A model generated the notes under the pieces. The model saw nothing but the letters and a program-made list of their open reading frames with translations, ran no database searches and was not told the origin of the DNA. From Trichoplax adhaerens (lineage: Eukaryota; Animalia; Placozoa), in assembly GCF_000150275.1 (NCBI RefSeq), contig NW_002060947.1, positions 8,402,043 through 8,466,042 on the forward strand: a stretch of 64,000 nt of DNA, read 5' to 3'. Made by a program: the position numbers and the translations under genes. The first letter of the stretch is position 1, and each line of letters opens with the position of its first letter. This document shows, piece by piece, positions 1-64,000 of this stretch.

Positions 1-788
1 GGATTACATAGAGCTTCCCCTATTGTTTCACGTAAAAATGCGATATCGGCGAATACTGCTTATTCCTATTTGGATACCACAGTTGAACAAAGCAGAAGCG
101 AGGGATTTAGTATACGTAACGTTACCTCTGGAAAAATCAATGTCTTATTCCATTATATTGGTATAAATTCAAAAACGGGTATGTTAATAAGCCCTACATC
201 GCGAGAATTGGCATCCATTGACGGAGCGCTACAGAGGAAAATCGTCACCAAATTTTATTGGGCCTGTGCTGTCATAAGAAATACTTTTTTATCGCGACAA
301 GGTCAAGGAAAGGTTGGTAATGGAGTGATGATTCAAGAACACTAAAATGTTATGTGGCATATTTATGAAGATATTTTGATTATTGTGTTCATTTTAGAAG
401 CCTGAAAATGTGTCGCCAAAATTTGTAAAGAAATCCCTAAATGTATATGAACAAGGTATCTTATTTACTCTTTCACCAGAACGCGTAGGAGGAGGAGGAG
501 GAAAGAAATTACGTAAACCGCTCAGATACTGGGTTATAGGGTATGTTTTCGATAGACATGATACTGCATTAATTATTCATTAAATAATAGCAGAGATAGA
601 AATTTTGAATGAGGTCTTCATTTGACCATGAATACAGTATTGACGATCATATTCTTGTTTCAAAACACAGGAGAATATTCCACGACAATTTTACTCCGAT
701 ACATGAATTTTATTTTAGCTATCACGAATCTATCTCTCAAAATATTTGTGAAGTAGCTCACCGTATTGGTTTTGCATGGAATAAATAG
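1..788 (+). CDS. INTU: Inturned planar cell polarity protein (CPLANE subunit), 3' exons encoding the C-terminal longin region; 5' part lies outside the window
   Basis: Exons <1-312, ~398/401-540 and 671-788 (stop TAG 786-788). Translation includes NVTSGKINVLFHYIGINSKTGMLISPT...FYWACAVIRNTF, EQGILF...LRYWVIGRIF and EFYFSYHESISQNICEVAHRIGF*, matching remembered INTU C-terminal motifs (NTLFHYV, EHGVLF, YWVVGRLF, ELYVCFHDS). Confidence 0.88.
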
Positions 789-2118
789 TAACGTAAAAGT
801 GATAGTGGTATATATGATCCTGCAACTACACAGTAAAAAGAAGAAACATGCTCATCAATCGCAGGATTGATGATTATGTACTAGCTATAAAAAAATTGAA
901 TTTTCAGTGATATTTTGAGATGTCGTAAAAGTATTCACCGACGTGTATTTCCCTGAAACAAGGGAAATTCCACTCTGCATTTGTATGTTGGTTGAATCGT
1001 CATAGCTCAATGACTGATATACACGTATATAAAATTTATTAGAAAGAATTCTTGAAAAATTTTTGATACTCAGTTTTCTATTTTCACGACATTTATATTT
1101 GATAATGTATATGGAGAAAATTTATGCTCAATCTTTTAATGATCTTTCTATCTGCTTTGTTTTGACCATGCGAAAATTTTTTACATTTGATTTGCATCAT
1201 TTGTACATATCATTATCAATTTTGAAATTATATACAGCATAGCGCTTCTAATGAAGGCAATAAAATAAGTTAATAATAAGGCAATCGGTTTATAATTAGT
1301 TCATGAATAGTCTGCTATGGAAGTAGGAACATAAGCCAATGCTGGTGCGAGCCTGGTGTCCATCCATGCTAAATTTGGATTATGACATAAAGTAAATTAA
1401 GTTCTTCTTTATTAATATCCTTTCAAATTTAATTTAGTAGTGACGAATTTTAGCTGAAGTTGCCAAAGTCTACTATGCAGGAGAAGCCAATTCGTTCATG
1501 GCCATTATTCATAATTATCCATCTTGTACTTGTATAATGTGAATTTTAAAATGGTCTCCTTCCTAAAAGTAATATCGATAGTGTTTAGAATATATAAAAT
1601 TATGACTAAGATCAGCAGCGTAGCTGGACTTGGACTGATTAGACCTAGACATGGACTACGACAAGTTAAGATTCTTTCTTCTAGTCGTCCAAGACCTAGG
1701 CAGCATGTGCAAAAACGCAGAAATATCATCATATGCTGCAATGATACTGCATCAGTTGAAATAGTATCCTTCAACTTCTAGATCATTGAAAGGCTCAAAT
1801 GCATCTAATTAGAATCAACGTATCAACAAGCTTATTATGCAATTTAGAGTAGGCAAAATAAGATATTTAAAGATGAAGAATTTTTCTTCAGCTCGATTTC
1901 TTGTTCTCTCAAAGCTGCATTATGGCAGGTTTATAGTCTACTATCTCGATCATCCACTATGGCCCATACAATATAGTACACAATATCTGTATTGTTGTCT
2001 TTGGCAAGGATTACTTTTGATCATACATGATATCTGGTAATCCCCTCGGTCCATCTATACGTCCGTCACCGTCGCCTCCTAGCCCCACATACAGTGGAAA
2101 TGAATAACATAGTCCACA

Positions 2119-3882
2119 ATGGCGGCCAGTAAATCAATCCTTCAACCAATTGCCTCTTTATTCCGATCGCAGCGACGGCTATGGACAAATTTAGTATTCA
2201 ATAAGCCTAGACTGAGGTATAGTAGTAATAAAGCTGACGATCCTACTTTTAAAGAAATAGATACCGTGACTACATCGCTTAGAATCGATGCTATTGCATC
2301 CAAAGGGTTAGGCATATCGCGCAGGTAAGATGATTTCAGACATCGACTAAATTAGGCTGAAGGGATGGATGTTATCGCTCTTGAGGCCATCATTATACTG
2401 CAGTTTACTTCATCATGATGGCAATCTACATAACTTGAATTGGTTGTATAGGAAATTATGGGAATATTGTTTACGTGGTTACGTCAGTGTCAATGGAATC
2501 AAGATCAAAAAGAAAAGCGCTGAGGTAAATTGCAACAGCTGGCCCATCTACAACACAACAATGCATTGAAAAAGCAGCATGTTACTCAGGAAATAGTTTG
2601 ATTAATTTTGATTGGGATAAATGTGAATGTTTTCAATTTTCTTCTGCATTAAGATATTAAAGAATAAGTGCACTTATGTATGAAAATATAGAATTACATG
2701 TAGGGGCAGAAATTATGACGATTATGAGACACAACGATGCAATAGAGACTGCATGTTACTCAGGGAATAGCTTGACTAATTTTGGTTGATGATCAATGTT
2801 AACGCTTCTAGTTGTCCTATGTATTGAGATATTAAGGACTAAGTGCACTTAAATATGAAATTATAGAATTACACATAGCACAAGAATTATTTTGATTAGT
2901 ATTGGAGGTCAATTTCAGCTGTAGTGCAAAACAGAAGCCCATTTATGTATAACAGTAGAGCTTTCTTTCGACAGATGATAAATAATCAGGTCAGAATATT
3001 CGAATTAAGTTGGCTCATAGGACATGGTATTTCGTTTATTTCACTAGTTAATCTTATACTTTAATGTAATGATTTGTCGTTAGCTAGCGATAAAGATGGA
3101 TGTAACTAACAATTAAGTAATTAATTTAAATATTGTAACATACATTCTACTAATTGATCGGGCTTGTATAGCAATACTAATATAAGATTAGTATTTTCTA
3201 CTATAGGCTGATGTACAAGCAGTAATTAGTATTCCACGTAGTTTTAATATAAATTAAAGTAATAATCTTAGTGTTTTCTCATCGTGCTAATGTACCTGTT
3301 ACTGGTAAAAAATTTCATATTGTTGCGAATTACCTATTAATAATAATATTCGTAAGCTGGCTCTACATGCTAAAATAATAATCTGTACAGTTATAACTTA
3401 CTTTCAGCATCAACATAAATATGGTTGCAGGATTTAAAGTAAATCAGATTTATCACAGTAATGCGGTAATAGAACTTAACATGTAGTAAAATTATCGTTG
3501 ATGGATTAGGCATTTATTCCATTAATTGATTCCTGTCTTGGAATAGCAATTTAAAACAAGTCGCTAGATTTGTAATACTCGTGCTTTACAAATGGACGTA
3601 TACTATTACTGTTGAAGAGATACATCTAATTTAAGCTTTATGATGACTTCATTATCCTTGTTCTATTTTACATTATGGTCAATGCAGCTCAATTCTTTCA
3701 TTTTCTGTTCTATAACTATTTGAAAGGTCAAAAATCGAGACAAAGTTATTATTGATGGACCAGGTATTAATCGTGGCTACGTTGAAGTCATAGAAATTGG
3801 CAATTTAACTAAGAAAGGAAATTATCATATTCGACTTAAGCGCTGTAAACGTTTACTTAAAGGAAATGAATTGGGCCTTTAG
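2119..3882 (+). CDS. MTRES1: Mitochondrial transcription rescue factor 1 (C6orf203)-like protein with S4-like RNA-binding domain
   Basis: Exons 2119-2324, 2452-2524 and 3727-3882, all GT-AG and in phase. Arg/Ser-rich N-terminus resembles a mitochondrial presequence, followed by SLRIDAIASKGLGISRRK...VSVNGIKIKKKSAEVKNRDKV...TKKGNYHIRLKR. Confidence 0.82.
2577..2890. repeat. Diverged tandem duplication (~173-bp period, 2 copies) in intron 2 of the MTRES1-like gene
   Basis: gcatgttactcagg..aatag..taattttg..gatattaa..taagtgcactta..atagaattaca occurs at ~2577-2716 and ~2750-2890. Confidence 0.8.
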
Positions 3883-6745
3883 TAGACATAGACGCCGAAC
3901 TTTTACTGTAGGAAGCTGGATATAAAGTTTAGTAAGGGAAATCTCGCAACTTACACTGTTGGAATGTAAATATTAAATTATGTTACTATCATGATCAAAA
4001 TAAGCTCGTATACTACTAATATTAATAGTACTCGATGGAATCATTTATGATGTTTGCTATGCTATCAAAAAGGGAAACTAAGTTCTTAATCATTGATTTG
4101 ATAGACTCTTAGTTTTGATGAACTGAATGCGCTATACTGCACATGATACCACTTTTCTAAATGAAACAAAATTATTGTTCTATTCGATTAAAATTTTATT
4201 TATGGTATTATTTTTGAAACTTATTTTGGAGATAAAGATACAGTCTTTTTAAGATTGCTTGCAGTTACTGAAAGCAAGCTTACTAGTTGAATAACTATAA
4301 GCAGGTTTGTGATATCATATGTTGTAGTAAGGGGGCAGCTGTAGGCATTCAAAGTTATATCTGATGAGACTTATAAATGCGTTGATGTTAAGATTTTGAT
4401 GGTAGTATGGTAGATTCGGCTGTATGGCATTGATGTTTGACATTTGTTACTTACCCATTGAGATGGTAATTTCGATAGTTTGCACTACTGCTAATTTGTC
4501 ACTGTTGAGAAGGAAGAGCATAAAAGCCATCATTACAATACTGTACATGCATATCAATGGAGATTTTTATTACTTTCGATAACTATTACATGAAGCTGGT
4601 TAGGAAAGTGTTAAGTAGCGTGCCTTTTCCGAAATATTTTCTTACAAAATCATGAAAAAAATATCATCAATTAAGATCCAGGATATAACATTTTCAAATC
4701 CATTAGATATTTTATGACTGAAAATGTAAATAAATTCATATCCATCCATCCAATTTTGAATACTATAGAAGGTCCATGGAGATAACGACTATATTGTAAA
4801 ACTGTTATTGACGTGATTGCATGGAAATATTCACGTTTACATGAAATTGCGATAATTTCATACAGTGTTAATTGCGTATGCTATTGAATTAGGCTACAGT
4901 CATGACCGGAATAAATGTAGGAACTGGTTGTTTCATTTGCTCGGATATCTGCTAATTTTATGTTAGTTTCACCCGATTCTATAAATAAATGCAAACTACC
5001 AATGTAGTTAGTTTCGAAGTTTAATCATGTGAATATATTAAAAACAAACAGTAATTTCTACTGAACTTATTTCTGAAGGAATAAATCGGTGCTGGAGATT
5101 TATAGTAACTACTACCACTGCATAATACTTGATTTAAAGCCATGAATACTGATACATCATTAATATTAGGCTGCCACAACTTAATTTTGATATCCCATCA
5201 AGCGGACATCTAGCTTAAAAAGATATCATGTATTTCACTATTCTCTTCATCCAATCCAGTAAAATAAATGCCGAACTCCGAGACCAATTTTTAAGTTAAT
5301 TTCAAGACAGAAATCTAAAGAAAGTCTTTCAGGGATTTATTAAATAGTAAATTCTGCGAACGTGATAACGTTATGATTGATGTTGGCATATTTCTACGAA
5401 AAGCAATTTATAAAACTGTTTAGCCCAATACAGTGAATAAGCCTAGAATCTCAACTCTCATTTTTGTCTCCTTTCCAAATTGAATCTAATGAAAAGTTTT
5501 CATAAATTAATTGAAAATTTTAGGTTGCCATGACCGTTCGTAAAGATAAAATAAGCCAACGTTAGAGATCTATCTTAATTAAGCTCAATTACTTAATTGG
5601 AAAGATTAAAGTAAAAGTAAACTAAAAGTATATCAATGAATATATTATTTTATGCCTAGAAAGAGTATCAATTTCTATACTCATATTACAGTCATTTAAA
5701 ACCATAGGTAAATTAATTCTATTTTGAATAGTTCGGTTCAGCGATATTCTTGACCCGTAGTTAAGACAGACTCGTTAAATATCTTATTAATTGAGAACTA
5801 GAAATTCAATATTAATATTAAAAACTATAAGCAAAAGTAATCTATCTGATTAAGCCTAGCTATGTGTATATAATGAAACAATGGCTTATATTGATTAATT
5901 TTATTTTATAACCAAATAAAGTGAGTTCAACAATGTTATTCTAATCTTGGAAGCTATAAATAAAGGCAATGTGTCATTAATTGATTGGATAGTTTAGCCA
6001 TGTGGGTACTACAAATCAATAGTTTATACTGATTCATTTTTGAGTCTAATGGAAAATCAATAACAGAATCCTATACTTATTTTAAAACTATCACTAATAA
6101 TAGCAGTTCGGAACTTAAATCAAAACGCTTTAAGATGAGGTAGAGAGATAAATGATATAAGATATTGACCTGTATCTTTAATAAAATCGTTATCTGCGCT
6201 AAAATCTTTCCCAAACACTAATTTTAAAGCTATAATTAACAACACTCTGATAATAACTGATCAGCAAGTGAAAGAAATGGATTGAATGAACAATAGTATA
6301 CATCCAAAAAGGCTTGTTAGATGGTCTATATACTCGTACATGAAAGGAGTGCGCAACATCTTGATAATAAATTGTCCACCAGATGTTGGATATTCTGCCA
6401 ACGTGGTGGAATAGCAGTGGACAGTCATAAATGCCGCATGATTCGATATACAATCATACAGTATATAGTTTTAGATTATTGAACATAGAACAAAATCTTT
6501 TGTTATATTACTCAGGCATGATCATGTCTAGGTATTATTACACAAGGCCATTTGATCTTAGTTAATATTAATATACGAGTTCTTGAAAGAAGCCCATTTG
6601 CACGGCATTCGAAAGAGTAAAAAATAGTGAAATAGCGTTATCATTCCAATTATAGTTTAAATATCTATTCCGTTATTAGTAACGAGCAGTTGCATCTTGA
6701 CATTTTTCTTTTTTACAAAGCTTCAGCCATTAACCACTTTTCTAT

Positions 6746-9344
6746 ATGAAATTTCTAAGTATTACCGATAAAGGCATTTCTTGTGTTTTCTGGTTAACCT
6801 TTTTCATCAGTTCCATTTCCATTGCTTTAAATCTAGCTGTTATTCTAGGCCACACGTCGTTACCAGGTAAGATAATTTCACGTCATCATTCACCAGTAGT
6901 CAAAACCACTTCGAAAATAGTGTCGAATAACTTCTCATCGATCTACGAGTAAATTCTATTCTGAATCCGTACAACTTTCGATTCAGTATTTGTGTCTGAT
7001 TCTATTTCTATAAGGTTATAATTTATAAAACTATAATTACAAATAGAGATTAAACTCATTTTATACTAATGATGTTATATAGTTGAGAAATATCGAAATT
7101 CATATTTACATTCACAATTTAGTCATCAAAACATGGGAAAAACTTAGAGGGCCGCCAGGTATACCTGGTCCGCCGGGGCCTCGTGGAGAGCGTGGTTTTC
7201 GAGGTAGGATTTGAATATCAGATGAAATACTTTATATCACTAGTAAGATTAAAAGCTCTATAACCAATGATGAAATAATACGTATTCCAGCAGATTATAC
7301 AAGCATTTCTATACAATATTTTATCACTTTAGAAAGTTTATAATACGCTGTAATAAAATTCAGGATAGATCTGATCGGACTATTGCATATTGGATAAACA
7401 GATATTTCACTTTTACCATAAAGAATTGTAAGAAAATTGGGGGGGGGGGTACATCATCATGTTCACGAGCAGTAAAAGTAAATTATAGTTGCCAAAATAA
7501 TCAAATTTTAACGTACAAAGAAGTCTATAGAGGTCTTATGACACCGCTTCAATATCATCCTTATTTTATGCAATCATTTGATAAGCTTTCTTTCTCGATT
7601 TCGTAGTGTAATTTAAATTTTGAATCAACTCTTTAATCTTATAATAATCATAAGAGCACTAATTCAGGTTTGTATCGTATCTCTAGGAATAACAGGACGC
7701 CCTGGAATGCAAGGATTAAAAGGAGAAAAAGGTCAGATGAGTGTCTAAGAACCAGATTTAAATCTAAACATTCGATTAGGACAATTTAGTGGAATTCCCT
7801 GCAATAAAATATTAAACTACTTTACTTCCCATTTTCACATGACGAAATTGAAATTATTACTTCCATTTCATATCCACTATTAACTAATAATTGCAATAAA
7901 GTAGATAAAATGATCATACTTAGTATTACTGAGAAAAATTCATAGCTTTAATTCCCATAAAATCCATTTTTAATTATTAGGCGAATCTGGATTGGGTGAT
8001 AAAGGTATGTTTGGCGTAAAATCGCACGTTATTCTATGGTGCATTAGGATGTTCACATTACCAAATCAGTCAACATTACAGAGAATTTATTGCATAGACT
8101 AATCATAAGTTCTGTAGAAATCAAATTGAAACATCTATTCCTGCAATAGCCTCGTTTGTAGTATAAAAATCATTATTATTAAATTTATTTACAGTATAAT
8201 AATTCTATACTTCAGGAACGAATGCTGGGCCTCCAGGGCCTCCAGGCCCACCAGGACCACCCGGGCCTCGAGGTAAGAGAAACTTTAAAATTACTCGTTA
8301 ATTTATGTCAGATTGAAAGTAGTCTAATTTTATTGTTGCCGAATTTTTATAAAAATTTGTGGATAAGGTGTAATACAGTTAAATAAATGCTATAGCATGA
8401 GATTTAGAACAAGCAATATATATGTAACTGATATCTAGGTCCACCAGGACCCGGTGATGGAGGACAGGAGAATGAGGTTGATCCAATAGGAATATTAGGT
8501 GAGTCAATTGCAATTTCACCTTATGGTCTTCTATAATGTGCCTCTATTTTAAAGATTCTCCAAACAATATTTTATGTTAGATGTACAAAAACGAATCGAT
8601 CTACAAACACAAAATGTCGGCAATAATGCTAATCAGTGGGCCGCTGAAGGCAGCACTGATAAAATGGGCAACCAAGGAGAGGAAGTAAAACAACAACAAT
8701 TTCAGCAGCAGGTATTGCAGCAACAGCAACAACAATTGCTATTACAACAACAATTACAACAACAGCAACAACAGCAGCAGCTGCAGCAGCAATCAGTTCA
8801 ACAACCACCACTACAACAACAACAACAACCAGTATTCCAGCAAGTGCATATACAGCAGCAGCAACAACAACCTATGCAACAGCAGCAACCGCCTGTTCAG
8901 CAACAAGTACCAATACAACAGCAGCAACAACCTCCTATTCAGCCACCAATACAACAACAACCAATACAGCAGCAACCTCCTTTACAGCAACAACCAATGC
9001 AGCAACAGCAATTGCAACAGCAGCAACAACAACAGCAACAGCCACCTATGCAGCAGCAACTTAATTTTGACCAGCAACAGCAAATGCCACCAGTGCAAGC
9101 ACAACAGCAGCCACTGCTACAACAACCTCAAATGCAGCAGCAACAACAGTTTCAGCAGCAAGCAGCTCAGCAACAACAACAATTTCAACAGCAAGGGGCC
9201 AACATGGGCGGCCAACACACAGGCCAAGCAGATAATAACTTTGCAAATGCTGGTATTCCACCAGGATCAAATATAGGAGGTGCAAATGCTCAAGACGGTC
9301 AACAAATTCCCCAAAATGTTATGCAAGGAGGAGCCAGAGTTTAG
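6746..9344 (+). CDS. Signal-anchored or secreted short-collagen protein with Gln/Pro-rich C-terminal domain (383 aa)
   Basis: Seven exons joined by phase-1 GT-AG introns: 6746-6866, 7123-7203, 7687-7731 (45 bp), 7981-8004, 8216-8272, 8439-8498, 8581-9344; total 1152 nt. Encodes a hydrophobic N-terminal segment, (Gly-X-Y)12, an interruption, (Gly-X-Y)6, then a poly-Q/PQ tail. Confidence 0.85.
8689..9194 (+). repeat. Coding CAA/CAG-rich low-complexity tract (poly-Gln with interspersed Pro)
   Basis: Mixed CAA/CAG codons inside the last exon of the collagen-like gene. Confidence 0.9.
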
Positions 9345-10226
9345 GTTACATACAGTTTGATGAGGTATAGCCTGATTAAAGTAATTTTGAGATACGCGCA
9401 TGCAATACCCTACAAAGATCTTCAAGGAACTATTCCGTTGCATTTGTTATTAGCCTTATATTCGCCTTTTACACCATTGTCATCGTAATGATGGCATATC
9501 TACCAATGATAACATGATTTAATGCCTTTCCAGTCAAAAATTAGCAACATTTTGATGATTTTACTTGTACGTTTGGACTACTCTACAAGCTATGCTGAAT
9601 ACGTTGTATCAATATGTTACCTGTTTATGAATCATTTATCGAATTTCCAAACACAATTTCTTTAAAGTATTATATAAATGTAATAATATGTATCGATGCT
9701 GATCTATAGTCTTATCATGCTACTTCTGAAATTCTATGCTAGCGTATAATTCGATATCTAATAAAAATGATATTAAATTTATTCTGGTAGTAGTTTAATT
9801 GGATGCAACTATCTAGCTACAAGAAGTCATTCATTGAAGGCATTCAATACATTTTAATATACCACTAATGCATTTATTAAAAAGCACAAACAGCGTCCAT
9901 AACTATTATCCTTTGCAAAACATCATTATAAAGAATTGATTTGCTAATAACATTACATGCGAATTAACTAAATACTAATTGCTTGAACATAGAATCAATC
10001 GATTTTCCTTTTCACTACGCTTTTATGTATGCTCGAAATCTACGAAGTGCAGATGATAATTATTTCCCTTTCAAATATATAATACTTGACATCATTGCTG
10101 TCAATTTTAATTTAAGGAGAAAATATTTTTAAAACTATTCATCGAAACTAGTAATAGATTGAGTACACTACACTTTACAGGAACTGCGAAGTGATGTATT
10201 AGTATCGGATAGCATCAGTTATAGTA

Positions 10227-13200
10227 TTAGATGCTGATAGCTTTGATCTGACAGCTTGGATTTTCGATATCGTGCTTACTTTGCACTAATCGTAATTCTA
10301 ATTGAGCTGAATTTGGCGATTTACCTTCGCCAGCTAGTTCTGTAAAAGAAAGAGCAAAGTTTATAAGGAGTGCTTTCAATGAATTGATATAAAAGTATCG
10401 ATGAACGTACTTCTAGCATGGGCAATTGTACGCTTTAAAATGTTCTGAATGGATGAAATGGTTTTCTCACAGGCAAGCTAATTGAATGAAATAAGTAATT
10501 TCAACTTTATTGATATGAATTTGAAATAGCTTATTCTGTCCTTATTTCATAATTACCGATAAGCTGTCAGGATGATGAGAGGTCCAAGCTAGTAAAAGAC
10601 TGGCAAATAAATCTCCAGTACCGACAAATGCAGCCTCAACCCTAGGTATCTCTAACTTTATTCGCTGTTTTTTACCATCACCTTTTCATAAAGGGTAATA
10701 ATTTGATTAATTTATCAGCTAAAAATCGTGTTAGCCATCATTTTGTAAATTCTACCTAAGTTAACGCTACCATAACCAATCAAGAATTCGCCACTGCCAA
10801 GTTCTGAACTACTAATTACCACAGTTTTGATGCCTTTGCTATGTAGAATATCCATTGCTTCAATAGCACTTTTTTCATCGACAATTTTAACGTCAGTAAG
10901 TATTCTTGTTTCATAACCAAAAATAAAAAACACAACCGATCAATAAGTAATTTTTACTTAACAGGCACGATAAATGATTCTACTATCTAATACATTAACA
11001 TTGATCTTACTCAGCTTCAAATTGGTTAGGGGTTATAATATCAGCTAGAGGGATAACTTCTTCACGGTATATAGGTAATAATTCTTTAGGCACATACTGA
11101 AAAAGGTCATTCGGCATTGTTAAACAGACATAGCAAGCGCAAAAGTTAACATTGATAGCTAATTAAGCCCAGAACTTACCATTATCCCATTGTCACCCAT
11201 GACAGGATCGCATACTAAATTTTAATTAATTAAAGATTACAAATTATATTGCCTTGTTTAATTAGTTAGAAATTTATAGTCCATACAAAATTTATAGAAA
11301 GAAGCTGTAATCTACCATAAATTAGGTTTGGATTGGTTTCTTTTAGAGATCGAATAACTCGGGATATGCAGTGAAGGAAAGACTCCGATCCAACGTAACC
11401 TACAGCAAAGTGTAAGTAAATTTAGATTCCGGAATTGATAGCGTGCTCAATATTCAAGAATATTTGAGAGATTAGTGCCTCCAAAGACACAAAATTTGCA
11501 AGTGTCTATTCGTCTATAGTAGTTGTTACCTGTTAGGAGATGGGAATACTCGTGCAAGTTATTTTCTCTCAGTCCTTCATATAAATCCCATAACTCAGTA
11601 GCATTCAAGATTTGACCTTTCCATTTTCCGTATTCTAAATTGGAATTTCACAATTATTGGGGCGATATTTTGTTGCATCATTATACATACTGTGATTATT
11701 ACGTAACTATCAAAACATTTGTTACAGGTAACTTTTTTCATATCCATTCCTTACCAGTATGATTAGAGAACTGAACGGAATTGATCACATCGACATCGAA
11801 TCCAAGAACCTGATTGCAAAAATGAAAGATAAATGGATATGATTATAAGTAATAAATAGATGGCTTGTCATTTTGTATTTATACAGCACAGGGATCAATA
11901 AAATCTGTACTGTCAGTGGGTAAAATTATGCAAAGATGACACGCCAATTTAAAGACGAGGGCCTATGTATCGACTTGGATTGGAGCTTTGGAATCAGCTA
12001 TGATACTGGTTTATTCGCCTTGACGCCGAAACAGTAGTTTACTAGAATTTGCGGTAATCTACATGAAAAAATTCAAGCTGATGCAAGAGGGAGATTTTTC
12101 ATTCATCATCATTTTGCAATGGAGTATGGTGAATAGACGAAATTGCTATTACTCTCCTCATATAATGACTGTGGCCCAAGAAGATCACACAAGGTGCGAC
12201 TCGATATGTTGACGCCTTCCAACAAGTTGAAGATTTACTGAACGATGCTGACGGTAAAATGCATTCAAATGCTCTTACATAAAGTTAATTTGATTACGAC
12301 CACAGGAAGTAAATTACTAAAGCAATCTATTTACTTGTACAACGACAATGGGTCTGGGATAAATCACGGATACAAGTGCTTCTATGTTGATGTTTATTTT
12401 AAGAATAAGCCGATCTAAAGGTGTGTACACTGTTCAAGGACTATTTAATCATTCAATGGCAAACTGATAGGGAGTGGAAAAAATAGCAAACAACTTTATC
12501 TTCATTTTACGTGTATGAAATCGATCAAGGTGGGTGTACAAGTAGGAACGATTAAACTATCGTCGAGCTACACTATGACTGTACAAGCTATACTGGCATG
12601 TTATCCATTCATTAATGAAAACTGCATCATCGTATCCAATTAGATTAGCAGCATTCAAAAGTCTTCAACTGGAACGACTTTAGACGAAATTATTAGACAT
12701 TGCAGAATCAAGTTTCCATCCGTATTGCAAGACTAACCCTAATAGATTATTATAACTTATTAATGAATTCATGATATATAATTATTTAATTATTGAGAGA
12801 GTTACAGAAATGGCCAATAGTACTTGCATGAAATGATAAGCCGTAGTATTGCATTCTACACTATTGTGGTTCAACAAAATCAGTCAAAAATTAGCCAACA
12901 TTGGTTGGGCAGCTAACTACTACGTTATTACAGTATCCATCAACTGACCAATTGATAATGATGATACTGTCTTACAAGCCAAAAAAATGCAACCCCTCCA
13001 CGTTTTCTTATCGTGCTGGGTGTTTACACTAAGTACGCAAATACCGTCGATAAAGGTTATCCAACAGGTGAATAGTGATGGCTATGGCAACTTAGCAATC
13101 GATCAATCCAACCCTTATCCAGAGTAATAGTGAATACCGTACTCGACAAAGCTGGATGGAATGCAGTACAGTCTATTTCTTGCCTATAAACTCAATACGA

Positions 13201-13427
13201 TGATGAAGAAACCTTGGATATAAGGGAGATTGATTCGATTCCATCATCTTGCTATGCTTTTACAGTATAATGCTATCTATCGCCTTAACTAGATAATCTA
13301 TTGTTGATGACCATCAAGCGGTAGTTGGATGGCCGTAATATACCTGTAATGGAAATGTAGCAGATCGATTACCAACATAACCATGGACAACATGACTTTG
13401 AATAGATAGAACTTTACTATCGCCCAT
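10227..13427 (-). CDS. PDXK: Pyridoxal kinase (ribokinase/PfkB superfamily)
   Basis: Ten coding exons: 13427-13344, 11809-11755, 11634-11530, 11399-11316, 11214-11180, 11096-11011, 10904-10756, 10681-10557, 10477-10411, 10339-10227. Motifs [51 protein letters not shown] and ELRLVQS. Confidence 0.96.
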
Positions 13428-13560
13428 TATTTCAGTGGATATTTTTCCTGGCTTGAGGGTAGCTAAAGGAAAGTAAACCAATTTCAGGTGTTGAAAAGGG
13501 AACTGAAGAAGACGAAGAGAAGCTGAATAGTAAAGCTTTACTTTACTTGGCTTACTACGC

Positions 13561-13582
13561 CTTACTGCGACGGCGCAGTAAG
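13561..13582. promoter_or_regulatory. Perfect 9-bp-stem hairpin in the PDXK 5' leader region
   Basis: CTTACTGCG-ACGG-CGCAGTAAG is seen directly; its function is unknown. Confidence 0.45.
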
Positions 13583-13867
13583 ATGCTTTCCATTGGTGCT
13601 CATGTCCACCAATGATACTCGCACCACGCAATCGGGTGAGTTGAGTCAATGCAAAGTCAACCAACAACACTCGCACCACCTTCGTAATCGGGTGACTTGA
13701 GTCATTGGTTGACCCCTCAGTCCATCTCTTTATTGCTGTCACGTGAAGGTAGAGGACAATAACCAAAGTAAACAACCAAAGCCAGCAAGAATAGTGTCCG
13801 ATGACCTCCGTAGCTTACAGCCCTAGACTCACTGTGACTTGTGACTATGAGCTGGTTTCATCATAGC

Positions 13868-15058
13868 TGTGGTACATTACTGCACTGTCCTGCATGTTTC
13901 GTTGAATTTAAAGTCAACAGTGTCAGTGGACCTCGGTGTACTGTGTGCTGTCACTTTTATTGACAGACTCGCTTCGACTTCGATTGTGAACTGCTTTCGT
14001 GTTCAATGCGCTACAGTTGTACAATCATGTTACCTAATGACTGCCTTGTATGTTTCGACTCGTTGAATTAAAGTCAACAGTGTCAGTTGACCTCCGTGTC
14101 CTGTCACTTTTATTAACAGACTCGCTTCGACTTTGAGTGTGAACTGCTTTCGTGTTCAATGCGCTACAGTTGTAAAATCATGTTGCTTCATTACTGCACT
14201 GTCTTGGAGGTTTCGACTCGTTTAAAGTCAACCGTGTCAGTTGACTTCCATGTCCTGTGTGCTGTCACTCAGACTCGCTTCGACTTTGATTGTGAGCTGC
14301 TTTCGTATTCAATGCGCTACAGTTGTACAATCATGTTACCTAATGACTGCATTCTCTTGTATGTTTCGACTCGTTGAATTAAAGTCAACGGTGTCAGTTG
14401 ACCTCCGTGTCCTGTGTGCTGTCACTTTTATTAAAAGACTCGATTCGACTCGTTTAAAGTCAACCGTGTCAGTTGACTTCCATGTCCTGTGTGCTGTCAC
14501 TCACAGATTCGCTTCGACTTTGATTGTGAGCTGCTTTCGTATTCAATGCGCTACAGTTGTACAATCATGTTACCTAATGACTGCCTTCTCTTGTATGTTT
14601 CGACTCGTTGAATTAAGTTAAAGTGAACAATGTGTGTTAACCTCCGTGTCCTGTGTGCTGTCACTTTTACAGACTGGCTTCGTCTTTGAGTGTGAACCGC
14701 TTTCGTGTTCAATGCGCTACAGTTGTACAAACATGTTACTTCACTGTCTTGTATGTTTCAACCCGTTCAATTAAAGTCAACCGTGTCAGTGGACCTCCAT
14801 GTCCTGTGTGCTGTCACTCACAGACTCGCTTCAACTTGGAGTGTGAGCTGCTTTCGTGTCCAATGCGCCAGAGTAGAGTGGTACAATCATCTTGCTTCAT
14901 TACTGCGCTTTCTTGACTCGTTTAAAGTCAACCGTGCCAGCTGACTTCCATGTCCTGTGAGCTGCCACCCACAGACTCGCTTCAACTTTCGTGTGCACTA
15001 GAGGTCGTACAATCATGGTACAGTAGGCTACTGCACCGTATGCTTCGACTCGTTGAAT
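13868..15058. repeat. Tandem repeat array A (~150-165-bp unit, about 7.5 copies, two alternating subtypes)
   Basis: The unit marker AAAGTCAAC (one copy AAAGTGAAC) recurs at ~13910, 14070, 14224, 14381, 14456, 14620, 14773 and 14924. Segments 14214-14380 and 14446-14614 are nearly identical. Confidence 0.95.
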
Positions 15059-15204
15059 GAAAGCTGCTGTATACAGCAACGACGACTACTGCGGTACAAG
15101 GCTGCAGTATCATTACCGCAGCATTTACCTGACGGGTTTTACAAGCGGTACCGCCATGGCAGAAATGGCTACCACGCAATTTCACCTACTCCAATTACCA
15201 GTAT

Positions 15205-16795
15205 CAAAGCTAATCGTCTATTTTATATCCGTTGTCAGAGGAATAATGCAATAGGATGGACTCATTCTATAGCCTTGATGATGAGGTTGCAATCATCAAG
15301 TCTTTGTTTTACATAGTCATAATCGTTACCACGGAATTCTAACCATATAAACACGAATATACGCGGATATATCCATTTTTAGAGGATTATATAATTATAC
15401 GCTTTTATCAAAACCAATCGTCAGTTTGATACGTATATTCATTTTCAGAGGAACAATAACATAACGCAACATAACGCATTAATTCTATAGATGATGAGGT
15501 TGCAATCATCAAGTCTTGATTTTACATAGCCACAATCGTTATCAAGGAATTCTGACCGTTGTCACTACCAATATACGCGTATATCCATTTTTAGAGGAAT
15601 AATTATATAATTATACGCCTTTATCAAAACTAATCGTCTGTTTGACGCGTATATCCATTTTCAGAGGAATAATTATAATGCAACATACCGGATTCGTTCT
15701 ATAGCCTCCATAATAAGCTTGCAATTATCAAGCCTTGATTTTACATAGTAACCATCGTTACCACGGAATTCCAACCATTGCAACTACGAATATACGCGTT
15801 GTCAGAAATTCCTCTTGTGAATTGGTTATATCAAGTGTTCTAGTAATTATGCAAGGCTTCCACTGACTTGGAAGTCTTCTTCTAAGGGAAAACCAACTCT
15901 TCCACACAGTCACACAACTACTAAAGTTTCTTTCAAAGCACTGGTACTTTTTATTCGGCCATCCCTAGCCAAAGTCTAGTCTCTAGTAGATTATCCTAGT
16001 CCGGAGCAACTGGCGAATGATAATTCGCTCGGTCTTTTATACCATTCCCACTCATTTGTGGGGCATACTAGTAAGTTGCTCCCTCCATAATTTGTTTATG
16101 TTACTATAGGGAGATACTCCCAGACAATTCATATAGCTTAGTATGGGCTCAGGTTGTAAACAACACTAATGAATAACAACCAATTAATTAGCCAATCAAT
16201 GAGTATAAGCTCAGCACCAATATGAGTAATTAATTACAAGAGTAGTGCGTTCCCATAAACTAGTCCTATATTAAGTAATATTATAACCAGCTAGATATAA
16301 TTAAAGCTTTGTTGATTGCTCCGATTATAATAATTGTAAACAACCTGTCTTAATGCCCCATGGTTGCTTACCAAAACGGTAGACAACCCTGGTTAATCAA
16401 TTATTTATTACTTACTGTATCCTATAATCTACGGAGCTACGCTTCGTAACACGCGTATATCCATTTTCAGAAGAATAATATATAATTAATTATAGGCATT
16501 TATCATAGCCAATCGTCTGTTTTATGCGTATATCCATTTTCAGAGTAATAATGCAACATCACAGATTCATTCTATAGCCTCGACGATAAGGTTGCAATCA
16601 TATAGTCTTGGCTTTACATAGCAGCAATCGTTACCATGGAATTCTAACTACTGTATCTATGAATAGACGAATATATCAAACTAATCATCTATTTGACGCG
16701 TATATCCATTTTCAGGGGAATAACTATGATGCAATATGATGAATTCATTCTATAGCCTCGATGATGAGGTTGCAATCATGAAGTTAAAATTTTTT
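15205..16795. repeat. Tandem repeat array B (~215-bp unit, about 5 copies), interrupted by a solo LTR
   Basis: The core TTCTATAG..GATGAGGTTGCAATCAT recurs at ~15280, 15492, 15712, 16583 and 16762, and ATATCCATTTT(C/T)AGAGGA also recurs. The period is preserved once the 15800-16456 insert is removed. Confidence 0.92.
15800..16451 (-). mobile_element. Solo LTR of an LTR retrotransposon (652 bp, 5-bp TSD CGCGT)
   Basis: Begins TGTCAGAA and ends TTCGTAACA (TG...CA, imperfect inverted termini). Flanked by CGCGT at 15795-15799 and 16452-16456. On the minus strand TATAAAA (16035-16041) lies ~85 nt upstream of AATAAA (15950-15955). It interrupts a unit of array B cleanly. Confidence 0.85.
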
Positions 16796-16843
16796 GACAG
16801 GGAAATTTCCATGGAACTACTGAAATAACGGTATTTATGTTCT

Positions 16844-16872
16844 ATGGATACGAATATGGATACGAATATGGA
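16844..16872. repeat. Short 12-mer tandem repeat (ATGGATACGAAT)
   Basis: atggatacgaat atggatacgaat atgga, with a related copy at ~16942. Confidence 0.7.
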
Positions 16873-17598
16873 CGAGATAAAATACCATATAATAAATATA
16901 TATATATAATAAAATATAATAAATAGATAAATGTTCTATCAATACGAATATGGACAAGGTAAAATATCAACAGCATGAATTGAATAATCAAGAAATAGAT
17001 ATTTATTTTGCAGTTTTTCTTTTCATTATAATTATCAATTAATATCAATGGCAATCATTTCCCTTCCATTCTTATACGCGTATACTGTAGAATCGATTAC
17101 GGAGTCATTTCAAATATGTAATTATCAGTTAACCACAGTAAAAAGATCATAATTTTCCAATCTGAATTCAAGTAATACAATTGCAAGAGCAAATTATCAT
17201 CAACTGATGGGCCCATTTTACATATTATAGGATTTATTGACAATGACGCCTATACAAATAACATCGACATAAAAAAACGGAAAGATCATTTACGTGAGAA
17301 CTACAGTAGTTTTGACAGTGTTTCTTATGCTGTTTGTAAATTATTATAGTACAAAATCGTGCCTATATATTCTGGTGAGATCTATCCATACCGAATCATC
17401 AAAAATTAATTGGATTAGATAGCTACTATAGTGACTCCATTCATGGATATTGTTATTTTACTTTATGATAGTAATAAATTTGCAATCTTGATCTAGTACA
17501 CTGTTGTAAGATATTAATTATCAGTCAATCAAGAAATTTGCGATCGATTTCAATAAAATAATTGAATATAAAATCTATATAAAAATGGAGAATAAGGC

Positions 17599-20500
17599 TT
17601 ATGATAATATCGCATTTTTGTCTGATGGCCCACTTGTAGCAGCAATTTGCCAATCGTTTAAATATCTATTGCGATGAGAAAAAATCAATAATCAATAAGT
17701 AATTCTAATCACCATTACTATCGAAATAATGGCACGATAGAATGGAGATTCTACAGTAAAATTAAGCCACTGCTCAAGAATTCATTATCAATTATACTTA
17801 CTGGTCGTAATTCAAGTTGTTTGTCCAACGAATTAATTCCTCAACATCTAAGGAATCTTCAATATCGCCTCCTTCCAAGGTTTCTTCGAGGGCCTGTTTA
17901 CCCTGATTATACCTAGAAAAATAGATTTTCATCATCATTGTATTAAATTATTGCAAGATGGATCGAATCCATTCAATATCGCATATCTACATGCGATACA
18001 TCGCTTTTATTATTACAGGAATAGAGTATTATTATTCGAGACATAATTACATTTTATGGAACCATTCTAATTTCTTTAATTTCTTTTTTCTCTCGAGATC
18101 TTGCCTCCTTAGCAGCTGAAAAATCATAAAAGTGCATATTTAGGGAACATTTTTACCTAATAATAAGTCATAAAAAATTTAAATAGAATCAAAATCATCG
18201 TAAAGGAGGAATAGTTACCTTAGTATGAGAAAAATTAATTTGTTTTTGGCTTGTAGTATAAGTTATATCATCTCCAGTAAAATGTTGGAAAGGCTAAATA
18301 TTACAATAGTTAAATGATTTGTATTTGATACATCATAACCGTGTAAAAATAGTATACATTAAAAAGGTAATATGACCATTTTCCTAACATATTGTGAAAA
18401 GAACACTTGATAAATTAAAAATAGAGACTCACTTTTTCAGAAATAGAACGCCAGCCATTATTTTCATGTCTTCGATACCAACCCCTTTTATCTAAAGGAA
18501 ATAAAAATGAACATGATAAGTAAATTACTTTGTTAGATAAATGCTGCTACAGAATATTATGAATCCAACTGTATTGGAACATAGAAAAACGAAATAAAAT
18601 TTTCATACCATACGATCATTATTAGAGCTTACCATCTCGTTGAATGATGGCATTTCTATTATTGGCCTGTTTGGCTGTTAGCTTCCTATTTGCCATTTTT
18701 GTATAATCTCGCGGTGCGGTCGAGCAAATATCAGCTACATTGCGATGTGTATAAATCTTATAATAGATTGTTGGCGGAAATGTTTCCTGGATCATTACGA
18801 GCAAGAGATCAACATTATGAAAGTATCATAGAATATCGACATAAATACGTGTTGGTATCTTTAATTATCTATATTCCAGTAATTGGAAAATGTTCTTACC
18901 CCTCCAAGTCTAAACTTGACATGGCTTCCAGATGCTGCATCGAGTAATTTCGACTGTCAATTTGGCCATAATCGAGGTTAGATAATGTATTGATATTGTT
19001 GGATTTAATCAATTTTGAAGAAATAAAACTACAATAAATTACCTCCTGTGGGTTAATACACCGTAGTAATTTGGCTGGATCGCCGGATAGTTTAAAACTG
19101 ATCAATTTACGATAGTAGCGATAGACACGGCGATCCTAGAGATAGAGTAATTTATAATCAATGAAATAGGGAACTATTCGGTACTATTTATAATTAAGGA
19201 ATAATTTTAGTCTATAAATATAGTAAATATAAAACATAAAATAGTACACTGGTTATTAGATCTTACCAAGTAACTTCGCCATGCTCGTTGTATAATTTCG
19301 CATGCATCTTCAACGAGCATAGTTCTAACAGGTTTTGTGCGAATGACAACAGGCTGAACGGGTTGATAGTTATAATTAGATGATCTTCGATCTGGACTAA
19401 TACTTGGATCAGGACTTGTTGTAGTACTGTATGATGCCTGTTTATCACATAGAAATGGAGCTGGTGATGGTTTCCTGCTAGAACGATTTGAGTGGCCCTT
19501 CGACCGAATTGTCGTTGATCCTTTAATCACAACAGATGGACTTCTGGAACGGCTTTTGGATGGAACAGTAGTAGATCCTTTGATTTCATCAGATGGACTA
19601 TTTTTGTCATAATGAGATGATGTATGTGTATGTCGAGAACGACGAGATGCACTTTCGGAATAGGAGGAATAAGAGTACGAATAAGAACTTCCTGTAACAC
19701 TTGATCTATCATCGTCTTCTATGTAACGGCCAGTTTTATCATATCCATGCTTATTACGCCACCATTGTTGGATTATCATTGCGCAAAAATTCTCAAATCT
19801 ATCCATGTTCAATGAAATCATATTAGTCATAATGAATAGAATCAATGGCTTACTAATTTCATGCATTGTCGAAGCACTGTAATTAAATCCTTTACGTTAC
19901 ACGTAGATGGATTTTTAGCCAAACTCTGGCAAATACTTATATCGATGCAGAGCTAATTACTTACGTTTCAATATTTGATTTGGAGTGTTCTTCCTGGAAC
20001 CAATTATAGTAAATTTCAAGCCTTAAGCGAGCTGATGTCTATATGGAAACAATTAAATTACGAGTTAGATTCTCCATCTTAATTACCTGTAATCTTTAAA
20101 CTACTTAAAGTGTTTGTGGTCCTTGTAGTAGGCAGTTTAACATAATCTGACTACAGTGGTATCCTAATATAACAAGTACGATTAGGGACAACTCATAGGA
20201 AATTTTTTTCCCTTAAGTTGTCCTTGGTATGACTATACTGGCATAATTTTCATCATAATGTATTAATTGGGTTACTTGTTAATTGAATACAGCGATAAAC
20301 GAAATATATGTTTTACCTTGGACCCTTCGGAGGTGGTACTGGCTGATACTAGGGATTCTAGATCCGCTAATCGACTATGTGCCGATCGGCTATAAGTAGA
20401 ATTGGCGATCATGCTTAAGCGAATATTTAATGCTGCAAACCATTTACATCTATAATCAGATCAAAAGATAAAAGATGAATTGCGGATGTATTTTACATTT

Positions 20501-22079
20501 TTATTAATCTTATACTAGAGGAATCAAGTTGATTCCTTTATAACTTGCTCAATTCATTCATCTCAATTGTCAGACTTTACCAATACAACTTGTAAACTGT
20601 CCGAAATTTTTTGGTCTAAATTCTCTCTAATACAACTTTTACTCATATTACGATATAATCTATATTAATCCAACTAATCATATTGAGAAATGAATTTAGT
20701 AAAATAGAAAATTCGTGAGCTAAAGATTTAAGCTAGATGGAATTACATACGAATGTATGATTTGAGTTAACGTAATATATGATAAAATTTAGTAATCGAA
20801 CTTAATTCGCAATATACTTGTATTAGTTTAGGGAGATTACAGTACCTTAATTGATATCCTCTCCATGCTCTTTGAATTTCTATAGCCGCAGCTACACGCT
20901 GTAATTTCGGTCCATTTTTACCATTTAAATATTTCTATAGCAGAATATCGATAGTTATAACATTAACCGATTACAGCTGTACTTAAGGCCTTCGCCATTA
21001 CAAATAGATCTTTCATTTAATAGTATATTAATATTATAGAATTGGTATACGAGTACTGACCCGACGTTGACTTTTTGAGACAGCCGCTAAATGCGAACCT
21101 TCACTTCCAGCTGTAAATAAATTAAATTTTTACAGATGACTATCTTAAAACTAAACTGGGAATTATATAATAAAATAATCATGAAAAGTCTACTAATCTA
21201 TCTATCAATATAAGAGTTAAATTAATAATACTTTTACTTACTTCTTCCATTAAAATCTACTTCCTGAATGATTTTTCTAACTATATTTCGACTGATCATG
21301 TTTATTTATTATGATCGTAATTTAGGAGTTACTTAAAACGCTATCCACAAATAGTTAGGTCACAGCTCAACCAAATCTTAATTCATAATTTCAGTAACCA
21401 TTAGTTATTATTCCTAATTGGATACTACAAATTAATCTCTTTCCTAAAATGAAAACAGGCAGAAGGTGTAACATTTCCTTTAGTTAAATAGCCCACTTAG
21501 GTTTCATGAAAGATGAATAAATGCATAATTTTTCACCATACATCTTTAAAAGTGTAGTAAGTATACGATAGACTGAAGACTAAACTGTATACACTAATAC
21601 GATACTTATAAAACTACTTTAAATCAGCCCACAAGACATGAATGAATAAATTATTAAAGCACTGAAATAGGAAAAGCAAAACTTTAAAATCTTTTAGGCT
21701 TTTAATATTAAGACAAATGGTTATATGCTAATAGTATACGGCATACTTAACATATTTTTATGAAAGCTTGATCTAAAAGTTCCTACTGAACAGAAATATA
21801 ATAACGATCTATCGGCAAATATTATGATGATAAAACGAATGCAATCTATCCGGAATTAGGCCACACAATCTATTTGGGGCATGGAGGGCTGAGAATATCT
21901 TGCGTTGACGTCAATTTTAAAATATAATAACTGTTATTGATATAATATACCATTCTAGTAAGTTTATATTTACTTCATCATAGGGAAAAAATACTGAAAG
22001 TAACTAAATTATAGACAACAATTTTATACTAACGTTTCGTCATGATGGTTTATCAAGTTCTATAATAATTACTTACCAT
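17599..22079 (-). CDS. C11orf65: MFI/C11orf65-like protein with N-terminal IQ-motif and Ser/Arg-rich extension
   Basis: The C-terminal exons encode IIQRAWRSYL-DRRVYRYYRKLI...INPQE-SKLLDAASGSHVKFRLGG-ETFPPTIYYKIYTHR..DICSTAPRDY..GWYRRHENNGWR..RRQDLERKKKLKKLEWFHKM..WTNNLNYDQYLNDW, matching remembered C11orf65 motifs. Upstream in-phase exons near 19.96-20.04k, 20.32-20.39k, 20.85-20.93k, 21.06-21.11k and 21.24-21.26k lead back to ATG|gtaag at 22079-22077. The start codon is less certain than the C-terminal half. Confidence 0.85.
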
Positions 22080-22428
22080 GGTGTTATATCACTAAAACAA
22101 ACTCTTGATGTAAAATTCAAATATTTCCCAGTCTATAATCGCTACAGTGAGGAGTTTTGATAAATTATCCTCAAGATATCCCAATACAGATAAGCTTGTT
22201 TAAATGTTTCAAAATAAGTCAATAGTCGGTGAAACAGCTTAATAAATAAGTTTCTGCGAAATCTTAGGTAAAGTAACTTTTAAATATTTCAATATTAGAA
22301 AGCCGTTGTTTGAAAACCTGCAACAGTACTATTAATGTTTTATATTATTTATTATGGTATACGGGTGCTTAGTTAAATAATTGATTATGGCAGGATCATC
22401 CTTCCATGCTGTGGACTATTGTCATCCA

Positions 22429-22442
22429 GTTGCTATAGCAAC
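22429..22442. promoter_or_regulatory. RFX X-box (perfect palindrome) upstream of the MFI/C11orf65-like gene
   Basis: GTTGCTATAGCAAC fits the GTTGCYATRGCAAC consensus and lies 350 bp upstream of the predicted ATG. Confidence 0.75.
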
Positions 22443-24000
22443 GTCGTTTACGCTAACTTCATACTAATCTCTGTAGATTGGTAGCAGAATCAATGAAGAA
22501 CAATAATGGTTATTACGCTATAGAATTAATATAATTTAATATAACATTATATATTGAATATATTGATCTACATTGATACATTTCATACATTAATTTTCGT
22601 TTGTAAGCTAATATAAATAATACTAAGTCGATAAAGAGTTAAGTCAAGATGAACTGGCAAGGATTCTAGATATATGGAGTATTCGTACTGCCATGATGAT
22701 CCGTATGTAGTAACTAATTATTCAATTTTTAAAAAAGATGAAGAAAAGAAATTTTTTATCGCTATGACACATGATGAACTAAATATTTCTAGCGTACTAA
22801 AATTTAAGAATTTAATATAATATAATCACCCTCCCCCCCCCAAAAAAAAAAAAAAAACTAATTATGTTCTAGACTGATAACCACTTTTTACACTCATTAC
22901 TTCGATAAAATCAGTGGCTTATATTAATTAGTAAGCCTAGACTGCATTTTGAGTCACTAGTAATGGTAGGTATAGTTCAGACAATTAACATAATCATATC
23001 TTCGCCAACAAGGTTAGCCTCTGGACTAACAAAGATTAAAAATAACTATGGAATATTACTCCAAATGTTTCTCTTCTTGTACTTTTATTTCATTGTGGTG
23101 AGATTGTTTAAAATCACTAGGTAGTTATATAATTGGTCATGTCTTTAGTAAATATTACTGTAACTTTAGCGGGAAAACGTTACTATAATACATACTTCTA
23201 TTATAACAATTTACCGTTACTCAATATAATAATGGATTCACTAGAGTTTGAATACTGAAATAAATAGATACATTTATACAAATAAACCGTAGAAATATAG
23301 AATGTGCTAGGTTATAAAGCATCATATCTGCTTATGGTTCCTAAAAATGAGCATTTTATACCGACTAAATTTGCAATTACAGGCTATAATAATTTTAACT
23401 TATTCTAGAGATAATTTAGACGTTGAATTTATTTCAAAAGTACTCTTAACTCATAAAGATTAAATATTTATTAGAATATAAAATCATAATAAATTTACTT
23501 TTTTCAATCTGTAACTTTACGATAGTAAAGTTTCTGATATGATAGACCGTTTACGGTTATATATGACAAAATTTTGGATTTCTCGAATAAATCAATTAAC
23601 TGCATTATAAAAGTATTATTAGCTACAATTTCGGTTATATTATAGAATTATTCCATATAATTAATTTACTATGGATCGATCAGAGCTTGCTCACATAAGG
23701 AATTCGGATCGGAATTCATTAGTTAGAAATTAACAATAAAAGAATTTACTTTACATAATATAATGATTCGTAAAAATTCCAAAAAACGATTAAAATTTAA
23801 AAGTTGGTAATAATTCAACAATAGGGTTCATTTCGATTTAAAACCTATTAAATGCAAATCTTAAGTTTTGCAGATATTCTCTTCGGTGTGGCTAAAGTAA
23901 AAATTGTGCCTTTAGCAGTATATATATATACATGTGGTTTTCAAAATAAATTTTTAAACATCCAAACATTGTCATTTCTAGTGGTACAGCTATTTCGTTT

Positions 24001-27000
24001 TCAGTATTGATCAAGAGTTAAATTATGTAATTTTAATATATGTTTAACTGTTTTCCGTTTGAAATCGTTCCATGCCGTTTGAGCTTGAAAATTTTGTTTC
24101 AAGGCATCTTCACTGGGATACGGTTGGGTCTAGGAAAAATATGAAGGAGCAAAAATAATTAAGCTACCATCTCAAAATTGGCTAGCTTAATAAACAATAA
24201 AGAGGTAAAATAGCTATTGAAATGGGATACTATACCTCGAAGCGTAATATCTCTTTCGCATGATTTGTTAAATGTTCTTGGAGAAATTCTTTAGAGATCA
24301 TTATGCATTCAGCGCCATTGCTAACCTGCATGGCAAATAATCATGATATTTAGTACCTCTATTGAACTATTACTGCGCAAAAATTTAGCTTCTACAAATG
24401 ACATTATAGCCATCGTAATCTATAATTAAGTATAATAATCCGGTACAAAAGTAACGATAAGTTACGTTATCAAAGGAAGAGTTATGCTAAATTAATGTAT
24501 TGATTACATGATACTACCATGCTTAATATCTTATTATTGAAAATGATGCTGTAATGATAGCATTAGAGCACGTATAGTTAAAAAATACAAATGTTGTATA
24601 GATCAAATTATATTTCACGATAGATCGAATGCATGTATCTGCGAAGGCATATCACAAATAGCTAGCGCTAATATTTTAATAGCTTACCAAACTTGTTCCA
24701 ATCACATCGTCAAATATAATATTTTCCAGCCCCTACGTGAAGGAATACATCTGTTAACAATTTTCAAAACTGACTGTTTCCGATTCAAATACTAACGTAA
24801 ATTTCTCTTTGCTTTAGTAATTTAATTTTGAGATAGCAATGTTTAGAATGAGAAGATTTGGGCTGTCGTCGATTTCCGGCATAAAGATAGCTGTGAGTGT
24901 TCGTATCCTTCTGTCATGAAATAGCATACAAACAAATACTTCATAAAAGATGAACATGAAATGTAGTTTAAAATAAAGAAGAGATTAATAATTGCCGTGG
25001 ATTAAGTATCCATAGTAGCATACTTTTTTATTCTTATATAATTTCTTGTAGACTTCCTCTAATTGTTGCTCATGCACTCTCAAATCTTCTTGAACTGTGA
25101 TTAATTCAATGTTATCATCGTAAGTGTAAGTTAATACAGGGTCGATATCATTTAAGGCGTATTACATTAGCTTTTATAAGCCCATTTATAAGCTACTCAT
25201 GAATCTATTTACCGTCTTCGTTATGTAGCTGCTGAAGTTCGCTTAAATTTGGTAATTTGGAATCCTACAAAATGTTGATATTAAAATAAGCATTTAATAA
25301 TTTTATATTGCTTTGATTTCTGATTTAAGTTTACATTTAATTCTTCATCCTGACAGTAAGCCATAAGATGCACTGATTCTTTTACTACTATTACTATTTC
25401 TACGCTATAAACACGATGAAATTAGCTTTACAGTTTATGTCCCTTAATTTATTTATAAATGTAGAGTTACGGCGAAAAATAGTCAGAAATTTTCTCACAT
25501 GATAAACCCACTCTTCGGTATCAGATTGAATGGCTGCTATCCTATAGCTGCCATCTTCAATTCTCGGTAAGACAATTTCCGGAGTCGTTTTCGGTCTTCT
25601 ATGACCCTTAGAGAAGAGTAAGCTATCTACATTCAGGCTTGGTGAAGTTTTAGTTGTACTGGCAAGTCCTTTAGATAACGAAAAGTTGATTCATCTTAGA
25701 TTTAATACGCTGATATATTTGCAGTTTAAATATTTTCTCTAGCTAACAGAAGAAGTTTAGTTTACATGCAGCGTAAACTGTGTCATAAATTATACAATGC
25801 CGATTGTACAAAAAAAATTTCTTTAAACAGTACTGTAACATATTATTTTAAGATTTTAAACTTTTCATTGAAACATAATTATTAGTTATTAATATTAATA
25901 GGATAATTAAATTAAAAATTTACTAATAGATTAACATGACTTACTTTGGAAAGCATATAACGATTTGGCTAATGGCGGCAAGGACGGGATAAATTTATTA
26001 TTTTCGTTCTTGCGATCTATGTCATATTCCGAATGATACTTCCAGAATTCTTCCAGTTCCGATAATGGTCGACTTCGAGGTGGAATAGAATCCTTTACAC
26101 GCATTCTTTTTAAAACTTCACAATACCCCTATTAATGGATTTGCAAAGCTGGTTAATAGGATTAGATATTACGCGAAAGGACTGCAATATCAATCAGAAG
26201 TTGTACATTAACTGGAATTTGATGCCAAATTAGAAATGAGTCATAATCTTATTTATAGTCTGACTAGCATAAGGATCTATTTTTCTATAGGGTATCGATA
26301 GCGATTGAAAGGTATCAGTAGTTGAAAAGATTATAAATATTTATATGAAAGATCATACCGATTTAACGATGTATACCCAATCTGAACGACTAGAATCGCG
26401 TACGACTACTGCTCCACGCCTACAAATGGTAAATGATTACCAAAATAGAAATTAGTATCAATTATTTAACCCATCTTAACTTAAATTATTTTGATCCCCG
26501 TGCTATATGTAGTAAAGACATCAGTGTATTTTCTAATTACTACTTAAATTGCCAAATCTTCAGCATATAGTGGGCAATTCGTGATCAAAATCTAAATTCT
26601 AACCAATTTAATAGACTAAAAACTTTATAAAAATTTCGAATTGACCGACTGTCATATGGAAGTATTTCTAATTTAATCTCACTACTTAAAAAAGAATCAA
26701 TTTAATGATAAAATATTATACTGCAGAGTACCGGTACCTGAAATAATGAAATAAGCAGACGCCTGGATTATTGCTTAATAATGATAAAGGAATGTGTTGC
26801 ATGGAAGGAATTGTCCTATATTAAAAATTATTCGTCGCAAAAGAAATAAATTTACTTCACAAATAAATGAAAGAATATTCATTGATTCAATCAATTCTAA
26901 ACTATACCGTAGAAAGATAATATGATCTGGTTCACCACCGGTTTCTTTGTAACCCATAAATAAATTCATAAAAGCCTAATTTAGTTCCCAAGAAGAATAA

Positions 27001-30000
27001 ATATTAGATAGAATGAATTTTATCAAATGCCATCGGTAAAGTCTATTTACTACTCATTTTACTTCACCAAGATTATGTCGGACTTTTTTAGATATTTGCT
27101 TCTCATAGTAAATGATTAGCGTATACTACAAACTACAAGTAACAATATTTTAGATGCTACTATTCAGTCAGTTATAGGAAATGAATTGAAGATTAATACT
27201 ACGGTATAAAAATTAATTTGCCTAGTTGCTAAGCAAGTTTCAAATAACATTTGGTAATTCTCCATCTGAAACTTTCCGTACCTCACGACTTAACGTTAGC
27301 AGACTGACATTATCTCGGCAAGTTACAGTTGCATTTCTTCGAGAATGATGAACTAGAGCGAGTTCCTATTTGCGATTAAATACAACAGTAATTTAATTTA
27401 CCAACCATTACAGTAAAAATAGATTATGAACTGTAGCTTATAGCTAACCCCAAAACAAGCGCCACGCTTTAATAATGCCAACGTTTGAGATTGCAGCTCT
27501 TTGGTAGATTGATTCATGCTAACACTAGAAACCACCACTAGATGCAGATTACAATCGAAATTAAGGTTAATTTTTAATGGGAAGGAATGCTGTCATTCTG
27601 ATTTAATGCTTTAATTAGGAGCACTATAGAACTAACCTGATCCAGATAAAATCATGTAATAATTTTCTGCATAGTGGCCTTGGCGAATGATTACACGCAT
27701 GGCCTCATAGCTAGATGAATAAGTTTAGAAGGTTAAAGATAGAACATCTGCACTTCCTGTTGTTAATCAAAATTCTTGTTGATTTTTATCATTGCAATGC
27801 AACATACGATTGGTAGCATCCATGTTTACATAAAGCCCATTGCATTTGAAGGGGATACTCCGCAAATGTTTCAATCGTTTTCAGAGCGGTTACAACCTGA
27901 TTTGGAGAGGCAAATAGGTTATAAAAGGATGTATATTTATTATTTGCTACGGTGCGATACCATATGTTCGAGTAGATTATAAAGACATGTTTAATTTTGA
28001 CGGCTAATCTATCCACATCTAGGCTAAATTAATTATCAATATACAGTATAGGCTTACCTTCTTAATCTGTTCATCCGTTCTTTTGCTGGACTTTATTTTT
28101 AAGATGCTGATAACATCATTGGTTAGAGTGCTCTGAAAATAACATGAGGTTAATGTTACCGCTATATAAATATCGTTTAAATTCAAATTAGCTGAATATA
28201 TAAAATGGAACTTGGGCGTAGTCTAATGATGACTTGATATTATAGCAATAGAGTCAAGAAATTAATGGATACTTAAATGCACATCTAGAAATTTATCTAG
28301 ACTGCTAAGGTGGATTCAATCTATGATCGTGTTACGTAATTTGCTCCCTGAAAATTCTCTTATCATAACCAATTAAATTACCTCAGTAGATGCTCTATAC
28401 TTTCTTGGATCGAAGGCCAATGATGTGTTGGTCTGGATCTGAGCCAGATCCTTTTCGATATCGGTAAAAGAATGCAGCCCCGCAAGATCTTCTTTCTGTT
28501 TACTTTGATTTGCTTTTCTATTACCGAAAATGATTTAAATTAATAAATGTGATGCTAGTGTTTCTGATTACTGTTTTGGAGTTGATTTTACTTTCGAATC
28601 TTGCAAATATTAATCACTTTTAGTACGGTACCATTAGCTAAGATAGGCTAAATTGCGTCAAAATAATTAATTTTGACATGACGGAAATAAATATATTCAA
28701 ATATTGATATGTGAAAAATTTAAAACGAAAGAACTTTTGATTTTTAGGACAAAGCTAGCAACACGTTAAATATATGTAAAGTAGTTATATCTAAGCAATA
28801 TCTAAAAGGAATCTACCGTAATAAATGTTTTTAGAATATTATTTGGCTTGACTTAATGCTACTTCTTTAGATGACAATATCGACTTACTTTGATATGGAT
28901 ATAAACCATTGAACTATATATACTACTCTCTTAAATCTTTCGATAGGCTGATAGGAGCAAAAAGGAAACGTTAGTAATTATATCAATATTTAATTTTAAT
29001 TATTATTATCAACTGTATGCTATCTGAGTTTTGGGTTCTATTGAGGTATTAATTCAATTCAATTCTAGTACGGTTAAAGCATTGGATATAAGTTAATTGA
29101 CTATTATAGCTTTCTCACTGGATAATTTAGTTTTCTTTAAATATTTGATTATCACTATAGCTATTAACCTTTCTTCATTGGTATTGATTGTTTTACAACT
29201 AATTAATAGACTAGTATCAATATATCTTTAATCAGATATCATGTAATCATTTCCAATTTTATTTGCATTTTATTTTGTGACATATTGTACCCGTATATGG
29301 CTAAATGGATTATCCTGAGCACCAATTAATTATCCTCTTCGTTAAATAAGTTAACTACATTCTTAACTCAAGCTATTCTGAAGGCATGGTAGGCACTAAT
29401 TAGATAATAAATTAGGAGGACACTGAACCTTCTTAATCGGAATAGCTAATCAATAAAGTATTTATAATTTGCGTTCGCATCTGCCCTCCTAATGTAAAAG
29501 TCTAGATAGTTGATATAGCTATCTATAATTTTATTTCACTATAAATAATGATAGGAAAATGTTATCAAAGATTGCGTATTCGTAACAAAACATAATAATT
29601 AAGTCAATATAATTAAGTGACCACTAGATTACGAGTGAAAATGTCATTAAATTCAGGAAACATGCAATTATCATTCTACCTTAATACAGAAATCATCTTA
29701 TTCATTTTATATAACTCGATTGAATTAATGATTTTAAAATAAGAATAATTCAAATAGCATTCAATTGATAACAATAAATTGTATTAAGTTATGATTATAC
29801 TCACGCCTAGGTTATTGAGCATTGATGATTGCTTGGAGGCGTTCTGTCTAGTGGATAAGGATAGAACGCCGGTCAAGTGATTAAATGAGCTATAAAGATA
29901 ATTCTCGGTCCCTAAATTGAAAGATAAATAGGAGAATATTATCGTAAGTACTTTAGTAACGCTTGATTTCAATAAAAGTATGAGCATATTTGGATGGACT

Positions 30001-30519
30001 ACAAAGATAAGTTTTCTTTTCAGATGTACCTGGACGACTTGAACGTGAACGAGATCGAGCTGGTGATTTTCGACGACTTCCTCTCCTACGCCGATGGCTT
30101 TTATCCTGATCACCTTCAACAGGAGAATCATTAGTATTTAGGTACGTCGGTGGCGATTCTAATGAAACTGCATTACTACTATGATTACTGCTTGTATTAG
30201 CAGATTCGGAATGATAACTCGTGTGTGATCGTTGGCGAGAGGAACGTCTTGCAGAACTTCTACCCGAGGTTGATTTGTTGCTACGACGGCTATGCTGACT
30301 AGATAAGCTAGCAATGCTCAATAAATGAAATGTATGATTTCGATCATGAAAATATTCGTCATTTCCTGGCAGTAATTCATTTTTGTTTTGGTTAGAAGTT
30401 GAACTATTGTCGTTGGTTGGCGATGATCGACCTTGTCGTTGCTGGCCGGTGCTCGAAACTGAATTATAACGCCGACGCCTATCCTTATTGAAATTCTTTA
30501 ATAAGAAGTCGTTATCCAT
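24001..30519 (-). CDS. CNBD2: Cyclic nucleotide-binding domain protein, CNBD2/CNBD1-like, with Ser/Arg-rich N-terminus
   Basis: Multi-exon gene encoding AFDPRKYRA, KRTDEQIKK, FAEYPLQMQWALCK, RVIIRQGHYAENYYMILSGS, LKRGACFGELAL..RRNATV (cNMP-binding cassette), WVYIVKSGYCEVLK, VSNGAECIMISK and C-terminal PYPSEDALKQNFQAQTAWNDFK. Stop at 24001-24003; an in-frame stop precedes the ATG at 30519. Confidence 0.82.
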
Positions 30520-31380
30520 GTTGCGTTTGATATCCTTGATTTACTATCGAACATAGGTCAAGGATTAATCTTGTAATGCGTGTTTAAAAGTTGAATTCAA
30601 CTCATATGATTCGACTAAAGGCTTGGGATTTTTCTTTACTTAATTCTGACATAGTGGGCAATTTTCATGTTGGTCTTGAATCTATTAGGATAGCATGGGA
30701 TGAAAATAGTTAGCATTATCTGCAATATTCTATTAAAATTGATACAAGGTACGTAGATACAAGTGCATAGCACTGAAAAGTAATGATGATATCATTTGAA
30801 ATAATTAAACATTCATTGGACGCTGTCAGATAGGCATAACGGATTTTATTAATAACAGAGAAAATCACAGTGAATGGTAAACATAGAACGAATTATGATT
30901 AGGGATGAGGGCAAGAGTAGAAACGGTAATTTGTGATTAAAGATGAGATTGGTGAATATGGCGGTATATTGATTACATTTGGTTGTTAAAAATGGTAGTA
31001 TAGACGACAATGAAAGGGGAAAATATTAATTTAATGAATTAGTGGTTCATTGATGATGACTTCAGAAATTGACTTGGTGCACAAAGTACGAGAACATAAA
31101 TTGGATTATAAAATCTAAAACTTACCTATAATTGTCGCTGCTCCGTAAATCGTTTCAATGATAAATAAATAAGATGATAGTAATAGAAAGCTATAAGATG
31201 ATAGCGATAGGAAGCTTAATTATTTCTATACTCCTTCGTATTAGTGAATGTAGAGAACTTAAAGTGTACACTCAATTAATGTTCTAAGCTAATTTCAACC
31301 GATGTTGTCGGGAGAAAAATGACAGGGGTGCCTGTTGAGATAGTTAATAGTGGGAATATAATAGATAAAATGCCTTACAT

Positions 31381-31410
31381 GTTGTTAGGCAATTGGTTGC
31401 CTAGGACTAC
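31381..31410. promoter_or_regulatory. Tandem X-box-like (RFX) motifs upstream of the CNBD2-like gene
   Basis: GTTGTTAGGCAAT (31381-31393) and GTTGCCTAGGACTAC (31396-31410), just upstream of a probable 5'UTR exon with a minus-strand donor near 31125. Confidence 0.55.
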
Positions 31411-33140
31411 CGCACAAGATCACTGAAAAAGAATGATGAAATTAGATTGAATAGCAATGTTGATTTAAGACGATAAGGAAGATAATTCTGATCACCCATT
31501 AGAATAATATCTAATTAAAATCGAATAATGAGAATAACCTATTGTCAAGAAATTCATCAATAGATATCTTTATTTAATTTACAGATAACGCTTAAAATAA
31601 GAAACAGTAACCTTAGCCATGTGATCAATAGTGCATTCGTGATATCAATAGAATCCTGTGGCTGCAATTAATGACGTGATAATACATTATGCTAATTCAT
31701 TCTATTCCTTATTTGATCACGTAAACTGATTGCATTAATTCTCAATCATTCTGATCGTAGTTATGATACTAAGTTAAAAATTTAAAGTATAGTGAATTAG
31801 CTTAATTATTAATAATATTTTAGCTTTAAATAGTAGGGATTGCTATTGCTTCTGTAATTATATATACAAGGATAAATCTTCCTTGCTAAAAATGAAAATC
31901 TTACATGCCTTAAATTTGTTACAGTTTTTTTGATAGAGGTCGATTAAATTCGAATTTATATTAATTGCAGTGCACTATGTAAAAATAGACTAAAATTATA
32001 ATTATTTTCGATTGCGCTTCATCTTCTGTAATAGAAGATAGTCGTTATTCTGATATGCTAGCGATCCTGTTAAACTATTTCAGTTTCAATGTTTAATTAC
32101 TGCATGCTAATTACATGATGGATTTGCCATGACGATTTTTTTAAAATTTAAAGTTTTGTTTCATTTTCATTAATTGAATACCACAATCGGTGTAGTAATA
32201 AAGCATCTTCATAGTATTATAACAAGAATACGAACTTTTGAAATATTTGCCTTATCACATTAGTTGTTGTTGTTTCATTTAAACTTTGAGTTCTACTAAT
32301 ATTTAACCTCTAGTTTTCAAATTATCGGTAATAATATGAAAATCAGCTGATATCTGCTGTTTGATTATTTATACATTCGTATAGTTTCATATGAATGCCC
32401 TCAATACTAATAAATTGGTAAAGATCCTTTAGTATCGGTAGCAATGATACAAGTAGAGCTTCGCAATTTGCTGATTTTAGATAGAAACTAAAACATACAA
32501 AAAAAACTTATATTCAGATTAATAATTCTACATTCTTTCATGTACAAGAATTGTGCTTTTATTTCTATCACATCTAAATATATCCCGTTCTTATTGCAAT
32601 TAGAAAGAATATTTAAAGCAACATCTAGCTGATTAGTGTATGATTTGCTAACGCTAGTTGAGCGGAAAATCATTACGGTAGAATCTGGATACTATGATAT
32701 TATTTATTGGCATTTTGGGAGTAAAGCTAATAGTCAGTAGACTTTTAATTACAATTATCTGCAATTAGAACTTTTAGCTTAAAAGTTAGGAAACAAATGA
32801 ATTACATTTCACACTGACATCTAAATTAACTGTCTGAAATCGACACTGGCCAGACTATCCTATGCTAAATAATAGAAAAGCATGATCAATGGATTTGTCT
32901 ACCATTACTACCATGGAAAATGATAGAATTTCATGCAGCGTAAGGCTGCTTGATTTAACATAATAGGATTTAGGCAGCACTAGGAAATCTAAAATAGGGC
33001 ATAAAAATTATAAGAATATTTGAGAAAAGAAATTACTGAATCACTCATTTTCTTTCGATATTTCAGGTAATAAACATTTGTATTTGACAATAATTTTAAT
33101 TTTATATGATCTGGAACAAGGCTTACTTGAAAGTATGATA

Positions 33141-36100
33141 TTACATATGGCGATTGTTGCCAAACCTCATCCCTGATTGATTGGCTCCCTTATTGGTGCC
33201 GTATTGCAAGCTTATTACAGCATCGCTTTGCTTTAATTGTTCTTCAGTAAAGCTTCGTCTGTTTTCGGTTGCCATTTTTGCGCCGATTGTCGGCCCATCA
33301 TATCCTAGTTTCTGAGCCTGTTAATATAGAAGTAGGCATGTTAAATTGATGAAAAATTTAAGATCAGAAGAAAGCAATTTATATTCGACTTGAAAGATTC
33401 TTATGATTGGATGACAATAAGGTAATCGCTACCTACCTGTCTTCCTAATGCTTCTAACGATCTTAAAACCTATTAATTTGAGGTTTGAAAAGCATGTTAG
33501 ATATGGCTTTTAATTATCGAGATATTTTATTCAGTAAAGTAGTTAGAATCCTACTGTAGGTCAATAACATTACTGGTACTAATCAATAAGTAAGACCTCT
33601 TTCAAGAAAATTATTAAATTACTTCGTAATTGCTCATAGCAGCAGATTAGTACTATTAATAAATAAGGTATTGATCATCTTTGATGCGGATTACTATTCA
33701 AAAATGGCATATATTCAATGACCAATAAAAAGGCCGTAATTGTTTGCTTCTAAAGCAATGAAATACTATATAATTTCCTATCCCAGGGGAAGATAGATAT
33801 CTAACATTTCTTTAGCGATTACTGCAGGACTGAGTTAGAGAAGAATAAAAGTAAATCTATTTAACTGAGGACTAGAAAAGATTTTGGTTTTATCAAAGGG
33901 TGCTAGCTAGCATGTTATAATAATGGTAAATTTGTTATGAAATCACGTAAATAATGTCTATTGATCTATTATGCATACATAAAGTATATGCTAAAGTACA
34001 TTAGCTTGTTTACCTGTATCATATTTCGAGCTTCATATAAGTCGACAGTTTGGAAGAGATCGCGAGATGGTACACCATATTTGTTGGTAGCCTCTATAAA
34101 TTTAGCTATATTTTCCATCTGATACGTAGTGTTGAAGATATTCTTTTAATATAGCAAGTATCTGGATATACTTTTACTATGACTAGCATATTAATTAATC
34201 TAAGTATTGAGCTGGGATACTTCAGGATTTAAGCTTTTGAAACTAATGTAAGGATATATCAGTGACTTAGACTTTGGTCAATTTCCTGTATGAATCAATA
34301 TGATACTGTCAATCTGTTAATCGAAATAGTTTAATTAAATTCTTGATAGTTTGCGATACTAAAGTATCGAGCATCAATTAAAGTAAAGAAGAGCTTTAGT
34401 TTATCTGCATTATTTATTTAACCATTGAATAATTTCAAATTAACGTCCTGCCATAGCATGAGAGAGAAATGGCTAAGTACTTCAGATTAATAACTATTCT
34501 TACTAGCACTAATATTACCGGCTTAATCGACTAGAACATTGTTTTATTGGGTTTAGAGAAAGAAACGTCTCATAGACTTGGAAGTTGAACTAAACTTTCC
34601 TTTAATTTTATGCTAATAGATGAACGGGTTAAACCCATTAACGAATTCTTTTATTGCCGTCTCTTACCTGCTTAAATGGCATCTTCGTGTTGTTAATTTT
34701 AGTTATGCTGCCTGGGCTTAACTTGTTTATCAAGCTAAAATATTGCCGTATTCAAGAAAAACAAACGATGATAGATACGATTAACATAGCTATATAAGGC
34801 ATTTATAGTGAATCAAAAGGGATATAAATCAATATTTTTAGTCGGTAAGTTCAGCTAAACTAACTTGCACAATATGACGCCATCTTTGAGTACAACTGAA
34901 AATTTGCCATTTGGAAGTGATTCACCTATTACATCCTCGATCCATTTTCTAATATATTCTTCTTGTTCCGGATCGTATTGGTTAGAAATCTAAATCAAAA
35001 ACATAACATTTTGTCATAGTTAAAAATTCTTGAAAACGATAATTGCTGCCTTTAAATTTATTTTTGCATTCTCTTGTAGTGATAAAGCGAGGTCATAGAC
35101 AAACTTGCAGAAGTTCTATCGATATAATGACGCAAATGGGCTACACACTTTTTTATCTTAATTTATAATTATTATAATTTAATGGAGCTTAAACAGTATA
35201 GGTATTCATGTTCCATAGTTATTGTAATGTTTCGGAAGGTTTAGGGTCCGTCATAATCGCAACAAATTACCAGAGTTAAATTAGCAAAGCAGTAGAGCTT
35301 TTTGGAATTAGTGCAAGAGGAAACCGTGTGAGGTTATGGCGTATACAACGATGTAACTAGTCGAATAGCTATAGTAATGTGGAAAAGGTAAAGCATGCAG
35401 GCTAACCGTTTAACTAGCAGAACTAACTGACCAGATAGATGCAAGATTAGCCTATTTAGAATGTAAGATGCGCAGCCGGAGGAAATTCTTTGTAAAACAT
35501 TAATGACTAATAAGAATACCTTAATTCTATATTAGAGTAGTTCTTTGATACAATCAAGCTAAATTATAAGAGATTTCCACAGTATGAATAGTTAGATATA
35601 GATTATACACATAAGGAGTTATGTTACAATCGATATGGAAATTGACTTTACTAAGAATTTGCGGACAATACCGTATTTAATAGTATACACTACAGTTATA
35701 AATTAAAAATTAACCGAAATGTTAACCTTTGATTATATATTTATTAAAAAATCAATACGTTTCTCTTATTTTCCTACAATGATGTATATAGAAAGTTGAA
35801 TATTTAACTGGATGTATCTAATTTTTCGATATGAATTACTAATTTCAACAATCAGCTGCTACAAGGAATGACTGCGGTACATTAGTGGGCTGCTAAAGGA
35901 GTCCAAAGTCCTACTCAGTCCTTATTCATTTATAATAATAATGTATCCCATTTAGTGACAATGAAATGGACCCACCAAGATATTCATTCTATCCTTTACG
36001 TTTACGCTGGATTTAGTTTTGAATTAATAAGATTGTAATAATAATTATAACTATATTAGTATTCAAGCTAAATATGACATTCTAAATGTATTCTGTAAGG

Positions 36101-37259
36101 ACGAGCACATATTATAGGTCTCGTAGAGGAAATTAGAGAAATGGTAGGATAAGAAATGATGATAATGAGAGGGATAATTGGATGTATTGTTGAGCTTAAT
36201 TGGTTAAGTGGGTGGAATAGAGTCTATGGCTTGATTGCCGAAAATTTTTGAAATCATTTCAAGAGGATTGTCCGTCGTAGTAACTTTAAATCAAACTCTA
36301 GCGTTATTAATTTTTAATGGGTTTACTTGGCTATGACAGTCTATTTATGTCGTTCTTTTGCAGAAGGTAACTCTTTATTTCAGTCTCATTTCAATGTTAA
36401 ATTTGTAATTTATTAGTGATAGTCATAAAGGCTAAAATTTTCATGGGCAGGTTTTCTATGTCGTAGAACTAAAATGCCACTGAATGATACGATCTAGAAT
36501 CCGTAGTGATAGGATTGATCCGAGTTAAATAGCGTCAAAAAGAAAGATTTAACTTACAACGTGGTATTTATTAGCAGTTTTTAGGGAAGAATATAGTAAC
36601 TTATTCGCTTTATATAAATAATTAACAATTATATCGAGTGTTGGTAATCTATTTTAAGGTTGAGTGGATTGAAGTAGTATATAGAACAGTTTTTACACAG
36701 AGATCAATCTCTCATTACTGATTCTTCAATCAACTAATGAACTAGTGATGGAGAATTTGGACTAAAATTTTATCATTACTCAATGCTATAAAGTACAGCA
36801 TCCATTTTAAAGTATCGGCCATGATCTAAATGATTTTCCGAGTGACCTTCGGTCGCATGGGATTAAAAAAATGTTCTGTGCAGATGGAGTGAATACAGCA
36901 TACATGCACACTTTCAATAAACAATTCCGTGATTCTTGTTGCTTTGGTGTTAGAAAAGCGTGGAAATACATCCACTTGAAAATAGTAATGCCGTCAATTT
37001 TATTTAGCTTTAGCATAGATTGATGAATGACGACATTATTGCCCCGCTGGATTGGGTAGAATAAGCTTAGCATTTGATCGTGAATATTTCAAATCAAAGG
37101 ATACGCTTGGGAACATATCACATTAACTTTTTTTATAAGCTATGGTCACGTACGAAGATGTTAATCATTCTCGTATATCAAACGATTGAAGGAAAGCAAT
37201 CAAGTTACATAAAAAGAACTTACTTTTCTTTCCCTTGAATATTGACCAGAATTAGCCAT
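33141..37259 (-). CDS. Transgelin/myophilin/calponin-family protein 1 (CH domain plus one calponin repeat, 180 aa)
   Basis: Exons 37259-37224, 34989-34865, 34734-34668, 34118-34014, 33469-33437, 33317-33141. Motifs LKDGVILCKLINKL, PFKQMENIAKF, DLFQTVDLYE and ISLQYGTNKGANQSGM. TATA-like TATATA near 37345. Confidence 0.95.
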
Positions 37260-39754
37260 GTTCGACGTTTTATAGTACTAAATCAACAATCTCTTATCCT
37301 CGTTTTTAAAAATTTTCCACTGCTGGGTTAGTATTATACAACTATATATAGCACTTGGCTGGAGGTAGGTAAAATCGACTTGTCGATGGTAATTTCCTTC
37401 TTTATTTGCTTGTAAGGCAGACTTTAATTAGACAACACAATCAACTATCAATTCAATATAACTGAAGGAGTGTTGATAGAAAACTTGGTATTAATTTGAT
37501 TGCAATTGTATTATTAGAGACGTAACGACTCCATAAGGACTTGATTTTCTGTAGTTTATTAAGATGAATAATAACTTTAACTACTTTAGACAATTGTATT
37601 GGATAACTCTTTTCTACTCTGTTATATCATGATAATAAAATATGCCATTAACCAATAAGGGAAAAGAAAGGTGATAGTTTATTAGTTTAGTTTTAAATGT
37701 CGTCATAAATAAAAGAAAATGAAAAATAAAAATAAAAATTACATGAAATGATTGGTGCATCAATTGGATCGTCGTGGTTTATCATTGCTTTCCTAAATGA
37801 TATCATCGCGTCCTACTGACAGCTTCTCAGTCCAATAATAAAAAAAAAAAATTATGTAGACTCTCTAAGCCAAGCAGTAGTAGAAATGGAGTAATCTCTT
37901 TAGTCGGTATTTACGTCATATACGAGTACCCGTATGTCTTGCTCGACATTCCTGATAGCAATTATGCGCACCATTAAAATGAATGAGACTTGACTTAGTT
38001 GAGAAGTAAAACGATTCACTTCAAGACTGGAAATATTATGAATTCTAGGTGCATCACTACCAAGTGCTTAGTAGTTTACTTTGCCATCAAGAAATAAATA
38101 TAATCAGAAGGAATAGTCAAAGGATGACTTTGCAGGCCTGCAGATTTGTAGGGAATAGTTTTTGCATTCTCACGAATGTGGAATGGCAAGTACGATTAGG
38201 CTAACGGCAGGGTATTCTACCCGAGGCTAGCCATAGGCAGGCGTTCAATAAAACTAGAAATAGGGGTGGTGTTTGTCAAAAATCGATCTACCCTGATATA
38301 CTCGTATGTAGCGGTTATCGTATCTTTAGCCTTTATTTATGATCATGGCTAGTACTATTAAAATTGCGGTATGTAAAAAATTCAATCAGGCGATGACGGT
38401 AACTTGCGTTGCATTATCGGTCGTTACTGTTCGCTTGAAGTAAATATATGTGCCATAAAAAATATCCAATTGTATCATCTCTACATACTTTAGAATTTCT
38501 GAACCAAGGGTATTGATTCAGTTTTATTCAGTCCATATACAAAACTAAATATTTTATGCAGTTAGTAATATTCTTGTAGATGAACGTCTTGGCTGAGAGT
38601 AAAGTGCTGTAGTTTAGACTGTTTGGATTAAACCAGAGTACTAATACACAGTCTACTGCACACTAGCCCTATTCCATTTCTATGCATGCTATATTGCAAT
38701 ACTTTACTCAATTTGCGGTCGATGTCGTTTGTAAATTGGGACAAATAGGAATATAAGACTGCAAAGCTACTCGTAGCGTTATTGATGAACTCGCAAGACA
38801 ACTTGAGCTGCAATCCTGTCAAAGCAGCGACCATCCTGAGGAACAGTTTCTGTAACCATGTGATATTAGGGTTGATCACTTTTATCATAGTGACAACATG
38901 GAATGGAACTTGTAGTCTATACCTCAATCCATCATTTTAACGGATCTAATGTTAATGGATTTGACCTGAACTATGATAAAACATTCGCTATGTCTAATCC
39001 GAAGCTGAGCGATTATCCGTTTATCCTCACTGCAACCTTTTCTTTGTCGAATCCTAATGAATTATAATTATTGATAGACAACATGGAACAGTGACAGATA
39101 GTTTGTATTGGAAACTTTAAAGAAATAATATTACTCAATACTGTAATAAAAAATAATAAAAATGTCAAGAGCCAATTGCTTAAGGTTATATTAATCTGTC
39201 TGAGTGAAATTGGAGCCAACTTTTAAGCATATTTCTGAAAAATTGAAGGAAAAAGCAACACTGCTCCTATGCAGTAGCTGAATATTAGACCCCAAACCTT
39301 TCCCTGTGAGTCAGTGACACATCCAAATATGCCGCTGGAACGGCTCTATCCCTACATTATATTTGTCCTAGTAAATATGTAAAGTGTGAACGAAATGAGC
39401 ATCTTTTAAAATCTTAATTGATTGACTTTACAATTGCGGCGTTTCTGAATATATCATAGGGAAATAATTGGATCTACTGAATATCTTGCAACCATTTTTT
39501 TTCGAGAGCTTGGCCAAGCCTTAATGGTCTGTCCAATGTACGTACGTATGTACCAGAGTCCCAAAGCAGTGTACAGTATATTGTACACATTTACTGAACT
39601 GTAGACTGTAGTACGGTACTGTAAATTACGGGCAGTACCCGTGTGTGCGCACTAGCACTCGACCGTTTTGCGCAGGTCCGTTGTATACTCAAAATAGGCC
39701 GAACCCGCGAAATCGCCATTTCAAAAGCTGTCCCGCTGGTCATACGGAAGCTAG

Positions 39755-42648
39755 ATGATGGTGGCGGACACGAGAGCACCATACTACTCTCAGTATAGAA
39801 AAGTTCAGAATAAGAAGGAGCTCCACGATATTACCACCTGGCTCATGTTGATCCGATCGCCGTGGCTTGCAAGAATTGGGTAAGATCGCTTCTAGCCAAT
39901 TTGTCATTTTGAATGTAGATTATGTTATGTTGAAAATGGATTGATGCAATATCGAATCTATTCAATTCGACCGACCTACGAGGTCAACAGTGTCATCGCT
40001 TAATAGGCTGTGAAAAGAATGTAGATCACCAGCAGAAAATACGAGTAGAATAGTTTGTGCTAGGTGGAGAGTGAGGACAGCAAAGCGTGCAAATGCTGTC
40101 TTGTTTTGATACATCAATAGCCTCATTCACTTTGAATAGGGTAGGTAGTAAAGCTGTTCCGCAATTTATTGTATGGATAGGTTGTATAGAAGGAAATGAC
40201 ATACAACTTAAGATTAATATCCAATCTAAAACAGTTGATAAGAATAGGCAAATGCATAGATTAGGGTTAGATAAGACATGTTTTGACAAGTTCGAGTATA
40301 GTCATCGCAGCTGAAAAGTAAAACTAATCATCCATTGGAGATTGGATTTGCATACAAAGTCCTGTAAGTTCAAGTGATCTGGTTCATAGTCTTAATGTGG
40401 TCAACAAATGGGGTAGCGTATTAAATCCGATATGATCCCGAACATCGGCTGTAAGAAATGTGACCTGTCTACCAGAGCTTGTTCGACTGCTATGTTAGGT
40501 ATCTCAAATCGATATAGAACCAGCAATAGAATCTGCCATGATAAAATTTAAAATTTTTGATATCAATGACACGATCAGTAGTGTTAGTTGAGCAAGTTTG
40601 ACTGTAATGATATTTTACCAGTTGAGACAGCAGAGCATTTTGCACCATGACTTTGGCCGATACGGATAGATCAATGCACTGAGTTGCTTTGTAGCTAGGA
40701 CAAGGGATATGCATGTATCAAATTAGTCAGTTGTATTTGTACACATGCTCGGAAATAATGCCATATGTCCAATTCTCCATCTTGAATGAGATAATCCATT
40801 CTTATGGTTGTACTGCATCCTCCTTCATGAAGTCAATGAGACACAATATTATGGTTTGTGGAAGGAATATGGATGCATCAAAGATTGGAGTTTGATCCCA
40901 GTTGTCTTTGTACAGTACCTGCAGTTCGAAATGCTACTACTGTAGATATTGTATTCTCCTTCGGGAATCTGGCAGTGTGTTATCATTTGCATAATTACTA
41001 TAGCTGAATGAAAGCGCAGAGTTATCTTGCAGGACAGTGTATTTTCTATGCACAAGATTCGAAATAGTTCTAGTTATTGTATCCATCTTGATGAACTGTA
41101 AGTGGATGAGACACTAGATCATCATTGAAGGAAGCGATACAGATGCATCATAATTTTGAGCTGGATTTTCCTCATACAGGCAGTTTGAAAATAGTGCTGC
41201 TATATGTTGATCACTCTTTGTTAATGGAATATTCTCACAAACACAATTTAGGTATCACTCCTTGACTCTGTTGACGAAATCGGTTATGGCTTCTAATGTT
41301 GAAATAAAAGCTAAAGTTACAGATATTGAAAAATTAAAGCATTTAGCGAAAGAAGTTTCTGGCCAACCTGGTAAACTCATTGAACAGGAAGATACCTTTT
41401 TCTTATGTGACCATGGTCGACTAAAGGTAATGCTTTTAAACGGATTTTAGCGCTCATAGTTAATCGGAGTTTGGATAAGCAATGCATTCCGAAATAAATA
41501 ATATCCCCCTCCTCATTGATCGTCTTATTAATTAGTTGCGAAAATTTCCAAATGGTCAAGGAGAGCTAATATTTTATAGCAGGGCTGATCAATCTGGACC
41601 CAAGCTATCGAATTACCATATCACTAAAGTAACTGTAAGTCAATCATTATACGTAAAACTTGACGCGCAACTGCGCCTACTTTAAATACTCATGTTTAAG
41701 TTTTGCTACGATTATGGTCATTGCGTGCACAAATGTAAACCGTGTCAAATTCTTTCTATCCAATTTAGGAAAATACCGATGATTTGATTCATACGCTAGA
41801 TTTAGCGTATGGAATTAGAGGTACCCCTTTAATACGCGTATATTTATATTGCGACAATAATATTAAATTTTTATGAATAGTTGCTTGATTAGTTCAGTTC
41901 GCTTGGGAATTAGAACTTCTCCGTTAGTATTTGGCTATGATTGCATCGTATGTACAAATAATTTTTTTCGCCTGTTAATTTAACACGCTACAGGTGTCGT
42001 TAAAAAGAAGCGATATCTGTATCTTGTTGGTCAAACTAGAGTCCACGTTGATACTGTCGATGGTTTAGGGAACTTTATGGAACTCGAAGTAAGTAGACCT
42101 TTGAATTATCCACCGATATGAGTTTATAATGGAAGATATACCAATAAGATATTTCCATACACTAGTTTATTCAGTGATAGTAGAATTTCATATTTGAAAT
42201 AGTGTCTCAAAATAATTTGACTGAATTTTTGATTTCTTGCTAAATTTCACTTTATTACATAAATCACTTCATTACCAAGGACTATTTATGTCTATCAAAT
42301 ATTAATAATATCCACCATCGGTTGACCATCTAAGCTACAAATATGATCTATTCTGAAATAATAGTACATCATGATAATCATTTCATTAAAAGAACTAACA
42401 AGACTTTTGTGTTGTCACAAAATTACATTCAGTAATATCACTAAACTATATTTGTAAGATTAGCAAGCTCATATCATAACAGAACAAAGTCAGTTCATTG
42501 CATATTGATATTGTAGGTAGTTATGAAGAAAGGACAAAGCTGCGAAGAAGGACAGGCTATAGCCGAGGATTTAATGGCTAAATTGGAAATAGCCAAGGCA
42601 GAATTGTTAACGTCTGCCTATATTGACATGTTGCAACGTAAGAGTTAA
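39755..42648 (+). CDS. CYTH-superfamily protein, class IV adenylate cyclase (CyaB)-like, copy 1
   Basis: Exons 39755-39879 (in-frame leader, start uncertain), 41252-41426, 41536-41634, 41769-41820, 41994-42088, 42517-42648. Motifs NVEIKAK, QEDTFF..GRLKLR, ELIFYSR..GPKLS, VVKKKRYLY..TRVHVDTVDGLGNFMELEVV and AYIDML. The core begins at ATG 41286. Confidence 0.92.
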
Positions 42649-42869
42649 CCTATTACATAAAGGTCGTGTTTTTATTGGTTAAAAATTTTAATGGTTTCCT
42701 TGATACCTTGATACATCTATAACCTTACAATATGCTGTTTCCAAAAAATAAATGTTCCTCTTTATTGCATACCGTGTTTTGTTATCAATTATACTGTCAT
42801 AGATGATTGTTAAAGTCTTCAAGCCTTAACTCAATGTCAGTTTAGGCTTAACTTCGTATAAAATCTCGT

Positions 42870-43560
42870 TCCTGAGTGAACTTTCGATGCCTACATGTTG
42901 GCGCAAGATATTCATCCTTGTTTAACTATCCTTGTTAAGACGATACGATAGCCTTATTAAATGTATTGCTAACTTGCTATTAGTTAACGATGAAGACTTA
43001 TTGTTGTAGTAACCATGATTAATATAAGAAGATTGACCGATATCGACCTCATTCGACTAATAATAAAATAGAACACTCTTTATTAACTGAAGGTATGTCG
43101 ATGTCTGCTTGTTGGCACAAGGTACTTATGCTTGTTTATTTGTCTTTAAAACGATACGGTAACCATATGAAGGTGTTACTAACATTGGACATAAATATGA
43201 ATGAAGATCTCTTCTAACGTACTGTTTAGTTAATGCTTAAAATTCGTTGTTGTACCACCCTTGATTACTACAAGAAGACTAACCGATACTGGCCTCATTT
43301 AACTATTAATAATATCGAACAGCTCGTTATTAACTGAATTTAAGTCGATGTCTGCTTTGTTTGCACAAAATATTCTTCCTTATATTACTATCTTAATTAA
43401 GGCAATTCGGCAACTTTTGTGAATATTTTACTAGTTTACTGTTAACTTAATGATTAAGACTTGTTAGACCACCCTTGATGAAAATAAAAAGATTGGCAGA
43501 CATTGGCCTCTTCCCCCAAACTCTATTCGACCAATGAATAAAATAGAACTCTTTGTTTTA
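42870..43560. repeat. Degenerate tandem repeat (~210-250-bp unit, about 3 copies)
   Basis: Recurrent gatg(c/t)ct(a/g)c(a/t)tgttggc(g/a)caag, gat(t/c)(g/a)accgata..cctcatt and atagaac..ctc blocks at ~42887, 43100 and 43347. Confidence 0.75.
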
Positions 43561-44029
43561 ATCGATACTGACAAAATGGACATTAATTTAAAAATAGAGC
43601 CGCCATGAATTCATCTCAAAAATACTTGACAACATAGAGATGGTTTAATGCCGCCGAGTTCCTATCGTAATATCAGTAGGTAATAACTTTTACAGTCTAT
43701 ACGATAATTTAATTATCTTAGTTAAATGATAACTTGTATCACAACTCGTAAACAATTTAGTTATGATCGTGACGTATGATGCTCATGATGAGACTGCATA
43801 CACAATTCCATAAACAAGTAAAAATTTATAGATTGAGTAATAAAGGTAAATAAAGAAATCATGAAAATTATCCAGGTACAGTTTGATAATAAAATTTGTT
43901 ATATCAACTGTACTTAGCGCGTAGATCATACAAAGAGTTTTATATTAACGAATATGTAAATTTTATTGCTGATTTTTAAACGATTGAGATACTATGTCAT
44001 AATGTAACTAGCTTTGACAGTTATGGATA

Positions 44030-44372
44030 AACTTCTTACAATAACAGATCTTAGAAAAGAAGGACTACGATCAATACTAACAGCAAAGCGTAGGCGCTTA
44101 AAGATCTTATCTAACTTGTTTTCAACATCAAGATTGCAAATAACTTCATCAAATGCTTTCACAATTTAGTATGAGAATGAAATTCTATGACGTATATCAT
44201 ATTCAATGGAGCTGAATTCAATAAGCTTGAATTATCATAAACATTACTTATGCATACCAATTGTATATTATTTTTAACAACCCTAGATTGTGGTATTACT
44301 TTTGGCGTTATATCAAATTTACTTCCACACAACAAGTTGGTAACAATAGCTTATCTAGCAGGGTGACTACAG
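44030..44372. repeat. Dispersed ~340-bp duplication, copy 1 (copy 2 at ~48203-48535)
   Basis: Colinear shared blocks aaacttc.tacaata...gatcttagaaaagaaggacta, ttagtat.agaat.aaat, agctgaa.tcaa...cttgaattatca and atttacttc.aca.aaca...aaca.tagcttat. Confidence 0.8.
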
Positions 44373-46763
44373 GTTTATTCCATAGTGCAACAGTGCAGAG
44401 ATGTAATATATCTTCCTGTAAGATATTTAGTTATAATAAAAGGCAATAAATGCAAAAAAATTCGTTATAATATGAGCTTAATAAATGCATTAAGCGAAAT
44501 TATAGCAAGGTGATATCGTAAGCTTACACAAATGTTGGCAGCAAAGTAGTAACTACAAGCCATTTTCTAGACTTAGGCATTTGCCTATGGTGCGATTCCA
44601 GAAAAACGATAAATATACCGTATCTTCACTTAAAACGTATACTCCCAAACAGAAAATATGTATTAAAAGTAGACAAAAAGTTGTCTTACAAACGTCAAGT
44701 GAGCACTTTCTCTATATAAGGTCATCTAATCAAAATTAAATCAAATTATTTTTTAATACAAAAGAAAGCATAATCTACAGTTTTATTTGGCAGTGTACGA
44801 AAATATATAACGAGTGAGAAATATTATCTGTACATAAAATATATTACCTAAAAAATAAGTCAAAAATTTTCCTAAAAATTTTCCTATGTAAAGTCAAATC
44901 CTGGCAGAATTCTCGGCTAAATGAATTATAAAAGAAAATTTTCTGTTAATCAACGAGTTCATAAATCATTCAATAGGTACCAGATCGTTTTAATCCTTAG
45001 CTAGGATTTCCTAATATTTCTTGATACAATAAATATCATAGAATTAATCATTTAATTATATGAAAAAGAAAATTATGACTCCTTAGACTTGTAATAGCCG
45101 TGAAAATGTCATAGCTGTTACTAATCTCACATGTAATTTTGTTTATATACGGCTGATTGCATGGTAAAAGATCGGTTAAGCTGATCATCAGTGACATTAC
45201 GCTAGAAATTACTTCAACTCTGCAAAAGCATTTAAATTATAAAGACGCGATGACGCACAGATAAAATTAAAAAAATAAAATGAGATATTTTCAAGAAACT
45301 CCATTTGCTTAAGAATTAATAGATTCACTTTCATAGTCTCACTGCTATGGATACGTATTCTAAACCGACAACAATGCGATATTGTTTCAAAGTTAATATC
45401 AATAGGTACACCAAAGCTATAGATTAATCTATAGTTGTTGACATATTACTAAGGCAATATCTAAACAGTAATGTTTGACTTTGTTGTAACTACCCCACCT
45501 TCGTAACACATTATTACAGTAATTATTTAAAATCACCCCCATTGGCTACCGATCAATAATGCTTGAATATGTACTGAGTTAATATTCTATATCGCTATAC
45601 GGGAATTTTAGTTCATATTCAGATTGGAATATAAAATCGACGTTTATCATTAATTAATTTTATACCGTCATATACTAATGATCTCAGGGATTATCTTAAT
45701 TACTTATTTATTAACAATGTACAATATTGGCGACTGATGCTAGCTAGAAATTGATTATTGCCAAGATGCTTTCTGGTTTATATTGTATTATGTACATAAA
45801 AAATTCCGATAGCATTAAATGAAGGAACTTTATAGAATAATTTTTGCCATACAGACATTTTCTTGCCTTCAAAGGATTAATAAGTGTTGAAAGATTGTTA
45901 AGATTTCATAGAGAAGTTATCTATAAAATTCCCTGAGTTGCCATGATTTACATTATGTTATTGATAAGTAAAACGAATAAATAGTTACTTCAATATAATG
46001 CATATGAATTGTGCACCCGATCACACTTTAAGGTTAAATGTTACAGAAATAATATAAGGGTAATTTATGGTTGGAAATGGCAATGTTTCTTTCCGTTAGA
46101 ATATTAAAACTTCACTATAGATAAACAGCACGAAATAATTTTAAAGAAGTTTATTCTGCAAATGTGGATTCTAAGCTTTTAAGGCAAATGTTTAGAAATT
46201 TTAAAAGAAAGTATTCGAGAGCTTAACAACTATTTCTATGATATTGTCTATGCTTTAGAATTGTTGACATTAACGACCACCTGTAGGGGGTAGTTGTTAT
46301 ACCTATGTTCCTTTTATGTGAGAAATGACGAAAGATATTTCATAATTTATCGCAGCATGTATTGCCATTCTATTCATCTGGCTTAGTTACCAAACTAAGA
46401 AACAATTAGACCATTATAATTTTGGGGCCGCCTATTTATGGGAATTAGTGCTGCTATTGTAATTTCTTTTCCTATATAAAGACTGGATACTACCGGGAAG
46501 ATCATTTTATTATTTTTTGGAAACAGACACTTAAATCTTAAAATCTTGTTTACCGGATAGTCTACTTACCCTATATCTAGTATTTCAAACGCTAGCACCT
46601 TTCTAATAGAAAGTTTGATGCAAAGATCCGAAAGTTGTATCAAGTTTACAATAATTTGTGTAATTTACTTAACCATCAGTACTATTACGTTGCCCGTATT
46701 ATAATTTTCGCTAGTCATAATCGGTTAAATCCTTACAAGTTTCAATCACTCATGAGAGACAGC

Positions 46764-49700
46764 ATGTCAGAAAATTTCAAGGCAAATGTAAGTTCGATCA
46801 GTTTTCAGGGTCTTCTAAGCGGTTGTTGTAATAGCAATGAAAGTTTAGATTACATACATTGCGTTATTTTAACATGATTAGCATTTTTGGATAATTTACA
46901 GTCTTTAACACAGGTATTTACAGTCTGATATAGACGTAGCTTTGATTTAACTTCGACGTACAGTATACAGTATTTAGTTAGGGAGATCAGTAACTGGTTA
47001 AGCATAACTTGTTGAATAATATGAAAAGTTTCTTTTATGCTTTGAATGGTAGAACAACAATTCCTATCGTAAAAGGGAGAAAAGGGCTTTGGCTTGGATT
47101 GAAGCCGTTAACGGTAAAAAAAACTTTGGCTGGACTACACCGGGAAAACTAAGAGATGGTGTTGCCTTATGCAAGTAAGTATTGCAGTACACTGTTATTT
47201 ATGATTATTGCCAAGTTAATAATAGCAGACTTAAGTATCTATCGTTTGGGTAAGTACAGGCGGTTAAAGATGAGTAAAAGATGTATATTACAGAATAATA
47301 ACAATTTCTTTCTGGTCCTCATTGTGGATGCAAATAGTAGGTCAAGACAAGTTTCACATTACATAACTTACTAGGGGGCTGGTTGTCTAATATCATGAGA
47401 TTATAAGTTTTCATATTTAATTATTGAGCGACTGTAGCAGCTATTGCGCATTAGTACTACTACTAATTGATGGATTTATTAGGCAACCTAACAGGCCAGT
47501 AAAATTTATTACTACAGCCGATATAGCTGCCCAATAGGTTAATTCTAATTTGAAAGTACCAAGAAGTTTCCATCTAATTAAACTATGAGAGAGTACAATA
47601 TATTAGTAATTTAGCTAAAAGAAGTTTAATTATTCTCCTGGCCTTTCAGAACTGACCTTATTCAATTTAAAGCTTAGTTGGCATAAATTTAGTCGATAGA
47701 AATTTTATTATCCCAGCTAATAATCTGGCAATAACTAATGTTATTATAGATCTAACTATAACCCTCAATAATTAGCTATAGAGATACGTACAATTATGAT
47801 ATCATAAACTCTCAGTTAAACTGATCTATTTATTTATGTGATCCGAGGATTTCAAATAATAAGAATTGATCAAATTTAAGTTGAAGTATAGATTAAGCCA
47901 CTTTTCTAACCAATTATCTGGATGTGTTGCGGGTGCAACAGTTTAGTAATAAGGTTTGGCACCCTGTAGAGAATACGTTCTTTAGGTGAACTAAGTAGAA
48001 TACAATAGAGTGAAGCCTACGTGACTACGGATACAGTTAATAAGTATTAGGACTTATTGCGGGAGGTCATAACAAAACCTGTTCTACTAACTGTAATTAG
48101 AGTATAGATCAGACAAGTAATTTTATATTGGCCGATTTTACTACTGATTCTCTACAGATTGAGATACTACATAATAATACAACAAACTCTGGCAGACAAG
48201 GAAAACTTCCTACAATAGCCGATCTTAGAAAAGAAGGACTAAGAACAACAATAGCAGAAAAGCATAGCTTGAATAAGTTATTTAAATTGTTTACAACTCT
48301 ACGATTTCCGAACAACATCACTTAATACTTACAGAACTTAGTATCAGAATAAAATACTACGATTAGTATTATATTCTACGAAGCTGAAATCAACATACTT
48401 GAATTATCACCAACATTACATATATATACCTATCGTTGTTAATAGCCCCAGATTTTTTATTATTTTTAAGTTATATCTCATTTACTTCTACATAACATTT
48501 TGTCAACAACAGCTTATATAACAGCTTCATTACAGAAGTCAAGTTAGTTAATTATAACTATTTCATCAAATATCGACTACGCGGCATATTCTATTCGTCT
48601 TTAGCCTTCTAGAGAATTGCCTGTCTCTCAATAAGAACTCTTATTTATTTACAAAAATTACTTGTATTAAAAAAAGAAAACTTTGCATGATATATACTAC
48701 CATCAAATGTTTACAGATGATTAAAAGATTGATTTACCTGATAAAACTAGAAGCAATCCTTATTTTTATGAGTAAAGATCGGCCGTAATGACATATAGGT
48801 TATTATAGAAATACGTCAGTAAATAATAAATAGGAAATATAGAATATAAATATGTAAGTGTAACGGTAATACGGGAATTAAAGCGAAATGATAATTTTAA
48901 GTTCTACTATATGCAATTAAAGAGAGAAAATAGTATGTTCAGTAATGGAATAAAAATCAGTTATAAATCTGCATCTTAAAATTCATCACAAATGCTAGAC
49001 TAATCCAAAAAGTTAGATATCTGAGCATTTTTACAGACATGTTTAATGGTTCAGGTATTTCATTTTAAGTATTGATCAAGAGTTACATTTGTAATATTAA
49101 TACATGTTTAACTGTTAATATCGGATATCACATTTAGTTATGTTTCGTAGTAAATAAATATTGGGATAACGGTTTCAATAATATTGCCGATAGTTCTTTA
49201 TGTTTTACATCCACATGTTATTAAAATAACAGTAAGCTATATAAGGTTTAACAAGATGATAACAAGTATTTTACTCAATAATCAAAAAATTTTTGCATAA
49301 ATAACCATTTCAATTTTCTATCCCTCGTAGCCTAATTAATAACCTCCAGCCTGGAAGTATATCACAAGTAAGCACATCTAAGATGGCATTTAAACAGGTG
49401 CAATAATCCGAATAAAAAGAATCTGTTTTAGCATTATGATACATTTTTAATTTAGATAGCGTAAACTTTTCATTATTTAATATTGCTAACTTATGCTTAA
49501 CGTATCTTGCTTTAGAGGGAAAATATTATGAGCTTTTTGAAAGTCATCTACCAATATGGTGTACCTAAGCAGGAAATTTTTAAACCTGTTGATTTACTTG
49601 AAGGATCTAATATGTTACAGGTACTGGTAATGTTCGTATGCAAAGAGAAAATGCAATATATCAAATATAAAATTAGTTTATTAAAATACGATCGACTACT

Positions 49701-50081
49701 CTATATGATAGTACCTAGAGCCATTCTTTGCTTCTTTGTCGTGGTACAAATCTGACTTTAATTAATTATTTTCGCAGGTTATATGTACTATAGAGGCTCT
49801 GGGTCAGTTGGTAAGGATTAATTTAAATATAGCTAGATAGAGATTTTTTTAACATAAATTACAAATTGTAAACAGTAGGAATATTAAACAGAAGAAACAT
49901 TTGGAATCATATTATATTCATTAATATATTGATATATTCGTCTTGACTCTGCTGCTTATAGGCTCATAAAAAAGGTTACAAAGGACCGGCTTTGAATGAT
50001 AAAGTAATTCCACTGAAATGTGTATCCTTTTCTGAACAAATTTGTAAGGATTTAGCTTTAGATTTCGTGAACTTAATATGA
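46764..50081 (+). CDS. Transgelin/calponin-family protein 2 (diverged CH domain, no recognisable calponin repeat, ~156 aa)
   Basis: Exons 46764-46787, 47053-47174, 49331-49397, 49516-49620, 49778-49810, 49962-50081. Internal exon sizes of 67/105/33 bp are identical to paralog 1. Motifs KLRDGVALCNLINNLQPGS, MAFKQRENI, IFKPVDLLEG. TATA box near 46473. Confidence 0.85.
48203..48535. repeat. Dispersed ~340-bp duplication, copy 2, inside the calponin-2 intron
   Basis: Colinear similarity to 44030-44372 in the same orientation. Confidence 0.8.
49047..49116 (-). pseudogene. Small duplicated fragment of the CNBD2-like last exon and stop region
   Basis: tggttcaggtatttcattttaagtattgatcaagagttacatttgtaatattaatacatgtttaactgtt aligns with 23982-24052 (tggtacagctatttcgttttcagtattgatcaagagttaaattatgtaattttaatatatgtttaactgtt). 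Confidence 0.7.
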
Positions 50082-52049
50082 TAGAATTGATAATAATTGT
50101 GCTCGACATCGTATTATCTTTTTATTTAAATTATCTTATTTCAATTTAAAATAGATATTGTGGATTAAGCTATCATTCCAATATGTAAAAACAACCATGA
50201 TGTATGATCGATGGGTCCGAGAGATCTGGGAACGACCGATTACTAAGAGTCTATTTTAATGGCAGGCCAACTTGTTAGCAAATATCTTACTTATCGGGAG
50301 AACTTTTAAATTTGCTACCGTTATCTATATCATAAATTTAGAATAGCATCTTATTCTGAATAACCTTTACATTTTGAAATCATAATTTGTTTCGTCTGAA
50401 AATGATATTTCAGGGCATTATACTTGCTTCAATATATTTGTATAGCCAAGGCTTATTTAAAGCTATCAATTCTTGTATATAACTTGCACATTATAAAAGA
50501 CGCCAGTGTACATATTTTTTACTACTAAGACATTTTTGAAATTCATTGAAAGTCTATCTAAAATTAAAGAATTTGAATACTTGTTCTGTATATATTTTTC
50601 TTTATGACTTTGATTAAATCTATTTTCCATTTTAACTTTGATACGATTTAGTCATTGCAATCCCAACGCTAGAGTCATGTCGTTTCGATACACATTTTAG
50701 AATACGTCATTAATTTTCGCACTTCTGCTGTTAAATTACCGTACTGTCACGTAGGTAAGATATAAATTATGTTTATTATTCAAATATATCAACTTTATGT
50801 CATGGCCATATCCCTAGTGCTTTGAATGGCATGTTATACACGTCTATTAAATAATAATCCCCTCCTACTGCTAAGTTATGTTGGAAAGATCAATAAGAAA
50901 TATTGCTGTAGGGAAAATTAATATGGCAGGCATGGCGGATTTTTTATCAGCTTCAAGTAATATGAAATTAATTGTTAGGTGTGTCTATCATATTGTGTCT
51001 CGGAGTCGGCGAAAGAGATGAGAAGAGAATTTATAAATTGCATATGTGCATTATAAATAATTTTGAGACTCCTTTTATAAGAAAGATCGTATATTTTTTT
51101 CGCAAATATTATTGAGATACTCGCAAGATTTAATCAGCTCGCTGAGTTGGGGCTAATAATTACTAGATTAATTAATAGATGTTTTGACTGAACCTTGCAG
51201 TGATTTGACTCCATTTCATAGAGTATAAAATATATTGTGATAAACCTTTTACAGCAAGTATTAGACGGACATCAGTATTCTGATTAGAACGTAAAATTTA
51301 TCCTACATTCTATTAAGAATAAAGAGCTAGTAGTAAGTGATCAGTAAATTTGAAATGTAAGGCTAACGGTCCTGTAATTGTAGACAGTTTACTTCTACAA
51401 TAGTCTGGTAACCAATAAATAACACAGCACGATATAAAATTAACAATGCAATAGAAGATTTTGCTGATTATGGTCATTAATGCTTTATTAATCAGTGAAA
51501 CATTGGAATAATAGAATACGAATAGAATAAAAACGAAGCAAAAGAATCTTAATAAAGACATTCTTAAATGCATATTTGCAATTATCTTACCCACACCTAA
51601 AATTAAAATAATGCAAGTGTTTTGTTTCTTTTTTACTCTACTTACTTTGTTAGTTAGTTTTATTCAAACTTTACTTCTTGCTCATACGATTGAGCAAAGT
51701 AGTCATAGAAATACTATTTTTTACGGGAAATTTTAATCAAATCATAGCCGAATAGACACTATTGACTGGCTTTGAATTCGAAATAAAGTTTTCAACTACT
51801 TTGCCGCGTGACTTCAGATTAAGTACTAAGGGAATATTTTCTGGTAGAAACTTTTTCATTTATGCCTTGGATTAGATCTCAACAGAAGAAATTTGAAGCC
51901 GTTTAGATTTATTTATCCAATTAGTCGCTGGAATTGATGTAAACATACCAAAGATGACTTTCGCTGAACCTAGTTGAATCGGTTAATAACGATTTGTATT
52001 AGAAACTATAAATGGAGCTACCCATTCAAAATAAACGATCATTACATAC

Positions 52050-52815
52050 ATTGCGAAACAAATTAAGCTAGATCTTTGATTTCCTCGATTGCATTCTATT
52101 CTTAGTAGAGTGCATACTCTATTAGCGCAGCTTAAAGATTGTATCAATAATACACTTAACTACGTAAAAGGGAAATCTTGAAACTAGTGCTGAATGGACC
52201 CTACAACGTGCTGATATAGAATCGATCTTAGTAAAAATTAAGCAATCATAACGAATACTTCCACGTAGTTTGCATAAGCACCATGCGAATAATGCCATTT
52301 CTCAATTTCTTAGAAAAGACTATTGTGCAATAGGAAACAATCTAATCTAGCTCTTTGATTTCCTTAACTGTTTTCTATAGTTAGTGCCCTACAATATACT
52401 GAAATAAAATCTATCAAAAAGTTAATTAAAGATGACCAACACTAAGGCAAAGTTTGTATAAACACCATGACAATTATGCCATTTCTTAATCATCTGGATG
52501 AAGACTATCGGACAATATGTAGCAAACTATGCTAGCCCTTTGGTTTCATTGATCATATTCTATTCTTGGTACCCACAACGTAATGATATAGAATCTATGT
52601 AAGTAAAAAATTAAGTAAAAGTGACTAACACTACCATACAGTTTGTACAAATATCTTGTCAATAATGCTGCCATCTCTTAATCCTTTGGAAAAGACTATT
52701 ATACTATATGAAAAAAAAACTAAGCTAACCCCTTTATTTCCTTGACTCTATTCTATTCTTGTTATCCTGCATCATGCTGACGTAGAATCTATATAAAATT
52801 TAATTAAAGATATCA
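52050..52815. repeat. Degenerate tandem repeat (~185-190-bp unit, about 3.5 copies)
   Basis: Recurrent ..gatatagaatc(g/t)at at ~52213 and 52585 with related motifs at 52400 and 52780; aataatgc..tctt/ctcaat...aaagactat at ~52288, 52472 and 52661. Confidence 0.7.
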
Positions 52816-53262
52816 AATCCGACATTTTACATTAAAAATATAATGACTAAATATCACACAGCATGGTCCATGATGGCCCATTCAATTATAAATAGCATAA
52901 CAGACATAACAGCCTTTTAGGCTGTTAATATGATGAGTATGGTGATTAAATCTACAACTGACTGCATCCGACTAATACAGTTTATTAGGACTATTTCAAG
53001 TTTAATAATATGGCAGATACATACCTTTGTATACACCTTGGATTCATGCGGAGAAAGAAAACATTATAGCAATTATCTTATTTATTCATTCAAAGCACCC
53101 AGACTATATCATGGCGAGTTCTAATTATGTATCGTATAGCGTTGTTTTAGGCTACGTAAAAGTTTAATTGTGCTTGAAAAAAGTCAAGGATTAAAATTCA
53201 ATACATGAATGCCTAGAGTCAAAGTAGCAACTCTTCTGTTACTATTTTATGCAAAGGTGCTA

Positions 53263-53435
53263 GTTAAGTAATTATTTTCAAAAGCGCTACCACGTATTTC
53301 AAGAATGATGTTGATTAAGTAAATTATTATTAAAAGTGCCGCTACATATTACAAGAAATGGTGTTGATTAAGTAAATTATTATTAAAAGTGTTGCTATAT
53401 ATTTCAAGAAATAATGTTGATTAAGTAAATTCTTA
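53263..53435. repeat. Minisatellite, ~47-bp unit, about 3.5 copies
   Basis: gttgattaagtaaattattattaaaagtg..gcta.atatt.caagaa repeated in tandem. Confidence 0.85.
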
Positions 53436-56400
53436 TAAATTTTATTCAGCTGTTTATCGAATATCATTAACCATGCTTTATTACTGTATATAGTAGGATG
53501 TCGAAGTGAATACAGTTTTATTGAATGCCGTAAAGTAGGATATAACTACAGCTCTAATAGCTAGCTGGAAAAGACGTGTTTTAAATGATAAATTTATAAA
53601 AGAAATGGATAATTATAACCCTAAGATAATTTGTAGCTAAAGTATAATATTGCCATCCGATTTTAAAAATAATAAAGACCTAGGACGACGGTCTTGAAGA
53701 AAGTTCATCGATTTGATGACTTCTACTATATGAATGGACAGATACTGGCCGAAATGATTTCGCTTTTTGTGATAGAGAAATATAGGAGTAATTTTAGTTT
53801 TGCTTTATGTTGTTAAGAATGTTATCCGCCTCTTTTTCGCTACAAGACATACAAAGAAAGGGTTTGTATAGAATTTATCTAATTCTTTTAAATTAGCATC
53901 TACTGGATAGTCGCCATTATGTAGGATAGAACTAAGGTACTTACCATACTACAGAGATCGATAGATCATAGCTAGTTTCGTGTTTAAAATTCGGAAGGGA
54001 CTAAATGATTACTGGAAGCAGATTTAGTAGCCATTTAAAGATTGATGCGAATCCGTTTAGAAGGAAAATAAATACTTTTATTGTAAGCTAATAACGTAAG
54101 TAAGTTGGCTGCGGTGGAGCAAGGTGTAAACTGTCTTGAAGTAACATGAAAATGATGAACACAGTAACTATTGCAAATAAATGAATTAGAGATAAATCGT
54201 TAGCATTTACAACTTTATGAGACGAAATACATGCAGAAAATAGGATTGCACAGTTTGATACAATATAGACCGCAATAGTCTCTGTAGTAGCAAAGACTGT
54301 AAGTATTGTAAATAATTAAACATGTCAAGCTATATTTATCCATAGTACGTCAAGACTGTAATAGGACCTCTGTTTTTGGACAATTTAGAGAATGCTTATA
54401 GTAAGTATATACTACAAACGCAATACAATCTTAATACACTACAAACTGCTGCTGCAAATTAACTATGATCTATTGCTAATACTCAAGCAGTCCAGAGAGG
54501 ATTATTCTTATTTTTGTGATAAGGATGGTTTAGAATAGGAAAGAATAGCAAAATTATTATGACGTATATCCCTCTATATGTCAATAGCATATCTTGGATT
54601 TTGGATCAACTACCTTCTCAAGGCGTTAATACTAAATTTAATGTCCATTGCTAATCTTGATTTTACCAATTATAGTTACCATACATAATCTAATGCCAGA
54701 CACTATGTTAAAATATACGAAAATACACAGAAATATCGTTACTTTGAGAACTTTAACGGCCAGTGAACAAATTGAACTGCTTCTATGACCTTAAATAAAT
54801 AATTAAAGCATTAGAATTTCATCGCAGCAAGTTATACTCTTATTAAATTTTCTATGTCGTATAACAATACCATATTAATTAAATAAGTATATAATTTTAC
54901 TCGTCGCAGTTTTTGCACACTATGCTAGAATTTGAAGATTTCATGGTTCTACAAACTTTAATCCTATGATCAGCCTTTAAAACAGAAATCTTTAAATCAT
55001 ATATTACGTACGTATGTCAACAGAGAGTCAGAATATGGTAATCAGTTCATCGTAGAATGGATTGTCTTTACATCACTGAAAAAGGGATGGGCTGTGTTAT
55101 ATGACTTAAGTTATCATTTAATTTATCGTTTGTTAGAACAAATGAAGCATCTTATCAAGTTGATTTGTTCAAGGACGCAATTTCAAGCACTCATACGCAA
55201 AAAGTAGAACTTGATTAACCTTTTCAAAGTTGAGACATCAATTATAATAATATTTATTTGAAGAAGCTACTAGAAGATATAAGATGGGAGTAATCTGCTT
55301 CATTAGACAGAGAATAAGAACTTAAATACTTAATATTGATTCGAATTGATTTAGAGATTGATATAGTAATAGATTAATTTCAGTTACTGGGAGTAAAATT
55401 AGAAACTTATTGCAGTATGCAATGCAAATCTTTACAACTTATTTTATATTTTAGATATATTGATTATAAGACAGAGGTCGTAATAAGTATGATAGATCAC
55501 AAAATGGAATAAGAGTTTACTTCTTTCTTTATTTAGTCGAAATCATTGCGGAGTAATTTGTCACTAGGTTTTAGAATAGTACTCTCAGAACGGTAAGCTT
55601 GTTTATTTTCTATTGAAATTATGATTACTTCTAAGAAATGACTGCAATTCTGCATACAGGCGAATTTAGATTAGTTTATACCTATTTCTAAGAAATTAGT
55701 TTCCTGTATAATGAAGGTTATTTATCAGCACGATATACAGATAGTATAATTGAAAATCAAACTAATTAGCTAATTATTAAATAATCAAATGATTTTAAGT
55801 TTAAAAGTCTAATATTTATAAATTTGCGTGCTGAAGAATCAATAAATTATGTGAGTAGACAAAATGAATGCTAATGTTAACATTGGAGTAGTCGTCATCA
55901 TCTTCTTATTCACGTTTTAGAGAGCTTTATACGATAGAAGATAAACATTAACGCAAATGGAACTATTTGAATCCTCTTCCACACGCCAAATCAATTTACA
56001 TTAATTAGTCATTATTTCCATATAAGAAAAATTTGTATTGGACGGTATATTTGTTTAAAGCGTTATTCATTAAATAATACGATTTAAGACTATTCAATAG
56101 CTACAATAATATCATTATTTTCACACCAAAACTGGTTAAATAAATTTTATAAGGCCGTCATTCGTTGTTATTTAATTAGGACGTACTTATAACTTGATCA
56201 TGTAATCAATTTTAGCGTTGTTCTATCGAAACATCGTTGATCGGTAACCTGTTCGATAATTTTGATTTTAAAAAATTTTATTTAATGTAATGCCTTGGCC
56301 AGATTTCTTTCAAGTGATATTGTTAGTGAAAAATGATGCAAGCATTGACAAACAATGCAATTTAAGCGCTATCTACGAAGGTCATGACACATTGAAACAA

Positions 56401-56808
56401 AGATTGCTTCAATTCTATCTTGGCATTTCTTCTTAGTTTATTATTTCCAATGGAATCTTTGTAATCATTCATGGAGCTTTTTCGTAATACGAATAAATTA
56501 TAAAGTAGAACGCTAATAAGTTGAAGGAGAGCGTAATTATTATTGTTACGTTTAAAATATTCAAATCATCTTCCAATGATATAGCTGATATTTTAATGGA
56601 TCAATATCACATGAGTCAGAAAAGCATTACTTTTATGGGAATAGTAAATAATTTCTGATTCTATTCTTTACTATTATGTAAATATTTATTCTGTCTTACA
56701 TGCAACTTAATTATTAAGGGGAATGATACATAAATATCATAGTTGTATAGTAAAGTAATCACTTTTTTAACGAGGGAAATCGCTGAGCATCATTTTAATA
56801 GTGACAAA

Positions 56809-58398
56809 ATGGTGGATATGCTTCGTGGAGAGACTCTGAGAGTTGATAAAGCTCAAAATAAATTGTGGTCTGAAGGCAATCTAGGTAAGCGATTATATAT
56901 TAAGAATACTTTAGTAACTGCTTGGTGTTTCTTTTAATCTTGCTACGCGAAAGGATCAGATTCTCTTAATTTTCTGTTGGTTATTTCACTTCAGTTTTCT
57001 TCTCCAATTACGTTTCGGAAGTTCACTTCTTGTAACTTTATATTATAGTAGAAGAACCTGAAGATCGAAGTATAAATATTAAAGCAAGAATTAGAAATTA
57101 TGAGTTGGTAAAAGAAACAATTACTGGCCTTGTAGAAGATGAAGGTAATGTTCCTAGCTATCCCTGATTATATAGTTTTATTCACATGTGGTCTAACTAG
57201 AAAATGCGATATGATATAAATCGTTCTTGATCTGATATCAGTCAAGACGATATCTATGTCTGTAATACGAAATAAAATATTCTATATAGTATAAAAACTT
57301 CCTTACTTTGGAGTTTGTATATAAAATATCATGGATAGATAGCATAAAAATGACTCTACAGTCAGCTATTAAGTGTATCTCGAGTTCTGAATATACTTGA
57401 AGCTCAATAAAGTTTACTTATGCTATTAGGATTCTCCTACATTCAAGAGGATACATTTTTTACATGTCCTAACGGTCGTTTGAAAGTAAGCTTGTTTATT
57501 TGTTGTTTATTTTTTGCGGCTCTTCTCAAGTAAAAATTTACACTTCATGCTCGTGCCTATGCAAATTGATTAGTTACGAGAATATAATACCGGCGAAAGT
57601 TTGTTAATGTTTGATGTTGAAGCCGACAAGGAACTCTTTACTAATTCCAAATATTGTTATTCAGAAGTTAAGGTAAGCACAACTAGGTGCCCATCAGATT
57701 TCTTTCTCAAGCTTTTGTATAGAGAATTTTACAACATCTTGAATATTTACTTCAATACAGGATTTAACAGCCACTAAAAACATTCTGAAATTAGCCTATG
57801 GGATTAAAGGTACAATCTAATAGCCAAAGAATGGCAATATTGACTCGTCATAATGTTTTTTTATTTCAAACCAGCTTGCTTCCTGTGTTCGTACATAAAC
57901 ATAATTTCTCTGATCGCCGATTAGGAGTTGTAAGAACGGAGAGGCTCATTGCCGAATTTGGACAGACAAAAATTTATTTAGATCGTGTGGCAGATTTAGG
58001 CGATTTTATAGAAATTTCGGTAAACTGAATAATGGCATTATCTTATCCAATAGACGATACGTATGATAGACTATAATTTCCAAAGATGCTCGTGCTATAA
58101 TTCAATTCCTGCTAAATTTATCATCTTGGAATAGAATAGATTTGATAAATTTAGTAATGGACATATTGAGTAATGGTATCCATGCAACATTAAATTTTAT
58201 CAATGAAGCTTTATAGCAAAATGGATAGCTCTAATTAGTTCTCAAAATTGGCTATAGGTCGATCTGACGCATGATCAAACCTTGGAAGATGGCCAAGAGG
58301 TCGCTCGTGATTTAATGGAACAGCTAGATATAGGGCAAACTGAACTAGTGCACTCTAGTTATATTGATATGCTAACCGAGTTTGATGACTGCCTTTAA
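56809..58398 (+). CDS. CYTH/CyaB-like protein, copy 2, with degenerate catalytic motifs
   Basis: Exons 56809-56884, 57049-57144, 57430-57485, 57574-57672, 57761-57809, 57925-58019, 58258-58398, giving an intact reading frame. Motifs SINIKAR, QEDTFFTCPNGRLKLR, LAYGIKGVV, IYLDRVADLGDFIEIS and SYIDML. The 99- and 95-bp exons match copy 1. Confidence 0.87.
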
Positions 58399-59772
58399 CT
58401 AATCTTTAGACCTTTAGTTAAATTCTGCACGGACTGATATTATTATTCAGTATTATATGGATGTCATGATTTTTCTAATAAGAAAACTACAATTGCTAGA
58501 AGTGTTTACCAAGTAAATACACTAAGAAATTGTAATCATGCTTTAAATTTCTTTAAATTTAAATATTTCTGCAGTAGATCTAAAAACAGATGGTAGATTT
58601 AATCTGTTTCTCGTTTTCGCTTCCTACTGATAATCCATAACCTATTATAATGAAAAATTAGATTTACAATATATCGATTCATGCGAAGTAACCTTAAATA
58701 TTATAGAATGGAATACAATAGTCATGATATGGCTTTTATGTTACAGTTACTAATTGTTTACATTTTCTTTTCCACGATATAGTTAGTGTACGTGATCTAT
58801 ATCACATCATCATGTCTATAATAAGACTATTAAGATATCTCCGCAAGTCATCAGATCTGATTAATAAATACATATCAATCAGATTATTAAAATAGTGTGT
58901 TCTATGTGAAAATATTTTATATAATCCGAAGTATATGCATCGTTGCCAGGCAATTTCTTAAATTTTAATAGCGAGGAAATATCGTTTCAGTGAATAGTTG
59001 TCGGTAGGTAGTCATTAGAATGCATCGTAATCATGAATTACAGCTACAGTGAATAATTAGACTAATCAAACATCGAAATACTGATGTATAAGAATCCAAA
59101 AGGGCTTTAATTTACATAAATAGTGAGCTAATAATTTGCACGAAAATATTCCCTGGATCATTTCCATAATGCGTAATGTGCAGTAATTATGAATAAATCA
59201 TTAAAACTTTGATAATAGTCCATCATGTCCTTCCGTAAATCTTTAATAAAACTGGTAATTATTTGCTACTTTAAGTGGGATGGTTGTTACTTTTCGTTAA
59301 ACTGAACAAAAATTGACTATATCACACAAGAACGACTTCAAACTGCATGCTACTTGTAGTTTGATCGAGTATGGTATGGTGCTGAACTCGATTGATTTTT
59401 TGGAGTTGATAACAATTAAAAATATGGAGATTTGCAGGCCTTATACTCGTAAGTTGTGAATTTTACTGTAACAATTTAGAGAATCTGATTGAAATTAGAC
59501 ACTCTTTGGTGGTAATAAGACAAATCTAATTTCAGTAATAATGTGATATTTGAAAGAAACTGTAGTTTAACATATTTCATTATTTAAGACAATTTATTGT
59601 AATAACAGCCTCTACTGGGTAAAAAATATATTTCTAATACTTGAAAATTTTACTAGAAGTAATAATTAATTTTTATAAATGCACACTTAAAATATACTTC
59701 TAGCATATTGCAGTACAGCCCCAAATACAGTAAATCGAAGATTAAGATTGCTAGATTATATGAAAATAAATA

Positions 59773-59809
59773 ATTGTGAGATTGTGAGATTGTGAGATTG
59801 CGAGATTGT
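59773..59809. repeat. 8-bp microsatellite (ATTGTGAG)n
   Basis: attgtgag x3, attgcgag, attgt. Confidence 0.85.
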
Positions 59810-60937
59810 ATAAGAGACAGTCTAGACATCGTCCTTGGTATCTGTTAGACGAGCGTAACTTAGGCAATAAAGTGAAGTTAACAAGAAACTGTAGTTCTTG
59901 TTTTGTTTTTGAGAAGATACTTGATTACACATGTCGTAGGACTTCATTTATGTTAGAGTCAATTAACTAACGATTAAGAGATGGAAGATTTTTATTATTA
60001 CAATTACGAATGGGATAAGCTCTGCTTTACAAATAATACTGTTCAAACTGCTAAGAGTTACTTGCTGGAGGAACTACTATATTTTTTAGCAGAGAGTTTT
60101 TTAAAAAGTAGCACTGATGTATCACTTAATTGATTTACTTTTAGGAGTTAATAAGATTTAAACCTATTTATGTGTTACGTAAATTTATAACAGTACAAAA
60201 ATATTAAAGTTGCTAATATTGTCATCCAATTCACCATAAAATATTGGAATATGACTATGGATCAGCTGATCACGAAATAAAAAGGTCTATTTTTAAATAG
60301 CTTATGCTTATAGGCAATAATTTATTTTATTTCTAGATAACACGAAACATTTGTTTTTAGAAAACACTAAATATTTTATTTACTTTTAACTTATGTAACT
60401 ATTAATACAATTATTGTAATGAAAATGTTTATTGTTCCATTTTGTAGACTAAATTTACAAGACATATCAAGACGAAACGCTAATATACTATGGGAAGACA
60501 TTTTCCGCACCAATGATTTGGTAATATTTAGATCCTTTGGATGATGTAAATTATTGCTACGATAGCTCTCGTATAATAAGAATGCAAATTGTTTGGATTT
60601 ATCTACTGAGATATTATAATAATAACTAATTTGTATGATTGAAACAGTTAAATGTTAGAGCTCCTGAAGAGCTTCTGAGCTTGGGCAGAGATATTTATCC
60701 GATACTCGACTACAGCTCACACTAGGCTGCCTTCAGTTTTCATATATCGTACACATATTAATGATTTCAGAGTTTCAGAAGCTATTGCAAAGTTAATTTG
60801 CGGCAAATAATAAATACAAATATGCCATAGATTATCTTAAATTTGTAAGGATGAATATTTTGATTAGCCAAGGTTTTCTGTAAATTATTAGCGTAATTGT
60901 TGCTTCTTTTCGTAAGCCAGCTTGTGGCTCAAATTTA

Positions 60938-63900
60938 TTATAAATCAAGATTTGGCCCATCAAAGCCTTTTTGCTGAGCCTGCTAGATGAAAAATTTTAA
61001 ATTTGTATGAGCTTATGTACCAATTGACGATCAAAAATGAAGCATTGCCTGCATTTAAATTATAAACTACATATTTAATATAGGTTCAAAGCATATGACT
61101 AACACGTAGGGCTAAAGATTCTATGGCGTTTATAACCTATAAAATAAGAATGGTTCAACATCGTAATGCATAAATTAAACAAGGTCTAAGCAAATTTAAT
61201 AATGTTATTAGCGTATAATAAAATAAGTGTCCCATAGAAATTGGATTATGTAATAATTTTATTGGAAAGAAAATAGTGAAATAAGCCTATCATACCTCTA
61301 CCATATGATGACCGTCGTATAGTGTCGATGGTAGAAATAAATCCTCTTTATTCACTCCATACAACTCTGCAGCTTTTAGAAATTTGGAGATGTTTTGGAT
61401 CTAAATTAAGAGAATCTTTATTAATTCGTTTATTCAGTAATGCAAATAATATTTTATTAAAAATTTGGAATTGTAATTATTTCTAATTAATCTATTCATG
61501 ATCGATCCGAGGCTGTTTGTAAAGCAATACCAGTATTATAAGGATGATATTGCTTTTATGAAATTTGATTAGTTGGTTTTTCAGTAGAAGTAAGGTATCG
61601 ATCAATAATATTCATGCTTAATATGCATGTAATGTTTTATTACATAGTGTGAGTAGTTAAAAACGTCCTTTAAGGCTGTATCGTTCTATGATATACTATA
61701 ATATCGTTGTAATTTCTCTGCCATTCCGCGAATTTTGCTAGACACTTGATTAATTATACATAAGTACATACCTTACCAAAAGATGATCGACTACGGGTTA
61801 TACTAGAAACTGATCCAGGCTGTAATTGATTTATTAACCTATATAAAATCGAAACTAAATTAAATAAAATCTTTCTATGTGGCATATTTTATTCATTGAT
61901 GCATAAAAACTGCTTTAATAAATTAAAAAATTCTATATTATAAAAGAAAAATTAATTTAGGCTAATGTTAAAATAATTTTCGTTTAAATCGCTTTTAAAA
62001 TGATAACAAAGGTATCTGTCAACAAAAATACAAGATGATAGATTAGGAAATACCATTCTTTTATTAATACAATTTCTAATTAACTTGTTTACTCAATTAA
62101 AGCAGTGGCCAAGAGTTTAATGACGGATTTCTGCCTATGCTATACTGCTCATAAGCAGATGCATTGCAGTCAAAGTAGATATTAGATATAGTTTAGAAAT
62201 ATTGTCGCATCAACTATCGATATCTGTTAGTATAAACTGAAAGTTTTATTATAAATTTATCGGAAATAATGATATAATGCTTGTCTAAATGCTATTGATA
62301 GCAAACATTTGTAACATATAGCTGGTGTCAATCTAGCTGAATGATAAGCAACACTATGTTAAAGACGAATTTTTCGATACGTGTATTGTTTCAAGGAAGC
62401 TATTCTACTTACAGTTAGTAGAACTAAAATTGATTATTTTTAATTCACTGTTATAATAAGAACGAATTGAGATTGGTCTAAGCAGACATCCTCCGTAAAC
62501 ATGTTACTAATACGTATCACGTATAAATACCAAGATTATTACAGCTAAAAATTGCTATAAGAACCATCAATCAGCAACTTAGTCCGGCGATATGAATTAT
62601 GTATGTAAATTCAGATATGTTACTGCGTGAAGAATTTCTTAAATTTAAACTAAATTACTGTTTGGGTTATCAATTAGTACTCGAACGTATGTTAGATCGA
62701 GAGATTTGAGCAGAGAACGTACAGAAAATCACAATAAAAAAGATATTTGCAGGACTTCCTAAACGAAGTAACTAAATGACATACTATATCAGCGGTATCT
62801 CTCAGATTCAGAAATTTTACGACAGAAATTAAAACATATTTCAGTGAAGACTATTGTTGAAGACTTTAAAAATAACTTACTATATAAAACATCAATCAGT
62901 TATCTAGCAAACGGATAGAAAGACTTATGTACTTATAAAGAATAATCTATAAAAACAGAGATAGATCTATAGAACCAAAATTTTCATAAAATGCTTATAG
63001 ATATGGTTGTTTGCTACGCAAAGTCAATTAAAAACTACGAATATGACCTAGAAATATGTTATATACCAGTAAAATACTTAGAGGAAGTTGAAAAACTATC
63101 TCGAAATAGCTGAAATATAAAGCAGGATTTCATGGTAAATGGTTTGATGTGGATGGATGAAGAGAATTGAAAGCTGCAATCGACATTTGAATTTTGAATT
63201 CAGACAGTAGAATAAGTTTAAAGTCTATCGGATACTTATATTACATGTAGGAGCCTAAATTAAGAAAAATTTTGACGACTATATATTTGATTTTCTCTAG
63301 CGACGAAATCGTGTTGGCTATAACTTTGATATTGCTTTGTGCAAAAATTTTATTTGGTAATTTAGTCCTTTTCTATCGATAAAGATAAGGCTGAAGATTT
63401 TATGTTAGTGCTGATTGTGATTAGAATTTGATAGTTAGCTCTTGAAAATGAATTTTCATATTTAGCCATTAATTAAAAAAATGAAGTTTGAATGTAGGCG
63501 TAGCTATAATGATAGCAACATTAATATTTCTTAAATGCTTGATCTTGTTTCTTGTTGTACTTTATAGCCTTTTGCTTGTGGAATAAATCAGAATAGCGAT
63601 GAAAATAGTAGTATTGGCTACGACAAAATATAGATGGAATACAGAAAATCTCTAATTTTGCATTTAGTATTAGTTTAGAGAATTGGGTGCTCGCTTTATT
63701 TGAAAGCAATGGTCGAGTATCTGATTTAAAGGTGAGTATTTATGGAGATGAAGTAATATTAAGGCTGTGTTTAATATAGAAGTATTTCCGCATAATTTGT
63801 AAGAGTTTTACTTACTCACAAAGTGCGATTCCATCCCTTAATTTAGCGGGAGCGTTATCATCTCCTAGTGATCTTCCAATAATAGCTGAGATCCAGTGTA

Positions 63901-63940
63901 GGACTTTCATTTCTTTACCTAGATCTCGCTTATCGCGAGA
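60938..63940 (-). CDS. Transgelin/calponin-family protein 3 (CH domain only; first exon lies beyond the window)
   Basis: Exons 63940-63816, 61838-61772, 61400-61296, 61136-61104, 60979-60938. Sizes 125/67/105/33 match paralog 1. Motifs KLRDGIALCELINQLQPGS and IQNISKFLKAAELYGV..DLF; ends AQQKGFDGPNLDL*. Confidence 0.88.
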
Positions 63941-64000
63941 CTAAATGAGAAAGAAAGACAGTATTATTACGTTTACGATATAAAAATTATAGGACACTAT

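Follow-up and report, generated by a model that had tools for sequence, protein, structure and literature searches.

Cnidarian minicollagens, which are specific to nematocysts, are defined by their polyproline stretches and terminal Cys-rich domains. Ectodysplasin-A (EDA) has about 19 Gly-X-Y triplets with one break, and a hinge-like break is also found in the stalk of mannan-binding lectin. The preCols are block-copolymer collagens, and prolamins and amelogenin are Gln/Pro-rich proteins that self-assemble, the former marked by a conserved Cys skeleton and the latter by TRAP and telopeptide ends. Hydra minicollagens are described as having 14-16 triplets (PMC2289959), and the Nematostella matrisome includes short 'collagen-like' triple-helix proteins without other domains (PMC12549020). 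In published surveys, the collagens of Trichoplax are collagen IV and spongin (Fidler et al. 2017, PMC5395295), and very little matrix can be seen in the animal (PMC8639732).

We describe here a gene in a window of 64,000 nt of Trichoplax adhaerens DNA (contig NW_002060947.1; all positions below are counted from the first letter of the window). To judge by its reading frames and splice signals, this single-copy, seven-exon gene very probably codes for a small protein, collagen-like and either secretory or of the membrane, that carries a long Gln/Pro tail. No description of it was found in the literature on placozoan short or transmembrane collagens or in placozoan matrisome lists. We favour, with modest confidence, the reading that the gene is real and lineage-specific, present in a single copy, and that its product enters the secretory pathway as a short collagen-like protein, which would be trimeric and would carry disordered Gln/Pro arms.

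The collagen region and the N-terminal segment

Sequence reading and a script join seven exons of the + strand, between 6746 and 9344, into 1152 nt, or 383 codons and a stop, in agreement with the in-frame model of the initial annotation. All introns are GT..AG, every exon boundary is in phase 1, and the script rebuilt GGN, the glycine codon, at 4 of 4 collagen-to-collagen exon junctions. GC content is 0.36-0.72 in the exons versus 0.25-0.30 in the introns, and an in-frame TAA at 6731 lies upstream of the exon 1 ATG. It had been remarked that the open reading frame track shows only exons 1 and 7; this holds at the default length, but at 30 aa exons 2 and 3 appear as well.

Features of the collagen-like gene and its product, with positions in the window
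Feature	Positions	Strand	Content
Exon 1	6746..6866	+	ATG at 6746; residues 1-40 and first base of codon 41; hydrophobic segment
Exon 2	7123..7203	+	linker VIKTWEKLR and Gly-X-Y triplets 1-6; GC 0.57
Exon 3	7687..7731	+	45 nt, phase 1-1; five triplets, GIT GRP GMQ GLK GEK
Exon 4	7981..8004	+	24-nt micro-exon, phase 1-1; GES, G-L-G break, GDK
Exon 5	8216..8272	+	G-TNA-G break, then GPP x4 and GPR; GC 0.72
Exon 6	8439..8498	+	60 nt; last GPP triplet, collagen end GPGDGGQE, neck start NEVDPIGIL
Exon 7	8581..9344	+	neck, Gln-rich helix (predicted), Gln/Pro tract, Gly/Asn/Ala tail, stop at 9342-9344; 253 aa
Neck	8583..8684	+	residues 131-164; helix predicted at 132-151
Gln-rich tract	8685..9194	+	residues 165-334; Pro-free Gln/Leu helix (predicted) at 165-204, then Gln/Pro region
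C-terminal tail	9195..9341	+	residues 335-383; rich in Gly, Ala, Asn and Gln
Polyadenylation-like signal ATTAAA	9375..9380	+	31 nt past the stop (pattern search); putative function

Residues 50-85 are 12 perfect Gly-X-Y triplets. After residue 85 come a G-L-G break, one residue short, the triplet GDK and a G-TNA-G break, one residue long; because the minus-one and plus-one breaks offset each other, the Gly register is restored, and residues 95-112 are six further triplets, five of the six being GPP. The layout first proposed, of 12 triplets, a short break and 6 more, is therefore correct, with the refinement that the break consists of two small offsetting ones. The whole collagenous region is single and about 70 residues long, and its 18-20 triplets would make a short helix. 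Pro occupies half of the X positions (9 of 18) and half of the Y positions (9 of 18), Arg stands in Y in four of five cases, and K-G-E occurs twice (GLK-GEK-GES). With its Gly-X-Y runs of 12 and 6 triplets and imino acids frequent in both X and Y, the region has the repeat pattern of the collagen superfamily, and by its residue pattern the Gly-X-Y part carries the hallmarks of true triple helices.

Three runs of at least four Gly-X-Y triplets were found in the window, all in this gene, on one strand and within 1.1 kb, versus 0.04 expected from block shuffles. Chance is excluded as the origin of the collagen exons. Exon 2 alone scored 18.8 bits against the Pfam family Collagen (PF01391; E 0.0014; gathering cut-off 27.2 bits), and its Collagen match in a genome-wide profile scan had an E value of 0.23.

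The only hydrophobic segment of the protein spans residues 11-34 (24 residues) and is preceded by an N-terminus of 10 residues. Its top Kyte-Doolittle 19-mer, at residues 17-35, has a mean of 2.08, and all 19-mers above 1.6 start at residues 10-24. The one Cys in the whole protein, C13, lies within this segment, so that the earlier description, a single N-terminal hydrophobic segment with no Cys after it, was accurate. The charges on its two flanks are balanced, at about +2 on each side by our own count, and they therefore give no clue to the orientation. A cleavable signal peptide would fit residues 1-25, with an n-region at 1-10, an h-region at 11-21 and small residues at S23 and S25. Of the 'signal anchor' in the initial annotation, the hydrophobic segment stands but the anchor role is not established: the segment could be a type II anchor or, equally, a cleavable signal peptide.

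A long hydrophobic segment behind a short N-terminus, as in this protein with its 24-residue stretch, can insert so that the C-terminus faces the cytosol. The protein might then be N-out, with its Gly/Pro and Gln/Pro parts as a disordered low-complexity domain in the cytosol, such as a condensate scaffold tethered to the membrane. The charges around the segment do not speak for a type II orientation; the 383-aa protein has no N-glycosylation sequon, no Cys beyond C13 and no recognised extracellular domain; and its Gln-rich composition would fit the nuclear and cytosolic proteins in which such regions are typically found. However, strict Gly at every third residue through 12 + 6 triplets, the preferences for Pro, for Arg in Y and for K-G-E, the breaks that restore the register and the phase-1 exons that split Gly codons are seen in true collagens rather than in low-complexity sequence at large, and the n/h/c layout of residues 1-25 suits a cleavable signal peptide. 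We consider a cytosolic protein unlikely.

Splice sites and the Gln-rich exon

Exon 1 ends in the donor CAG/GTAAGA (a slash marks the exon boundary), and exon 2 lies between an acceptor that ends in CAATTTAG/ and the donor CGAG/GTAGGA. The junction codons of exon 3 are GGA and GGC; its donor, AAG/GTCAGA, is off consensus with C at +3 and is the weakest among the six. The micro-exon, exon 4, has the acceptor TTATTAG/ and the donor AAAG/GTATGT. The DNA of exon 5 has a 9-nt period with 5.2 copies (TRF). Two other sites were rejected because their signals are weaker: an in-frame acceptor for exon 2 at 7149, which has a poor pyrimidine tract, and a donor for exon 3 at 7741, which would also break the Gly register.

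The join that attaches the Gln-rich part to the collagen part is that between exons 6 and 7. Exon 6 has the acceptor ATCTAG/ and a full-consensus donor, TTAG/GTGAGT; the acceptor of exon 7, TTTTATGTTAG/, has a T-rich tract and is the sole phase-1-compatible AG within the open frame. The 82 nt between the two exons contain neither AATAAA nor ATTAAA and are too short for a promoter. We infer that they belong to one transcript, from which intron 6 is predicted to be spliced.

The Gln-rich tract contains 106 Gln (62%) and 21 Pro in its 170 residues, with only two charged residues, and its Gln/Pro region holds ten Q(n)P(1-2)[LIVMF] motifs. This composition matches the Q/P tract of about 170 residues with a Gly/Asn/Gln-rich tail that had been claimed. 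At the DNA level, the tract consists of degenerate 21- and 42-nt repeats with 60-75% matches (TRF); an ordered motif combines CAA and CAG with codons for Pro and hydrophobic residues, and the repeats read as old and degenerate.

Were intron 6 kept, or only rarely removed, the product would be a 141-residue mini-collagen, and the Gln frame would be an untranslated downstream open reading frame or a decaying repeat. Read-through of the exon 6 donor gives GESIAISPYGLL and then, 11 codons into the intron, a stop at 8534-8536. Whether or not they code, CAA/CAG repeats leave all three frames open, so that the length of the open frame within the Gln tract is no proof by itself, and exon 7 is without relatives in the protein databases searched. 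Yet the full-consensus donor faces a T-rich acceptor at the only position compatible in phase; frame 1 alone is open both in the 34 non-repetitive codons that precede the Gln tract and along the entire 49-codon tail behind it; and the repeats are both degenerate and ordered into their CAA/CAG-Pro-hydrophobic motif. Retention of the intron seems to us quite improbable as an account of the gene.

A single-sequence AF2 model of exon 7 contains only helices and disorder, with a mean pLDDT of 51, a low confidence, and values below 50 for most of the remainder outside the helices. One helix is placed at exon-7 residues 2-21 (pLDDT about 56-58) and a second at exon-7 residues 31-70, residues 161-200 of the protein (pLDDT up to 79). 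A helical stretch at this place was missing from the initial annotation. On this model, the stretch that follows the collagen part is likely to be a trimerisation element; a coiled coil there would follow from the same low-confidence prediction, and its core positions would be largely Gln.

Database searches and genome context

Searched against Pfam at E values up to 10, exon 7 matched no family (no C1q, NC1, COLFI, lectin, SRCR, Gliadin or Amelogenin), which upholds the statement that no recognisable C1q, NC1, COLFI, lectin or SRCR domain is present. It had no match among PDB sequences at E up to 1, nor did its two ends at E up to 10, and nothing was found in the ESM Atlas. A word-index protein search gave no matches, whether its query was the whole of exon 7 or only the first 40 residues, which are non-repetitive. 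HMMER, run with exon 7 against 1.84 billion protein representatives, returned no accepted relative; the sole match, presumably a bacterial FHA-domain protein with a Gln/Pro linker (P0001), was rejected as compositional (composition-adjusted BLASTP E 0.38). An exact look-up of the 256-aa open reading frame likewise gave no record. The 'orphan architecture' first proposed is consistent with every search run, but the query is of low complexity and the databases possibly lack the source genome and its near relatives.

Another reading, very unlikely, places the gene in one of the known collagen-stalk families (collectin, C1q/TNF, ectodysplasin, MACIT or CTHRC1-like), as a degenerate relative that lost its globular head and gained an expanding Gln/Pro repeat instead. 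A hydrophobic N-terminus, a short interrupted stalk and a helical neck do stand in the order known from those families, and CTHRC1 likewise has 12 Gly-X-Y triplets, but exon 7 shows no trace of the head domain of a collectin, C1q/TNF protein, ectodysplasin or CTHRC1 (Pfam at E up to 10, PDB sequences and AF2), no homolog ties the gene to any family, and the Cys residues that those families use are missing.

Within the genome, exons 1, 2 and 7 match only themselves, with no paralog. A run of four consecutive Gly-Pro-X codon triplets occurs in exon 5 only, in 105.6 Mb, and the codon pattern QQQQPP-hydrophobic-QQ is likewise confined, genome-wide, to this gene. The collagen-like loci detected are two collagen IV genes and this one. 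A second weak genome-wide Collagen match, at C1410:3769967, is a 9-nt minisatellite that reads GFS/GFP and is not collagen. The exon phases of the collagen IV genes, estimated heuristically, came out mixed and uninformative, and the triplets of these genes are Pro-poor; on the latter ground, a recent origin of the gene from collagen IV exons appears unlikely.

Enzymes that might act on such a protein were sought by profile. The P4Ha_N domain of collagen-type prolyl 4-hydroxylase alpha is found in at least six tandem loci at C1403:1.685-1.735 Mb. Of the roles that the initial annotation had put forward for the tail, elastomer, adhesive and condensate former are putative. For that of a transglutaminase substrate, the genome offers no obvious enzyme: Transglut_N matches nothing in it, and Transglut_core a single locus. 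This negative carries little weight, since the Transglut_N profile was equally empty in the control genomes.

A possible assembly and its counterparts in known proteins

On the reading that we favour, the N-terminal hydrophobic segment would direct the chain to the ER, where it would either stay as a type II anchor or be cleaved off as a signal peptide. Residues 132-151 and 161-200 would form a three-stranded coiled coil and set three chains in register, much as the neck of a collectin does. The 12 + 6 triplets, with hydroxylation by one of the numerous prolyl 4-hydroxylase alpha paralogs of the genome, would zip into a rod of roughly 19 nm (our own estimate), hinged where the two offsetting breaks fall. 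Each trimer would then bear three Gln/Pro arms, uncharged and disordered and each about 130 residues long, together with the Gly/Asn tails. These would hold to one another by numerous weak hydrogen bonds of Gln and by hydrophobic contacts, comparably to prolamins and amelogenin, and so yield a coat on the cell surface or a secreted gel or adhesive.

A more specific form of this proposal, rather unlikely, is a phylum-specific 'block-copolymer' collagen, in which a short hydroxylated rod, aligned by a Gln-rich coiled coil, would bear three uncharged Gln/Pro arms, and these arms would condense into a surface gel or adhesive. If true, it would be a new way to build extracellular material from a collagen module, and the protein would be a candidate substrate for the oversized prolyl 4-hydroxylase array. 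The gene itself adds a candidate prolyl 4-hydroxylase substrate and a candidate matrix or coat component, with the most proline-rich triplet run of the genome and an unmatched Gln/Pro domain. Were it expressed and conserved among placozoans, it would imply that the collagen module joined low-complexity self-assembling domains early in animal evolution, and it would offer a tractable target for work on placozoan adhesion, mucus or internal scaffolding; were it silent, it would merely be an unusual gene prediction.

Among described proteins, collectins and class A scavenger receptors share with it a hydrophobic N-terminus and a short interrupted Gly-X-Y stalk followed by a predicted helical segment, and the break in the stalk recalls the hinge of mannan-binding lectin. 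Unlike them, it has no C-type lectin, SRCR or other globular head and no N-terminal oligomerisation Cys, and it ends in a 170-residue Gln-rich tract; no homology to either family was detected (Pfam on exon 7; HMMER). The membrane-associated collagens XIII, XVII, XXIII and XXV (MACITs) are similar in that the protein may be type II, with an extracellular interrupted collagen domain near the membrane. However, the part before the hydrophobic segment is here only 10 residues long, there is one collagenous region rather than several, and the protein has no RXXR furin-type shedding site, the sole dibasic ([KR][KR]) site, KR 133-134, lying in the neck, past the collagen part. EDA likewise has a short collagen part with a break, but its TNF domain is absent here.

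The likeness to cnidarian minicollagens is that of a small non-bilaterian protein with a very short helix, here of 12 + 6 triplets; in contrast to them, it has a single Cys (residue 13) and hence no terminal Cys-rich domains, has no polyproline flanks, and comes from an animal without nematocysts. The Nematostella 'collagen-like' proteins, compared by description, are also non-bilaterian and likewise have no recognised domain besides a short triple helix, but no Gln/Pro tail is mentioned for them, and the word 'glutamine' is absent from the main text of that report (PMC12549020).

For the tail, the resemblances are compositional only: wheat prolamins and amelogenin share its heptad-like Gln/Pro/hydrophobic motif and near lack of charge, with no Pfam match to either family in exon 7 and no Cys in the tail. 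Mussel byssus preCols differ in their His/DOPA termini, which are absent here, and in a collagen part about ten times longer, but they offer a working analogy, a collagen rod joined to a low-complexity flank that would set the properties of the material.

Gene model and collagen region

The initial annotation proposed that seven exons encode a short, interrupted collagen with a Gln/Pro tail. Rebuilt from the sequence and by script, this finding proved real and accurately read, and its structural description held in every detail, down to the lone Cys, which sits in the hydrophobic segment. All six introns are GT..AG (256, 483, 249, 211, 166, and 82 nt), every exon boundary falls between the first and second bases of a codon, and the exons sum to 1152 nt, or 383 codons plus a stop, with an in-frame TAA 15 nt 5' of the ATG. 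Wherever one collagen exon meets the next, four times in all, joining restores a Gly codon (GGA, GGC, GGA, and GGT), implying that the Gly-X-Y register is continuous across the introns. GC content is 0.36-0.72 in exons versus 0.25-0.30 in introns. The window is eukaryotic in character, with 32% GC and short introns; across its six frames, Gly-X-Y runs of four or more triplets occur only three times, each time in this gene, where shuffles lead one to expect 0.04.

The first ten residues of the predicted protein include charged K2, D8, and K9 and are followed by its sole hydrophobic stretch (11-34), a linker (35-49), and 12 perfect Gly-X-Y triplets (50-85). Then comes G-L-G, GDK, G-TNA-G, whose two breaks, one short by a residue and one long by a residue, offset each other and so restore the register. 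Six further triplets, five of them GPP, occupy residues 95-112, and the collagen part extends to about residue 119. Counted over these uninterrupted triplets, Pro accounts for half the residues at X and half at Y; Y also holds four of the five Arg, and there are two K-G-E sequences. Collagen-peptide work has established that Pro in X and Y, Arg in Y, and K-G-E stabilize true triple helices, features that generic Gly/Pro-rich low complexity, to our knowledge, lacks. By sequence, the predicted product qualifies as collagen-like. Its only dibasic site, KR 133-134, lies just C-terminal to the collagen part.

Features of the window (plain coordinates) and elsewhere in the Trichoplax assembly (contig C numbers)
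Feature	Coordinates	Strand	Remarks
Collagen-like gene, exons 1-7	6746-6866, 7123-7203, 7687-7731, 7981-8004, 8216-8272, 8439-8498, 8581-9344	+	sequence reading and script
11-G run, intron 2	7439-7449		AT-rich surroundings
End of 166-codon open frame	13317-13410	-	[29 protein letters not shown]; no Pfam match
Two adjacent tandem-repeat arrays	13875-14989		3.5 copies each, unit ~152 bp, 77-80% matches
229-codon open frame	19210-19896	-	Ser/Arg-rich
Exon with weak CYTH-domain match	41211-41447	+	Pfam E 0.0028, below cut-off
Collagen IV pair, head-to-head	C1401:1162998-1170072; 1180375-1186414	-; +	one contig
Collagen prolyl 4-hydroxylase alpha N-domain loci	C1403:1685663-1735078	same strand	at least six, tandem
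Minisatellite	C1410:3769967-3770053	+ frame	9-nt unit

Exon 7 and the Gln-rich tail

The short gap between exons 6 and 7, which share a strand, contains no polyadenylation signal and has no room for a promoter; one common transcript is therefore expected, and both predicted exons should lie on it. One rival is that intron 6 is retained in that transcript, in which case the frame would stop at 8534 and yield a 141-residue product. The intron 6 donor (TTAG/GTGAGT) is nevertheless a full consensus, and the exon 7 acceptor is the sole phase-compatible AG in the open frame, with a T-rich tract upstream. The length of the Gln tract proves nothing, because no frame is closed within it; the non-repetitive parts flanking it on both sides are open in frame 1 alone. 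Exon 7 is very probably joined to the collagen exons in one protein.

A single-sequence AlphaFold model of exon 7 has a mean pLDDT of 51; in protein numbering, its predicted helices span 132-151 and 161-200, with pLDDT reaching 79 in the second. The same low-confidence model places a third helix at 317-337 and leaves most of the Pro-containing tract disordered. Of residues 165-334, 106 are Gln, 21 are Pro, and two are charged, and the Q(n)P(1-2)[LIVMF] motif recurs ten times there; Gly, Ala, Asn, and Gln abound in the final 49 residues. The tract's DNA consists of 21- and 42-nt repeats that are old and degenerate (60-75% matches) rather than a fresh microsatellite. Under a second, unlikely rival, the protein would be oriented to the cytosol as a disordered low-complexity scaffold, against which stand the collagen-type X and Y preferences of its triplets.

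Relatives were sought exon by exon, the joined model being used for counting only. In a word-index protein search, neither exon 7 as a whole nor its first 40 residues found a relative; exon 7 likewise had no match in the ESM Atlas, Pfam, or PDB sequences, low-complexity queries being insensitive and the databases possibly lacking this genome and very near ones. Exhaustive HMMER against 1.84 billion representatives returned one protein, with a Gln/Pro linker, whose homology is unsupported (composition-adjusted BLASTP E 0.38).

Genome and matrix setting

Across the 105.63-Mb assembly (1414 contigs; window at C1410:8402043-8466042), exons 1, 2, and 7 match only themselves. Four successive Gly-Pro-X codon triplets match exon 5 alone, and the QQQQPP-hydrophobic-QQ codon pattern matches this gene alone. 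A Pfam Collagen scan (E up to 10), whose tally is a lower bound as only the best candidates were scored, found the collagen IV pair, exon 2, and one further locus. That locus is a minisatellite reading GFS/GFP ten times (Pfam Collagen E 0.0095), not a collagen. The collagen IV triplets contain little Pro, with no stretch of four successive Gly-Pro-X; the pair's arrangement agrees with the description of T. adhaerens by Fidler et al. (2017; PMC5395295). On these searches the gene is single-copy and apparently lineage-specific, and the literature searched contains no description of it.

The prolyl 4-hydroxylase loci show hydroxylation capacity beyond the known collagen repertoire, and seem many more than the few detected collagen genes would need. 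It had also been suggested that the Gln tail is a transglutaminase substrate. An animal-type transglutaminase N-domain was not found in the genome and the core domain has one locus, leaving that idea, on a weak negative, without an evident enzyme. Trichoplax has very little matrix, and a putative fiber-cell cluster defined by RNA-seq expresses matrix genes (PMC8639732).

Elsewhere in the window, the tandem-repeat region is elevated in GC (0.41) and yields spurious repeated ORFs on the + strand. Close to the C-terminus encoded by the 229-codon frame lies a calmodulin-binding IQ motif (Pfam IQ, 22 bits versus a cut-off of 20.3), and the end of the 166-codon frame may resemble a pyridoxal kinase N-terminus.

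Interpretation and known families

The best-supported reading is a short collagen of the secretory pathway, and from its observed anatomy we infer each step of a possible mechanism. The N-terminal segment would take the chain to the ER, and the predicted helices C-terminal to the collagen region would bring three chains into register, like a collectin neck. The triplets would then close up into a hinged rod about 19 nm long, whose three uncharged Gln/Pro arms could form a coat, gel, or adhesive by multivalent weak self-association. The biological weight of the gene is uncertain.

The product lacks the Cys-rich domains that define minicollagens, and differs from MACITs in its single collagenous domain, its lack of a furin site, and an N-terminus of only 10 residues. 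Collectin, C1q, EDA, and CTHRC1 proteins carry a head domain, whereas this product has none; a degenerate member of such a head-bearing collagen-stalk family, a third, unlikely rival, would share the stalk and have lost the head. The predicted architecture joins a collagen stalk to a low-complexity C-terminal domain for which the searches gave no match. Nematostella has a class of short "collagen-like" proteins that carry no other domain (PMC12549020).
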